A stretch of DNA of 63,974 bases, the filler included, from Catajapyx aquilonaris (taxonomy: Eukaryota): NCBI GenBank assembly GCA_000934665.2. It is 3 parts of 3 records of this genome, joined end to end, with 100 filler letters (N's around TTAATTAATTAA, not from the genome) between each part and the next. Parts side by side here need not be neighbours in the genome. Positions count along the whole stretch, not along the records: positions 43,249 to 63,974 come from KZ539497.1; 2 more parts are not named here. One strand, 5' to 3'. The notes under the pieces are model-generated. The model made no database searches. It saw only the letters and a program-made list of their open reading frames with translations, and was not told where the DNA came from. Of the stretch, positions 1 through 63,974 are shown piece after piece; position 1 is the first letter of the stretch, and each line of letters starts with the position of its first letter. The position numbers and the translations under genes are program-made.

Positions 1-1735
1 AAGGGTTCAATTGGATGTGGGTTTCACATATATTTTTTAAAAAAAAATCGAAGACCATGACTGGGCACCCTCCGTCTGGATTGAAATGGAACCAGCCTTC
101 TATACCTAAAATTGGGTAATGGGGAAAACTCATAATAAATACCGGAGCAAAGAAACTATGGAAAACGAAAATGTTGGTGGGGGAGTGGGGGATGGTGGCG
201 TGGGATCGAAAAATGTGGGGGGAATCAAGGTAGAAGGGATTTGGAGCTGGCAGAGCGGCTCCCGGCAAATGCGCGCGGCCAAAATTCGGATGTTACTGTC
301 GCTCATATCTCGGAAACGGCTGGACGTTGCGAGCTAACACTTTCACCACTGTGTCTATCGCACATGAATGACCCCTCACGCCAGTTTCAACCAAATCGGA
401 GGTTCCCGACCCTGACCGTTCCGTTGTTAGTGTCTTTTTCCCAAGTTTTGTGATTTTCTGTCAGTTTATCATTGTTATTCGGTTTTTGCTCTGGTTTGTG
501 ACCTTATTTAGGCCATTAAAATTTGTCTCTCTCTCTTTGATTTTCTGTAACATTATCCTCCATACATGCACAAAAGTAAAATTTTTGTGCCTGTTTAAGG
601 TTTTTTCCTGCCTAAAATTCTTGGCTTTACTCATAAGCCATTCAAGGTAAACAGATGCCCTTGCTCCCTCCTCCTGCCCTCTGCCTCTAATCTAAAACTC
701 TTCCACCCACTTTACCAACATTTGCTTCATCTCTGGCCTTTTTCTAATCTTGAACTGTAAATCTTGCTCTGAATAATCAAATGGTGTCTGCTGTATTCAG
801 ACTAATCTTCACAGGCCAAGATTTTGTCCGATTTTCTGTAAAAGTGTCAATGTCGAACATTGCTTGCAAATCTTTCACAAAATATATTCTTCCATTGAGG
901 TTGGGTGTGTTTCTTGTGCGATTGTGCCTCTGACATGTGGCCGAATAACTGCTCTGAGCTAGACAGTTCTGCAGCTGGTATGCTGCAGATGTTTTTGCGC
1001 ATTTTTGTTGACCACTCATTGTGAGGTATCCCTTGCTAATATGAACAGTCCTTTCAGCATAATGCCAACTGGACACCGCATGCGGCCGGTTCAATGCTGG
1101 CCTCAGCTCAACAAATGCAATGACAGTGAGGTTGTTGTGTAGGGGTGGATGCTAGAACTAATTTGACGCTGTCTTTCAGGTGGAAGGCTGACTGCATCAT
1201 ATGCATAAGATACGTAGTTTCTGACATGTCATACATGGAGCACATCCAGCACTACTGGTGTCTGATATGTTGCTTGACACCTGCCTCTCTTCACTTCTGC
1301 AAGTGCAGTGGTCTGCCTGGAGGCATCACCTAACAAGATTGGCAAATCAAGTGAGCATGATTCGAGTAGACTTTTTCACATTGCCAAGGAAATTCCAACT
1401 GGACAACAATGACATATAGAGTGTTGTCAGTCTCATTTCTTGTTGCCAAGTATCTCAAGGATTCCCGGCCATAGACTTGACCTTGGCTGAGAGAGTGAAC
1501 CCGGAAAACCGGAAATGGCCGGTGCCCGGAAGTTGACAATGAAACCCGTTTAGGGTCCACTGAATATGAATCTGAAAACCGTTTGTTGCTATCTCATGCA
1601 GTTTAGGCCCTAGTACCTGTCCACGGACAGACTGATGGACAGACGAGGTGTTCTATAAGGCTTTTAGACTTTTTCCAATCGAAAAGAAGTCTTATAGAAT
1701 GGCTCTGTCCATCTGTCTGTGTGTGTGTCTGTCTA

Positions 1736-1908
1736 TGTTGTGTATTGGGGTTGGTAAGAAGGTACTCAGGATGTTGAACTAACAGGTGTATTGTACTATG
1801 TACAAGTGAGAGCTGGGAACAGACCAACTGCTCGGTCTGTTCCTTACATAAGACAACAAGTCACCAGTTGTCTGGCAACTAGTTATACAATAATGACAGG
1901 ACACAACA
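1736..1908 (-). mobile_element. 3' LTR of a Ty3/Gypsy-like retrotransposon (173 bp)
   Basis: Bounded by perfect 8-bp inverted termini TGTTGTGT...ACACAACA. On the minus strand it directly follows a polypurine tract GGGGGGAGGAG (1909-1919), downstream of the end of the pol-like reading frame. No matching 5' LTR seen in the window. Confidence 0.75.
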
Positions 1909-2811
1909 CTCCTCCCCCCAGAACAAAAGGTCAGGAAAACATCTTCCACAAGTTGAACTAGATGTAGTCCTGCAGGTGCTGTGGTCGTCTGATGACCCTT
2001 CCACTCCGGTGTAGCTCTGGAAACGGATGTGTCTCCTCTGCTGATTCTGCCACGGAGTCTGTGGTGTAGTCCTGGATTTCTTCTGCGATGCGGCCCTCTG
2101 CACAACTCGGCTGTTCTTCCGGAAACTGAGACCCATGGAGATCCTCTGGTCGTAGGACGTCCGCTGCTCCTCGCACTGCTGAGTCCGCCCTCTGGACTGC
2201 TTCAGGAGGCCCTTGACGGACATCCGATGTACCCCATACTGGTGTATCACCGTCCTTCTTCCCCAATCTTTAGAGCAGCTGGTCCACATGTCGTCTCCAT
2301 TGTTGTCTTCCTGCAATTTCCACCAGGTAGGATCTGGGACCTGCTGGAGAAATAACCCTCCCTTTGGCCCAATTCCCCCCAGCTGCCTTGTCCTGTGCGT
2401 ACATGAGGGCACCAGCCTCGAATTCACGGGCCTGCCCCCCTTCCCCTATGGCAGCTTGGTGGTCCATGGTCATCTGTCCCGAGTCCATGTCCTTCAGCAC
2501 TTCAGTCAGGTCATTCTTCTTCTTCTCCGTCTTCTTCTTGCTCTTCTCCTTCTGATCTTGCTGATTTAAGGATTCTTCACCATCAGCCGCCAGTGGCTGT
2601 TCGTCAGCTTTCTTCTCACCTATGGTCTTCTCTGGGAAAACTTCCTCTGGTGTGGTCTTCTTCTTGGAAGTGGACTTCTTCGGAGACTGGTCCTCTGGAA
2701 TGCTTGAAAAGCTGACCGTAACTGGGGAAAAGCCTGAAAGAGCTGGCTTTGCCAACACTTGACTACCCCTGACTTGCTCCTGTGCGTCGTCAACTCCATT
2801 CTGCTTTCCCT

Positions 2812-3000
2812 TCTCCTCATGTGCCTGTAGCTGTCCCTTCCAGTCCTCCATGTTGGCCGATAACTCCTGCAGGGCAGAAGTAAGCTGACTGTTGTTGTCC
2901 TTCAGTGCCTGTAGCCCAACCTCCCATTTCTTCATAATGGCTGAGCTTTGTGCCAGTGCAAGCTTTAGACTCATTCTCATGCCTGAACTGAGCTTCCACA
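2812..3000 (-). pseudogene. homer: Captured fragment of a Homer-family gene (C-terminal coiled coil) inside the LTR element
   Basis: Translates as VEAQFRHENE / frameshift / LKLALAQSSAIMKKWEVGLQALKDNNSQLTSALQELSANMEDWKGQLQAHEEK. This matches the recalled arthropod Homer coiled coil (…ENERLKLALAQSSANAKKWE.EL.TLKNNN.RLTSALQESTANV.EWK.QL…). Confidence 0.8.
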
Positions 3001-3564
3001 GAGTGTGGACGGAACTCTCCTCGTGGCTGCTGTCCACCCTCTCTCCTCAACCTTGGTCTAACTTTAGGGCCTGCTTCTGTTGCCCTAGGAGCCACCACTG
3101 TAGGTGAGCCCTCTATTTTGATCCCAAGGGTTGGAACCAGTCGCGGGCCAACACCCATGGTCCACCAGATTTTGCCACCACTAATGGGAGTTGATGTTGC
3201 TGTCCTTTGTAGACAACTTCCACTTTTCAACAGCCCGCAACCTTAACTGATGATGTGACCATGTCCATATTGGAAATCCAGTGGTCGTAGCTCATACTCC
3301 TGATTTGACCACCTCTTCTTGAAGTACGTGTAATCCATGACGCTGCAGGCCGCTCCGGAGTCGACTTTCCTGCGACCATTAAATTCACCTTCATTGGTGC
3401 AGGATGTATTGCCACAGCATCCACATTGAAGATAGTGACAGTATTAACTGCCTCTTCCAACAGTTGGACTGACTTGCTTGTCACTTTTCCCGAGTCTAGC
3501 CCATAGCCCTTACCCTAAAAGGGCTCCGCCCTAGCATGGGGTTGAATAAATAAAATAAAATTAA

Positions 3565-3800
3565 AATAAAACCTCCAGGGAGACTGCACATGCACATACC
3601 CATTGTCTGACATTGCACCTGCACCCGTGTCGCCTCCCCAAAAAATCCCCATCCCTACCTCATGTCCTTTCTTCCCTGCACGGAGTTTGAAGAAAATGCG
3701 AAAATTGAATGGAAAAATATGGTGGTGTTTCACCCCCCTAAGAGGGCCCCTGGCCCTTACACAGGGTAATACAAAAATAATAATAATAATAATAAAATAT
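3565..3800 (+). mobile_element. Dispersed retroposon 3' end (SINE/LINE tail), copy 1
   Basis: AACCTCCAGGGA(G/C)ACTGCACATG...GGAAAAA(TA)TGGTGGTGTT(T/C)CACCCCCCTAA... followed by an A/TAA-rich tail. Similar to 56175-56380, and its 3' end to 52602-52680. Confidence 0.55.
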
Positions 3801-3864
3801 TTGTTTTCAGGTCAACTTAAAATACAGCAGGCTTGCACCAAGGATTAGTAATGAACATAATATA

Positions 3865-4296
3865 CAGGGTGAATCCGATCTTCACCGACACCCATGTACC
3901 AATGGCATAATGGGCACCAGGGGATCAATTATTATTAATGTAGACTGTAGAGGAGTCATTATGTCTGGGCAGCCTCATTACTGAGATAATTGATCATTTG
4001 CGATTTAGCAATTGGGCCTAAGAGTGATTGTCACAGATTGTCACAAATTGTCACAGATCACATGCGACATGCAGTACACATGCGACATGCTAGTAGCTAA
4101 ATGGAAAAGCTGCTATTTTCACGAGTGATGCGATGTCGGGGCTGAAGGTTTCCATACCTCCCAGGAAACTTTGTACTACGTGTTTGAAGGCAATTATCTC
4201 CGTAATGAGGTGGCCGAGACATGATGACTCCTCTACATTAATTGATCCCCTGGTGCCCATTATGCCGGTATGTCGGTGGAGATCGGATTCACCCTG
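3865..4296. mobile_element. Tc1/mariner-type MITE with long inverted arms
   Basis: TA-CAGGGTGAATCCGATCT...AGATCGGATTCACCCTG termini. Inner inverted repeat TGTAGAGGAGTCATTATGTCTGGGCAGCCTCATTACTGAGATAATTG. Core shared with 46583-47001. Confidence 0.8.
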
Positions 4297-4984
4297 AATA
4301 TCGTCAGGAGCCCCAATCATTGGAATGACACAAGACAATCACTTTCTCTCCAGCCAACAATTTAGACAATGCAGCCCCAGTCAAGATGGTTTGGATTGCA
4401 TGCAGATGAGACCCATTTTGTTGAAGACTTGTGTACCTTTTAATCCTGCAGTGGGCATTTTTGACATGGAACTGACTATGCCAGCTCATGCTCTGCAGTT
4501 TGTTGAGGACTTGGATGTTTCACATAGTAGTGTGACAAGGTGGAAATAAAGAGTCTAGGAGCCGGGAGCTGACAACTACTGCTTAATTTAGCTTGCACTT
4601 AATCCAGAAGTCACGGGCGCTTGGTGTCATGATTGACCAGGTGTAGATTCGGCTTGGCTTTGCCACACGGTGCTGCTGTGTCTCACTGCGCTGGATCAAG
4701 TCGGGCTGGGAATGTGACTGCCACCATAGAGTCCATAGTAGTAACATATGCGGGTTTACTCAGACTCCTTGGGTGGATTGGGAAGACAAGAGTTTAAACT
4801 ACGGCTCAGTTAGATAGGCTAGCGGTTTAAACTGGGGTGCTTGCAAAGACGAGGTTTAGCCCAATGTTTAGCCTGGAGACAGGTTTAAACCGCAGCTCAA
4901 TTAGATACCGGTTTAAACTGGCCACGTCTTTGCAATCCACCCGTCCTCTCTCCAATCCATTTCCAACCCTCACACTATTCACCC

Positions 4985-5100
4985 CATAGTGTTGTGGGCA
5001 CAAAGTGTACTGAGAAATGGGGCAGCCAATGTACACTTGGGTTGGGTCAAGGCACATGTGGGTGTCTTGGTTATGGTAATGAGGAAGCAAAGACTGCCAC
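4985..5100 (+). mobile_element. LINE RNase H remnant
   Basis: Translates as NVHLGWVKAHVGV..G(Y)GNEEAK, the WVK(A/G)H.G..GNE.AD motif of non-LTR RNase H; frameshifted. Confidence 0.55.
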
Positions 5101-6660
5101 CTTGCTTTCAGGGATGCCATTTCTTTGCGGAGTCCTTCACCCAGATCCACCCCCAGGTGAGAGTGGCCACTCTGGTTGCCTGGCAGGAAGGATGAGATCG
5201 CTGCATGGGCAAGTGGTATCATGGGTTTCTTCCCACCATATCCCAGTAGCAGCATATTCACGGACATGTCGCTAGAATCATCTCCAGTCATGGTCCTTTT
5301 TGGGCCTATCTCTTCCGCTTTGGATTGCTGGATGCCGAACACGAGGGCACTGCTCAATGTTCTTGCCGACATGGGATTCAAGATGCTGCACATGTCCTCT
5401 GGATCTGCACCATACCGCAAGTGCTGCCTGCCTGTCATCACCTTTGACGTGTGGTGGTGTCTAAGGGTCTTAGTTGCTCTTGCTCCTAACCAGCCCTGAC
5501 AACTTTTGTTCATCTTGAATTTAATTCGTTTTGCCTAAGAGTCAATGAATTTCAAGTCCAGCTTAATGCCTGAGATCAGTGAGATGTGAATGGGGCTAGA
5601 ACTAGTAAGAGAAGGCAAAGATCAATGGAAGCAAAAGAGCAGAAGATGAGACCTGGGTATTTGTATGAATAAATCTGAAGCTGGAGGGGGAGGACAAAGA
5701 GGATGGTAGTAAGACAGAGGATGATACACTGACGGTCCCTAATAGCTGCATGTATGATTCTGGAGCTTGATGAAGAAGTAGCATGAGATGGAAGAAGAAG
5801 GCCTGCGACATTATATTGGTCTCTGATGTACTGGTAGCATGACTAGGGTGGCAGATACTAGTGGCCCTGGTGTCATGGCGCAGACTGCTGGTGACATGAA
5901 ATGTTTCTGACGAGTTCATGGCCTTGGTGTAATGATTTTTGTTGTGATTAATAATGAATAGCGGGGCATACATTGGGCTGTAGGACCTGAATGGTTGGGT
6001 CAGCTCAAAGGGGACTGGGGATCGAAGGGGCTGCCTCTGGCTGGGTGCAGGGCGTTTGGGACTCACATCTCATAAGGAACTTGTTCTGGTGTATAACATT
6101 TTTTTGCGTTGTTGTTATTCCACAGAGTGCTTGTTGGACCTAGTTTTATGAGCATCATCTGATAAAACTATGCCAAAATCTTCACACAGATGACGGATGC
6201 GTGTCAATATGTGTGGCAGGAGTGATTTTAAATTTCGCGCTCATCCGCCATATTACACCTGGCTACATCGCTGCCACGTTTCATCCCACACTTTTAATGA
6301 ACTTTTACAAGCTTATTATCAGTGGAACATGATATTCAAAATTGTCATTTTAAAGGACAACCAAATACAGTATAAGTTCAACAAATGTCCAATGTGAGAG
6401 GTGTAAAAGTTATGCTGTCAACCCTGCAGCTCCGGAAAGCTTCCGTTTGTTTAATGCTCGCGTGGCCGGATAAAAATTTCGAGGGAGCCGTATCCAAACC
6501 GATCCGAGAAAGGGAAGAAGATGGGGATGTTTGAAGGTAATTAGGCCAGCTCCTGGAGCTCATATCTTGTGGATTGATATGGGGGAAGTCCTGGGAGGTA
6601 TAATGACTAAGAAACGATGTTGTAAGGTAAGGGCGATTGGATTATGCTGAAAGGAACAAG

Positions 6661-8399
6661 CAGGGCCCTGCAGAGGGGGGGGCAGCTGGGTACACTTGCC
6701 CCGGGCCTCAGTACGGCCAGGGGGCCCCGCCAGGGGCCCCAGGCCAGAATTATTCAACCAGCCGACAGAAACTTACTGGGAAAAATACCCAATCCCAATG
6801 GCGTCTTAACATATTAGGGCCGAATCATTTCTGGAGGCCCCATTTCAATAGTGACTTATAATTCACAAATTTTGGCAATAATAATAATAACAAGCCAATT
6901 TGGGGCCCCTATTTAGGTTGGGGACTCGGGGCCCTATAATTCAATACCGGCTCTTAAATGGCAATTTTTTCCAATAGAAATTCGACAATTTGGGGCCCCC
7001 TGTTTCAGTCGGGGGCTATTGGACCCTCTCCATATGCAAGGATTCGATCAGACATTCAGACTTGTCCAAACACTCACTAATTCTCTCACCCTGAAAATGC
7101 AACCACTCAAGATGTGGGGAAAAGGAAAAGGGCTTGCCTACATAGAGTACAGTTCTATTTAAAGGGGAACCTAGCCGAAATTTTGAAGGCCTTAAAATGA
7201 GCCCTTGGCGAATATTGTTTTTGGTTAGTAAAAGTGGTCAAAACCCAATGAACATAATTACGTACATCAAAAGACGGAGGAAGACGAGGAGAATGCAACA
7301 ATAGAATTAGCTTTACTCAAATATTTAACCAGAAAACCTTGTGTCATTTCATCGGTCACATATCTCATAATTTGGGCCCCCCAAAATTAGTGATGAATCT
7401 GCAAAACATCCCTCATCTTTTACCTGGTTTCAAATTGAACATAACCTTAAACCTTAGAGCTTATTGTGGTCAAAACTCATGTCACGAAATATGACTGAAG
7501 TTACGCAAACACATCACTAATAATAATTATTATCGGAGTCCAAGTTCTTGGACATGTCACTGAGCATGTGATGAATATAGAACGAATGGCACACGTTTTT
7601 CTGCTTACATTTTTGAGGAGAATGTGTTAATTTCATAGTTCCATTTTCTAGTCTTTTTACTTCATTTGTTTACTGGGTTTTGACCATCCAATTCCACTAA
7701 CCGAAAATGTTCTTCCAAAAAAGGCCCCAATTTAGCAATTTCCCAAATTCGCGAATTTATCCCTCCTCACGGTATTGAGCAATATGGATGAAACTTGATA
7801 TTTAGCATTATGGAATGGTTGTGCACTTCTGTGTTTATTTCCACCAAAATCCGAGAGGGTCAAGCAATATTTCGTCCCACTTGATTCGGAATGACCCCAA
7901 GATTTTTTCGAGGACTTTGGTTCTTTGACAGCCACAATTAATGTTGAAGACAAAATTCAGACAGAGTGATAGGTCATTATGAGTTACCACTCTTACCAGT
8001 GACCTAAGGAAGATACAAATGGCGATTAATTTCCAAGAACAAAAATGTTGATTTTTGCTACATATTGTAATTATTATAAATGCCTCCTGTCGGGCATAAA
8101 AACCCCTAATTAATTAAGATACTATGTGTGCAAGAGGAGCCATGACATTGCAATAGTAGGGCCTCGGTTCCCCAACACCCTATTTGTGTGCATTTATACT
8201 GTAGCCCTTTTCCTCTTTTCCACATCTCGACTGGCTGCATTTCCAGGGGGTGCATATTGTTCTGTGCTTGTGCAAGTGAAATCAGTTGGCTACCTACTGG
8301 CGCATCTCATTGACTGACTTTGTACATTTTATGTCATTATAAGAAGGGGCCTCTAACATGATCCTGCCCCGGGCCTCAGACAAGCTCTGCAGGGCCCTG
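6661..8399. mobile_element. Non-autonomous hAT DNA transposon
   Basis: 15-bp TIRs CAGGGCCCTGCAGAG / CTCTGCAGGGCCCTG, exact 8-bp target-site duplication GGAACAAG (6653-6660 and 8400-8407), subterminal GGGGCCC/TGCCCCGGGCCTCAG repeats. Internal inverted repeat at ~7220-7255 / 7667-7708. Confidence 0.9.
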
Positions 8400-8574
8400 G
8401 GAACAAGTAAGATACTGTACATACTTTATAGTGGAATAGTTGGGGTTATTCTAGTTTGAAGAAACTGAGTAGGTAATAAGAACTACTTCTCAGGGCTTAC
8501 TGTAGCATACAGTTCTACACAATTTGTGCAGTTCTAAAAGCCAAATGTGCATCAGTTCTAAATAAGGATTTGTG

Positions 8575-8865
8575 ACCGAAGCAGTAGTGGTGTAGTGGTA
8601 TGGTGTCCGACTGCTAATCGGGAGGTCCTGGGTTCGAATCCCGGAGGCCGGCGACCCTGATCATGGTTTTCCGTGGTTTCCCATGGTCATCGCAGGATAA
8701 TTCCGGGGTCGTTACCGTAATTATAGGCCACAGCCGCTTTCTTCCTTACCTATCCTTGCCTCAATTCCGATGAAAAATTATAGTAAAGATGGAAAGAGTT
8801 CCAGACAAAAAAATTGGGAGAAATCCCCCCCCCCCCTAATAAAGCCTAAAGGGCTGATAATGGGG

Positions 8866-8926
<61 letters not shown>

Positions 8927-8932
8927 TATTAT
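8575..8932 (+). mobile_element. tRNA-derived SINE with (ATT)n tail
   Basis: Box A TGGTGTAGTGG, box B GGTTCGAATCC, body GGTTTTCCGTGGTTTCCC...AGGCCACAGCCGCTTTCTTCC, (ATT)n tail, 16-bp TSD TAAATAAGGATTTGTG (8559-8574 / 8933-8948). Confidence 0.9.
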
Positions 8933-9599
8933 TAAATAAGGATTTGTGCAGTCAGATAATAGCAGACAAGTCTGTTATATCTGGATTCAACTGCACTTGT
9001 ACATTGGCACTGCTGGAAATATGAAGGGACTGATCTTTCTATACTTGCTTATATCCGGTGCTTACACTGTACTCTGTTAGTTACAATCACCTAAGCTTGT
9101 GTGACCTTGAACCCCCCCCCCCCCCTATATATATATATATATATAAAAATCCGCCTGTGGCGGGCTTACTGGCACTTTGCTCATTTGCCCTATTACAAGT
9201 TGAACATGCCTTTATCTGGTTCTACAAATTCATTAGAATAAGCTCTGGTACTTACTGGACTACTTACTAGTAGTGAAGTAGTCGTAGTGCCTAGATGCGG
9301 GGGAGGGGGGGGGGGAGGTGCGATATCTGAAATTACTTTCCAGGGGGGCCTGATGTGGCAGAGGTTGAGAACCGCTGCCTTAGTGTATCAAAATATGTTG
9401 CAGTATTTGTGATTTCCATGAACATAAACATGTGCAGTGAAGGACCCGACGGGTTAGTCACGTGTGGAGTCCTCTATGCACCGAGACTGAAGTCCTTGAA
9501 GTCTGGCCGAAATCCGTGAAGTCGGTCGTACACTATAGTAGGAAGTGACTAACCTTCAGAAGGACCTCATGAGAGTAATCAGAATCCAACCTAATGGAC

Positions 9600-9860
9600 T
9601 TAGGGTGGGAAGAAAGTGTGTTGGGAGCTTCAGGTAAAATTCACAGTAACTAAGACCTTAACTTGGAACACACTCTAATGTATTGACTTTTCACTGAACT
9701 TGCTCCCAAATTTGTGGGTACCTTTGTCTCATACCTGTTAGGAATTTTGTGCATGATCTGTTGGCTTCAACCCTCCTCGCTGCTCCATACCAGCATGATA
9801 TACTTAATGGATGACCCTCACGGTAATTTCCATGTTGGTTGCAAAGTTTTGGGATCATAT
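9600..9860 (+). mobile_element. Degenerate Gypsy integrase C-terminal (GPY/F) fragment
   Basis: Short translated motifs ELAPKFVGTF and IYLMDDPHGNFHVG resemble KL.P.F.GPF ... Y.L ... FHV; heavily decayed. Confidence 0.3.
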
Positions 9861-10610
9861 GATGGTAGGGATGAGTTGGTTATCATATGCCCTCACACCA
9901 CTCCATTGATAACATCATGCTGTATACATTGCTCAGTGCTGTTGCATTCATAATTGGTTTTCCTCAAGGAATGTATCCCTTGTCATGTGCTGCGATATGT
10001 GGCAGAGGTGGTGATAGTACTCACTCTCCTAGCATGTTATTTCTAACTCAAAAGGGAGGAGGACGTCCACCCACCTAATCCCCAGTGCTGTGCAATAGTG
10101 TTGCAACTGTTGCCATTGTGAGTCACATGGACCGTGCGACAGGCCTTTCTGCCTGGCAATATACGTGATGCACTACCTCATGATGAGGGCCATTAGGGGA
10201 GTCTCTTAAAAGTGCTTTATTTGATGCAAACTTTGTTATCAAGTTGCAGTTGTCACACTAGGATTAGGAGGGCAAAGTCTTGCTAGTAGGGGATTGCACA
10301 TCTGGATACACAGTGTGTTGGGATCAAGCTAGAGAAGGAAGATTTAAGAAAATACCAAGTTTAATGATCGGTTGGTCAAAACAAGATTATGCACCTACCT
10401 TCCTGGAAATGACGTCAGGTTTCACTAGTGGCCACAAGCCCTACACTTAGCAATGTGGTCATTACTGCCCATCACCCTTACAGTGGTGTCTACAGCTTCC
10501 TTGGGTTCTCCTCGGCTGGTGGGCTCCTTGTCCTAGCTGAGGTCACAGAAGCCTCCTACTGTATCCTACCATCTTCAACCTTGTTCCCTCTTCCTCTCCA
10601 ACTGTTACTT

Positions 10611-11530
10611 CAGGGTGGTGCATATTTATGTATATGACGTGTCGCGGCTGTAGCATTTAAAGTACTGCAGGAAAGGCATCGAAAGTGGTATGACTGTGTG
10701 GCCTGAGAGTGGGAGTAATGATGTGCTGCACTGGGAAACCCCTGCATTGTTGTGATACAGAATGGCAACGAATAGATTGTCACTGGACCAATGCCTACAT
10801 TATGTACCATGTAACATGTAACCATCAACTTATGCCAAGGTGAAACGAAGGATGGCAGCTGATTATGAGTTTGGAGGGAGGTGGCCCAAGTGTGCTATCC
10901 ATTGCAAGGGTAAACACAAATTTCGACACGTGAGCCACTGGTTTGCAAGAGAAGGGAGCAGGTAGGCCAAGAAGTGTTGCATACTGATGACAACAGAGCT
11001 CTTGTAGTGAATGCCTTTCAAAGTTCCCTTGAAAAGCCAAAATCACAGCATCGTGTGTCCAAACCACGGTCCAAACAGTTGAACGTTCCTCGCAGAACAC
11101 TGCTGAGAATAATGAAGGACCTTGTACTTAAACACTTCCCCACTAAATCATACCGGTGCAGTGTTTAATGAAACATTCCTGCAATGCTGGATCAGCATCA
11201 TGGTCCTGTGGAATGGCCAGCTCCGTCGCCTGATTTGACACCAGAGTTTTTCCTCGGGGGTTACTTAAAGGACATGGTGTACCTGTACCTACATCACATC
11301 AACAATTTGGCAGCGCTAGGTGCAGCTAGCACTGGCAAATTTGACAGGATATACCAATACAGATGTGCCTATAAGCTGCCTGTGACAATGTTGCTTTTTG
11401 TCTTCAGGTGTGTATCAATCTGGATGGCGCATTGGTGGACCATGCCATGGAGAACAGGGGATGAGAAAACATTTCAGGTTCTTAATGGTCATGTTTCAAA
11501 ATGTTACTTGACAATAACATATAGGTAGTT
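10611..11530 (+). mobile_element. Degenerate Tc1/mariner-superfamily transposase
   Basis: CAGGGTG start; translated motifs GAGRPRS, LNVPRRTLLRIMKDL (HTH) and GPVEWPAPSPDLTP-EFFLGGYLKDMVY (catalytic WPPRSPDL motif); frameshifts and deletions. Confidence 0.75.
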
Positions 11531-12449
11531 TCCTGACAATAATACTACGGCTTCAGTCATATACCATAAATATGCGCGACCCAGTCTTCTAATGCTGCTG
11601 CTTCTCCTGTAACCACCTATCACTCTTGGGCTGCCTGCTCTCAGCTTATAAATATTGATTGCCATTATCTCTTTATTGGCGCATTGCCCAGAAATGCATG
11701 GGAAGTATGTTTTGAAATGTGCCTGAATATGACACTATCACCCATTCCTAATTATGGTTGGAGGGATGGCATATTGTGTGAATGTGACAGTAAAATTGAA
11801 TGCGGAATGGGGGTAAGGTGATATTTCTGCATATAGCGATCTATTCTACATCCTCACTTAGACCTTCCTTATCAATGGATCACACTCACTGTCAGTATGG
11901 ATTGTATATTAATTAGACAGACAACATACCTGACTCCTTCCCCACCATTCCATCCTAAATTAAAACTTGTGATGTGATGAATATGTTACTTTTAAAACAT
12001 TCCCCTAACTGCCATCATCACTAGGTAATTCATCATCACTTGTATGAGGCAGACCCCAGACAGTGAAACCTGTCATGTGGTCCTTATCATTGCTCACAAC
12101 AATGGCAAAAGTCGCAGCAATATTGGACAGCACAAGGGATTAGGCAGATGGGCGTCTGCTTCTCTTTTGAGTTTGAAATCATGTGATGGCAGGCTGAGGA
12201 CTGCCACCACTTCTGCCAGAAAAGGGATCAATTCTAGCATCCTTGAGGGAATCTTATTATGAACAGCAATGTATCACACGGTATCTGATAACCTGTAGGC
12301 TAAATATCCTTCCTACATTGTTATTGTATGGTAGGTCTATGTGTTTAGGTGTGATATTGATTGAGGAGCATTATGAAGTTTTTTGCCTGTTTCATATTGG
12401 TGGAAAATATTATATACCATTATCATCACACTTGCATTTAAATTCACAG

Positions 12450-12658
12450 ATGTGGTGGAGACGTGTTCACAGCTACACTCCCGAAACAACACCCTCGTCA
12501 ACACCCTGAAACAGGCACGCAGTGAAAAGCGTGAGCTCCAGAAAGTAGTAGCCAGGTTGAGGGCTGAAAACAATGAGCTACGGACGGAACATTATTTCCT
12601 ACGGAAGGAATTGATTAATGCCCGGCAGACACACCAGATTGAGATTGAGGAAATTGCA
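12450..12658 (+). CDS. Coiled-coil exon of an unknown, possibly Shugoshin-like gene (visible exon 1)
   Basis: Acceptor ttcacag|AT and donor GCA|gtaagt. Encodes DVVETCSQLHSRNNTLVNTLKQARSEKRELQKVVARLRAENNELRTEHYFLRKELINARQTHQIEIEEIA; phase 0 joins 17147. Confidence 0.6.
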
Positions 12659-12737
12659 GTAAGTATTGCACAACTGTAGTTTTAAACTTCATGCTAACAT
12701 TTTTTAAAATTGGCTCCGCCATAGATGTCTTCAATCA

Positions 12738-12990
12738 GGGCGACACGGTGGTGTAGTGGTTAGCGCCACAACCTTCCACCTCTAAGGTCCCGAGTTCGAT
12801 CCCCAGGTCAGACAAATGACACTTCTGTGGAAAGAGTTTCGATGGGTTCTCTCTGTGTTGGCGTGGGTTTTCTTGGGGTTCTCCCATTTCCTCCCACTAT
12901 CAAAACCCATCACATGACAGGCAATGAATAAAGACGATCAATTAAAAGATAATCTCCTGAGAGGCCCAAGGAGGCCTATCACAGGGTATC

Positions 12991-13053
<63 letters not shown>
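12738..13053 (+). mobile_element. tRNA-derived SINE with V-domain-like core, (ATT)n tail
   Basis: Box A GGTGTAGTGG, box B GAGTTCGATCC, core GCGTGGGTTTTCTTGGGGTTCTCCCATTTCCTCCCAC, 3' stem GGCC...GGCCTATCACAGGGTATCC then (ATT)n. Second copy at 18557. Confidence 0.85.
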
Positions 13054-13207
13054 GGAACATATAATAATAATAAGAATAATTCATTCATTCATAACATCAC
13101 AGCATAATCCTAGAAATGGGGTAGCCAGCGACTACTAGTTTCTGCCTAGCCGTCTCATATGTCCATTACAATGACTCTTCTGGTGACTGGTCACGCGAGG
13201 CCACGCA

Positions 13208-13208
<1 letters not shown>

Positions 13209-13289
<81 letters not shown>
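13209..13289. repeat. (AAT)n microsatellite
   Basis: Direct reading of a pure TAA/AAT run; source of the poly-Y and poly-L ORFs. Confidence 0.95.
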
Positions 13290-13659
13290 CGGGAAATAGG
13301 TCTGAGGTTAAGGCTTCCTTCGCTCCGGCCAGTAGAGGGGACGTCCCTGGCGGGATCGATGAGGTGCAAGGGTGGTGCCATACACGTCGGCGTGGCCAGG
13401 GCATCCGGAGTAGTGGCTGGNGGCTTGATTTGGCGAAATACCGTATTGGATAGTGTAATATTTAAATTTAATATTCAGAGTCTGTCGTCTGATATGGGCA
13501 GGGGTGGGGGGACAGGACGGGTTGTTTATTATAGGTTTATTTTCACAAGTTTTAATTATTAGTTCATATGTTGGGTTATTAGCTTGTGTCTCCCCTCACC
13601 GCTGACTACCCCTCATAGGGAAATGTGGTGATGATGATGATGATAATGATGATGATGAT

Positions 13660-14280
<621 letters not shown>

Positions 14281-14526
14281 TATTTTGTAACATCCTTGTA
14301 ATCACTTGTAACTATATGGGTATGCATTGATAATGCGTGTGGAAGTGATTTTCATATTATTTCATAAGCCCTACCTTACCCTTATATCACTGTGCCAACG
14401 TCCCCCATGCCTTGTGCCATTGTGCCCCGGGCAAGGGCACAATGGCACATGTGCAGAGGCTTTTTAAATGATTTCTTGTGGATAGCATATTCAAATGCAA
14501 ACATGTGACAATATCACCGCATGTTA

Positions 14527-15500
14527 AACTAGCAAGTTACCCGGCGTTGCCCGGGTATGTTGGGGGTGCTGGTAAAGGTAGGGGTACATATACAGTATAT
14601 TAGGAAGTGTGTTTCCCTTCCATACACTCGAAACTTGATATGTCTTAAAATAGACCTTATAAGTTGCAATAAGCCAAAGTTTGTCACTATCTGTCTTACC
14701 TGCTTGTCTTATAGCGTGTAGTCGACACAGATATTCTGATTGGATGTGTAAAAAGAGGAATGCGGATGGAGTTGGCCCAAGAAAAGACTGCACAGCCATG
14801 TGGTTTTTCCCCTGCATTTTTGACCCCTTGACCCCCCAACCCCACTTCACACCCCCACCTCATTCCATATGTTTGCTCTGAAGAACATCTTTAAGATCTT
14901 TAAACACAAAATTTTTGAACTTAAAAAATTCTTACTAATTTATTGTGAGAACACGCCCTTTTTGTATCAACACTGGAGTAAATAGAGTCACTAAATAATA
15001 AAGTTTTTGGTACTTTTCCGTTTCCTGATGCCCACCATGGATTTTTCTGGAATAGCCCTCCCTTCTGTCAAATCCTTGAAGATGCCATCACACAGCAACG
15101 GACATCTGATAATGCCCTTCTGGAATTATACTGTTGTTGACAGTGCATATTCCTTTTACTGATGGAAAATTAAAAGCGAGAGGTTGACCATAACAGAAGG
15201 GAAGCCTATTCAAGAAAAATCCATAGTGGGCATGAGGAACTGAAAAGTACCAAGTTTTTCCATATTTTAATGGAATGCCATTATTATTTTAAGTTAGATA
15301 AGCAGTTATAGAAAATTTTGCTTGAAGTTGTTATTTTTTAGAAGATTGCTGTGCCCCAACCAGGTGCCCTATTGTATAGAACTGCTATATTAGATCACCT
15401 GGGAGTAATAGGACTCCTGGATTGGTGTGAAACAAGCTAAGGGTCTGGTACGTAATACCGAAAGACATACAGACAGAATAAATTTCCGACAGCTTTATTA
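14527..15500 (+). mobile_element. Non-autonomous Helitron/Helentron (DINE-1/HINE-like) element with internal hairpin
   Basis: 5' AACTAGCAAGTTACCCGGCGTTGCCCGGG terminus; 3' CAGACAGA...CAGCTTTATTA end; internal inverted repeat at ~15005-15070 / 15192-15255. Confidence 0.45.
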
Positions 15501-15731
15501 CCGAAAATATACAAAGAACATAATATACCTTTCCACTTTTTTCCCGTCGGTATTTTATCCCGTCCGTATTTTTTTCGTAGGTATTAGACCCGGGACCGCA
15601 AGCTAAAACTAGCTATTGGATGCGACGCAATTAGATGCATCTTAGAATCAGGTACAAAGCTTTCTTCCATAACGATAGTTAATGATTGTCATTTTATTAT
15701 TTTGTAAAACATGTATTTGCTGCTAGCTTTC

Positions 15732-16888
15732 ACCAAAAGAGAAAATAATAAAAATAACAACCACCCTTACCTTACCTTACCTTTACATTTAATTAGGCTG
15801 GCGGCCAACCTTCGAATTGAATCCACTTGGTTTTACATAAATGGCTACAAAATACAACTGGATTTAGAAAATTATTGCTCCTTATGTAACACCAAAGATG
15901 CATTCACAATACATCATATTCTATATATTTGTCAATCCTTTTCGTTTCCTAGAAAATTGATACTATCATCATGGCCATCAGTCCCGCCAGATAAAATGTA
16001 CTTGATTTTGGAAGATATACCTGCCCACGAAATTCATAAACTGTTTACATTTTTTAAGAAAGCAACATAGCTACTAGAAAATGCAGATACAGTAAAACTT
16101 CTATAAGTCGAATCTCCATGGGACTGGGAAAAAACTTCGAATTATAGAAGATTCGAGTTAGAGAAGTTTGGCTTTTTTATAAGCACAGAACTCCATAAGG
16201 AAGCCTACCTTTATATCCAGCGACGAAAGGTGTTCAAAACTTAAAAATAACTGTCACTATCACACTTACAATGTTCCTCGTTGTTTTGTTGTAAAGAAAT
16301 CTCCGTTATGGACATTTGCTTACTCTTTGATTCAAGGATTCAATAATTGTCACAATCGAGTCAAGCACTTCTTTCGGTACGTCTGGTAGACGGAGATCAG
16401 GAAATGGAGCCTTTCTGTTCATGTGGACTATACTTTCAACCCTTCAGCTGGGAAATGAGACAATTGTCCGTACTCGCCAACATGAACTTGGACTTAGGGA
16501 GACTGAAAATGCATTGATATCCCATCGTAAGGCCCTGCCTGCACTTCGAGTTATAGAAATTCGAGTTAGGGAAGTTTATTTCTTATTATTTTACATTGTG
16601 ACCAACCAAGCTCATCATTTTCTTCGACTTAGGGAAGTTCGCCTTATAGAAGTTTTACTGTATTATCTTATAGATTGTTTATATTGCTTTCCCTTCATTG
16701 TGTGGTAAACATGAATGGTGTTTTTTTCTCTTTTCTTTTTCTCTTTTTTCATTTTCTTTTTTTTCTTCAATTTTTTTTTAACCATATCACTGTATTAATT
16801 ATTTACTGTACTCATGTAACCATTTATTTTGTTAGTTATTGGTACGCTCTCTCTGTCAAAAGGGCAAATCGCCCAGGGAATAATAAAA

Positions 16889-16924
<36 letters not shown>

Positions 16925-16925
16925 A
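15732..16925 (+). mobile_element. 5'-truncated LINE 3' end
   Basis: ORF2 C-terminal zinc knuckle CSLCN....TIHHILYIC followed by R..IL, an AT-rich 3' UTR with AATAATAAA and a (TTG)n tail. Interrupted by the MITE at 16090-16660. Confidence 0.75.
16090..16660. mobile_element. pogo/Tc1-type MITE
   Basis: TIRs CAGTAAAACTTCTATAAG / CTTATAGAAGTTTTACTG with TA target duplication and subterminal TTCGA repeats. Confidence 0.85.
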
Positions 16926-17146
16926 TTAGTCAATCAGCATTCTAGATTGAAGAAAGCTAGCAGCAAATACATGTTTTACAAAATAATAAAATGACAATCA
17001 TTAACTATAGTTATGGAAGAAAGCTTTGTACCTGATTCTGAGATGCATCCTATTTTTTTCTATAATTTTTTAATGCTCTGCATGACATGATGAGGATGGT
17101 GGTTTAATGGAAAATTATCACTGTTGTTATTTCTTATTTTTCTAGT

Positions 17147-17437
17147 ACCAGGCTCAGAAGATCCAAGCCTTTCACGAAAACAGTTCGAAAGCACTCGGTG
17201 ATGTGCTGAAAAGGCTTTCGCAACGTACAACACCATCTAGAAGCAGGCTGCAAAAGAGGAACTCAACCTCTATGGTGTTTGGCTCGAAAACTCCAGAACT
17301 TAAGGTGTCACCCATGGTTGGAGGCCACACAGTTAAGCAGTCTCGCAGCCAATTGCTTCGCAGGCAATTGTATCACATTAAATTGCGTCGCATCCGAGAC
17401 CGCCGCGCAACCAACAGTGCAGATGCTGGAGGCAGTG
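17147..17437 (+). CDS. Second visible exon of the coiled-coil gene
   Basis: Acceptor ttttctag|TAC, donor AGTG|gtgagt. Open in phase with the 12450-12658 exon: YQAQKIQAFHENSSKALGDVLKRLSQRTTPSR...ADAGGS. Confidence 0.55.
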
Positions 17438-17527
17438 GTGAGTTGAAATGAATAAAAAGATGTCATTCTGGTTTTATAACTTTAAAGTGGGATATATGAT
17501 GATATTTTTATTTAAAATTTTTTGTAG

Positions 17528-18113
17528 ACAGTGGTGCCACTGCATTGTCACATGCCAGTGGGCAAAGATAAAGTGCAATAACCAGTGCTGTGGGAATGAC
17601 ACCCAGACCAGCGCTGACAGCGCTAGTTAAAACCCCGTATCTTCGAAAATCACGTAATCTCTTATAATAATTGGAGATAAATGCACTATTGCACTCCTCT
17701 TTGCAAGCCACACCTTTTGGTACAAAGCCTGTAACTGTAGGAGAAACCCTTGCAAAGCTATGGCAAAGTTATGGCCAATTGAAATCATGCACTTCCATAT
17801 ACGATAATGAAAACAAAGAACTTCAAACACAAATATCTCGAAATGACAAAAAGCCGAGATACAGGGGTTTGACTTGGGCCGTCAGAGCCGAAGACAATAG
17901 CTCCACAGCATCACATTCCTCACAGGAGGTTGCAGTTGGAATTGGCCTTATGCAGATTGCATCACCTACTGTACTACCTCACAGCCTCACCCACAGCTTC
18001 ATGGAGCTAGTTCTAATCAGTTGCTGAACCATTGACTTCTGCAGCTACTCCAGAACCATTGACTTCTGCAGCTGCTCCAGAACCATTGACTTCTGCAGCT
18101 ACTCCAGAACCAA
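17528..18113 (+). pseudogene. Disrupted third exon of the coiled-coil gene
   Basis: Acceptor tttgtag|AC in the expected phase, but in-frame stops at ~17569 and ~17665 and a frame change before the PEPLTSAAT repeats. Possible donor CCAA|gtgaga. Confidence 0.4.
18026..18112 (+). repeat. 27-bp tandem repeat x3 (PLTSAA[T/A]PE)
   Basis: CCATTGACTTCTGCAGCT(A/G)CTCCAGAA repeated three times. Confidence 0.9.
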
Positions 18114-18556
18114 GTGAGACCAAATTTCGCGTCTGGGTTGTGCCTATCCCCTACATAAGTAAGAGGGAAACGATCGTAATCATCCAGTATCCCTTGGATA
18201 TGAAACATGGAAGTTAACTCGTCCATTCCAATGTCTGTCCTGGCCACCATCTTGTGTTAGGTACTGATCATGTAGCCTACTGATAGATATTGGACTCGAG
18301 ATAAATGCATGCACTTGGCAATTCTTGAGTTACAACTTGTAACAACTCAAAGACAGCTAGTTGTTACCCTTGCCCCAAGCAGCTGTCTTTATTTTTTGTC
18401 ACTTTTGAGTAAACACCACCCGAAAAATCTTACGTAAAGGTGCTCCTAATGAGCCCAAGACTCTGCTCAAAATAGTTATCTTGGCACCATATCAAGAGGA
18501 GGAAATCTGGGAATCCCATTTAACTTACTTCTATACAAATAGAATATGTGAAAGGC

Positions 18557-18830
18557 AGCATGGGCGTGTAGTGGTTATCGCCACAGCCTTCCACCCGAGT
18601 TTGATCCCCGGATTGGACAGAGGATAGGGTTCGATGGGTTCTCTCCATGTTCGCATGGGTTTTCTTGGGGCTGTTCCATTTCCTTCCACATTTAACATCC
18701 ATCACAGCAGAGGCAATGATTCAAGACGGTCAATGAAAAGATGATCCTCCGAAAGGCTCAAGGAAGCCTATCACAGGGTATCCATTGTTGTTGTTGTTGT
18801 TGTTAATAATAATAATAATAATAATAATAA
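18557..18830 (+). mobile_element. tRNA-derived SINE, same family as 12738
   Basis: GTGTAGTGGTTA head, GGGTTTTCTTGGGGCTGTTCCATTTCCTTCCAC core, GCCTATCACAGGGTATCC then (TTG)n(TAA)n tail. Confidence 0.8.
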
Positions 18831-19440
18831 TTTACAACAGTGTCTTTTTCTCAGAATGAGGTTTGGCTAAGATAGCTGCTTTTGGCTGCCACCACCTCAA
18901 TTAGCTTTTCTGTCCATCCAAAATGATGACTTCTATTTATGACACAGTTAAATGTTCAATAATTTTTGCCCGTTAATGAGCAAAAATAGGCTTATTTAGG
19001 AATGCATATCAGTAAGTAGCTTTGTTATAATATAAACAATTAGGTTTACATCACCAAACATTGTAATCTTACACGAAGACATTTTCTGAGGGGTTTGAAG
19101 TCATTAGTCTGGAATCAGTAGCTTTTTCAGCAACTGGGGATAAGTATAGTGTGCTGCCACCTTATTTTTTAGTTGGACACTATAGATATTGACAGGTCTC
19201 GCTTTGGTTTTTGATAATCATGTTCAATGAGTGGTGATTATTTTCTAATCTGAGATTATGGTGAGGGATGGGGAGAGTTGAACCTCCATTTATCAAAGAA
19301 ACACCATGACATCTAGCATAATAAGCTCAAGTTCCATTGTAATACTGTGATTCCACACTGTGGCATGCAAGTGTGACAGGATGGACACAAAGACAATATG
19401 GATCTGGTGTAATAGCAGTTTAATTCTGTACGACACATTA

Positions 19441-19640
19441 TGTCACCGGTACTCAGGATACCAGGGTGGTGAGGGTAAGAAGGGAACAGGTAGGGAGGCG
19501 AGCTTCAAGGAAGGCAAGCCGTGACCAATCGCTAGGATATTCTCCCACCAACTGGCCTGGAGCCGAGGGTGGCTACGGTTTATAAAGGGGTGCTGGCGCA
19601 ATGCGAGATGGGAATGGAGACTTCGTTTGGTCACGTGACA
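19441..19640 (+). mobile_element. Possible solo LTR
   Basis: TGTCAC...GTGACA termini with internal CCAAT and TTTATAAA boxes; GC-richer than flanks; no clear TSD. Confidence 0.35.
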
Positions 19641-20221
19641 AAGTACACATAATAGCAAAGAAATGTACGTCAAGTACAGTCATGTCCAAAATGAACGGTC
19701 ACAGTGGTGATATGGGCCGGATAAAATACTGTCACACAAGTATAAGACAGGGTTGACCAGGGCCTATAAATTTTTGTAAGGAGAAAAAAAGAGGGGGCGA
19801 CATTTTATTTGATCCATTTGTGCAAATTGATTAGTGAATACAGTATTATGATCATGCAGGCACTAGCATAATGTTCATGCAACATGCTGATATCTTAGAC
19901 CTTAGAGAATGGAATAGAGCGTAGGAGGTCTTGCACTGGGATAGTTGGCAATTGTGCTAGGTGAATCTTTCTGAGATTGCATAATCCTTAGGAGCTCAAA
20001 GGGATTCAATGATGTGAGCATACATGATGTACTGTAATAGCATATAGTGGACAATACTTAACAGAAAATTGGACTTCTTGCTAGAGCAAATCACACCTTA
20101 TTACTGGAATGAACAATCTCTTCTTGTCAGTCTGGATTTTTTAAGGCCTATCTGATATAAGTAAATTTCAATGCCCGTTCAGGACATACGTATAATGTCA
20201 TCTATCTTCTTTGATTCTCAG

Positions 20222-20373
20222 ATCCAGCAACCCCAGCAAATGTGAAAGCCGAAGGAAGTGGACGTACACCTTACCCTCTGAGGAATAGATCTGCATCTAA
20301 TCTAGGCAAGTCCTCTTCCTGTCATTATAATGCTGGCAATTTGCAAAATATGAGGACCACCACAAAAACATGA
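20222..20373 (+). CDS. Putative terminal exon of the coiled-coil gene
   Basis: Pyrimidine-rich acceptor ttgattctcag|AT; open frame PATPANVKAEGSGRTPYPLRNRSASNLGKSSSCHYNAGNLQNMRTTTKT*. Confidence 0.4.
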
Positions 20374-21613
20374 TTATTTTTTTAAAGGTTTTTCAGATAT
20401 GTCAACTTTTGTTCTGGGGAACTCCTAATTGTGCCTAAAAGGGGGTTACTGAAAATAGGATTGGTCACACAGTCTACATTATTTTTTAAATATGCACTGT
20501 GCAACAGAACTGACATATTTTCACAGCCTGTACACTCGGCCATTTTCATTGTAACATAATTTCAGAATGGTACTAGAGGGATTCCATTAAAAAATGACAA
20601 GGATCAAAATTACGGAAATCTACCTTGGTTATTGCGGCATGCCGGCCACCCCCAGGTTATACCGGCATGCTGGTCGACCACGTTTTATACCGGCATGCCG
20701 CTTTATGTGAGGTAATACGGTACGGGAGAGCCTGGGTTTGAATCCTGGTGCTGATCATTTAAGGAGATGTTTTTTTGTCCCCCCAGGACATTTTTGTAGT
20801 CCTTTCCTTTTAGAGAGCTTACAACTGCTGCTTGTCTTGCTCTGCTACCCCTGAAAAATGCAAGGCAGTTTTATAAGAGTGTTTTACTTGAGCACCTGAG
20901 ATTTTGGTGCAAATGGTGCAGCATAGTGACAAATATATTGAATTGTAACAGAGGTAGCTTGAGATGAGATGTACCATAGGTGTTTTACTGGAGCCCTGAT
21001 ATAGTTTGGCCTCAACTTACCTTGGTCTCGCAGCAGCCACCACCCATCCCGAGTAAACACCTTTCGCGTGCACCATTAGCCAGGACAAGAGTTGGACAGG
21101 GCTTGAGGTCACAAAAGGCTTTGATGCGGTGCCTACATCTCATGCATATTGCAAATATCCGATAGTCAGATGAATCCCTCTCTGCTGCGGTTTTAATATT
21201 ATACAAAAAACTGAGTTGCATTTTTCCATAAGGTATTATTATTAGAAACTATCTCATTAAAAATATTATTGCAGTGTGGTTTGCAAGGAATCTGAGAATA
21301 GATTCCTTTTCTCAATCAGCTAGAAAATTATTACTAAGGGAAAGGATCTATTGCAAGATTGCTTTTCCTTGAAATGCCACAAGTTTTAGTGGAAGTTTTC
21401 CTGTTAATGTTACAGGAAAAAAAGCTCAATTTTGTCATGTACTTGCTCTGATCTGAAAATATTGGGACACCCCCAAAAAATGGAGTGGTGGGGTTATACG
21501 CAGGATGTGATAAAACGTTTCCATTAAGATTATCTGGACTTTAGAATGGATAATTATGAATAGTAACAATTGAGCTAGGAGGATACCAAATTTGAAGTTC
21601 ATTTGACAGTTAA

Positions 21614-21713
21614 NNNNNNNNNNNNNNNNNNNNNNNNNNNNNNNNNNNNNNNNNNNNTTAATTAATTAANNNNNNNNNNNNNNNNNNNNNNNNNNNNNNN
21701 NNNNNNNNNNNNN
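21614..21713. other. Artificial contig-concatenation spacer
   Basis: 44 N + TTAATTAATTAA (stops in all six frames) + 44 N = 100 bp. Confidence 0.95.
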
Positions 21714-22737
21714 CAAAAGAAAGGAAAAAAAAAGTTTCAGATCGGGTTTAATAGGCTAGTTCCAAAATCATGTCGGATTACATGTCTAGCCGTGCAGTCA
21801 AATTTTTTTTAAAGAGGCAATGTTCCGCAAATAATGTAACTAGATTTGGCACTAGTTTTAGTACATTACACACAACTTGTAACGAAGCTTTGTGCCCCAT
21901 TGTTTGGGAAGTACCGCTTTTCAACAGTTAATGAAGTAAAGCACTGTACAGCACACAGTTCACCTACTAAGTCCACATTTCTATGGAGAGCCTACGGATT
22001 GTTTGTCAGCTACTGTTCGAGAGGAAAATAAGCATGCGTGCATGCCAACTGAAAGAGCATGTTACACAATTTCTAATCAGTTCTGGATGTATTTTAGCAA
22101 ATCATTTTAAAATGTCATTTATTCCTTTTCCGTCACTTTGTAACTGCTACAGCCCAGCACCATTGTTAACTTGTGGACTTGCGCAGTCTGTAACGTAGAT
22201 AGGTAATATCCTCAATATTACAGACAATACGCCTCCAGTTTGCACATTTCACCCGGGTCGTATAGATTGCATACAGTTCCATGTTCCGCAACCCGTATAG
22301 AACTAGACCTCAAATGTGCGGCAGGTGCTTTTTGGGGGCAACAACAAAAGAGGGGAGGTGTGAGTTGTAAATGGAAATGTTATTGTTGTAGTCTACACCA
22401 TATCTGGCTGGCAGATCGATGCCCACCGGTGCGGTTGAGGGTGAAGTTCGCTGAAGTTCGCGATTTGCCTAATGGCCCCCCCTTTTATACCTCCAAGCAT
22501 ACCATTTTTGGAGGGGGAAGCCTAGGGTCATTCATTCCTGACCCTTTTCCTCTTTTATATATATACGCCCGTAACGAAGTGCCCCTGACATAAACGCGGT
22601 ACGTGCAAAATCGAACCCAATGGCCTCTTTCTCATGGGGGCACTTCATCGCAGGTGAGCCCCAGTCTACCCGAGAAATCCGACCAATTCATCAACCCTGA
22701 TCTGATTTAGCGAATAACGTAACGATAGTTGGATCCC

Positions 22738-22891
22738 TGTGACTACTTGTGACATGAGGGGATGTGACGTCATCAAAATGGCGGTGGGGGTGTCAGCCCC
22801 AGTGTGACTAGTCGTGACATGGGGGTGTGATGTCATCAAAATGGCGGTTTAGGGGGGTGTCAGCTCCAGTGTGACTACTGGTGACATGGGG
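22738..22891. repeat. ~65-67-bp tandem repeat x2.3 with TGA(C/T)GTCA and CAAAATGGCGG motifs
   Basis: Units start at 22738, 22803 and 22870 (TGTGACTA...GTGACATG...GTGA[C/T]GTCATCAAAATGGCGG...GGGGTGTCAGC[C/T]CCAG). Confidence 0.85.
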
Positions 22892-25800
22892 AGAGGTCGA
22901 AAAACTTGAATATTTTAATAGTTACGTGCTTTTTGGAAGTCTCCGGACCTCTGAGGAACCCAAACCCCCATTTCCCCTCAACCATACCCCACCCAACAAC
23001 CATTTGGACCGTATAAATCAATACGGGGTAGAACGGGAACGAACAGGAGCGCAAGTGTCGAGTTTCCCCCTCCAACCAACTCCAAGCACCCCTCTCCCTT
23101 TTATATATAAAAAAAAGAGGGTGGGTCCTATATATAAGACGAGTGTTGGTGACACAGGAGGATGGTCGTCTGAAAAAGAGGGTTGGATGACCCCTAGTAG
23201 AAGTAGAGAGGGCAGGGGGTCACAGGGATAAGTTTTGCGGTGGCGCTGCCTAGAACCTGGGGGGCATTGATCAGTGGAAGGGGCGTTTTCAGTGGCGCCG
23301 GCGCCTACTGATGGTGCTGCTGGTTCTTCTGGTTGCTTCTGGGCTTCGCACATGCAGCTGCAGCCTGGGCGTCGGGTGTTGAACAGGGCTGGCTTCCCCT
23401 GTAAGTAAGCCTCGGATTCATATCGGGTCATATGTAGTCCCGGCATGTTGATAGATATTCCCCCTCATTTTAATATCTATGAGTAGAAAAAAGACACGAC
23501 AGGACTGTGTTTTTTTAATTAAACCCGGTTCACAAACTAAAATTAAGATTTTTTTAAAAAAAACTCCATTTATGATAACTGGAGAATTTTAACTTAATTT
23601 TGTGTTTGTGCAACTGGGGGCCATGTTAGCTTGTGCGTGTAGTCTAGTCATTATATTGTCTGTGACCGGCCGGTATAGCGACACCTTTGGGAACATTACG
23701 TTGATGGTCCGGATATCCAGCTGTGTTACGGTTCGAAGGCCTTTGCAGTAGGCTGCAAAAAATATATATAACGCGCCGCTTCCACTGATCTGCCGCCTAC
23801 ATAATGAGTTGCGTCCTGATAGCGGTGCAATTATCTAGGCTCCTCAGCGGGGGGAAATTAATGAGACGATACATGAATATTAACCAGACGATTTAACATG
23901 CAGAGCGACCAACAATATTTGTAATTGCCGGGACTTGTACTACTTGGCGACTTGACATTTTTTTGGTGAATAATATTTTTTTAAAACAAATTATTATTCA
24001 TGTGTAGGTTTGAGGACTAATTTTCTTTTCATAACAGGACCTGTGAGCTGTCGGAGCCTGTGCCTTTTGAGATGCGAGGGGGGACAACGTCATGCTCTGT
24101 AGAACCGCAGAGAGTTAGGCCAAAGTTAAGGGGGTAAGTCAGCCCATCGTCACGGGGGTTTGTGCCTCATTCAAAAAAAAACTCAACAATAGAAGAAACA
24201 AATGGGAACCCGGTAGTTAGTTGAAGGCGAAAATATTAACTCTGTACTTTTGTGCAGTTGTAGGTAGCTCTCTTCTACTCTGTATACCTTTTGCAAGGGT
24301 CATTCCAAGTGTGACATTACTGCCATCCTAAGCAAAAATGCCGTATCTGTTATCTCAGCAGTTACGGCCTTTTTACTTAGGAAGCTTGTAGTTAGTGGGA
24401 TGCAAGTAGATCGTGCACTTATGTGACACTCTCTTAATTATTTAGGCGGATTGTAATAACTCTCTGTAGATATGCCGCAGTTGCGTGCATAGCAGGAAAT
24501 TTTGCAGGCCTTTTTTTTGTGTATATGGTTCAGAAAAAATGTGTGGGGGGGACCACGCCCACTTATTCTAGGAAACGACTTTGGGCTGCTATTCGACGCC
24601 CCCCCAAAAGGTCGAAGAAAACCGAACGAAGGATGACGGGTATGGCTGGCCCCAAAATTGAATCGAGGGACCCAGCCGATTGCTTTATGAAATGATCCTA
24701 TCAAAGGCTGTAAGGTCGAGCATACCCCCCTCCCCCCTTGGCTTTTGCTGATATTCCCATCCGTTTCTGTCTCCCCCCCAACCACAAATTTTGCTCGCTT
24801 TAATGAAGAACCTGCTTAAATTCCTGGCCCTATTAACTTTGCTATCGATCCGCAAAATGTAATAATAAAACCACACCTTAAAAGATATGGGAATTTAAAC
24901 GGTTCAGATCTATGAATCCAGCGCGGTTTGCACAAATGAAATTTTGATGTGCTCGCCATTTTTTTGTGTGCAAATATTGTAAAAGTTTGGTCGGATATTT
25001 CGCTGATTTTTTTTTGTGCAGGTAAGTTATTGAATGCATTGAAATGTCATTGTCCTCTGTACGCCACCAATTTTGCGCCATTAATCATGATTGCTAAAAT
25101 CTAATTAGTACGCACTGTTTTTGATTGGCGTGCTGACATTATTCGAGCGTTGCGGGCTGACATTGTGCCAAAAAAAATTGAATATTAGAGCGCCGCAAAA
25201 AAAATTTGACATCCCTTATCGCTAAAAATGCGCTATCTAAAATTTAGTTATGAACTTTATGCACTATCGCTTGAAACAGCCGGGAGCTTTTCATATCCGC
25301 GAATAAAGCTTCTATCGCTCATTCCGAATCAGTGGGTTTTAAGCCAAAAAATTTTGCGCGGAAATATTGCAAAAAAAAATCCCAACAATTTTCGCTCCCG
25401 GTATATAATCCTATCTGCCAAAGTAAATGCGATGGAGACCTATCAAGCTTAAGCTCAGGATATTGCTAGCTTCCCCCCCAAAAAGTGTATAAGTTTAAAT
25501 AAACTGGAGTTTGTTACCTGTAACCATGTTTGAGGAGACCTCGTTGAGAGAAAGAGATATTCCCAGCACGTTTTACGACCGGAGTAAAAATGACCAGATT
25601 TGATCTCGGATTGCACTCGTGTCTCTCGTAAAAACCCGACGGAAAAGGTCTCCACGTTTCCTGGACCCCGACGACATTAGCACATGTTGCCACAACCGTC
25701 AGTTTCAAAAAAAAAAAAAAAAACAGAAATTGCACATTTTTTGTAGCACATAACGAGTTTTTTCGCTGGTGCAAAAATGATAAGATAAATCTACATGTTT

Positions 25801-28800
25801 ACTAATCTACTCCCCCGTTATAATGTGGCAAGCCAGGAATATTGCAGCCGGAAATGATGCCCGTAAAAACCTTCCCCGGATAAAAAAAATGTGTGTGTTA
25901 GGTACAAATTTGCAAGATTTTTTTTTGGCAACACCGCGAGTCATTTCCGCCATTTTCGCCCCAAATGCAATGAGGAAAACGAGTCTCCGGAGTTGAGGTT
26001 GGCACAAGTGGAGACCCGTATCTCCGGGCGTACACCTGGTCGGGTTTTCCTTTTCCGGGAATTGCGACAAGAGAGAAACGGAATTTTTGTTCTTCACTAA
26101 AAGACCGTCTTCCGGACCGTAAATAATCCAGTACTCTTATCGCAGGCACTCCAGAGAAAGAGAGGAAAAGGGGCTTAAAATAAGTCGAAGACACGGTCTT
26201 TTTTTATTTTACGGTTCAAAGTCAGTTGATGGGATTAAATGTACAAGGTGGTTTAATGATCCGGATATTTTTTTTTAAAAGCGAACGGCATAACCGAATT
26301 TGTCAGAGTCTTCATGAAATGTATTTAAATCCAAATGTGATTACAATTCTGAATATTACGACGTGCTATGTGATGGGAAAGGTCGGCTCAAAGTATTAGA
26401 AGAATTTCAATATGTGAAATTCCGGGGCTTCGGATTTTCAGAGGGGGGGCCTTACACAACGCAATTTAATAAGCCTGTTCGGAACCGAAAAATTCCTAGA
26501 TTGTAATTATATCCTCGGAATATCGGATGCTATACAACATGTAATCAGAAAATATTTTTAAAATGAAGTAGGTGAAAATAATTAAGTACCGATATCTGAT
26601 TTAAAATTCAGTCATGCACAGTTTGTGACGCGATTCTAACGGTTCAAATGCCCAAAATATAAAGGTGAAAGCAGTTTATTTAAAAAAACGTGTTATATAC
26701 ATTTTTTTTCGAGACTGAATATAGCAAAAGAATTCATTTTCTGGTTGCTTTCATTCCCTTTGGTTGTCATCCAAGAAGGTGTTATCGGAGTCAAAAAGGT
26801 GGATCTTGTGACATATTCTTTTTATGCCACTGTCACTATATATCCGGGGTGAGAAAGTGATTGCATATTTAGAAGTAGGGGAATCCTGAGAATTTGCATC
26901 GCGAATTATGCAGCGTCTTGGAGTTATGTTTTATTCGCATTCCGTGATTATTTTTTTTCCCCGCATGAAGTTTTGAAGCAATGCTTAATTTAACGAGGTG
27001 CTTTGTTCTGGTCCGGCTTAGCATGAGCTACATTAACCAACTCCTAGACTCGTTTTCATATTTAAGTGGGTTGTAAGGCACTCATGACTTTATTTAGAAA
27101 GTGATTAAGCTTCAAGCTCGTTTAGGAGGAGCTAGGTGACGTTCTATATGACGCAGAAAAGAGCGACCACATTTCTGCAATTTGCACTCAATCTTCGTAA
27201 GCAATTTTCAGTTTTATCGAAAATCCATTTTTGTGAGTCGGGGGGGGGGGGGGGGGGGGGAAAAAATTTTTTTTTTTNGGCATATTTTGACATCCCCCTT
27301 TTTTTCTTCACGTCACGCCAGTCATTCTGGACACGACCCTTCAACTTTGAGTATTGAATTTTCCCTCAATTTATCTTATAGACTATTTGGAGTTACGTAA
27401 CGCTATCCGCATCGCCCATACCAAATTTGTCACGGTCTGTCACGCGTTACGTATTTATGGACAGTCCCCAAGGCTCTAATTCAATTTGCTGCGATGGTGG
27501 CCATTTTGATTTTTTTTTTTTGCAATTATCATGATTTACATTTTTAATTTTTGGTATTAAAAGCTGTTAACTTTTTAACATGTTAAATCATTTCCCCTAT
27601 CGTGTCGACCCCTCTGGCCAAGTGATTTTATTTGTGTTTTTGATTCAATTTTGTTGAAAATTAGCCAATAACATTTCCACTATACTTTCGTCGTTATTTC
27701 GACCCTCTAGAGTCTAGACCTCTAGCAAATTTCCGGTTGGCAAAATCAATTCCATATATTTTTTTTTCTCCCCTGACCATTATTTGGAAGCGACAGGGTG
27801 TTCAGGCCCGAGTCCTGTCCGTTGTTCCACATGGACGGCCCTTTCAAATTAATTCCAACAACCGCTCATTCTCATGCTCTTCTGCATGGATTTTGCATTA
27901 AAATCTGTGACGTGTGAATCATTAGCGATGCTGTGCCTAGAATGTGGCTCAGGCTTTTCCAATAAATGTCGCCAATTTTAGAGGGGGTGCAAAAGAGAGC
28001 CCTTGGGCCCCATGTTTTAGGCGTGGCCCTATAATAATAGTCGTACGTTAATGTCATTGCCGCCTGCTACTCACGAGTTAACGGATGTCAGACCTCTTTT
28101 TAAAAAATCCATAAGGATCAACGTTGTCACACTTTACAAGGCGCCTCATGATTGTTGTAACCTCATAATGTATTTTATGCCAGCCTGTACTTATTCGAGC
28201 CTTATCATGTTATTTATGACTCGTGGCATAACTAAATTATAGCCAACACGTGTTATTATGTCATATATTATGTGCTGTGGCAGAGAGATACTGTCTTCAG
28301 TGTCATTGAGCCGTTTTATTTATTCATTCCTGCCTATAAATGAAATGACCTGTATGTTCGATCGTATTGCGGCACGTTGCCCTCCCAAACAAAAAAAAAT
28401 CGGTCACATATTACGCCCAGATTTTCACACCATTTCGGATCCGGAGGTGGTCGACCTGGCAGTGTAAACACAGACCATGCTTGGTTTGTGTCATGCGTGT
28501 TTCGCACCATCGATCCGGAGGACTGAAAATCCGGAATTTTGAGTCACGACTGCGGGTCTGTCCAGTAGTGCAGGGCGTGGACAAAGGAGGTACGGGGTCA
28601 CTGTGTGTGTGTGTGTGTTCAACACGCGATGCCTCTGCCTCCGGGGATGAATCAGCTGGGCCCAACCAGGTATCGATTTCGAGGGTGGTCTTTTTGTTGT
28701 CATGGATCGATCATACACCCCCCCCTCGTACCCCAGGACACACCCCATATATCTACCCCATAGCTTTTTGTTCTGTGTAGTAGTTGTTTCGAGTCCAGTT

Positions 28801-29211
28801 GGTTGTGCATGATGTGGTGGTAAGATGTCCAACCGGTGGTGGTTACTGAGCGAACAGGATGAAGACGAGTAAGTTTTTCCAGTGTGTCATCCAAAAAAAT
28901 ATTTCTGGGGTATGACCCCCCCTGTAGTGTGTGACCTAAAAAAGTGATCGATTTGGACAACATCCGTTTTTGGAAAAGCGGCCAGTCAAAGAGAGTTCAG
29001 ATGTGTGTGTGTCCACTTGGGAATTTGACACGTTTTAAAAATAAATCCGGATTGACGTACATATACTGAAAGATGACCCCTAGTGGGGACACTTTCTGGT
29101 TTCACTTTGCACATCTGGTCGATATTTGTCCTGACGTCATCTGTTTTTGTGCGTTTACTAAATTGACATTTCCCCTATTAAAACTGGGGGTTGTCTTTGT
29201 GTCTTTGTCAG

Positions 29212-29344
29212 TTTCGACGACTCCAGCTCCATATCCAGCGGTGTGTCTGATGCCGTTGGAGAAATATCCACAGATGACAACCTAACCAACTCTTCGGTCA
29301 ATTCGGAGCTGTCGAACCATCATCGGCAGTATGAAAACGCCAAG
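29212..29344 (+). CDS. sick: Neuron navigator (NAV2/sickie/unc-53 family) exon
   Basis: AG/GT boundaries; FDDSSSISSGVSDAVGEISTDD matches the NAV motif WDDSSS.SSG.SD....STDD. Confidence 0.85.
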
Positions 29345-29643
29345 GTGAGTAACCACTTTCCCCTTTAATGGCTGCCCCCGAAAAAAAATTGAGCACAGTG
29401 ACAGTTTTTTTTTTTAGTAGTCCGAACTTAAATTACCAGTTGACCTCGCTGTGGTTTTGTGCAAATTAGGAAAAGTGGGCGGTTAGATTGGGCCGGTATA
29501 CTTTGGGGCGTAATCGCACATGCATTATGTAAAATACCAGCAGCTGGTATGCATACAAGGAGTTTGGAATTGTTGCTGGGAGCAGACTGCTTTGCAGTGT
29601 AATTTTGCATACATCTGTGCAATGTCGTCCCTTTTTTTTCCAG

Positions 29644-29795
29644 CAGAAGGCAGAAGGTGATGGCAATCAGGTGGGAGTGAATGGTGCATGTGGACGAAGA
29701 GAGCAGCCCCCGTTGGCCTACAGGGTTGTAGGCAGCAGGGGCAGCAGTGGCAAGAAATCAGACAGCTCGCAACAAACGGAGACCAGTGCCTTTAG
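29644..29795 (+). CDS. sick: Neuron navigator exon
   Basis: Acceptor ttccag (NAGNAG), donor TTTAG|gtcagc; in phase; ...KKSDSSQQTETSAFR. Confidence 0.75.
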
Positions 29796-29863
29796 GTCAG
29801 CCTTTTCATTTTTAATGTAGATTAAAATGGTGTGTAATATTGTACCGTTTTTTGGGGGAGCAG

Positions 29864-30195
29864 ACAAATATCGAACACCCAGTGGAAAAAGTTTGTCGAA
29901 AACGGGAAACCAGCTCTAGCCCAGGCACAGGCACAGGCATACCAACAACAACAACAGCAACAGCAACAACCACCAGTGCAAGAGTTCCGTCGAGGAAAGT
30001 CAGACCTCGAGTCTATACGAAACCGTGAGAAGAGGAACAGCGTGGGTTCCAGTTACGCCAATGGCCCACCAGTCAACGGCCCATTGGGTCTTCCTCAAGG
30101 GCCACAATCAGCCCTTCCCAAGAAGCAGGACAAGAGGACACCAAATGCTGCTGTGAACGTGCCTCAGCAGCAAGACCCTAGGAAGAAGGGCATGG
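29864..30195 (+). CDS. sick: Neuron navigator exon (polyQ-containing)
   Basis: In phase with neighbours; QISNTQWKKFVENG...AQAQAYQQQQQQQQQPPVQEFRRGKSDLES...KKGM; donor G|gtgagt. Confidence 0.75.
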
Positions 30196-30362
30196 GTGAG
30201 TTACACTGATAGCTGAGGGAATATATCTTCTTACATAATAAAGCAGAAAGTTTGTCTGCATGTCCGGGCTGCCTAACTCACTTTGGGACTACTAAAACTT
30301 TGTTGATGGAGGAAAATGTCTGAAAACTGCTGCACTTGTTAAATATATGGAAACTGTTGCAG

Positions 30363-31169
30363 GTGTGAAGGATGACTTGAACAAGGACGACAAGCGGTCC
30401 CCTAAAGTTCCGTCAACGTCGATGGCTCAACCACCAATGTCAGTGCCATCAGGGTCGTCGGGTCACTCCTCAAGAGTCAATGGTGATTCGCGTCGTATGC
30501 ATGCGGCAAGGGGCGTCCCTGCCAGTTTCGGATATGTGAAGAGACCCACTAGCGCCGGGCCAGTTTGTAAGAATGGGGGCGGCCCCGGGGCGAACGGCCC
30601 AACCCCAAAGAGCAGAGAAAATCCGGAGGAGATGCGGACAGCCCAGGTGTCCGGTGTTCCCAGAGTGGACACCGCTAAAGGTGAACGGAGCTTGGAAAGA
30701 CCCAGGACGAAAGTGAAGGTCAGCGGGGGCACCCAGACCACATCTGACCTTCTCGGCCCCGGGGCGGCCCACCATCCGACGCCTCACCACTCGGAACCGG
30801 ACTACTCCAGACACGGCTACCCACCGCAGCAGAACGCTCCTCCTCAGTACAAGTCCTACTCTCTGACTGCCCCGAGCGCGTCCCAACTGTCCCAGAACGT
30901 GCGCGACCGTCTCCTGGGGTCACAGAGCCTACCCAAGTCTTCCTCTGCTGCCGGGGCCGACTATGCCGGGTTCTACGCCGGGTTCCACCACCAACACCCT
31001 GGCGGTGGGTACTCCCGAGAGAGGAGCCCAAGGCTGCCCAAACCCACCGACGGGTCACTCAGCGACACTGCGTACTCCAACTACGCCGAGCTGCACGGGT
31101 ACAACCGAAGCAGTCCGTACGCATGGGTCAGACACAGCCCCAGTTATGCAGCCGGAGCATCTGCAGGAG
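30363..31169 (+). CDS. sick: Neuron navigator large exon
   Basis: Open 807-bp exon with ASFGYVKRP, KVKVSGGTQT, LGSQSLPK and DGSLSDT motifs typical of sickie/NAV; donor G|gtacgt. Confidence 0.9.
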
Positions 31170-31528
31170 GTACGTCTGGTTCGTTGTTTTTGTAATAAGC
31201 ATTCTGATTGGTCAGCCGCACATTTTTGTTACCGCGACGCTTCCTATTGGCCCAGTTGTGCGCCTGCGCAATGGTGTGGAGGCAGCGCCTCTGGTGAGTG
31301 AGTGGGTGGGGGAGTATTAAAATCCTTCGTTGTTTCACCAAGCCTTCCGATTGGCCTCCGATCTGCTCCTGCAGTCCTGCGCAATGGGAGGAACTATCAA
31401 TTTGCTTGCTGTCGGGCTGAAAATCACATAGCAGTGTAGAGAAGTGATGAGGTCTACATAATCAACCGCTATTCTTAACATATAAAAGACAACGACGGCC
31501 ATATGTATAAACAAAGCGTGTGTTTCAG

Positions 31529-31700
31529 GTAACCTGATTGAAGCCGACAGCGTCGAGTCTCTCAGCTCGGCTTCGTCGTCTTTGGCAGCCCAGCTCCAGC
31601 ATGCTCGTGCTGGTAGTTTGACCCACGCTCGTCTGATGATGCACCAGCGTGAGATGAGTGCTTCACCCAGTCCCAGACTCAACAGAAGCAATAGTATCAG
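31529..31700 (+). CDS. sick: Neuron navigator exon
   Basis: NLIEADSVESLSSASSSLAAQLQHARAGSLTHARLMMHQREMSASPSPRLNRSNSIR; AG/GT boundaries in phase. Confidence 0.85.
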
Positions 31701-33140
31701 GTGAGAGTGATGTAACCGACTGTATAAACATGTGCATCTGTGTTGCGTGAATTAGTACTGGTCTACCAACGAGGATTGTCAAATTTCATACCCATTCTTC
31801 TGAGTCGTAACAGTGTCCGTTGGGTGACCAGTAAACAGTATATTGTCGAGTTCATATACGAGCCTTATACCAACATGTTACACCCTACCTTTCTGTGCAG
31901 CCATTTCCGAGAGAGGACCTTCCCAAGGTATAGTGCACAAGTGGATGTCCCCCCTCATGCACTTTTCCAGACATACGCCTTGCTTTTTTGGAAGAAGTAA
32001 AAATATGCACAATCTAGTCCGGACGCTAAAACTGCACCCTTTCAGTAGATTTTTAAAATGCTTATATGTCATGCAAATAGCAGGCATTGTTTTAATTACA
32101 TGATACATTTAAGGAAATTGTCACATTTTCCCCCAAACATTGCGACACCAATGTTCGTCTGCATGGAATTTTTGCTCATCCGCCCCCCTGGCTCTGTATG
32201 TGTGGTTTTCCTACAGTCATAAGCTTTGATCTCCCTTTGCTTGCTTTGCATGTTACATGTGTTTTTCATACGTGTCGGAATACTATTGGAGGAATTTTGC
32301 TCGAGGGGTTGGAACGAGGTTATAATCGATTAGAAGCAAGCTCCGAGCTCCACTGCAAACTTAATTAATAACGCAATTGTTTAAATTTTTTAGCACTTTC
32401 GTTTAGACATGTAAAATATTTCTCTGACTGCACCTTGCCCGAGGGCCGCGTACACTTTCAAATAGGATAACAAAAGTATTACAGTTCCAAGTTAGCCTCG
32501 CAGAACTGAGTCAATAGCATCAGTACCTAATTACGGTCCCACGGAAATTGAATTTCCCCTTCCAGCCCGAAAGGGTCACGTGAGGGATGCAGGTAGTTAT
32601 GGAACTAGCAGGGTCAGTTCCGACTTGAATTTTTTAACAGAGGAACCGGCTCCAAGTTTGTTTACGAGATCAATACATGTGCAGCGCTGTAACATTCCAG
32701 AAAACGCGCATTACAGCGTCTAAAAATAACATGGCTATTTAATTCCGATTGACCTGCTTCCTGTCCCACCTGGGAATGCAAATTACATAAAGCAGGTTAA
32801 CTGCTATCAAATTACAGCATCGAAGCGCAACAGGTATTGTTGGCAATAAATCACCTGTAAGTTTACATGATATAGCCGCGTGCTAGTTACGTCGTTACTT
32901 GTTAGTTTCCCCAACATTTTTCACATGTTTTGGGAGACAATCTGCATTTCTGAGTCATCCTGAAAATTTGTGATGCGTCTGGCGCAGAATCCCCCAGATG
33001 ATGGCGTCCCGCGTGCCTCATCGATTTCACTTAGGGAAGGAAGAAAGGGGCATGAAAAGGATTAAATGGCCGTCCCCCGCTTTAGTGCACTTTTGAATAT
33101 TTCAAAAAAAAATATGAAAATTATTGGCGTTAATTTACAG

Positions 33141-33424
33141 GTCGACTAAATCTGAGAAGCTGTATCCGTCGATGCTTCAACGGACTGACGACCTGGATGG
33201 ATACTACAGCACGCCTTTGTCGCTCTCGACCGCTGGGCATCGCGACGGACCGCATTCGTCGCAGCCAACCAGTCCTACACCCAGTCAGGTATCACAAGGC
33301 ACGGCGTCATCCAGGTTCAATTTTGCACCAATCAGTTCATCAGCATCGAACCATGGCTTGTGTCGTCTCAGCATGACTCCATACACTGGGATTCTGGCTA
33401 AAATACCTTCCAAAGAGGATGATG
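33141..33424 (+). CDS. sick: Neuron navigator exon
   Basis: STKSEKLYPSMLQR...SQPTSPTPS...SKEDD; ttacag| and |gtaagt. Confidence 0.9.
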
Positions 33425-33489
33425 GTAAGTTAGTTAAATCGTACGAATTCGATGTGAAATTACCTTTTTTCCTACCCCCCGAAAAACAG

Positions 33490-33641
33490 TGCACGGTTCG
33501 TCGTTGTCGTTGGTGTCGACAACCTCATCGTTGTACAGCACCCAGGAGGAAAAGCAGGCCCACGAGATACGAAAACTGCGACGAGAATTGGGAGAAGCGC
33601 AAGAGAAGGTTCACACACTTACCAGCCAGCTTTCAACCAAC
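33490..33641 (+). CDS. sick: Neuron navigator exon (start of coiled coil)
   Basis: VHGSSLSLVSTTSSLYSTQEEKQAHEIRKLRRELGEAQEKVHTLTSQLSTN is a strongly conserved NAV block; donor |gtgagt. Confidence 0.95.
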
Positions 33642-36600
33642 GTGAGTACCTCGTTTTACATAATTTTCGTCCTGTTTCGTGCCTCGGTATGTCCAACCTG
33701 AGGAAACTCGGCAATGGATTGTTTTAGACAAGGAAAGTAGGTCGTCGTGTTGCAGTTTCATAGCTTCAACGAACGTCAAGATAAGGGGTCAGGAGCGCCC
33801 ATTTAGAGAGAACGGGGGTCTTGTAATCCGCAGTAAAGTACAGTGCGTTGTAAGTCATTGGGAATAAAGGGCCTGGAGGACGGTTACGCGACGTTTTTTA
33901 CTGGAAGCGAAAGAATTGTCGGAAGAAGTCGATGCCCTGCTATCAAAAGGCTTGGGCCATGTGTTTTGAGTATAGAGTTGCGCTACTGTATACTATTGAT
34001 TGTCCCAGCGGCTTACAGAGTGTCTCAAAAGTGGGTGCAAGCAGTTGAACACCCTGTGTTAAGCCTTATTGGCAAATATTTTTTTTTGCAATTGAATTGA
34101 AAAGTGCTAAAGTGCATAGTATCCGGGAGTCAAGGCGATACTTCTTTAGTGTGTCTCTCACGGACTTTTCGGGGGGTAAGAACAACAGGATTCAGAGTCT
34201 GTCGATTTTTCCTCTCTTTTCCTCGAAGATTGATTTCGGTCGGTCGGTTTCTTCAGCGAAACTCCCAGTTTACTTAAGGATCACCGGCATAAAATCCCAG
34301 GGCTGCCGGAGGGGTATTGATCCGAAGGAAAGGCAACGAGGAAATTCCCTGGGTTGCGAGCGATTTTGTTGATGTTTCCGAGTGTTTCCACGCAGATCTT
34401 AGAATATTGTTGTAAGATGTCATTTTGTATATATAGTGAAAAGTTTGTCCAGAAAGCGGAAATATGGCAACCCTGCTTTTAGGGGTGCCGTTTGTTCTTG
34501 GTCGAACTATATATTGCCACAAACTGAGAGCCACAGCCATTGGCATCCCTGTTATTCCACCCTGAAGGAGGCAACAAATTAAATCAAACGTCACATTGGA
34601 AAGACAAGGAAAGGAGCCTCCAAGTCAGTCCATGGGTTTTCCGGGAGTGCAATTTGGCCCGGATCCAGACCCCGCATCTCTTGGTGAAGAGAACAATGCC
34701 GAAAATAGTCCTCCTTCCTCCGGTTCTTGATAGCTCCAAAGAGCCTCCTGCACTTGAGGAGGGCCACCGGAATATTGAAAGGAGTGGAGTTAAAGCAGCT
34801 GCATAGAATATGAAGGAGATGGATGATGGATAGATAAAAAAAGAGGGACTTTCTCTTGTGGTTGCTGCTGGAAGAAGGTGTGGCTTCTGCAGGAAGCATA
34901 ATATAGGTGGGGTTCGTAGCTCTGGAAGAGAAAACCTTTTTGTTTGATGGTCTCAGTCGGTATTACAGGCCAGTAAGTTCAGCTCACGTCCGCCTAGTTC
35001 TCATCTGGTTTCATTACGGCTGGAAGTGCAGGCAGGAACGACTTCAAATACCTGATCTGATGACGAAATGTCCTGGACTTATTAAAGTTAGGGCTCCTAA
35101 ATAGAATCGAGGATCGAATATTGTAGTATATAATAATTATTAAAAATCCTTCGTTGTATGACCGAGGCTTCTGCGCAATGGGAGAAGGCAGCGCCTCTGG
35201 TGGATGGCTATGTAAAATGTCAGATGTTCACAGCACATAACAAAAAAAAATCAAATATAAAATGAACGGATTTGGCTGCACTGGGGACACAGAAAGGAAT
35301 GTAATATCAGAGGAGATTAAGGCATAAACTCGGTAATTAAGGTATTTTCCGCGAAAGTGGTCATGTCAAAAAGGCGGAGTCTCGAGAGAGAAATGAGCGT
35401 AATTTGTTTTGCTTGGAAGAAGCTCATCATATGCCGCATGTAGTTTCCTTGTAATGAGACTACTTTTTTTTTATTCGAGTCATGGTTGCATCTTGATTAT
35501 AATTTTTTAAATCATCCGGATACAATAATCATGTCAGAGCCAAGCTGTGGATTCTTCCGGAGGGGGCTAAGAATCTAATTAAACATGCTCTTCTTCCTGG
35601 CAAGATTAGTTACACTTTGACAGCCAACTTCACCGTTTAATTGCTACGTCACTACCGGGCACTTTTTTTCCCCCCATCTAGAGCAACAATGAGGTTTTGA
35701 CATCGTCACTATTTGGTGAGGTTTTCAGTGACTCACTGACGTACAGCATTTTGATGCTTCTTGTTGTAAATGAATTTGACTGCTTTTAAAGTGGAAAGTT
35801 CAAATAAACTCCTTAGATATTTTTAAAGTAATTAATGTGGTTCGTTAACGATGACGGAAAAATATAAGTGAACCTGAAAAATGCTTTTCATCCAAAAGCA
35901 GTGAACAACTACGCAAAATTATTTAAAGGAGTAATTTGAAAAATTTGCATTCTTTTACGTTGAAGTGTAGGCAGATTTCAGCTCATTGCACAAAATTTTG
36001 CAAGGACTCTTTGATGCATTCAGGTATACAAAGCTAGGCTATCTGGTGCTCATATCGGCGTATGTAGGTGGGAGAAATTGCATGGGGGGTATTCTTGTTT
36101 AGTTTCGATCCATTAGTTCGATTTTCCGCATGACTAAAGTTCCCCACTTCATTTCACGGTGAGTAATGACTGAATGAGTGCCGGAAATTAAGGGAGTTTC
36201 CTTCAACGCTATTTTTTTCTATAGAAGCTGTGCTGCTCTGTAATCATATTCTGAATTCGCAGAGCTTGGAAAGAAAATATCACGAAAATGGGGGGAATTT
36301 CGCTTCTTCCAAAATTTTCAACGCCTCAATCTAGAAGCGCTTCTAAAAATAATCAAACGGATCCGACATTCAGAATGAGGAAAAGTTCATTTGCCCGCCT
36401 CTGGAGACTGTCTTCTCCGAGAACTTTAATTAAGTGAAGAGGCGGGATTAATTCTAGAAGATGCCGGAACTGGGTACGATAAAAAAAAGAAGCCAACGGT
36501 AACTTAAGATGATGAGTCATCCGGATTTTCAACCAAAAATTCTTTTTGGTACTTGCAATAATTGCATCCCTATAGGACATGCCATGTGATGCTTTTCGAT

Positions 36601-37711
36601 GTTTCAGGTACGTGGGAGTGGGTCGGGTCAGACCTGCCAAAAGTGAGGTGTCACTTTGTTGCTTATGTGGGAAGTGGAGCGACTCGTTTCACACCCTGGT
36701 TACAACTTGTCAAGTGACAGTGATGAGTCTGGTAGTACATTCCTTAACGTGCAGCGAAAAGGGGACACTAACACTAACTAAGAAAAATGGTGTAAAATAT
36801 TTCAAATATTCCGGTGACTTGAACTCATGTCAATTGAGCCATTGCATGATAAGCAAAAATTATGGGTATGCAAAAATGCAGACCTTGGGTTTGGTTCACA
36901 TTCTGGGGGTCCCTTTAGGGCACTAAAATCATCTCGACGATTCTCATAGGAAAATTTTTGGCGAGCCCACAACAAGCCAAATTGCAGCGTCGTTTATATA
37001 ATGACTGGGCTTCAACCGCAGATTAATTTGGAGCCAAACAAGTTTAAGCTGCTGGCTCGTTAATATTGTTATTTCTGATGGGGGGGGGGTGGCAGCCATA
37101 TTTTGGACACGCAAGAGTGCCAATATTTTTTTTTATTTGGGCAAAGTGTCTTGGTATGTTTTGCAACCATGCACGTGCCACTTGATAGTCGATCTCGTTA
37201 TGGATGATTCAAGTTTGACCTCGAGAAACAGTTGGGCCTGCCACCACTTGTCCCACTAAAAGAGGCGGGATCTCCGGACAAGCTTGGACACTCAGCGTGG
37301 GTTGCCCACTCTGGTCCGAAAGGTGCTTATTTGAACCTGGACACATGATCGGATATGACACTGGGTGTATATCACCCTCGGCAGCAGCAGCATGGCCAAA
37401 GGAATAATTAGTATTCAAAATAGTCTTCATGTGTGGTGAATTTTGAAGACTGATTAATTGCCGGTTGGGCAATGTTGTCAAACATGTTTTGCGGTATTGC
37501 GACATACGCCTAGTTATGTGCATGCCGCGCCATGTAAAGGTTTATACCTTCCGGACCGTTCACCTTTGTGCGTTGCTAATTTTTCGTAATTCGTGTGCCA
37601 TAATTGGCTAGATTCGTGTGAAAATCATTTTTGCCACATTTCTTGGAATTTGGCGGTGCAAATACCTGCACGGTATGCGTTTATCCATTATGCAATTATC
37701 CAGTATGAGAT

Positions 37712-37822
37712 TAGCCGAAGTTATGCCGTTAACCGAAGTTATGCAATTAACCGAAGTTATGCAGTTAACCGATGTTATGCAATTATCCGTTATGCGATTA
37801 ACCGAAATTATGCAATTAAACG
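37712..37822. repeat. ~18-bp minisatellite (TTAACCGAAGTTATGCAA)
   Basis: About six degenerate tandem units read directly. Confidence 0.8.
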
Positions 37823-38791
37823 GATTTTGCTTCCATATTGTAAATTAAGTTACTTTGCCACTTGATTTGTCTACCAGACAAAGATCGCTGGCTTCTGATG
37901 TTACCTGCCTGTAAGTCTTATGTATAGGGGGGGAACCTGTTTTGGGTCTTTGGCCACGGTCACCTGTTGGGAAGGAAGCGGAGCATTATGGGATGGGACG
38001 TGGAGGAGGGGTAAAATTGAGGGATAAAAAGTGCTTCCTGGGGGCGATTTTTCCTGAGCTGCTGTAAAAGGAAGGAGGGAGGGGTCATCATGCCCCAGTG
38101 AGACGGGTCAAGGCATGTGTTTTGCCATACACCGATGTATATAAGGAGCTGGTTTTTCTCCAGCAACCCACAAGAAACAGTTTTTCCTTATAATACTCGT
38201 AAATTAACAGCCACGCAGAATCGTGACCATTAATAATTTTTTCGTACGGGGTGTACACGTTGCTTTTACAACTGTGCGTTAAGTGCATGTTGTTGAGGTC
38301 TTGAACTTACGGAACCTACGCGTTGGTGCTACTGCCGCGTGTCGAAATTGCGTATTGTGAAACACAACACTTTGCTTTCCAGTCGTAAACAAAAGAAAAC
38401 AGTGGCAGTGTAAAAGTGTTGTGTTACGAGCTCTGGTTAACGCTGTTACATCATACATAACTTATAATTATTGTTGCTCCAACTTCTGTGACCGGAGACA
38501 TGTGAAAGCTGAGGATGCTGAACCGGAGGGAGATGAAGAATGTTTAGAGTCCCCAGTCAGTGGCAATGGCTGCCCAACCAGCATCCTTGATAGCGTTACT
38601 CAGCTGGGGGAGAGTTAAACCGTTTGAAGGCAGTTTCTAGGGGTTGTGTTGTGGGAGAAGGATGGGGGGAGGGGGGGTCCAAATGGCCTGAGGGCTCCCG
38701 AAAGCGCCCATGCACAAGCGTGGCCCTGTGAAGGCCAGTTGCTGCCAGTTGGAGGCTGAAGAAGGACGTATAGTGTGCACAGGATGCAAAC

Positions 38792-39082
38792 ATGAACTGG
38801 GAGGGCAAGTACCACACGTGTAGACGAACAGGACAACAAGTGAACCAATCATACGCGGTGCATGATGGATTCGCAACAGTTCGATCGAGTCGGTCAGCCA
38901 AACAGCGGTATGTCCAACCGGTACAGCCGGTACCAGCACCATGTCCACCGCACCAGTGGCAGTTCCAGTGTCGAATGGAGACTCTGTGGGAAGACGGTGT
39001 TGTGTTCAGACCCAGGAGGGACATACCATGGTGGGAGATCGCTACTAGGAAGTCGCGGTACCGAAGCTGTCCGACTCTGGAG
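38792..39082 (+). CDS. sick: Putative alternative first coding exon of a short NAV isoform
   Basis: ATG preceded by an in-frame stop; 97 codons ending ...DIPWWEIATRKSRYRSCPTLE|gtaccc in phase 0, compatible with the 41881 exon (AHVVAAFEQ). Confidence 0.6.
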
Positions 39083-41880
39083 GTACCCGCCTTGTAATTT
39101 GGTGCCCACTTTTTTTGTGTGTGTGGTAACGAGGGTTCAGCGCACTGCGAACAACCCTCTTTGTTGTCTCGAAGGAAAGTTGGACAGTGTTGGACATATC
39201 GGCAGCGATTTTAGTTTAGAGGGATTTATGGCAGCCCACACAAAGAATGCAGGTTTTGGGGGGACCCCTTCTAATGCCTTTTACAGCGTACAGGGTGGAC
39301 ACAAAAGAAGCGTCACGTACAGCCGTACAGGGTGGAGCACTGCTCATGTCCACAGTTCAACTGGTTGTTGGGCAATGAACCACTCTTGTACACATAAGTG
39401 TATGACGCAACGGGTGCTGCTGAACACTTAGGTCATAGCTAAAAACTGCTTAGGGAAGTAAGGTTGCAGTCATCTCATTTTTTGATTTATCAACTGCGTC
39501 ACAATTTGCGTACTGGTTTCTCACGGACGAAGCTTTCCAAAAACCTTGTCCGTTTTTACAAGTGCGCCGAGCAACGCCTGCAAAATAAGTAAATTTTTTC
39601 GCAATAATTCATGTCTTCGGATCCTTTACGGGCAAGGACCTTCAGACTGCCATACCCGGAACGCTTCTTTCGAACCCTAAGGGCGGAATTGTCCAATTGC
39701 GCATGTGAATTGTTATTAAAGCAAACTGTGACTTTAAAATTTCTTTAAAAAGTTTCGTTGTTGACATTGTGACTTTAAAAAAAAATGAAAATTCGTCTTG
39801 TCAACTCCAGTGGCACTATTCATCTTTCAATTGTGATCGATGGGTATCCGGCCAGAAGTTTTTTGATTAGCCCGATTGATCAGCCAACACCTGTCAACCC
39901 TGCCCCTAGACACACAGTCCTTTGTTGGGTGTGGCGAGACACACCAAGCTTGTATGTCACATGCTGTCAACTGGCGAAACACCCCCACCTACTGATAAAA
40001 GAGTGGTCGATCCATTTACTAGCCATTTAGACAAGGAGTTTAGAAGCAGAGTGGGGAGGGCTTATATAGACAGTTAAGCTGACCACCCCTTTCAAGTAGT
40101 ATAAATCCTCCCGTTATATTCAATTGGTGTGAAAATTATCTGATCTTTTTTACTCAAGTCTTCTGGTCCTGTCAGCAGCTCTTTGGATCCCAGGGGGGTT
40201 CATTATGTCTGGGGTTTTGAGGATGGGAGACGCCATGCTGGGCTCAATTTTTGACCTAAAATGGCCGAAATTTTGCTTCTGCAGCACAGCTCTTTCAAGC
40301 TTGATAGGCCGGCTATTTTTGGTGGCCACTTGACTTCTTGTGGGTCGAGGACCTCTGGAGTGATTGAGGTGATTTAACCATATGATTTAGTAATGATGCC
40401 TTTGACGTGGGCACGTGAACGACATTATTTGGAAACTACCATCAGCTGGTAACTTTAAAAAAACCCGACAAGAAGTGGCCGCACTTTGATGACCTCGCGT
40501 GTATAATCAGGCCGACCTTGATGAAGCTACTCAGGAGGTCAAGTCCGGCTACATATTGGTAATTGGTAATTTGCCCCGGAAATAATACACGACAAACGTA
40601 AAAGGGTGGGGCAAAGTCAGTTCGTAAATCATTTTGCGGAACATGTGTCATATGTGTGTACATGTGATTATTATATGGGAGGCGTAGGCAGCGCCTCCAT
40701 GTTTCTGCTTCTTTTTTTTGTAGTGTGTTGTTTCTTATTCCAGCGGGTTCTTTCCCAAGTAGGAAGATTTAGACGTTAATGTTTTAATGCATGGGGAGGT
40801 TTGGAAGTGGTGAGGGGGGGTGCTTCCATAAGAGTCAGAGCCCTCCTTTTTGGATGGTTGCCTGCAGCGGGGCCAAGTCAGCCAAGGACAAAAAGACTCA
40901 CCCTGCACTTATACAATGTAGCTCGGAATTTATTTCCTTGCCTGGTCGTGTGGGCGTCACGTCATGCCGCGTCTTGTATTACGTTCTTGTTGTTGTAATT
41001 CCGTTCAAGTTGTAAACATTTTTAAAATTCATGTCGTCGAGATTAGCGCACGTACTGCTCTGGTTCAGTGAACCGCTGCTGTTTCGACTGAACGTACTTT
41101 GCCCTATACAAAAATATCAATCGACCTGACCTTACACGCTTATAATATAAGCAAAAAAGTGTGTGACCTCATCGTTTCATTTGGTAACGCACGAATGTAA
41201 TTAATAAGTTACTAACTGCGCACGTGTCAATGAGTTAAGTCAGCTTGTTTAGAGAGGGGGACTTCCTTGTACACAGTGAACATAGCTAAAATTATGATCG
41301 TGAAGTGTGAAACACTGTACAGTGTGACGCACGCTTCTATTCAAAATATCCGGCGGCCTCATGCCCTCATTTCTCAGTTATTAAAAACCACATGTTCAAT
41401 TCTTTAAATATATTTTTCCGCCAACTTCTAAAAAGTCCATGTTGCTCCAAGAAATCATTCGTTATTTTAACTACAGTAACTAACACATTGTTATGTAAAA
41501 CAATATGGTGTAAAAAAATTTAGACAAAAATTGTTTCAACAATTACATTCATTGGGGCACCAAATCAAACTGCTGTGGTGCTAATATTCGGATTGTTGAG
41601 GACATGTTGTGGTATGAAAAAAGAGGCAATCAATTACATCCCTATTGATAAATAACGTGCTTGACGTTCGCCTTGGGTTGAAGAGCCAAATTTGGCCTCA
41701 TAAATAAATCCATTACTGTATATGTGTTTCCCAACTGTTTATAAACCGCAACGCAATGGTTTGAATGATTCGATATAAATTGGTGGGGTGAGGCAGGGTC
41801 ACGACTTGTTTGTTGAAATGGTACCAAAAGGAATGATTGTTGGACAGTTCCCATCAAGGTTTCCAATTTCTCTCCCGCAG

Positions 41881-41964
41881 GCACACGTGGTCGCAGCCTT
41901 CGAGCAAAGTCTATCCAACATGACACAGCGACTGCAGCACCTCACAGCCACCGCCGAACAGAAG
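41881..41964 (+). CDS. sick: Neuron navigator exon
   Basis: AHVVAAFEQSLSNMTQRLQHLTATAEQK, a conserved NAV coiled coil; ccgcag| and |gtgagt. The gene continues beyond the contig end (AAA ATPase domain not in the window). Confidence 0.95.
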
Positions 41965-43148
41965 GTGAGTTCAAATTTAAATTTTAAATTTTTTAAAAAA
42001 TAAATGCTCAGCCATAAAGCACCTGATTACATAAAGGTGCTTATTCAAGGCTCCTAATTATCACACGTAATAGACTCGCTTCCCGGTAATTAAGTATGAG
42101 CACTTCCGGCAATTAGGAATTTCCTCCTGGCAGCCTGAATTGCTGCAAAAAAAAAAAATTCAGTGCTAACTTCTTCACTTTGTAGTGAGAAATGCAGCAG
42201 ATAAATTACAGGGTGCTGCACCACACACAACAGGTGCGAATGAGGGTCCGGCTCTCTCGCAAAACAGGTTGCCAGGACACATACATGTACAATTCGGGGT
42301 CGATTTAAGGCGTGGGCCAAAGGAATAATGAGATTGCGGGGCTGGGTTTGGCCCGAACCCACATTTGCAAGCAAGTAGTACAATATGAGCTCGGCTGTAG
42401 CCCTAAAAAGGAGGACAGGCTGAAGATATGCCAGGTCGACTTTTGCGTGCAAAAATGTGCCAAGCTGCGCCTCTTGCATAATAATAGATTTTTTTTTGTT
42501 GTTGTTGCGAACATCTATACACACTCGAGTCCATAAGAAGTGTTGTTATGATATTGTAGCTTGTTATGTAATAGACAATGACGTATAATTTGCTGATTAA
42601 TTTAATTATTTGCAGGCGACATATTCAATCACTACTTATTGCCCCGCTAATATTTGCTATTAATTTGACAATAAAACGGGATCGCTTTTCTACGCACTAT
42701 TAGTTTAAAAATAAATGTTCACTCACTGAAAAAAATGAATTCGCGTTGAAATTAATTTTTGCAAGTCAGATATTACTCGTACGACTGCCATATTTACGAA
42801 CTTTAAAAATGTAATCACTGTTCTGTGCCAAATGAATTTAAAAATAAATATTCACTCGCTAGAAAATATGAATTTTTGCAGGCAGTACGACTTGGTGTAA
42901 GCTTGTAAAAAAACTCAATTACTCGTCTAATTATTTTCGCTTCGAAGTAGAACACGTATACAGTCGAGCTTACGACCGTAAGAGGCATGAACAAGGACAG
43001 TTATTTATTGAGAAATGGCCCATTACAAACGAAATGAGTGGCGGCCCATTATTCTTTTTCGGCCCATAACGTTAAATATTTTAACACGCTTTGTGAATAT
43101 CCGCCAAAATTTTGTTAAGAAAGACAGCTGCGTTCTCAACCGTACTGT

Positions 43149-43248
43149 NNNNNNNNNNNNNNNNNNNNNNNNNNNNNNNNNNNNNNNNNNNNTTAATTAA
43201 TTAANNNNNNNNNNNNNNNNNNNNNNNNNNNNNNNNNNNNNNNNNNNN
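43149..43248. other. Artificial contig-concatenation spacer
   Basis: 44 N + TTAATTAATTAA + 44 N. Confidence 0.95.
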
Positions 43249-43787
43249 CGCTCAACTGCGAGCGTCTGTCTGACAAGTTTGGGCACAGCGATCGCAGCGA
43301 CATTTTTCGGGGCGAGCGAACGGAACGCCTGTGTGACAGACCCATGACCCATGCGCGCGAAGCGAGCGGGCCGACGAAGCGCACGGAACGCCTGTGTGAC
43401 AGACCCATAAGCCCTGTTGCCTGACAGGGTGGGCGGGTGGGTGGAGGAGAGGAGGAGGAAGAGGCAAAGGTCTTGAGCAACTACGGCTGGGGAAGGTCCC
43501 TACAAATACAAATACAAATACAAATACAAATAAATAATTATTTTTCGGCATTTAGACTTTAAAAAGTAAAGTTTTCGGGCTTTTCCCTTAATGACATGCA
43601 GGTTTAGCATCAGTGCGAAAGTTTTCAGCACTCTCAGAGGTGTGTAAGTGGGTTAAATAGCCGTGACATACATACAAATATATAGCCTACATACCAACAA
43701 ATATTGACGTTTATATAATATAGAGATAGTAATAGCAATTTACAAAAAATATATCGCGTACAAGTGTCAGCACTGCCTAAATTCAAT

Positions 43788-43847
<60 letters not shown>

Positions 43848-43886
43848 ATAATAATAATAATAATAATAATAATATTAATAATAATA
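43788..43886. repeat. Compound (CTA)n(ATA)n microsatellite in the kinesin intron
   Basis: Direct reading. Confidence 0.95.
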
Positions 43887-43893
43887 AAAATAC

Positions 43894-43903
43894 AAAAGGA
43901 TAT
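43894..43903 (-). other. U12-type (minor spliceosome) AT-AC 5' splice site
   Basis: Minus strand reads ...CGA CCA TTC|ATATCCTTTT, matching the U12 donor consensus RTATCCTTT exactly where kinesin similarity ends. Confidence 0.65.
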
Positions 43904-43948
43904 GAATGGTCGCACTCGGACAGCCACTTTTACATTTTCTTCAGGCAT
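43904..43948 (-). CDS. First coding exon of a kinesin motor protein (kinesin-3/KIF28-like N-terminus)
   Basis: MPEENVKVAVRVRPF is the canonical first beta-strand of a kinesin motor domain. Preceded by a plausible 87-bp GT-AG 5'-UTR intron (44062-43976) in a CpG-rich region. Confidence 0.8.
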
Positions 43949-46582
43949 GTTGACCAAGTGGATATTCGCCGCCCTCTGTCATGTGATACCACATTTGTCT
44001 TTATACCATTTTGAAAATACTAAACAGGATCTAGCGGTAATAAATAGATGTTATTATCTTACCTGGTGGCAGCCGGACAAGAAATATGACGCACAATCGA
44101 AATGAAGGACGGCGGCAACTAACGTAAGAAGCTCACCCGGAGTGTTTGCATGATCACAGCTACCATCGTGTTTATAAATTCCCATGGCGACGTTAATATT
44201 TAATGTCTTTCCTTCAGTGTCTCCTGCTCAGAAAGGACCTCCTTGTGGAGGTGTAAAAATTATGACCTACGAAAGAAACCGTGATGCCATTCTGGCAGTT
44301 GCATATTAATAATTTTGTTGACGTAATATTCGTTAATGATACACTGCCGTTGATCACAAACGATGTGATATCTGGGCAGATGACAACTGAGTCGCGGGAA
44401 AATTCTAGATTGAATATGTTAGGGGTTAATCAGGTAACTGAATGTTCCTCTATAGTATAGGAAGTTTCATTTCAGGTAGTCCTACTGCTACTGAGCCATA
44501 AGTACTACATTTCGAGCGAAAAATAATAATGAGGGAATTGAACGTTTATCGATCAGAAAATCCCCCCCCCCCCNCCAAAAAAAAGAGCAAGTTGACCAAT
44601 GCGAGGGATAGCAGGACGAGAAAAAAGTTAGTTGAACGTTCCTCCGTCTGCAGAAATCATACACAACCTATTGTACCGTAGCTGAAAAGAAATTGACCAA
44701 CCAAACATAATTATATAGACTACGAGTGGTTTTCTCTTCTTATACTTTGAATTTAACAATTTTCAAGCCAGTTGCATATACATAACAGAAAAAATTATAC
44801 AGAACCCTCGTCAGTCAAAGTTAACTCGGCAAATATTAACAGATTAGTCTATAATTATGCTATTTCGCTCTTGGGAGCCTAGAAATGTTGCTTATAAAAA
44901 CTCATTGGGAAATGAAGAGATAATGTTGCGATAGTAGTCAAAAATTTCAGGGATATTACACAAAGGGAGCAGTGTAGGTCAGTTTAACCTTTATTGCGTT
45001 GGTACCCGTACCCCCCAAGGGGAGCCCGGGTTACCCATGTCTTAAACATGCAAGCATCATTGTGAAAAAATCGGAACATTCTTACATACAATAATCTGCC
45101 TTGCAGGAGTATCGGGTATTTTCATAATTACAGTGTAATACCTATTGGAGCGGATAGTATAGACAGCAGAATCAGTGTTGATCGATAGTTTTTTTTTCAC
45201 TCTTATACTCTTACTAGCAGGGCGCAGGGGTTCTTCGCACGGGGATAGATAAATGAAAAAAGTTTGTAAAACCTGCACATACTGTATAGTGAGCTAAGTC
45301 AGAGGGAGTGTAAATGCTATATGCTCACGGGCTTCGAACATGTCACATGAGAAAGACCAGTATGTTGTGGCCCAAATAAGGGTGTGAAGCAGCTCCAGTA
45401 TTTTTCATGAAATAATTATGTAATGTAGGCCTATATTAAATCTGACAAACAGTTGCTGGGCCTGATACATCAAAGTAGGCCTACTTGAGGTTATAAAGGG
45501 AGCATTGTGTCCGTTTTTGAAATGTGATCAAAAAGTAGCATAATAGTTTCCGAGTAGTAAGGACAAACAGGATTCGAAGTTGTAATTATCTGAAGCAGTG
45601 TAGGCTACATCTAAGTGTATAGACCACAGCACGACACGACAATGACCAACATACGACAATTCCAAGTAAGGCAGGACATCTGGGCCTAACCCTGATGCAT
45701 ATATACTATATCTTTCCATGCAGGCATACCTGATGGGTTCAGAGACTTGCAGAACACAAATTAATATTTGAAGAGTGGACATGATAAAGGGGGTAAGTGC
45801 CAAAAATATTTTTAAATATTTTTAGATTATGCACTATACGAAACCTCCAAATGCCCCAGATGGCTCATTGGATAGCTGATAGGACTGTGCAGATGCCTTT
45901 TATTTAATTACATATAGGTCAGCAGCGTGGCATGATAACACTAGCACATGGTGGTAATTTGACTTTTAGGCTGCCTGTCACATTATTGACTAGATCCATA
46001 AGGCCTCATTTATTACACTAGCAGCACCTCAGACCGCCTCAGACATATACAGTATGTTGTCTGCAGACCACATGCAGAGGGTCAAAACATCCTATACCCA
46101 GTCCCTGTAAGACTCCCAATGTGTTGATGAGATGCTGAAATGCAATGCTACAGATGCTACTGTGGCCTGACATATGCATCAAAGTAATGCTCACCACATG
46201 CCAACGAACCCTTGACATCCTTCACAATTCAGAACAATAAAGAAGTCAAATGCTGCAACTAGATTTTAATTTTCCATCTATTATACTGTACAATGTATGA
46301 TACATTATGCTGTACAGGAAAAGGTAAGAATAGTTTCATATTACATACAACTTCAAAATATGACAAAATATTTACACTCTGTATTTTGGGTTGTGTGTGC
46401 TAAGACCTGAAATGCAGAGAGATCAGCAGCCATAATCTGGTTAAAATTGAGTTACACATTGTGTAATATAGTCCTTGAATTGTATTTTCTGATACTCCAG
46501 TCAGTTTTCTGCTAAAGCATTTAGGGACAGTTGTATAAAAGCAAGTGAGGGAAAGTCTCCCATTATGCATATTTAGAGTATA

Positions 46583-47001
46583 CAGGGTGTCAGTGAATTG
46601 ACCAGTCAGACCTGTATCCGTGGCTCAATTGAGACCAGAGGATCATGTTGTAGAGGAGTCATTATGCCTGGGCAGCCTCATTACTGAAATAATTGCCTTT
46701 ATACGACAAGTACGAAGTATCCTGGGAGGTATGGAAACCTTCAGCCCCGAAATCTCATCACAGGTGAAAATAGCAGCTTTTCCATTTGGCTACTAGCATG
46801 TCGCTTGTGTACTGCATGTCGCATGTGATCTGTGACAATCTGTGACAATCACTCTCAGGCCCAATCACAAATGATCAATTATCTCAGTAATGAGGCTGCC
46901 GAGACATAATGACTCCTCTACATAACTTAACATGATTCTCTGGTGTCAATTGAGCCATGGGTAGGCCTACAGGTCTGACTGATCAATTCACGGACACCCT
47001 G
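46583..47001. mobile_element. Tc1/mariner-type MITE related to 3865-4296
   Basis: TA-CAGGGTGTCAGTGAATTGACCAGTCAGACC...GGTCTGACTGATCAATTCACGGACACCCTG; same inner arms and core as the 3865 copy, in opposite orientation. Confidence 0.8.
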
Positions 47002-47164
47002 ATATATTCCGACAAAATCAGATTTCGTCCTTAATTTGTATTCGTACAACAGGGCCCTTACATTTCATTAAAAGAATACTTGGAAAAAAAAGGTTAGGGC
47101 AAACACAATCTTGAAACCCTCATATTTTGGAATAATTCTGCATTTCAAATCTTCATACACAGTA

Positions 47165-47690
47165 CAGGAAGTACTCGCTTTACGCCATTAATTGGTTCCA
47201 GCAAAACGCAGAGTGAAAGGGCATAAAACGAAACAAAATTATAATATATAAGTAAGTGAGGTATATACATTCCAAAATTTCCCCACATACAGTACTTAAA
47301 TTGCTGTTTTTAATGCCGAATATTTGAAACATTGATTAATGGGAGGTTCCAGGTTGAGGGTCATCAGGTTCTGAGGGATCATTTCCTTATTTTGGCAAGA
47401 ACTGCAGTACACTTTGGGTATTCAACAACGGTCATAGTACTTCAGGTAGTGCCGAGACCAACAATATGGTACTGTATATATATCGATAGAACCTGCCACA
47501 TGGTACCAGGAGACACAAAAGAAGAGCATTTACGGTCGTGTGTTTGGTCTCAGAAGTGTTCCAGTGATGTGTTTATGTTTAGATGTGTTGTTATCTTCCA
47601 ATTTTTCAAAAATGTCAATAATTTATTTTTTTTCAAATTTAATTTGAAAACCAGCGTTAATGTGAAACAGCGTAAAATGGGTACTTCCTG
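47165..47690. mobile_element. pogo/Tigger-type MITE
   Basis: TA-CAGGAAGTACTCGCTTTACGC...GCGTAAAATGGGTACTTCCTG-TA. Confidence 0.75.
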
Positions 47691-47951
47691 TATATACAAT
47701 ACTGTCTGCAGATAATCAAAATTTGGCATACACTACATGCCCAGTGTACTGGCAGCCCAACAAATCTGTGCACACAATAATATCACATCCCAGCCTTGAG
47801 GATAGGCGTTTGTGGTGTCAAGGCACAAATCTGACTGGCCAGGAATGACTTTCAGTTCTGTAAAAGTATCCTATTATGTGCGCAGATTTGTTGGGCTGCC
47901 AATAATTTAGGAATATAGTACTATAAGCTCTGATCCTAACATCAGAGAATA

Positions 47952-48544
47952 CAAGGGGCGTTCGGAAAGTCTGTACACTTTATTTTTTTATTTTTGCCAC
48001 AAATACAGTGCCTATGCAGGTCAGCAGATAGGCACACATTATCAATAGAACCCTCCTGGAGCCAAATGCACTGGCACCACAGGTGTGGCAACCTCTCCAG
48101 GCCTTCCAGGAACCACTTTTGGAGGTGCAGCGCACCTACTCCTGGACAACTGCTCACAGTCAACAACTGTCAACAATGTCCTGAAAATTGCATCAGCGAA
48201 GGGTTTTTTTCATGGATACAGCTTTGGATGCTTCCACACCCGCTGTACTCCTCGACATGGCACCCAGTAACTTTCAACTGTTTGGATCCATGAAAAAAAC
48301 CCTTCGCCGATGCCATTTCGAGAACATTGTTGAACAGGAAGCAGTTGTCCAGGAGTGGGTGCACACTCAGCACCGCCAAAAAGTGGTTCCTGGAGGGCCT
48401 GGAGATGTTGCCATAACTGTGGTGTCAGTGCATTCGGCTCCAGGAGGATTCTATTGATAATAATGTGTGCCTATACCAGCTGACCTGCACGGGCCCTGTA
48501 TTTGTGCAAAAAATAAAAAATAAAGTGTTTCCGAACGCCCCTCG
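47952..48544. mobile_element. Mariner-derived palindromic (foldback) MITE
   Basis: Termini CAAGGGGCGTTCGGAAA / TTTCCGAACGCCCCTCG; arms of roughly 250 bp are mutual reverse complements; encodes the mariner C-terminus (DMAPSNFQLFGSMKKTLRRCHF...). Confidence 0.85.
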
Positions 48545-49188
48545 TGTACACATAATTTTGTGATCTACCACCACCTTCCCTACATTAAAAATTATACATA
48601 AAAAGCAGACCATTGCAGATCATTTTCACAATGTTGTTTTGAATATTTCCAGCCCTAACATGACATGACAAAGGTACACACAAATCAAATCAACTCAATT
48701 CCAATGTACAGTCAAATGACAGACAAATGTCCACATATACAAAGTTCAAAATTGGTATACAGTGAGGAAGTTTATCGGAAACAAGCCAGGTAAATGCAAA
48801 TGTGTCACGAGGCATCACAGAAATTAGTCATTGGGTCAGCAGTATATTACCAATTTTAATTACACATAGCATGCAGCAAGAACTGCATACAGTGTATGCC
48901 ATGTTATTCAGACAGGAAATTCAGATACCACGTTGTTCTTAATAATAAAGGTATAATAGCAATTCCAGTGACTGATTATCAGGTGGAAATAATTGCTATT
49001 AAACTTTCTTGTCTTAAATTTCAAGCATTCAGGTGATAACCTTCATAATACAGTATGTCTCCACAAGATAAATCTGCAAGTTACAGCTGTAATCTCCTTC
49101 ACATGCCTTGATTTCCAAGTCAGGCAAGAAATATTTAGCAACACTCAGTGGAGTGAGTTAAAGAGCTGCGTACAGTGCCGGACATTAA

Positions 49189-51054
49189 CCCCTTCGGCTC
49201 CAGCCACGGGTATTCAACTAGTTTATGACAAGGTCCAGTAATTACCTTTCCTGGGCCATTGAAGGCCCCCNNNNNNNNNNNNNNNNNNNNNNNNNNNNNN
49301 NNNNNNNNNNNNNNNNNNNNNNNNNNNNNNNNNNNNNNNNNNNNNNNNNNNNNNNNNNNNNNNNNNNNNNNNNNNNNNNNNNNNNNNNNNNNNNNNNNNN
49401 NNNNNNNNNNNNNNNNNNNNNNNNNNNNNNNNNNNNNNNNNNNNNNNNNNNNNNNNNNNNNNNNNNNNNNNNNNNNNGGGGTTGAAGGTCACACGAGCTT
49501 AGATGAAAGTGGGAGATTTGAATGGGTGTGTATTTGATAAAATTGGTAGCACTTTTTCCAAAAAAATCATGAATTAGTAATTTCTAATACTATTTCAAAC
49601 AGTCCTGTATATCGTTGCGGTCCGGACAAAATTACGTCGTGGCCCGCCAGTTGTACAGCCCTGATCTAGGCGATGAGAACTCGACCACCAGGTACCAGCT
49701 ATACCTCAATCGCCCAGATTCTTTTTGCTTCCGTTCCACTTGCAAATAAGGACAAGATATTTTACAAATAATTAATAACAGGTATACTTTTACATTCATG
49801 CTCTACACAATGCATGTGTTGGAAACAATTTTACTCGTATAGAAGTCCGCAAATTAATTCCCAAAAAGATCGTCACACAGTATACCCGCTATATTTCCAC
49901 CTAGATTTTCCCTCCTGTTCAACTTACAAGTACTCTGAAGGTAAGGGCAAGATATTTTACAAATAGTAACAGCTGTACTTAGCCGTTCATGCAAAACACA
50001 ACGTATACATTGGAAACAATTTTCCTTGGCTATAAGTCTGTATATTAATTTCCAAAAATATCGCTGTAAAACAAAACAAGTGGTTATTAACCTTTTCAAG
50101 CCTCCGCAACCCTTTGTAGACAGTTTGTTCTTGTCGCACCCCCTATACCAGGGGTGATTGATTACATTCACAGTTAGACTAAGTCCAGCCGGCGCTGGTG
50201 GTCTGGTGGTTAGCGCGCTCGCCTCTAGACCCAAAGTTGTGCGTTCGAACCCGGCCAAGGTCGGTGACTTTTCTGCAGGTGGTAGAAAAGTGAGAGTGCG
50301 CCTTCCTTCGGAAGTAAAGCTGTCGGTCCCATGTGCTTGTGACATTGCGTGAGTGCACGTTAACGATCCCCAGAGTGACCAAATTTCCAGGAGGAGGGCC
50401 ACCCCCTGGCGTCGGTGTTGAGCCTTAGCAGCAGAAATAGGCAGATGTTAAGCCCTGCACTGATATGTTAGCGCACCCCCAGGTGAGCCACCTCACACCC
50501 CCTAGGGGTGTGGGCACCCCAGGTTATGAACCGCTGCTGTAAAAGATGAAAATCCAAGTACTGCAGGCCATCTATTAGGCTGATTTAATTATGAAATACG
50601 TTAAAATATACAGAATAACAATCTTGAGAACCATGCCAAAAGACTTTGGTGAATCATTGTACTTTCGGAGAAATAAATTAATACTTTTGTGCGACTTGCC
50701 TGTCACTTGGATTACTACCAAATTTATACTTACTTCTCGAAAAGTACGACGATTGTTATTCAGTATATTTTAACGTATTTCATAATTAAATCAGCCTAAC
50801 AGGTGGCCAGTAGTACTTGGATTTTCATCTTTTATAGTGATCTTTTTGGAAATTAATTTAGGGAGGGAGAATTGTTTCCAACACATCCATAGTGTTTTCC
50901 ACGAACGGGTAAATATAGCTGTTATTATTTGTAAAATACCTTGTTAGTATCTTCAGCGCATGTGTAAGCAGAAAACTAGGTGATGCCGGGTATAGCCGGT
51001 ACTGTGCGATCGAGTTCTCATCGCCTAGATTCTAGGTGGCTGGGGCCGAAAGGG
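49189..51054. mobile_element. Non-autonomous piggyBac-like element (contains a 207-N gap)
   Basis: TTAA|CCCCTTCGGCTCCAGCCAC...GTGGCTGGGGCCGAAAGGG|TTAA; internal inverted repeats at 49665-49703 / 50989-51029 and a hairpin at ~50540-50833. Confidence 0.75.
50188..50465 (+). mobile_element. tRNA-derived SINE with Nin/Ruka-like core
   Basis: Box A TGGTCTGGTGG, box B GTTCGAACC, core GTAAAGCTGTCGGTCCC...GCACGTTAACGATCCCCAG...CAAATTTCC. Confidence 0.75.
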
Positions 51055-51700
51055 TTAATTCCGTCGTACTCCTAGCGACATTTTCTGAAGCAACAGCAGA
51101 ACATATCAAAGGTGCATCGAAGTGATAGAGTGCAAGTCTTGCTTTTAAGAAGTGGAGGTAGGCCCTGTGTGACATCACTAACTGGGCGCAAGCTTTTTTC
51201 CAGATTGTTTCTTACTCACAAGACTCGCACTCTATCACTTCGATTCGATGTGTTCTTCTGCCGGTTTGGAAAATGTCCCTAGCAGTACGACGGAATTAAT
51301 GTCCAGCACTGTACCAACAGGTGACAAGTTCTAGTTCTTTTACAATCACTGACTTGCCAGTTGGTTAATGACACTCAGACTAAATCCTGTCTTGCAAGCA
51401 TCATGAACTTCTTCCAAAGTGTTGTGAGGTTGACAATGCTTCCCATGCAACCCCCTTGCAACAGCATCCCTATGGCGTGTTCTTATTTTCTCATTAATAT
51501 TATTGAGATTCAAAAATAGACCACACACACACACATGACAGGGTCCTACCTTTTCAAAAAGAATTGTCTTATGTCTATTTTGCATTACTTCTTAACCACA
51601 ATAATTGGTAATACAGTGAAGCCTGCCTTCTGCAAACCCTGATGCAGTGTTAACTGTACAAGCTGAAAGTGTTTGTAATTCCATGTTGCAAGATGCAATA

Positions 51701-52005
51701 CAGTAGAACCCCGATTATCCGACCGTCCAGCTCTGGCAATAATTCTATGTTTTCTCATGAAATACTGTAATGTTAGACGCATTTGTTTGTTTTGCCTTAG
51801 TTAAATTGTGAATACAGTACAGCAGAGTGTGTAAAAGAAAACTACTTCACTATTTATTAGAAAACCATAATAATGTATGTTATTTCATGTTTTTATTTTT
51901 TTCTTGTGTTTTATTCAGGTTTTTTTACTCCTTGGATTATCCGACCTTTTCGGTTATCTGACGATGCCCCAGTCCCGTGGGTGACGGATAATAGGGGTTC
52001 TACTG
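51701..52005. mobile_element. pogo/Tigger-type MITE
   Basis: TA-CAGTAGAACCCCGATTATCCG...CGGATAATAGGGGTTCTACTG-TA. Confidence 0.85.
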
Positions 52006-53179
52006 TATTATCATTGAATTTTTTGTTTGATGTAATGGTAACTGTCTGACATGGAAATAAAGAGCATTTTAAGACCCAGCAGTAATAAAAGCCATGGATA
52101 TAATGAAATAGGAGTTTGTAGTACCGGTATGTAGAATGTAGGAGTACTCAGGGAGCACACTTGTCATATAGGTGTTAATGTTTCATATACTCCTCTTTGA
52201 ATGGTCATCTGACATGTGAGTGAGATTTAGTCTGTCACTTCCAGGCAGGCAGGCAGGCCAAATGGTCATAATGAGCTTGGTCCAAATTATGTGGAGAGGG
52301 TACAATTTCATGGATACAAATAAGCGTTCAAAATATTTTTGTAGTTCAACCCTGTCCTATACCCTGGAAATGTGTTCATTGTTTGTTTTTTAAAATTGTC
52401 AAACCAAGCGATTTTTGGTATGTGCAGGTTTCACTGTATGATGTGATTCAACAAGGATGACCCAAGAGCTATTCGATTCTATCAATTTTTGTCTGGTATA
52501 AAAGCGACACCAGATAAGGTGAAATCTTTCCTGACACTGTAAAAAATAGTTTGAAGTCTAATAACTTGTGGATATTTAATAGGCCACAGCTTGGCCCCAT
52601 CCAATGGTGGTATTCCATCCCCCTAATGGAGCGCCGATTCTCCCAATGGAGTAAAATAAATAAAATAAATAAAAATAAATATCTTGTGGATATCCTTGTT
52701 AAAACACTAATTTACATAGTCATACTACAAATAAATTATATTTAACAATTATTTCCTTCTCTTGATATGTACAAATAGATCACAGAGTAAGCGTATAAAT
52801 GTGGGGGTTGGGCCACCTAATGTTCATAATACCTCCAAACTAATGTCATTTTGACTTCTATTTGCAGGTCCCACCGTACACAGATTTCATTATGCATGAC
52901 ACTTTACATGAAATAGTACACATGCCAGCCACTCTTAGAATGAAGGCAACAAGTACGCGAAATTTTTTCAAATGTCAATTTATACAATAAATATTGTCTG
53001 CAAAAATTTAAAAACTGTGATGTACAATGTATGAATTACTTAATGTTGTACTTCAAAGTCAGGCAGACGTCCATTTAGGTCAATATTGGCATTCACAAAA
53101 ATTAAACAAACTTCAATTTGGCTTCCGCAACAATAGAGAACTATTACTGTACTTGGGTTTTCATGCCTCACCTCTAAAT

Positions 53180-53386
53180 ATCCAGGTACCTTTTGTTATT
53201 GCAAATTTTGCCAGAAGTTTTTATTTTTTGTACAGCTTTATGCATCTTGATTGAGATGCCCAATTATATTGCAGTTGCTACATTTGAGCGCACCTGGGAA
53301 TTATTGGGCATCATCACCGGGGTGCAAAAAGCTACACAAAAATAAAAACTTGGGTAAAATTTGCCATAACAAAAGGAACCCGGATA
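53180..53386. repeat. Degenerate foldback inverted repeat
   Basis: TATCCAGGTACCTTTTGTTATTGCAAATTTT... pairs with ...AAAATTTGCCATAACAAAAGGAACCCGGATA. Confidence 0.55.
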
Positions 53387-54216
53387 TTTGGACCATAATG
53401 TATTAATACTGTAGGCCTACTTCATGGACATACCTTCACCCACTGTCATATTTGTCTCAACATGTTATAATGGCTTTAAAAATTCAAGATAACACATCAC
53501 ACACACCATATTCCTCACTGTTAAAGAACTATTCAAAATGTGTGCATGATGAACACTGCCTCACCAATGGATAAAATATTGTGCTTTCCTCACTAGCTCT
53601 CCACCTTGCCCAAGGTATATTTAAAATAACCTATATACAGGGTGGTTTAAAAAGAATGCCCCGATATTAAAACCCTATAACTCGAAAACTTGTAGACATA
53701 TCTGAATGATTTTAGTTTTGGAATGCTAGGAAAGGTCTGAAGTTTGGGTCTTACCTTGATAATTCAAATAAAAAGTCGCCTCATCTATGAAACAAACCTG
53801 CCATAGGAATGTTTCATTTGTCCAGGCGATAAATGTATGGTGAAAAGATTTGGCATCCCCAGCATCCACGGGATAAGATTGCAACGGTAACGCCACACAT
53901 CTGAGAAGGGTACGCACGACACCGATTACCGTATTTATATTTTCCTAGCAACAAATGGAGCTCATATCGAAACAAACTATGGTAAGACCAAAACTTTAGA
54001 CCAGCGTCTCTCAACCTTTTTACCCATGCGGAATCCTTGAAATTATATTCATGTCTCAGGGACCTACATTAACATTAAGTGTCGAATTTTCGCCCCACTG
54101 CACTGCTAGATACTGCTAACTTAGGCAGTACCAGTACCAGCACCAACACTGGTACTGCTCAGTTAGCACTAACTAGCAATGGGACGAAACTTCCACCCTA
54201 AGTTATTAAATATGCT

Positions 54217-54346
54217 AGGCTCAAACACGGAAAACGATCAATGAGCGAAAAAAACGACCATGTTGCAAAATGCTTAGTTTGAAAACGACCATTTCGCGAT
54301 TTTTTTCTTTTTTCGCTCAATTAGCGTTTTCGGCGTTTGAGCCTAA
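54217..54346. mobile_element. Small MITE-like inverted repeat
   Basis: TAGGCTCAAACACGGAAAACG..TGAGCGAAAAAA / TTTTTCGCTCA..CGTTTTCGGCGTTTGAGCCTA. Confidence 0.6.
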
Positions 54347-56174
54347 CAGGGGTTGGACAAAATAATAGGAACACTCGCTAAAGGAGGTTGAAAGTTCCGT
54401 GTCTGTTTTATACAAAAACAGGAATTGGAAAACTTACGGCAGTACAGTCTAGTTCAGTTGGAGCATGCTCCTCCAAGACATTCTGCTGACCTGCCAGTGA
54501 GTTAAATTTCCAGATCCATGTTTTTTCGCTGCCACACAACTGGCTCTATTCAGTATTTTCACTGCCAAGTCAACCTGCTACTGTTTGGAATGCCAGCTGC
54601 CAAGGGGTACGCATGTTAGGTGCATCAACATACCGTTTGAAAAGACATACCGATTGAACATAAAAACACAATTAATTCTTAATAATGGAATTTAATAATC
54701 AGTGTGAGCTTGGAGCTTGGCAAAGCCACAACAAAGTTTGTAGGCCTGCTGTGTCACAAGAAGGAAAGTAAATGTTGTGGATACAAAACCCACAATACGT
54801 GCTCAGCTAGCTACGCTTGCAATTATCGTAACTAAAATCATTGGGCAATGCAACGGACTGTGCCTGGCAGGGCCACAAGATGGACAGTACTGAGGCAGTC
54901 CCCCCAAAGCCATGCAGATAACACCAACAAAACAGGCATACAACATAAAGTGACAGCAGTGAAAATATGGCAGCCAACTGCATCACAGCAATTAAGTTGC
55001 GTGGGAGCCTATTGATGGGATACCTCAATTTTCTGGCAACATCAATGGCTGACAACCAGGCATCTGGGGTCCTACTCTTATGAACCTTAACCACATGCCT
55101 GCAATTCCTGTCAGATGGAACAGTACCCAACTTAGGGAAATGGGGCTCAAGTGGGCTTTACACAGGCACTTTGACATGGACTCTATCCAACTATGAAGGA
55201 TCATACCCCCTTTTCAGACAAAAGTCAACTCCCTGATGTCCTCAGCCCCCCCCCCCCCCCCCNATCCCCAACACCCGATCCCTATCGCCTCTGCCCCACT
55301 CAGGTCAGGGGGGATAAGTTTTGGTGAAGGAGGTTGTGGTGTGGTGGGCAGGAGGTTGAGGATCAGGAGTCTGATGGGGAGATGCCGCAAGCCATTCAGA
55401 GAGCCGCTCACATCCAACGGTCCCTTCACACAGCCACTTCAATGTTATCCCCTGCCAACTCTCCGATCTCCGAACAGCCCAGGAGACCAAAGCTGGCCTC
55501 CCTGGCTCCAATGTCGAATACAACATGGAATGCCATTTATACAGAGGGTTCGATGGTCCAATCCTTGTTGGACAACCAAAAATCACACTGTGTAAAGCCC
55601 ACTTTACTGATGCACTCAATGGTTCCTAGTGTGAGCCAAGACATACATTTTGTACACGTGAGATGGATATAGCTTTTTTTCTTTTTCTTCAATGCCAGAA
55701 TCAGATGAAAATACCAAGTTTCATCTGAAATTATTAGGAACAAACTCCACATAATATATCATGGCACAATAAAAAAGTGATCCTTGAATGTCCTTTCATA
55801 TGAAAATAGCCCTCCCCCTCCCTAACCTCATCATATACAGAATTCACAATCTGTGACTCCACCCTGTAAACAAGTTGACTCATCACCTAGGTAGTATATA
55901 GTTGCCATAGCTTTCACTTCTGTCCTCTAATTGTTGAACAGGGACAGTACTAAGGGAATGCCCTGGTGGACTTTGTCCGCGTGGTAACTCATCACCAAGA
56001 TTCATGTAGTACTACTTTCTCCCTGAGAGTGGCAGGAGTGTGCATAGGGAGAGCCTATGTCCCAACTGGCAGTGGCCTATCATACTATGTCCAAGTTGGG
56101 GGGTGGGCCAAGCAGTGTTGCCAAAATTTGGCAACAGGTCTGCTACCAGTCCCTCCATACTCCCTCGTCAACCT

Positions 56175-56380
56175 AACCTCCAGGGACACTGCACATGGCC
56201 CAGTTTCAGGCATTGCACCTGTCTCCCCTCCCCAAACATCCCCTTTCCCTTCCATATGTCCTTTCTCCCTTGCTAGTCCGAAGAAAATCAAGAAAACCAA
56301 GATGGAAAAATGGTGGTGTTCCACCCCCCTAAAGGAGCATTGTCTCCCAATGGCGTAAGTAAAATAAAATAAATAAAATA
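56175..56380 (+). mobile_element. Dispersed retroposon 3' end, copy 2
   Basis: Colinear similarity to 3565-3800, ending in an (AAAAT)n tail. Confidence 0.55.
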
Positions 56381-58009
56381 ATCACATTGAGTCTCTTGAA
56401 TGAAGAAAGAATGTTACAATGAGAGCATTCTCTCCCTATCCTCCTGTTTCATGTTCATTACAGGAGTAACACATGGGGTGGCAGGTGGGGGGTTTATTCT
56501 GATTTTGTTTCCTGGCTTCTCTTGCAATCTGCATTTCATGTCCCTATCATGGCAGATAAACTTGGGCAAAACTACATGTGCTTTTGTTATCATTCAGCAC
56601 TAAAAAAGTTTACATTCTTGAGTAAAACATACACACCATGACATCTGTTCCAACTCTTGTAGTTAGGCAATCTTGACAATGCAGCTAGAAGCAGTGAATT
56701 GGACCAAAAATATATATATCATCATAATATATTTTAATATATATTCTTAAATATTTACAAACACTGCAATTTGAAAACAACCACACCACTAAATCACCAT
56801 GTTTCATGACTGTGTGACTGAACAGAAGCAAGCTTTTGTCATTGAAACCAGACCACCTGGAGAAAACTCTTCATACATTTATTCACATTGTTTCAAAATT
56901 TTTAATCCACATCTATGTCATGCTACCATTTACCTAAGACTGACAAATGCGGCAATAATTTCACCCAAAAAATTCTATTTTGGAACCAGACTACTTTGAC
57001 AGGTCATGTCTCTATTGTGTGTTCCACTGACACCTGCAGCATGAACTCATGGACCAGTGCCAAGATCATATTTCTTGGAAGATTTACATTGAAATGGCAA
57101 ATATCTGGCCATTTTGTGCCATGTGTAATACAGATTGGCTGGTTCATTGAGGGGTCAGGCATTATGGGTCCATAGAAAATTTTGTCACCACTGTAATCAG
57201 TACCAACCAATAAAGCAATCTGGAAGAAATCTCAAATAGTGTATGACACAATAAGGGGAAAAGAGGATTTTGGAACATAAGAGGGAATGGGCAAATCCCA
57301 AGCAAATGATGGTAAAGAGATACCGAGCCGTTAGGTAGGACTTTTTCCGATGAGACAAAGTGTAGAAACTGATTACACACTTCAATGTGGTCTTATATGT
57401 GGTCGCTAATGTAATCACATTATGAACTCAATGAAAATGTTTTTTTTTGTAACTTTAAGATGTCATAACTTTTGCAAATATGGGCCTCCGCATGAAATAT
57501 TTCATTTTTGGGTATCATATATTGTCCTGTATTAGCATGTTAAATTTCATCAAGATCCGTCATTTTCACCCTGTGACCTTCCCTTGTGAGTATAGAGTTA
57601 GGCGTGCCTTCAGAATTTCAAGTGGTGCGTGGTCCTCAAGGAAAAAAAGGTTGGGAACCATTGGTCTAGTCATCCCACTGGCCAGCCAAGCAGGAGGTTC
57701 AATGATCAAATCTCGTCCCTGTCACCGTCGCTTGGGCGGGTCTTTTTCCACTTTTCACCCATGTCGTTTGGGCACACTTGCAGCCCTCCCATCTCTACCC
57801 AGGGCCAAGAAAAAAGGTCTGGATTTTCAGAGGGTCCAAAATGACTTGAAAACTATGCAAGAGCACCCTCCCTTGGGAACCTCCACCCTTCCCCATGCCC
57901 CTGGAACACAGCTTTTCACTGAATGTACTGAGCTCATACTGAGCATTATGTAATGATAATAATCAAGGTCTGTGCAATATACCCCACGAGAGATAACAAC
58001 ACTACCCAG

Positions 58010-58060
<51 letters not shown>

Positions 58061-58174
58061 GACTGCACCTTAAAACGAAATCATTACAAAATTCTTTTGA
58101 AAGAACATAGAAGCCCAATTTGGATGATCACTGGGATTTGATTCTACCATTTCCTGTATGATATTATGATATTA

Positions 58175-58333
58175 CAGTTGAATCCAGATATAACAGACTT
58201 CAAGGGATCATGGAATCGGTCTGTTACAACCAAATACACAAGCCATTTATAGAAGATATATAGGATCGCCCTTTCGAGTCTGTTATAACCAAAAGTCTGT
58301 TATAGCCAAGGCTGTTATATCCGGATTCAACTG
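58175..58333. mobile_element. Short pogo/Tc1-type MITE
   Basis: TA-CAGTTGAATCCAGATATAACAG...CTGTTATATCCGGATTCAACTG-TA; half copy at ~8968-8993. Confidence 0.85.
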
Positions 58334-59398
58334 TATTTATCACCAAGAAAAAGCCACTAAAACACGTTAACTTGAGGAACATGGGAGAAAGTGATGTCAG
58401 ACATACAGTACATTCCAATTGGAATGTTCAGAGTGACAGGTGAATTTTTTTTCACTTTTTAGCTGTTATTTCTGAGCAGTTCCTTTGGAACAGTGACTTC
58501 TAGCAGTTATCAAAAGTATTAGCTGCTAATATTAGGCCAAATTGAAACATGCATCCAAGTTTGTATTTGCAATGAATTTCTGATTGCGAATTGCCCAACG
58601 GTGGCATTGAATATCAACAACTGAACCCATTTTTTGCAGGCCAGAGCCCCCTGCAGGCACTTAAAAAGATGGGTCCACACAACCTGATATTAGCAGGTAG
58701 CATATGTGGTAACCTCTTAAGTAACTGCTGGAAAATAAATGCTTAAAAGTAAGCAGTATAGTGACAAAAAATCATTAACTTCTACAGACATTTCAATTGG
58801 AACAAACTGCATAGAATCATAGATACTATAGTGTAAATCACCTCAGTACATGCATACTCGTCAGAAGCCGATAAAAATAAAATCAGCGTAATTCTCCAAG
58901 TGAGGTAGTTCAGTCTACAAAATATTACAACACACTTGATTAACCAACTGCTGGCTGGGCAACAGTTGTTAGTAACATGGGTTTGTCAAACACCTGGAAA
59001 ATATACACTGAATTCCTGACAGCTGTTACTTGTGGCTGGTGATAAAGCACTTTTTCAATGGAGCCTTGTGATTTGCTAGGTCACCAAAAATGCTGAGAAT
59101 GCCCAATAATGACTAAAATGATACGCCTGCTTTATTATGCCTTGGCAAAGTGTACTTCAATTCATAACATTTCTTAGAAGCTAATGCATTTTCATGCCGT
59201 AGTTCATAATGAAAACTGACCCACCAAATCCTGCATTTCTTCAAACATGCAAAATTTTCGCCTTAAATTTCCATTATGCCTAATAAATGAAGTGGCAACC
59301 CAGTAACTTTCACAATAATTACAAGCCACCCAACACTTATAACTATTTTGTCTTCAAAAACCTTATGGACCCAAATACACCACCTCATTACCACCGCC

Positions 59399-60331
59399 TT
59401 ACAGCTGCGTTCCATCTATTGTGGACATCAGCCCGCTGCTTTTCAGGTCCGAAACACCGTCAGCTCTGCTGCTTGTCACCAGACCCTCCTCCTCAACTGT
59501 AAACAATGTGAAATGACATGGGGTTGTCACCCCAAGTCTGTTAGGTGGGTGTTCTGAATCACTCACTATCGGGACTGGGCTCTGTGGAGATTTGTCCTCG
59601 CATGTCGAAGAATGGCAACAGCTACTCGTGCACTGGGATGCTGTGGTGGCACTGCTAGTACTGTCACTTTCCGAGTCGACCGAGGAGACCGAGGGAGTGA
59701 TGGTGCGACAGCAATTTAACTGCAGCCGCTGCACTTGCTCCTCCTTCCGCAAGCGTTCATGCTCCTCTTTCCGCAAGCGCTCATTTTCCTCCATCAACCG
59801 CCTTATCTCCTCCTGGAAAATGCGTATCTTCTCTGCCATGTCTGGGTCCATCCTCATCTCCCCTCGACCCACCTCATCCTCCGAGTCAGTCCCTTCCTGG
59901 TTATGTTGCTGGGCTCTCACCATACGTAGCTGTTTCTCCATCTCATCCACCCTGTCCTCCATCTGAATATATTCTTGGATCAAGTCCGCCTTGCTCATGG
60001 AACTCAACCGCTCCGCATTCACATGGTCATACGTGTTGGAAAACTCCTTCGACTGGAATTCCCTGTTTCGAGGTGAGAAGTAGTGCCAGTAATCCTCCTC
60101 CGACTCAACACTAGTTACCGACACCACCTCTTCGGGGCTGAGTGGCGAGTCCAGCCGGTACGATTTATGCTGTTCCATCAAGAACTGAGTCGTGTTGTCC
60201 GGTGCTCCTTCCCTGTCCGGATGGTACCGTCTTCTTTTCGGTTTACCCCGTCTATTTTTCTTCCTCTTCCGCGGTTCTCCCGACTTAAAACTCCCGCTAC
60301 TTGAGGGCATCGTATTCAGTGCAGCTGACAT
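59399..60331 (-). CDS. Hexim: HEXIM-family P-TEFb regulator, divergent (PDNT instead of PYNT)
   Basis: Basic tract RKRKKNRRGKPKRRR, APDNTTQFLME, acidic region, and cyclin T-binding coiled coil EFQSKEFSNTYDHVNAERLSSMSKADLIQEYIQMEDRV...AEKIRIFQEEIRRLMEENERLRKE. First ATG at 60331; probable 83-bp GT-AG upstream intron 60445-60363. Confidence 0.9.
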   Translation of the reverse strand: MSAALNTMPSSSGSFKSGEPRKRKKNRRGKPKRRRYHPDREGAPDNTTQFLMEQHKSYRLDSPLSPEEVVSVTSVESEEDYWHYFSPRNREFQSKEFSNTYDHVNAERLSSMSKADLIQEYIQMEDRVDEMEKQLRMVRAQQHNQEGTDSEDEVGRGEMRMDPDMAEKIRIFQEEIRRLMEENERLRKEEHERLRKEEQVQRLQLNCCRTITPSVSSVDSESDSTSSATTASQCTSSCCHSSTCEDKSPQSPVPIVSDSEHPPNRLGVTTPCHFTLFTVEEEGLVTSSRADGVSDLKSSGLMSTIDGTQL

Positions 60332-63321
60332 ACCCCCAATCTCCGCCAATGGCACTCCCGATCTGAAATGACGTACTTGGGTGAGTGGGAGGGTGGTAGG
60401 GTGGGAGAGAGTGCGCGAGAGGCTGCTAGGTAGCTGCCTGCATACCTGTCAGAACCTACGGTTACAACGTCCCCGCCTGGAATGACCCCAAACGAGGAGC
60501 TGCGACTCCTTTACTTTGCCCACTCACCCCTTTAGCCCTCCGCCAACCAAAGGAAATAGGTCTTTGTTAGCATCACCTTTGCGGCCTGTGGATGTTATGC
60601 ACTCATTTTGACCACAGATGCACAACATTACGTGTTAACAATTTAGAATATGGTTAGAAATCAGAACGAGGCAAGGTTAGGTATCTTCCGGAATCATGCG
60701 GATTGATACATGCAAAATGCTTCCTTTTAACACCGACCTACTGTTTATATGGGGAGGCCAGTTCTCCTCACATGCCAATGAATCACACTTGCGGCGCTGT
60801 AACCAGGGGCAATCTCTTGTACCGTACTCACTGTCAGTAGTGTATATTGTAGTATTGAGCAGTATACTGACGTCGTGACGTGAATTGGCTAGTGAAGCAG
60901 GGCTGTGGTCACACCTAAATAGTTCTATATGCTGATTTTGGGCTTTACGAACAATAAGTGCATAGCAATGTTCTTTCTCAAGAAAGAATGACACGAGTCT
61001 GCATGACGAGATGGCAGCAATTTTTGTGCAATTTTTGTGTTTTGTGCTTGTTTATGTGTTGGCTATCCTGGGCGCTGCCAGGTAACCGGGGTTGTTTATT
61101 TGGCGTTATTCTGGAATCCACAGCACTGTGATCACGGGTCACGGTCGCGGTCCCACGGCCCCAGGGTCCCATGGCCGCACGGTCGGGGTCTTGGGAGGCG
61201 GGCGGGAGTGGGAGGTGCGTTGCGTTGTCTGGTGTATGTGAAAAGGTGTTTATTTGGGGTGATTGGGGGAAGGGGGGCGGATGAGGCAATGGCCACGACC
61301 CGGGCAACACTCCCCCGGGGGGATCATGGCAAAACTGTATAAATAATGCACATTTTCCAACTTTTCAGGGGAAAAATAACATTTTCGTTTGATCTGCTGC
61401 CATCCCGGTTCAAGTGACCCTATCAGCCACCAAATTCTAGTACACTATGCCAGCTGTCTCTAATTGCAACAGGAAAGGGGACCCCAAAGAGCTTAATACT
61501 AGGAAGAGTGGAAAAAACGGTTTCCAAGCGTCGCCACTTTTTGGCCAGTTGTTTAGTCAACGTGTTTGGCTGTCGGCCACTACGCGGCGCCACCGTCGAG
61601 TGCTGTCGTATTGAATTTCAATACACTGTGTTGATTTAATATCAAGAGGCACATAATTAAGAGTTATAAATCTAAAATCTGACCAATATGAGGTCGTATG
61701 GGGTTAAGGAACTTATATTGGACCCGAAACTGATATTCTGCGCAGCTGGCCACCCTGCACGTAACAATACAAATAATCACCTCGTTGCTTAGAAATCACG
61801 TTCGAATTTCGAAATTGAACAAGTTCCTTTGCCGGCATAGTGTGGCGTAGACGTTCGGGTGCCGCGTGCTACTACTGCTGTTCGCGCACAGGGTCACGGA
61901 TCACATTCTTTTCGTTACCAAAGGGCCCTCCACGGTTCTCGAGTTCACGGGAAGAAGAACAAGCCCGTCCCGCCACGACAAGATGGCAGCGGGGGGTATA
62001 TCTTCCTGTCATCAGTGTCATCAAGCTCTTGGTGTCATGTGACCATGTTCAGCATCATTTATATCAGTGTGTACCTTGGTGTGTATTGTATAGAGCAGAG
62101 TGTGGGATTGTAGTGGAAATCAATAAACTTCTGGCAAATAATATTTGCTTTTCGTGATGGTTTTTTATTCACAGGTCTTCTGCAACGTGTTTTGTCGGCA
62201 ATTTGACGGGAGTATACTAGTACTTATGACTTATTTCCAACCTCTGGGGCTTTTATTGCCATATTTCCGGCACTGCCTCGATCTACCGTATTGTACAATA
62301 CAGTATCGAGTTTGGCTGTCGATCGCCAGGTGGCAGGTCAGTCGATTGGAGACACGGTTGCTATGTTACCAGCTGTTTTTTCCACTCTTCCTAGTATTAA
62401 GCTCTTTGGGGGACCCGTTCTAACATGTTGGGCCGTTGATTTTATGTTTTTTTTGTTCTTGTACGGTCGGGAACAGGTACGAATCGTACGATCATCGCGG
62501 CTTGAAAAATTAGACCTAATGCAGGCTTAGAAAAAAAAGGCGTGATATAGCGAGGGGGAATAAATACTGCCGGGTGCGCAAGGAGGGGGCATTTTCTGGA
62601 GGATTCCGGGTCCCTTGTTCATCTGTAGGATTTATTTGCATATCGTCTTTCGCATAATTTTTTTTTGCAATTAATTGATGGGAGATTCCACGACAGAGCA
62701 TGCGAAATAAAACTCAATGTATGTTCACCCCCAATTTCTTGATCTCAATCAAATTTGGTAGGATAATTTATCGTCCATAAGGATAATAATATAAATCATT
62801 TTAAAAATTTAAACGTTTTAAATTTTAAGGGTCATTAGGGCACGTGCAATCAGTGGCTGATCCAGAAGTTTTTTCTGAGGGGGGGAGGGGGACAAGAGTA
62901 TAGTTGGGGGGTGGGCGTCTTCGGGCCCACATTTGTCGCTGACAGTGGTGCACGTAATATCTCCTGGGGAGGGGTGCAGCCGTGGAGGGCCCGCCGCAGG
63001 CGATAATTTTTCGGTTCAAGGTCACAACCCTTCCTCGCCACCCCCAATTTGGGGCATAACGGGGCCCAAATCGGAAAAGAAGAGGGTTTTTGCGAGTTTC
63101 TCCCCCGTTTTTTTTTCTTCTTATTTTTTTCCGTTTTTATCCCTCTGGGGAGCCCACCAAGAAGTAGAAGTGGTTTAACCCGATGAGTTGCTTCCGTATA
63201 GTCACCTTTTTGTTAAAGGGAGAGGCTTTTGGGTAAGGGTGGGAGAATGCAGTGGCCCTGTTGGCCACATTGTGTTATTGTTGCGTAACAACAAGAATAG
63301 TGTTCAGTCTAGAATAAAAGG

Positions 63322-63663
63322 TTAGAGAGAACTGACGTGTTCTGGAACTCGGGCACTGCCTCGTCTGGCCATGGTCCCTGCTGGTGGCAAGGGGTCCACT
63401 ACAATATTATCTATAATAAGATTACGCTTCTGCTCACCCTTCACGCGGATGTGGAGACTTGACACGTCCACTCCTTGAACCATGGCTTGATCGAACAGAA
63501 CTTCCTGACATTTCTGGAGGAAGGAGGGTCGACTGTTGTTGATGTACTCCTCTAGGTCATGCGGGAAGCGTCTGTGGACACTCCTGATGGCTTCGGCTAT
63601 GGTAGCGACTAGGTGGAACAGACTAGCGGTCTCCAGCGACTCGGGTTGGAGGTAAACAGGCAT
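63322..63663 (-). CDS. Uncharacterised 113-aa ORF preceded by a small 5' intron
   Basis: ATG two bases after a good acceptor (ttgtgttgcag|CCATG); donor actcag|gtgagc gives a 68-bp intron (63733-63666); GC-rich, protein-like composition. Confidence 0.5.
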   Translation of the reverse strand: MPVYLQPESLETASLFHLVATIAEAIRSVHRRFPHDLEEYINNSRPSFLQKCQEVLFDQAMVQGVDVSSLHIRVKGEQKRNLIIDNIVVDPLPPAGTMARRGSARVPEHVSSL

Positions 63664-63974
63664 GGCTGCAACACAACAAAAGCCTCGACATATATTATTT
63701 TGACCCTCTTAATGCGTCACGAACACTGCTCACCTGAGTATGCTGAAAGGTTATTCTGGTATAGAGATGGATGTGATGCGATATGTTATGATTGCATCAC
63801 TTTATAGTCCAAAACGACTTGGGTGATTAATTTGGAGGGAATTACAGTCTGGTTCTTCCGGAGTTTTAAATATGAGTTCGTGTACATTGCTCGTATCTAT
63901 AGAATAATTTACAACAATGGCCAGGGGCGCCAGTACGACACGGGACATCGACAGATCAGGCAGCATATACTACA

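Follow-up and report, generated by a model that had tools for sequence, protein, structure and literature searches.

How could a piece of a synaptic scaffold gene come to lie inside an LTR retrotransposon in the place of its enzymes, and does it serve any function there? The question is raised by a locus of Catajapyx aquilonaris (assembly GCA_000934665.2), which we analysed within a 63,974-nucleotide stretch of DNA, here called the window, made of three parts joined by filler; the element lies in the first part, JYFJ02006046.1. A sequence-only reading of this DNA had proposed that a retrotransposon transduced Homer mRNA by template switching and thereby acquired a chimeric open reading frame. 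We consider it probable, at about 0.8, that the element belongs to a non-autonomous Ty3/Gypsy-type family originating from LTR-mediated retroposition, and that the copy in the window is decayed and truncated at its 5' end.

Organization of the element

The element lies on the minus strand. Its features, from the LTR towards the truncated end, are as follows.

1736..1908, minus strand: 3' LTR of 173 bp, with TG...CA ends and an 8-bp terminal inverted repeat
1909..1919, minus strand: polypurine tract (PPT) of 11 nt, abutting the LTR
1958..2437, minus strand: integrase C-terminal tail and end of pol, with an internal stop at 2272-2270; the similarity may start up to about 2494
2495..2809, minus strand: Lys/Glu-rich open stretch, in frame with Homer and the integrase tail, common to other copies
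2810..3002, minus strand: Homer fragment of about 60 residues from the start of the C-terminal coiled-coil region, with a frameshift near 2969
3003..3108, minus strand: linker from the protease end to Homer, possibly the variable hinge of the host Homer; similarity not significant
3109..3481, minus strand: degenerate aspartic protease and gag-protease linker, with DSGA at 3362-3351, frameshifts and a stop
2270..3046, minus strand: stop-free frame over Homer, Lys/Glu stretch and integrase tail, 258 codons; 236 aa from the ATG at 2980

The order of protease, non-retroelement insert, integrase tail, PPT and LTR, as the sequence-only reading had given it, was confirmed by profile matches and by the ends of the LTR and PPT, and the 173-bp LTR that it claimed was found at 1736-1908. 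Downstream (3') of the Homer insert, the minus strand runs through the Lys/Glu-rich stretch into the integrase C-terminal tail, the PPT and the LTR. Upstream lies a degenerate protease remnant of the Gypsy type (about 3407-3125). With profiles built from four Gypsy gag-pol loci (L081-L084), the protease matched at 3253-3125 (E 2e-6) and the integrase tail at 2437-2237 (E 7e-10), and no other domain match in the 642 six-frame chunks of the window came below E 1. The E value of the integrase tail is partly circular because the reference loci had been chosen by an integrase-tail motif scan; the motif played no part in the protease match. Neither remnant had a direct match in Pfam or PDB, and no relative of the integrase tail was found in the protein database (50 candidates) or in viral contigs. 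An ESM search gave a lead, and a lead only, from the tail to MLVIN_C (score 0.88); its single-sequence structure model was poor (pLDDT 57).

The four reference loci share with the window the C-terminal motif of the protease, the integrase tail, and a PPT followed by an LTR starting with TGT, the PPT-then-TGT arrangement following pol in L081, L083 and L084. Unlike the window, they have kept reverse transcriptase (RT), RNase H and the integrase core; in L082-L084 (four ORFs), Pfam identifies protease, RVT_1, RNase H and integrase in the Gypsy order. They are relatives and not the parent of the element because protein identity in the matched pieces is about 28-48%. These loci lie in metagenome-assembled genomes (MAGs) of bacterial symbionts and in a viral-contig collection, most likely as host contamination, and in L081 and L083 the end of pol precedes the start of gag, an order seen when copies are circular or in tandem.

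The interval separating the matched pieces lacks about 814 codons of pol (residues 209-1022 of L082 have no counterpart) and has about 690 nt in their place. RT, RNase H, the integrase core (rve) and gag had no match anywhere in the 64-kb window. By this comparison, the internal ORF of the retrotransposon is replaced, not interrupted, by host sequence. A TG...CA LTR after a PPT is a Ty3/Gypsy trait, as is the homology of the protease and of the integrase tail to Gypsy pol; since RT, RNase H and the integrase core are absent, and the RT-RH-IN order is seen in the relatives, we file the element as a defective Ty3/Gypsy derivative. The window contains one LTR; the 5' LTR and gag are missing, and the element is truncated on the protease side at about 3482. 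With one LTR and a cut end, the window copy yielded no paired LTRs, gag, PBS or target-site duplication. A full element of this layout would measure about 2,700 nt.

Identity of the host fragment

Positions 3000-2812 of the insert, translated across one frameshift, had been read as the Homer coiled coil, and this identification was borne out. Residues 20-95 of the frame matched three of 21 candidates at 69-70% identity, with significant E values of 1e-11 to 4e-10; all three proteins carry a WH1/EVH1 domain (PF00568), and one is named Homer. With 120 Homers as queries, tblastn placed the main match at 2968-2810 on the minus strand, and SVEAQFRHENE is encoded at 3002-2970 in a different frame. 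The frameshift near 2969 is thus real because the Homer match is distributed over these two frames. The widest extent found by BLASTN against Homer loci was 2808 to 3012. In Pfam and PDB, pieces of the window had no Homer match; the best Pfam match, to TBCA_PH (E 2e-4), fell short of the cut-off and was taken as coiled-coil noise.

The fragment lies in the sense of pol, is truncated at both ends and has no poly(A). By its position in the protein, we take it to be Homer CC1, presumably not the end that forms the tetramer. Compared with an arthropod Homer, the window has no EVH1 domain (no EVH1/WH1 match was found in it), no distal coiled coil, one frameshift and only about 60 residues; as judged from these differences, it is not a Homer gene. 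Against P0002 (Homer homolog 2-like), 43 of 59 residues in the Homer block are identical, and 14 residues of the block never occur in 119 Homers. The best-scoring Homers are those of scorpion, spider and tick, and an Arg in the fragment is shared with 40 of the 119 Homers, the named ones among which are from chelicerates.

Evidence for a spliced template

The intron test judged the intron position from the Homer loci of other animals, of which 80 were fetched and 78 had the anchor. A phase-2 intron lies in the first Ser of ALAQ-S-S-AN in 39 of the 78 anchored loci; the other 39 are contiguous. Thirty-three of the contiguous loci are probably transcripts because they stay open downstream. Six loci without the intron (L027, L030, L033-35 and L046) were called genomic, two by a downstream stop and four by loss of similarity at the position of the next intron of the others. 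Two unanchored Homer loci, L010 and L011, also have no ALAQ-S-S intron and have another one a few codons later, after KKWEV; both are close to the ant sequence P0113. Counting genomic Homer loci, 39 of 47 carry the intron, corresponding to 27 of 31 distinct genes, with four genes lacking it. Among five genomic loci with the chelicerate-type QLRYEN motif, it is present in three and absent in two, which limits the force of the test, the fragment being closest to the Homers of chelicerates.

At the intron position (2946/2945) the window is contiguous, and the AG-C serine codon is kept. A spliced mRNA template is favoured because the fragment has no intron where 39 of the 47 genomic loci have one; the homology to the loci of other animals favours a Homer fragment that spans an exon junction. 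We consider it unlikely that the capture took place at the DNA level, from an intron-less Homer gene or an older processed pseudogene made by a LINE, via gap repair or ectopic recombination. Such a source would fit the genomic loci without the intron (the six above and L010-11), as well as blurred junctions and flanks of the Homer match (upstream about 100 nt, downstream about 315 nt) that have no assigned source. However, the intron occupies its position in 27 of the 31 distinct genes, and the clean replacement of pol in sense orientation resembles template-switch products as presented in the cited portion of Tan et al. 2016 (PMC5131818). For the transduction of Homer mRNA by template switching, the capture of a spliced message therefore stands, being supported by the intron test, the sense orientation and the lack of a mis-join, whereas the switching itself we infer from the layout.

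Other copies of the chimera

Logan contigs from four runs of one sample, which may be the assembly's own source, were aligned to positions 1300-4000; contig depth was not used as copy number. Contigs identical to the window (2448-2854 and 2830-3117, 0 differences in all four runs) bridge both ends of the Homer fragment. Diverged contigs carry the same joins: one pair (2980-3198 and 2942-3198) the join of protease to insert, and another (2660-2915 and 2660-2883) that of Homer to the Lys/Glu stretch, with 8.9-10.2% substitutions over the two pairs. Substitutions amount to 10.9% in a diverged contig of the protease part (3178-3481) and 6.5% in one of the integrase tail (2238-2452), so that divergence is at a similar level in the element and insert parts of other copies.

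The hybrid exists in several copies. The chimera is older than the split of these copies because the diverged contigs have the same joins at similar divergence, and it is not the chimeric mis-join at the insert borders of which the sequence-only reading had warned because diverged, read-derived contigs, like the identical ones, bridge both Homer borders. One diverged contig runs on past 3481 with 49 different letters. As another copy's contig diverges from the window there, the right flank is not common to the copies, and the window copy is cut at 3481 while others continue; among the matches listed, the joins are shared in diverged contigs and the right flank is not. In every one of the four runs, a contig connects 2629 to 2820, a variant of the chimera in which 190 nt are absent from the Lys/Glu stretch.

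The chimera probably spread as a non-autonomous family. A single capture, with the extra copies produced by segmental duplication or haplotype divergence rather than by retrotransposition, seems very unlikely to us. A second LTR and a target-site duplication, which would speak for retrotransposition, are not visible, and the high-copy repeat on the LTR side makes flank sharing unreadable there; yet the diverged contig departs at 3481, where the window copy is cut, and a divergence of 9-11% is high for alleles.

Decay and possible function

Does the captured sequence still encode a protein that is of use? The sequence-only reading had described an ORF of 255 aa fusing Homer to the integrase tail. 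The in-frame join holds, since Homer, the Lys/Glu stretch and the integrase tail share one frame for 232 codons, whereas the length needs correction: the open frame at 3046-2270 has 258 codons from stop to stop and yields 236 aa from its first ATG at 2980; the 26 codons at its start are read in a different frame from Homer. The closing in-frame stop (2272-2270) falls inside the integrase tail. With six breaks scattered randomly along the coding span, 13% of trials yielded an open gap matching the observed one in length (P=0.13); the length of the frame is no sign of function because it is within chance. The ORF was found in the protein collection in 0 of 3 versions.

The Homer block was compared over 59 columns. 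Conservation across 119 Homers reaches 95% or more in 44 of them, and 12 of these 44 near-invariant columns are changed in the window. In the 119 real Homers, the same columns show no change in 104, one in 14 and two in one. A single base change would suffice for 11 of the 12 changed residues, and 10-13% neutral change predicts 9-11 changes, against the 12 seen. Most likely, the Homer piece is carried along as a passenger without selection on its protein, and these comparisons do not support a functional use of it.

The protease end seems to continue into the start of Homer in one frame, by a reading of the protease end that we partly assume. The contigs of other copies show gap letters in the intervals that hold the frameshifts of the window copy; given the in-frame joins and these gap letters, some family members may be more open than the window copy. 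Together with the single frame of 232 codons, such features could suggest a functional chimera, either as a coiled-coil peptide that disturbs Homer assembly or as a source of Homer-silencing piRNAs. Precedents for function are found in Pxyfem (PMC9674220), Bs1 (PMC13317346) and the few retrocopies described as being under constraint in the portion of PMC5131818 cited here. We nevertheless regard function as highly improbable: the window departs from the conserved Homer residues at 12 of 44 positions, real Homers at 0-2, the largest open gap is within chance, the window copy has no 5' LTR promoter, the ORF is absent from the protein collection in all three versions, and divergence from the parent gene would weaken small-RNA pairing. 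The dominant-negative peptide suggested in the sequence-only reading is not supported, for the same reasons of decay, chance ORF length and missing 5' LTR. Moreover, dominant-negative Homer is described as a short form with EVH1 and without the coiled coil, and the window piece is the opposite because it has kept the coiled coil and has no EVH1. An assembly error that fused a Homer exon with a retrotransposon can practically be dismissed, in spite of the lack of an identical contig across 3117-3178 among the matches listed and of runs that may be the assembly's source, because identical contigs span the Homer borders in all four runs, diverged contigs carry the same joins, and the decay of the piece and its lack of an intron set it apart from a real exon.

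Proposed origin

The origin by LTR-mediated retroposition builds directly on the layout, the identity of Homer, the intron missing in comparison with homologous genes, the matching arrangement of diverged copies and the decay of the Homer residues. A spliced Homer mRNA might have been co-packaged with the RNA of the element. During reverse transcription, the enzyme would have left the integrase region for foreign RNA, copying the Lys/Glu stretch and then Homer, and would have returned to the element at the protease end. In this way, about 2.4 kb of RT, RNase H and integrase core would have been exchanged for about 0.6-0.7 kb. The chimera would have retained LTRs and the PPT and could have been recopied by enzymes acting in trans, and the window copy would later have lost gag and the 5' LTR. 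Such a course implies that Homer mRNA may have been present in the germ-line cells where the element was active.

The Lys/Glu stretch had 0 matches among 1.84 billion representatives, none usable in the ESM Atlas and none in Pfam. We rejected it as a frameshifted later part of the Homer coiled coil, the score being equalled by 41 and 51 of 100 shuffles. A second captured mRNA would be the simplest guess for its origin, as in the two-gene chimera CG4799_CG11924_r of Drosophila (PMC5131818). For the linker at 3003-3108, the score against the upstream extension of Homer was reached by 45 of 500 shuffles, which is not significant.

Comparison with known LTR-mediated captures

Tan et al. 2016 (PMC5131818), in the portion cited here, present a close parallel: the layout of the window recurs in each of the 15 polymorphic retrocopies of Drosophila and in a case from mosquito. 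As in the window, the internal ORF is partly replaced by a host mRNA truncated at both ends, and the retrocopies have no poly(A), are mostly in sense orientation and spread non-autonomously; two-gene chimeras and copies at multiple sites also occur among them. LTR-mediated retrocopies are found in zebrafish, chicken and mouse as well (PMC5131818). The window differs from the Drosophila retrocopies in age, with copies about 10% apart as opposed to less than 1%, and in its Homer cargo; a further feature of the retrocopies is microsimilarity at the switch points (PMC5131818). In the features tested, namely a replaced ORF, a spliced origin judged by homology, truncation at two ends and no poly(A), the element corresponds to an LTR-mediated retrocopy.

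Pxyfem of Plutella xylostella, proposed to have arisen by LTR-mediated capture, resembles the window as a multi-copy partial cDNA that covers exon junctions and is fused to fragments of LTR-retrotransposon ORFs (PMC9674220). Pxyfem makes RNAs that silence its parent gene (PMC9674220), whereas the chimera in the window is known from DNA. Maize Bs1 is likewise an LTR element with segments of host genes in a chimeric frame; it is reported to be transcribed and translated (PMC13317346), in contrast to the window, in which the captured residues are decayed. The expectation that such events are rarely reported in arthropods thus did not hold, as the mechanism is well described in Drosophila and mosquito (PMC5131818) and in a moth (PMC9674220). 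Our search of open-access text found no report of a Homer retrocopy or pseudogene. The locus extends LTR-mediated capture and amplification to an arthropod beyond fly, mosquito and moth, with a synaptic scaffold gene as the cargo. It would carry greater weight if intact copies were under selection or yielded Homer-silencing small RNAs. As a long shot, a pol-less Gypsy family might still be mobile, with intact members encoding gag, protease, Homer, the Lys/Glu stretch and the integrase tail in one frame; these could make Homer-directed piRNAs or display the Homer coiled coil on a Gag particle, coupling it to the Homer scaffolds of the host.

Surroundings of the element

The element is flanked by high-copy repeats at 1330-1735 and 3570-3740. 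Within the left repeat there is an inverted repeat (1627-1720) with a microsatellite-like end. Another copy of the right repeat, 74% identical, lies at 56175-56332. A palindromic, MITE-like repeat at 3946-4340 has very high contig depth, with a second copy at 46649-46928. Rfam gave no match in positions 1-8000. Identical gap patterns of 44 N, 12 bases and 44 N at 21614-21713 and 43149-43248 are probably an artefact of assembly or masking. On the plus strand, 30296-31192 is an exon-like open frame of 299 codons without a Pfam match, which we take to resemble neuron navigator/sickie proteins. On the minus strand, an unbroken frame of 349 codons at 59402-60448 encodes a HEXIM domain (PF15313, E 1e-19), possibly as a variant or retrocopy, and reads PDNT at what is presumably the usual PYNT motif.

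Follow-up and report, generated by a model that had tools for sequence, protein, structure and literature searches.

The minus strand of the window, by which we mean the whole stretch of Catajapyx aquilonaris DNA under analysis (63,974 nucleotides), carries a gene for a homolog of HEXIM, a protein that restrains the transcription-elongation kinase P-TEFb. Its reading frame is unbroken from ATG to TAA and encodes 310 amino acids. The product was matched by the Pfam HEXIM family (PF15313) with an E-value of 9.3e-20 and a score of 71.7 bits (cut-off, 29), in an alignment that pairs residues 22-131 with positions 17-142 of the 142 positions of the profile. In a phmmer search, residues 90-181 matched the solved cyclin-T-binding coiled coil of HEXIM1 (2gd7_A, E 1.5e-7), the entry 3s9g_A matched to the same HEXIM1 coiled-coil region (E 4.5e-6), and the ESM Atlas placed the protein with arthropod HEXIM clusters at 0.94. 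The initial annotation of this DNA had recognized a HEXIM homolog with an open frame and an intact coiled coil, and all three points are borne out.

The individual parts of the protein are listed with their coordinates in table 1. The basic Arg/Lys-rich tract, PRKRKKNRRGKPKRRR, is preceded by an N-terminus of 19 residues and aligns with the consensus RKRKKxRRGKPKKR of the relatives; K22, K25, R27, and R28 were invariant or nearly so across this alignment. A role of the tract in 7SK binding is presumed by analogy with the human and fly proteins, as these are described in passages of PMC12901311 and PMC3384314. In the predicted cyclin-T-binding/dimerization region, the alignment with 2gd7_A sets F92, F97, T100, and Y101 opposite human F262, F267, T270, and Y271 (numbering as found in parts of PMC6838758 and 10.1101/2023.02.19.529146), and F92, F97, and Y101 were invariant or 90% conserved among the relatives. 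An AlphaFold2 model built from a 24-row alignment had a mean pLDDT of 61 and exhibited helices at residues 87-111, 114-146, and 163-209, with pLDDT values of about 87-94 in the blocks 101-140 and 161-200, and the N-terminal third and the tail were modeled as disordered, as expected of a HEXIM. When this model was compared with the PDB using Foldseek, no match was obtained at E 0.001 or better.

Elsewhere in the window, a sickie/neuron navigator (NAV2-like) gene was recognized. A query with its ORF at 30296-31192 returned 48 matches; the seven best came from malacostracan crustaceans (40-42% identity), and polyneopteran insects came next. The ORF at 43637-43978 on the minus strand (about 43918) begins with MPEENVKVAVRVRPF and is a possible first exon of a gene for a kinesin motor; it had no Pfam match, and a scan of the window for further motifs of the motor revealed none. 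The homology search with the ORF at 63325-63708 was without match. A Pfam scan of 148 of the 194 window ORFs of at least 75 aa, with the 46 overlapping ones left out, gave for the rest of the window only three weak hits below the cut-offs. Weak matches of this kind were seen for CENPU (E 3.9e-5, 12377-12676, plus strand) and TANGO6_N (E 6.2e-4, 13678-14085, minus strand), either of which may be an exon of a real gene. An Rfam scan at gathering scores yielded no matches (0) and hence no 7SK in the window. A long trinucleotide repeat at 13125-13562 on the plus strand would encode, in one of its frames, ~27 consecutive Asn. There is also an assembly gap at 49135-49583, where the run of N shows as X in two ORFs; the window contains 387 N in total.

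Sequence support and probable transcript

Five public sequencing runs contain the stretch. Four of them are DNA-like and derive from one sample, possibly the source of the assembly itself, and contigs from two of these (X1 and X4) were identical to the assembly across HEXIM. The fifth run (X5) belongs to another sample and another study; the kind of run is not on record, and we infer its RNA nature from a splice-like joint. Five contig pieces from X5 cover 58800-59309, 59368-59824, and 59858-60362, leaving holes at 59310-59367 and 59825-59857, and they contain no other letters (0) and no indel relative to the assembly. This coverage takes in the GAC codon of the inhibitory motif, the short linker upstream of it, and the 24-nt repeat of the coiled coil. 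A single X5 contig over 60130-60362, again with 0 other letters, spans both the GAC codon and the short linker, and its identity with the assembly through these positions argues against an assembly error. The codon and the deletion reported by the initial annotation are accordingly confirmed in contigs of a second sample.

One X5 contig joins position 60362 to 60446 and thereby skips 83 nt with GT..AG ends on the strand of the gene; the X1 and X4 DNA contigs run straight across 60363-60445. The short side of this joint comprises 23 letters, fewer than the 31 required by the rule of the tool. We read the joint as a spliced intron in the 5' UTR, and hence as a hint of an mRNA, so that the HEXIM gene is probably transcribed. 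With the intron removed, an in-frame stop is found 32 codons 5' of the ATG, with no in-frame ATG in between. As the verified part of exon 1 (23 nt) does not reach as far as this stop, an upstream coding exon is formally possible. Over the linker, the genome and the mRNA-like contig are colinear, which indicates that the segment missing there is not an unrecognized exon. The 5' UTR intron also holds a CT-rich 8-bp repeat at 60385-60407. Other X1 and X4 contigs match 60373-60405 with three differences, which points to a dispersed low-complexity element.

Table 1. Positions of the features described in the window, with residue numbers of the HEXIM protein where they apply
Feature	Position	Strand	Remarks
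Sickie/neuron navigator (NAV2-like) gene	29838-33645	(+)	large low-complexity exons
3' UTR, at least this long	58800..59398	(-)	X5 contigs, hole at 59310-59367
HEXIM coding sequence	59399..60331	(-)	310 codons and stop; single coding exon
Ser/Cys-rich disordered tail, residues 210-310	59402..59704	(-)	pLDDT <50 over most
Cyclin-T-binding/dimerization region (predicted), residues 90-209, two long helices	59705..60064	(-)	2gd7_A match and AlphaFold2
Tandem 24-nt duplication, ERLRKEEH/ERLRKEEQ, in the second coiled-coil segment	59736..59783	(-)	
Shortened, weakly acidic region, residues 53-89	60065..60175	(-)	
Inhibitory peptide APDNTTQFLM, residues 43-52	60176..60205	(-)	
GAC codon, Asp45, column of human Tyr203	60197..60199	(-)	unchanged in contigs of the second sample
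Linker YHPDREG, 7 residues (36-42)	60206..60226	(-)	median 37 in Tyr-bearing rows
Basic Arg/Lys-rich tract, residues 20-35	60227..60274	(-)	presumed 7SK-binding region
Putative 5' UTR intron, 83 nt, GT..AG	60363..60445	(-)	one X5 contig joint
Covered part of 5' UTR exon 1	60446..60468	(-)	X5 contig; no X5 cover upstream of 60468

The inhibitory peptide and its natural variation

It is from mutants of the human protein that the tyrosine of the inhibitory PYNT motif has come to be regarded as essential. In Catajapyx HEXIM, the codons CCG GAC AAC ACG at 60202-60191 encode P44, D45, N46, and T47, as the initial annotation had read them. The Pro, Asn, and Thr of the motif are kept and the Tyr is replaced by Asp45, and the subsequent residues T48-Q49-F50-L51-M52 preserve the TQFLM segment along with its conserved Phe (human Phe208).

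A profile search through 1.84 billion representatives recovered 776 family members, the best 150 of which were aligned with hmmalign. The Pro, the Asn, and the Phe of TQF were each found in all 149 of the 149 aligned rows, and all three are present in Catajapyx HEXIM. The Thr column of the motif exhibited T in 117, S in 30, and N in 2 of these 149 representatives. At the Tyr column, the best 150 of the 776 members comprised Y in 110, F in 29, N in 6, S in 2, and C, H, and a gap in one each. The union of all sets, which includes Catajapyx HEXIM and amounts to 256 rows (252 of them scored), contained Y 184, F 32, N 16, V 11, G 2, D 2, S 2, I 1, C 1, H 1, and 4 gaps. Tyrosine is thus missing from 68 of the 252 scored rows and any aromatic residue from 36 of the 252 (N, V, G, S, C, H, I, or D instead), shares that describe arthropod-like HEXIMs and not all animals, because the sets were ordered by their similarity to an arthropod query and there is redundancy within the set of 120. 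Hence, the strict conservation of the PYNT tyrosine, on which the initial annotation had relied, does not extend to the arthropods.

Among the 120 matches listed, the motif reads PYNT in 81, PNNT in 13, PVNT in 11, PFNT in 6, and LYNT, PGNT, and PDNT in 2 each; PINT and HPNT (the latter reflecting a local gap) occur once, and one match has none. Asp at the Tyr site was found in 0 of the 150 representatives and, over all sets, only in Catajapyx HEXIM, in P0099, and in the cluster of P0100 (P0100 and P0256-P0258), with PDNT in P0099 and in four of the four members of the cluster. P0033 and P0058 combine a canonical linker with PNNT and are placed amid Tyr-bearing polyneopteran-like rows. That they retain the full canonical linker indicates that loss of the Tyr does not require the linker to change.

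The nearest database proteins were only 43-47% identical to Catajapyx HEXIM, and among the matches listed (120 of 128) none exceeded 47%. On a quick maximum-likelihood tree of 120 rows and 358 columns, the motif column included, 42 of the 114 inner branches were unresolved; the state of the site changed between Tyr and non-Tyr at least 5 times, and its residue at least 11 times. A clade of 12 rows (support 100), including Thrips palmi and Megalurothrips, carried PNNT in all scored rows, and a clade of 18 rows (support 98), including a eukprot copepod-like protein, was devoid of Tyr, with F, V, G, D, or I at the site. Catajapyx HEXIM had no secure place on this tree: it joined P0051/P0067 at a support of 82, on a branch of 0.8 and with a long-branch warning, and it fell outside the thrips PNNT clade. 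P0099 and P0100 are 44% identical to each other and each 34-38% identical to Catajapyx HEXIM. Both sit in the 18-row clade without Tyr, and the Asp therefore probably arose separately there. Judging by these alignments, the Tyr position stands out as the only site of the inhibitory peptide at which arthropods tolerate change.

Linker, acidic region, coiled coil, and tail

As had been noticed initially, only YHPDREG separates the KPKRRR of the basic tract from the inhibitory motif. Measured in hmmalign columns from the last Arg column of the basic tract to the Ala of the motif, this 7-residue linker was the shortest among the full-length rows, followed by those of P0101 (8) and P0016 (10); fewer residues were counted only in two N-terminally cut fragments and two unaligned rows. 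It takes the place of a helix-bearing linker that usually has about 30-37 residues, and no helix was modeled in it by AlphaFold2. The initial annotation had described a canonical segment of ~30 aa between the basic region and PYNT as absent from this protein. The absence holds, but the segment is not universal, since the linker signature W..E..R..RAN was present as a strict pattern in 23 of 120 rows and some other rows are short as well. For a link between a non-aromatic residue and a short linker, only three independent pairs were available. From the aligned sequences, we regard the linker deletion as real and as the extreme of the family.

The acidic region also appears to be altered. The SSPEDEE patch of the relatives reads FSPRNRE in Catajapyx HEXIM, a partial charge reversal, and the region was estimated at ~42 residues, its acidic residues being in net excess by 5, compared with medians of 59 and 12 in the PYNT rows; the estimate comes from regex matching, a heuristic that did not work for every row. 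Of 37 columns conserved at a level of at least 80%, 27 are kept, which equals the 5th percentile of the other rows (median 33); 23 of these 255 rows score as low or lower. The losses in Catajapyx HEXIM cluster in the acidic patch.

Two further features of the initial annotation required revision. The coiled-coil duplication, described there as one of 21 bp, consists instead of two adjacent 24-nt copies (59736-59759 and 59760-59783) that are 92% identical. The relatives carry an imperfect ENExLRxENExLR repeat at the same site, and the Catajapyx block adds one residue only. The Ser/Cys-rich tail is present as described but is not an added extension: it aligns with the SSVDSESDS block of most arthropod HEXIMs, which makes it ancestral.

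Functional interpretation and comparison with known HEXIM proteins

We favor the reading that the gene encodes a genuine, streamlined HEXIM ortholog of its crustacean-like arthropod lineage, most likely still a 7SK-dependent partner of P-TEFb, and assign it a probability of roughly 0.6. The invariant residues of the peptide are kept, and the one changed residue occupies a site that has changed repeatedly among arthropods; this combination favors a working ortholog over a decoy, a paralog, or an artifact. We observed the gene itself, the agreement of its sequence between two samples, the way in which residues are conserved, and how the Tyr site varies in nature; from these we infer all binding and inhibition by Catajapyx HEXIM. 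In such an ortholog, the basic tract would bind 7SK, the coiled-coil domain would dimerize and bind cyclin T, and the invariant P-x-N-T-x-Q-F residues would dock on CDK9, possibly with a weaker inhibition as the result or with a CDK9 that has co-evolved. Lacking the linker helix and having a reduced acidic patch, the protein would probably operate with a simplified form of the RNA-gated self-masking known from human HEXIM1. Counting against a working ortholog are the behavior of Y203D in the human protein, the rarity of Asp, the low score of 27/37, the lost helix, and the altered patch, and to judge from these features a weakened or lost inhibition is possible.

The initial annotation had instead proposed a decoy, that is, a non-inhibitory HEXIM that dimerizes and binds 7SK and/or cyclin T without blocking the active site of CDK9, so that control of P-TEFb would be weakened or rewired. 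Its remark that Tyr-to-Asp substitutions serve to disable human HEXIM1 is correct. HEXIM1(Y203D) appears in PMC8812531 as a CDK9-binding-defective mutant, and Y203D/T205D is stated in a passage of PMC13717190 to interact with neither P-TEFb nor 7SK. The decoy also gains from the coincidence of a rare Asp with the loss of the linker helix, the charge reversal in the acidic patch, and the low conservation score. These human mutants, however, speak for the context of human CDK9 only. A motif deprived of its target is expected to drift as a whole, yet the other nine residues of the Catajapyx peptide follow the family consensus, which disfavors the decoy. Moreover, non-aromatic residues recur at the Tyr site in several lineages at least, including the whole thrips clade, in which each named species shows one HEXIM among the matches listed. 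With the Tyr naturally variable, PDNT present in two other lineages, and the rest of the peptide preserved, the decoy is not supported, and we regard it as unlikely.

A diverged paralog that had acquired a partial or new role, beside a canonical Tyr-bearing HEXIM at another locus, would agree with the long branch, the insecure position on the tree, and a number of conserved columns at the low end of the family; vertebrates, moreover, have two HEXIM genes, according to the part of the preprint 10.1101/2023.02.19.529146 that deals with them. Nevertheless, a tblastn search of the 64-kb window with seven HEXIM queries recovered this locus and no second HEXIM, and the named arthropods appear with one HEXIM each among the matches listed; we hold a paralog to be unlikely rather than contradicted. 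As for an error of sequencing or assembly at the GAC codon or in the linker, or else a decaying pseudogene, the four concordant DNA runs share one sample, from which the assembly itself may derive, and are therefore not independent witnesses. The contigs of the other sample are nonetheless free of differing letters and indels there. A pseudogene is further opposed by the 310 open codons, by the retention, the Tyr site apart, of every residue that is invariant in the family, and by the splice-like joint in the 5' UTR, which suggests an mRNA. An error or a pseudogene is highly improbable.

For the gene itself, a diverged but working HEXIM remains the most probable and also the ordinary outcome. 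A bolder version, which we put forward as a doubtful conjecture from the sequence, is that the 7SK snRNP would hold P-TEFb without fully shutting it off, or that CDK9 would have co-evolved another pocket; taken with the lost linker helix and the weakened acidic patch, this would make a minimal, constitutively unmasked HEXIM. If this were true, the protein would offer a test, set up by nature, of the mechanism by which the PYNT peptide acts as an inhibitor of the kinase. In our comparison, the truly invariant residues of the family are the P, the N, and the Phe of TQF, and the Tyr site varies (F, N, V, G, S, C, H, I, and D) across many arthropod lineages. Together, these natural variants provide a set in which the contributions of the tyrosine, the linker helix, and the acidic patch could be tested, and Catajapyx HEXIM is the most stripped-down example among them. 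Our literature search found no paper that pairs HEXIM with PDNT, PFNT, PNNT, or PVNT, although the supplement of the preprint 10.1101/2023.02.19.529146 may already show such variation. The text of that preprint describes the key Thr, Phe, and Tyr as absent from many HEXIM and HEXIM-like sequences of choanoflagellates, ichthyosporeans, and other eukaryotes.

Human HEXIM1 and HEXIM2 exhibit the same order of parts, namely, a basic tract, the inhibitory peptide (human 202-PYNTTQFLM-210), an acidic region, and a coiled coil, as laid out in portions of PMC12901311 and PMC6838758. Compared with them, Catajapyx HEXIM keeps nine of the ten residues of APYNTTQFLM as well as the equivalents of F262, F267, T270, and Y271, and it differs by the Asp in place of Tyr203, by a 7-residue linker devoid of the helix of residues 171-194, and by a weaker acidic region. 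Its N-terminus spans ~19 residues versus ~150 in human HEXIM1, and its coiled coil is followed by a Ser-rich tail of the arthropod type, unlike in the human proteins. The human helix at residues 171-194 belongs to a self-masking network around PYNT that is released upon 7SK binding, according to a section of PMC12901311; a review from 2023 (PMC10083321) notes that structural information on the binding between HEXIM1 and P-TEFb is lacking. Drosophila dHEXIM (CG3508), an arthropod HEXIM that has been studied functionally, likewise has a basic motif of the KHRR type, an inhibitory motif, and a box of the SDVYER type, for which Catajapyx HEXIM has SNTYDH. All of KHRR, PYNT, and SDVYER are kept in the fly protein, as reported in a passage of PMC3384314, so that it retains PYNT where Catajapyx HEXIM has PDNT.

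The engineered human HEXIM1 Y203D carries the same change at the same motif position as Asp45. Y203D, T205D, PYND, and PDND are laboratory mutants of human HEXIM1 that were assayed with human P-TEFb, and several of the human mutants also alter Thr205, a residue kept in Catajapyx HEXIM (parts of PMC8812531, PMC13717190, PMC6838758, and PMC1183248). In the respective passages, T205D loses P-TEFb (PMC6838758), and PYND is impaired in vivo while retaining 7SK binding in vitro (PMC1183248). Among natural proteins, the best matches, at 43-47%, are those of thrips (P0006 from Thrips palmi, P0013 from Megalurothrips usitatus, and ten further rows), which are likewise without the Tyr and have a non-canonical linker. 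They carry Asn, however, and not Asp, and their linkers extend over 25-51 residues by a regex heuristic, compared with 7 in Catajapyx HEXIM. Closest in the motif itself are P0099 and the P0100 cluster, which share the same APDNT and have short linkers of ~12-14 residues.
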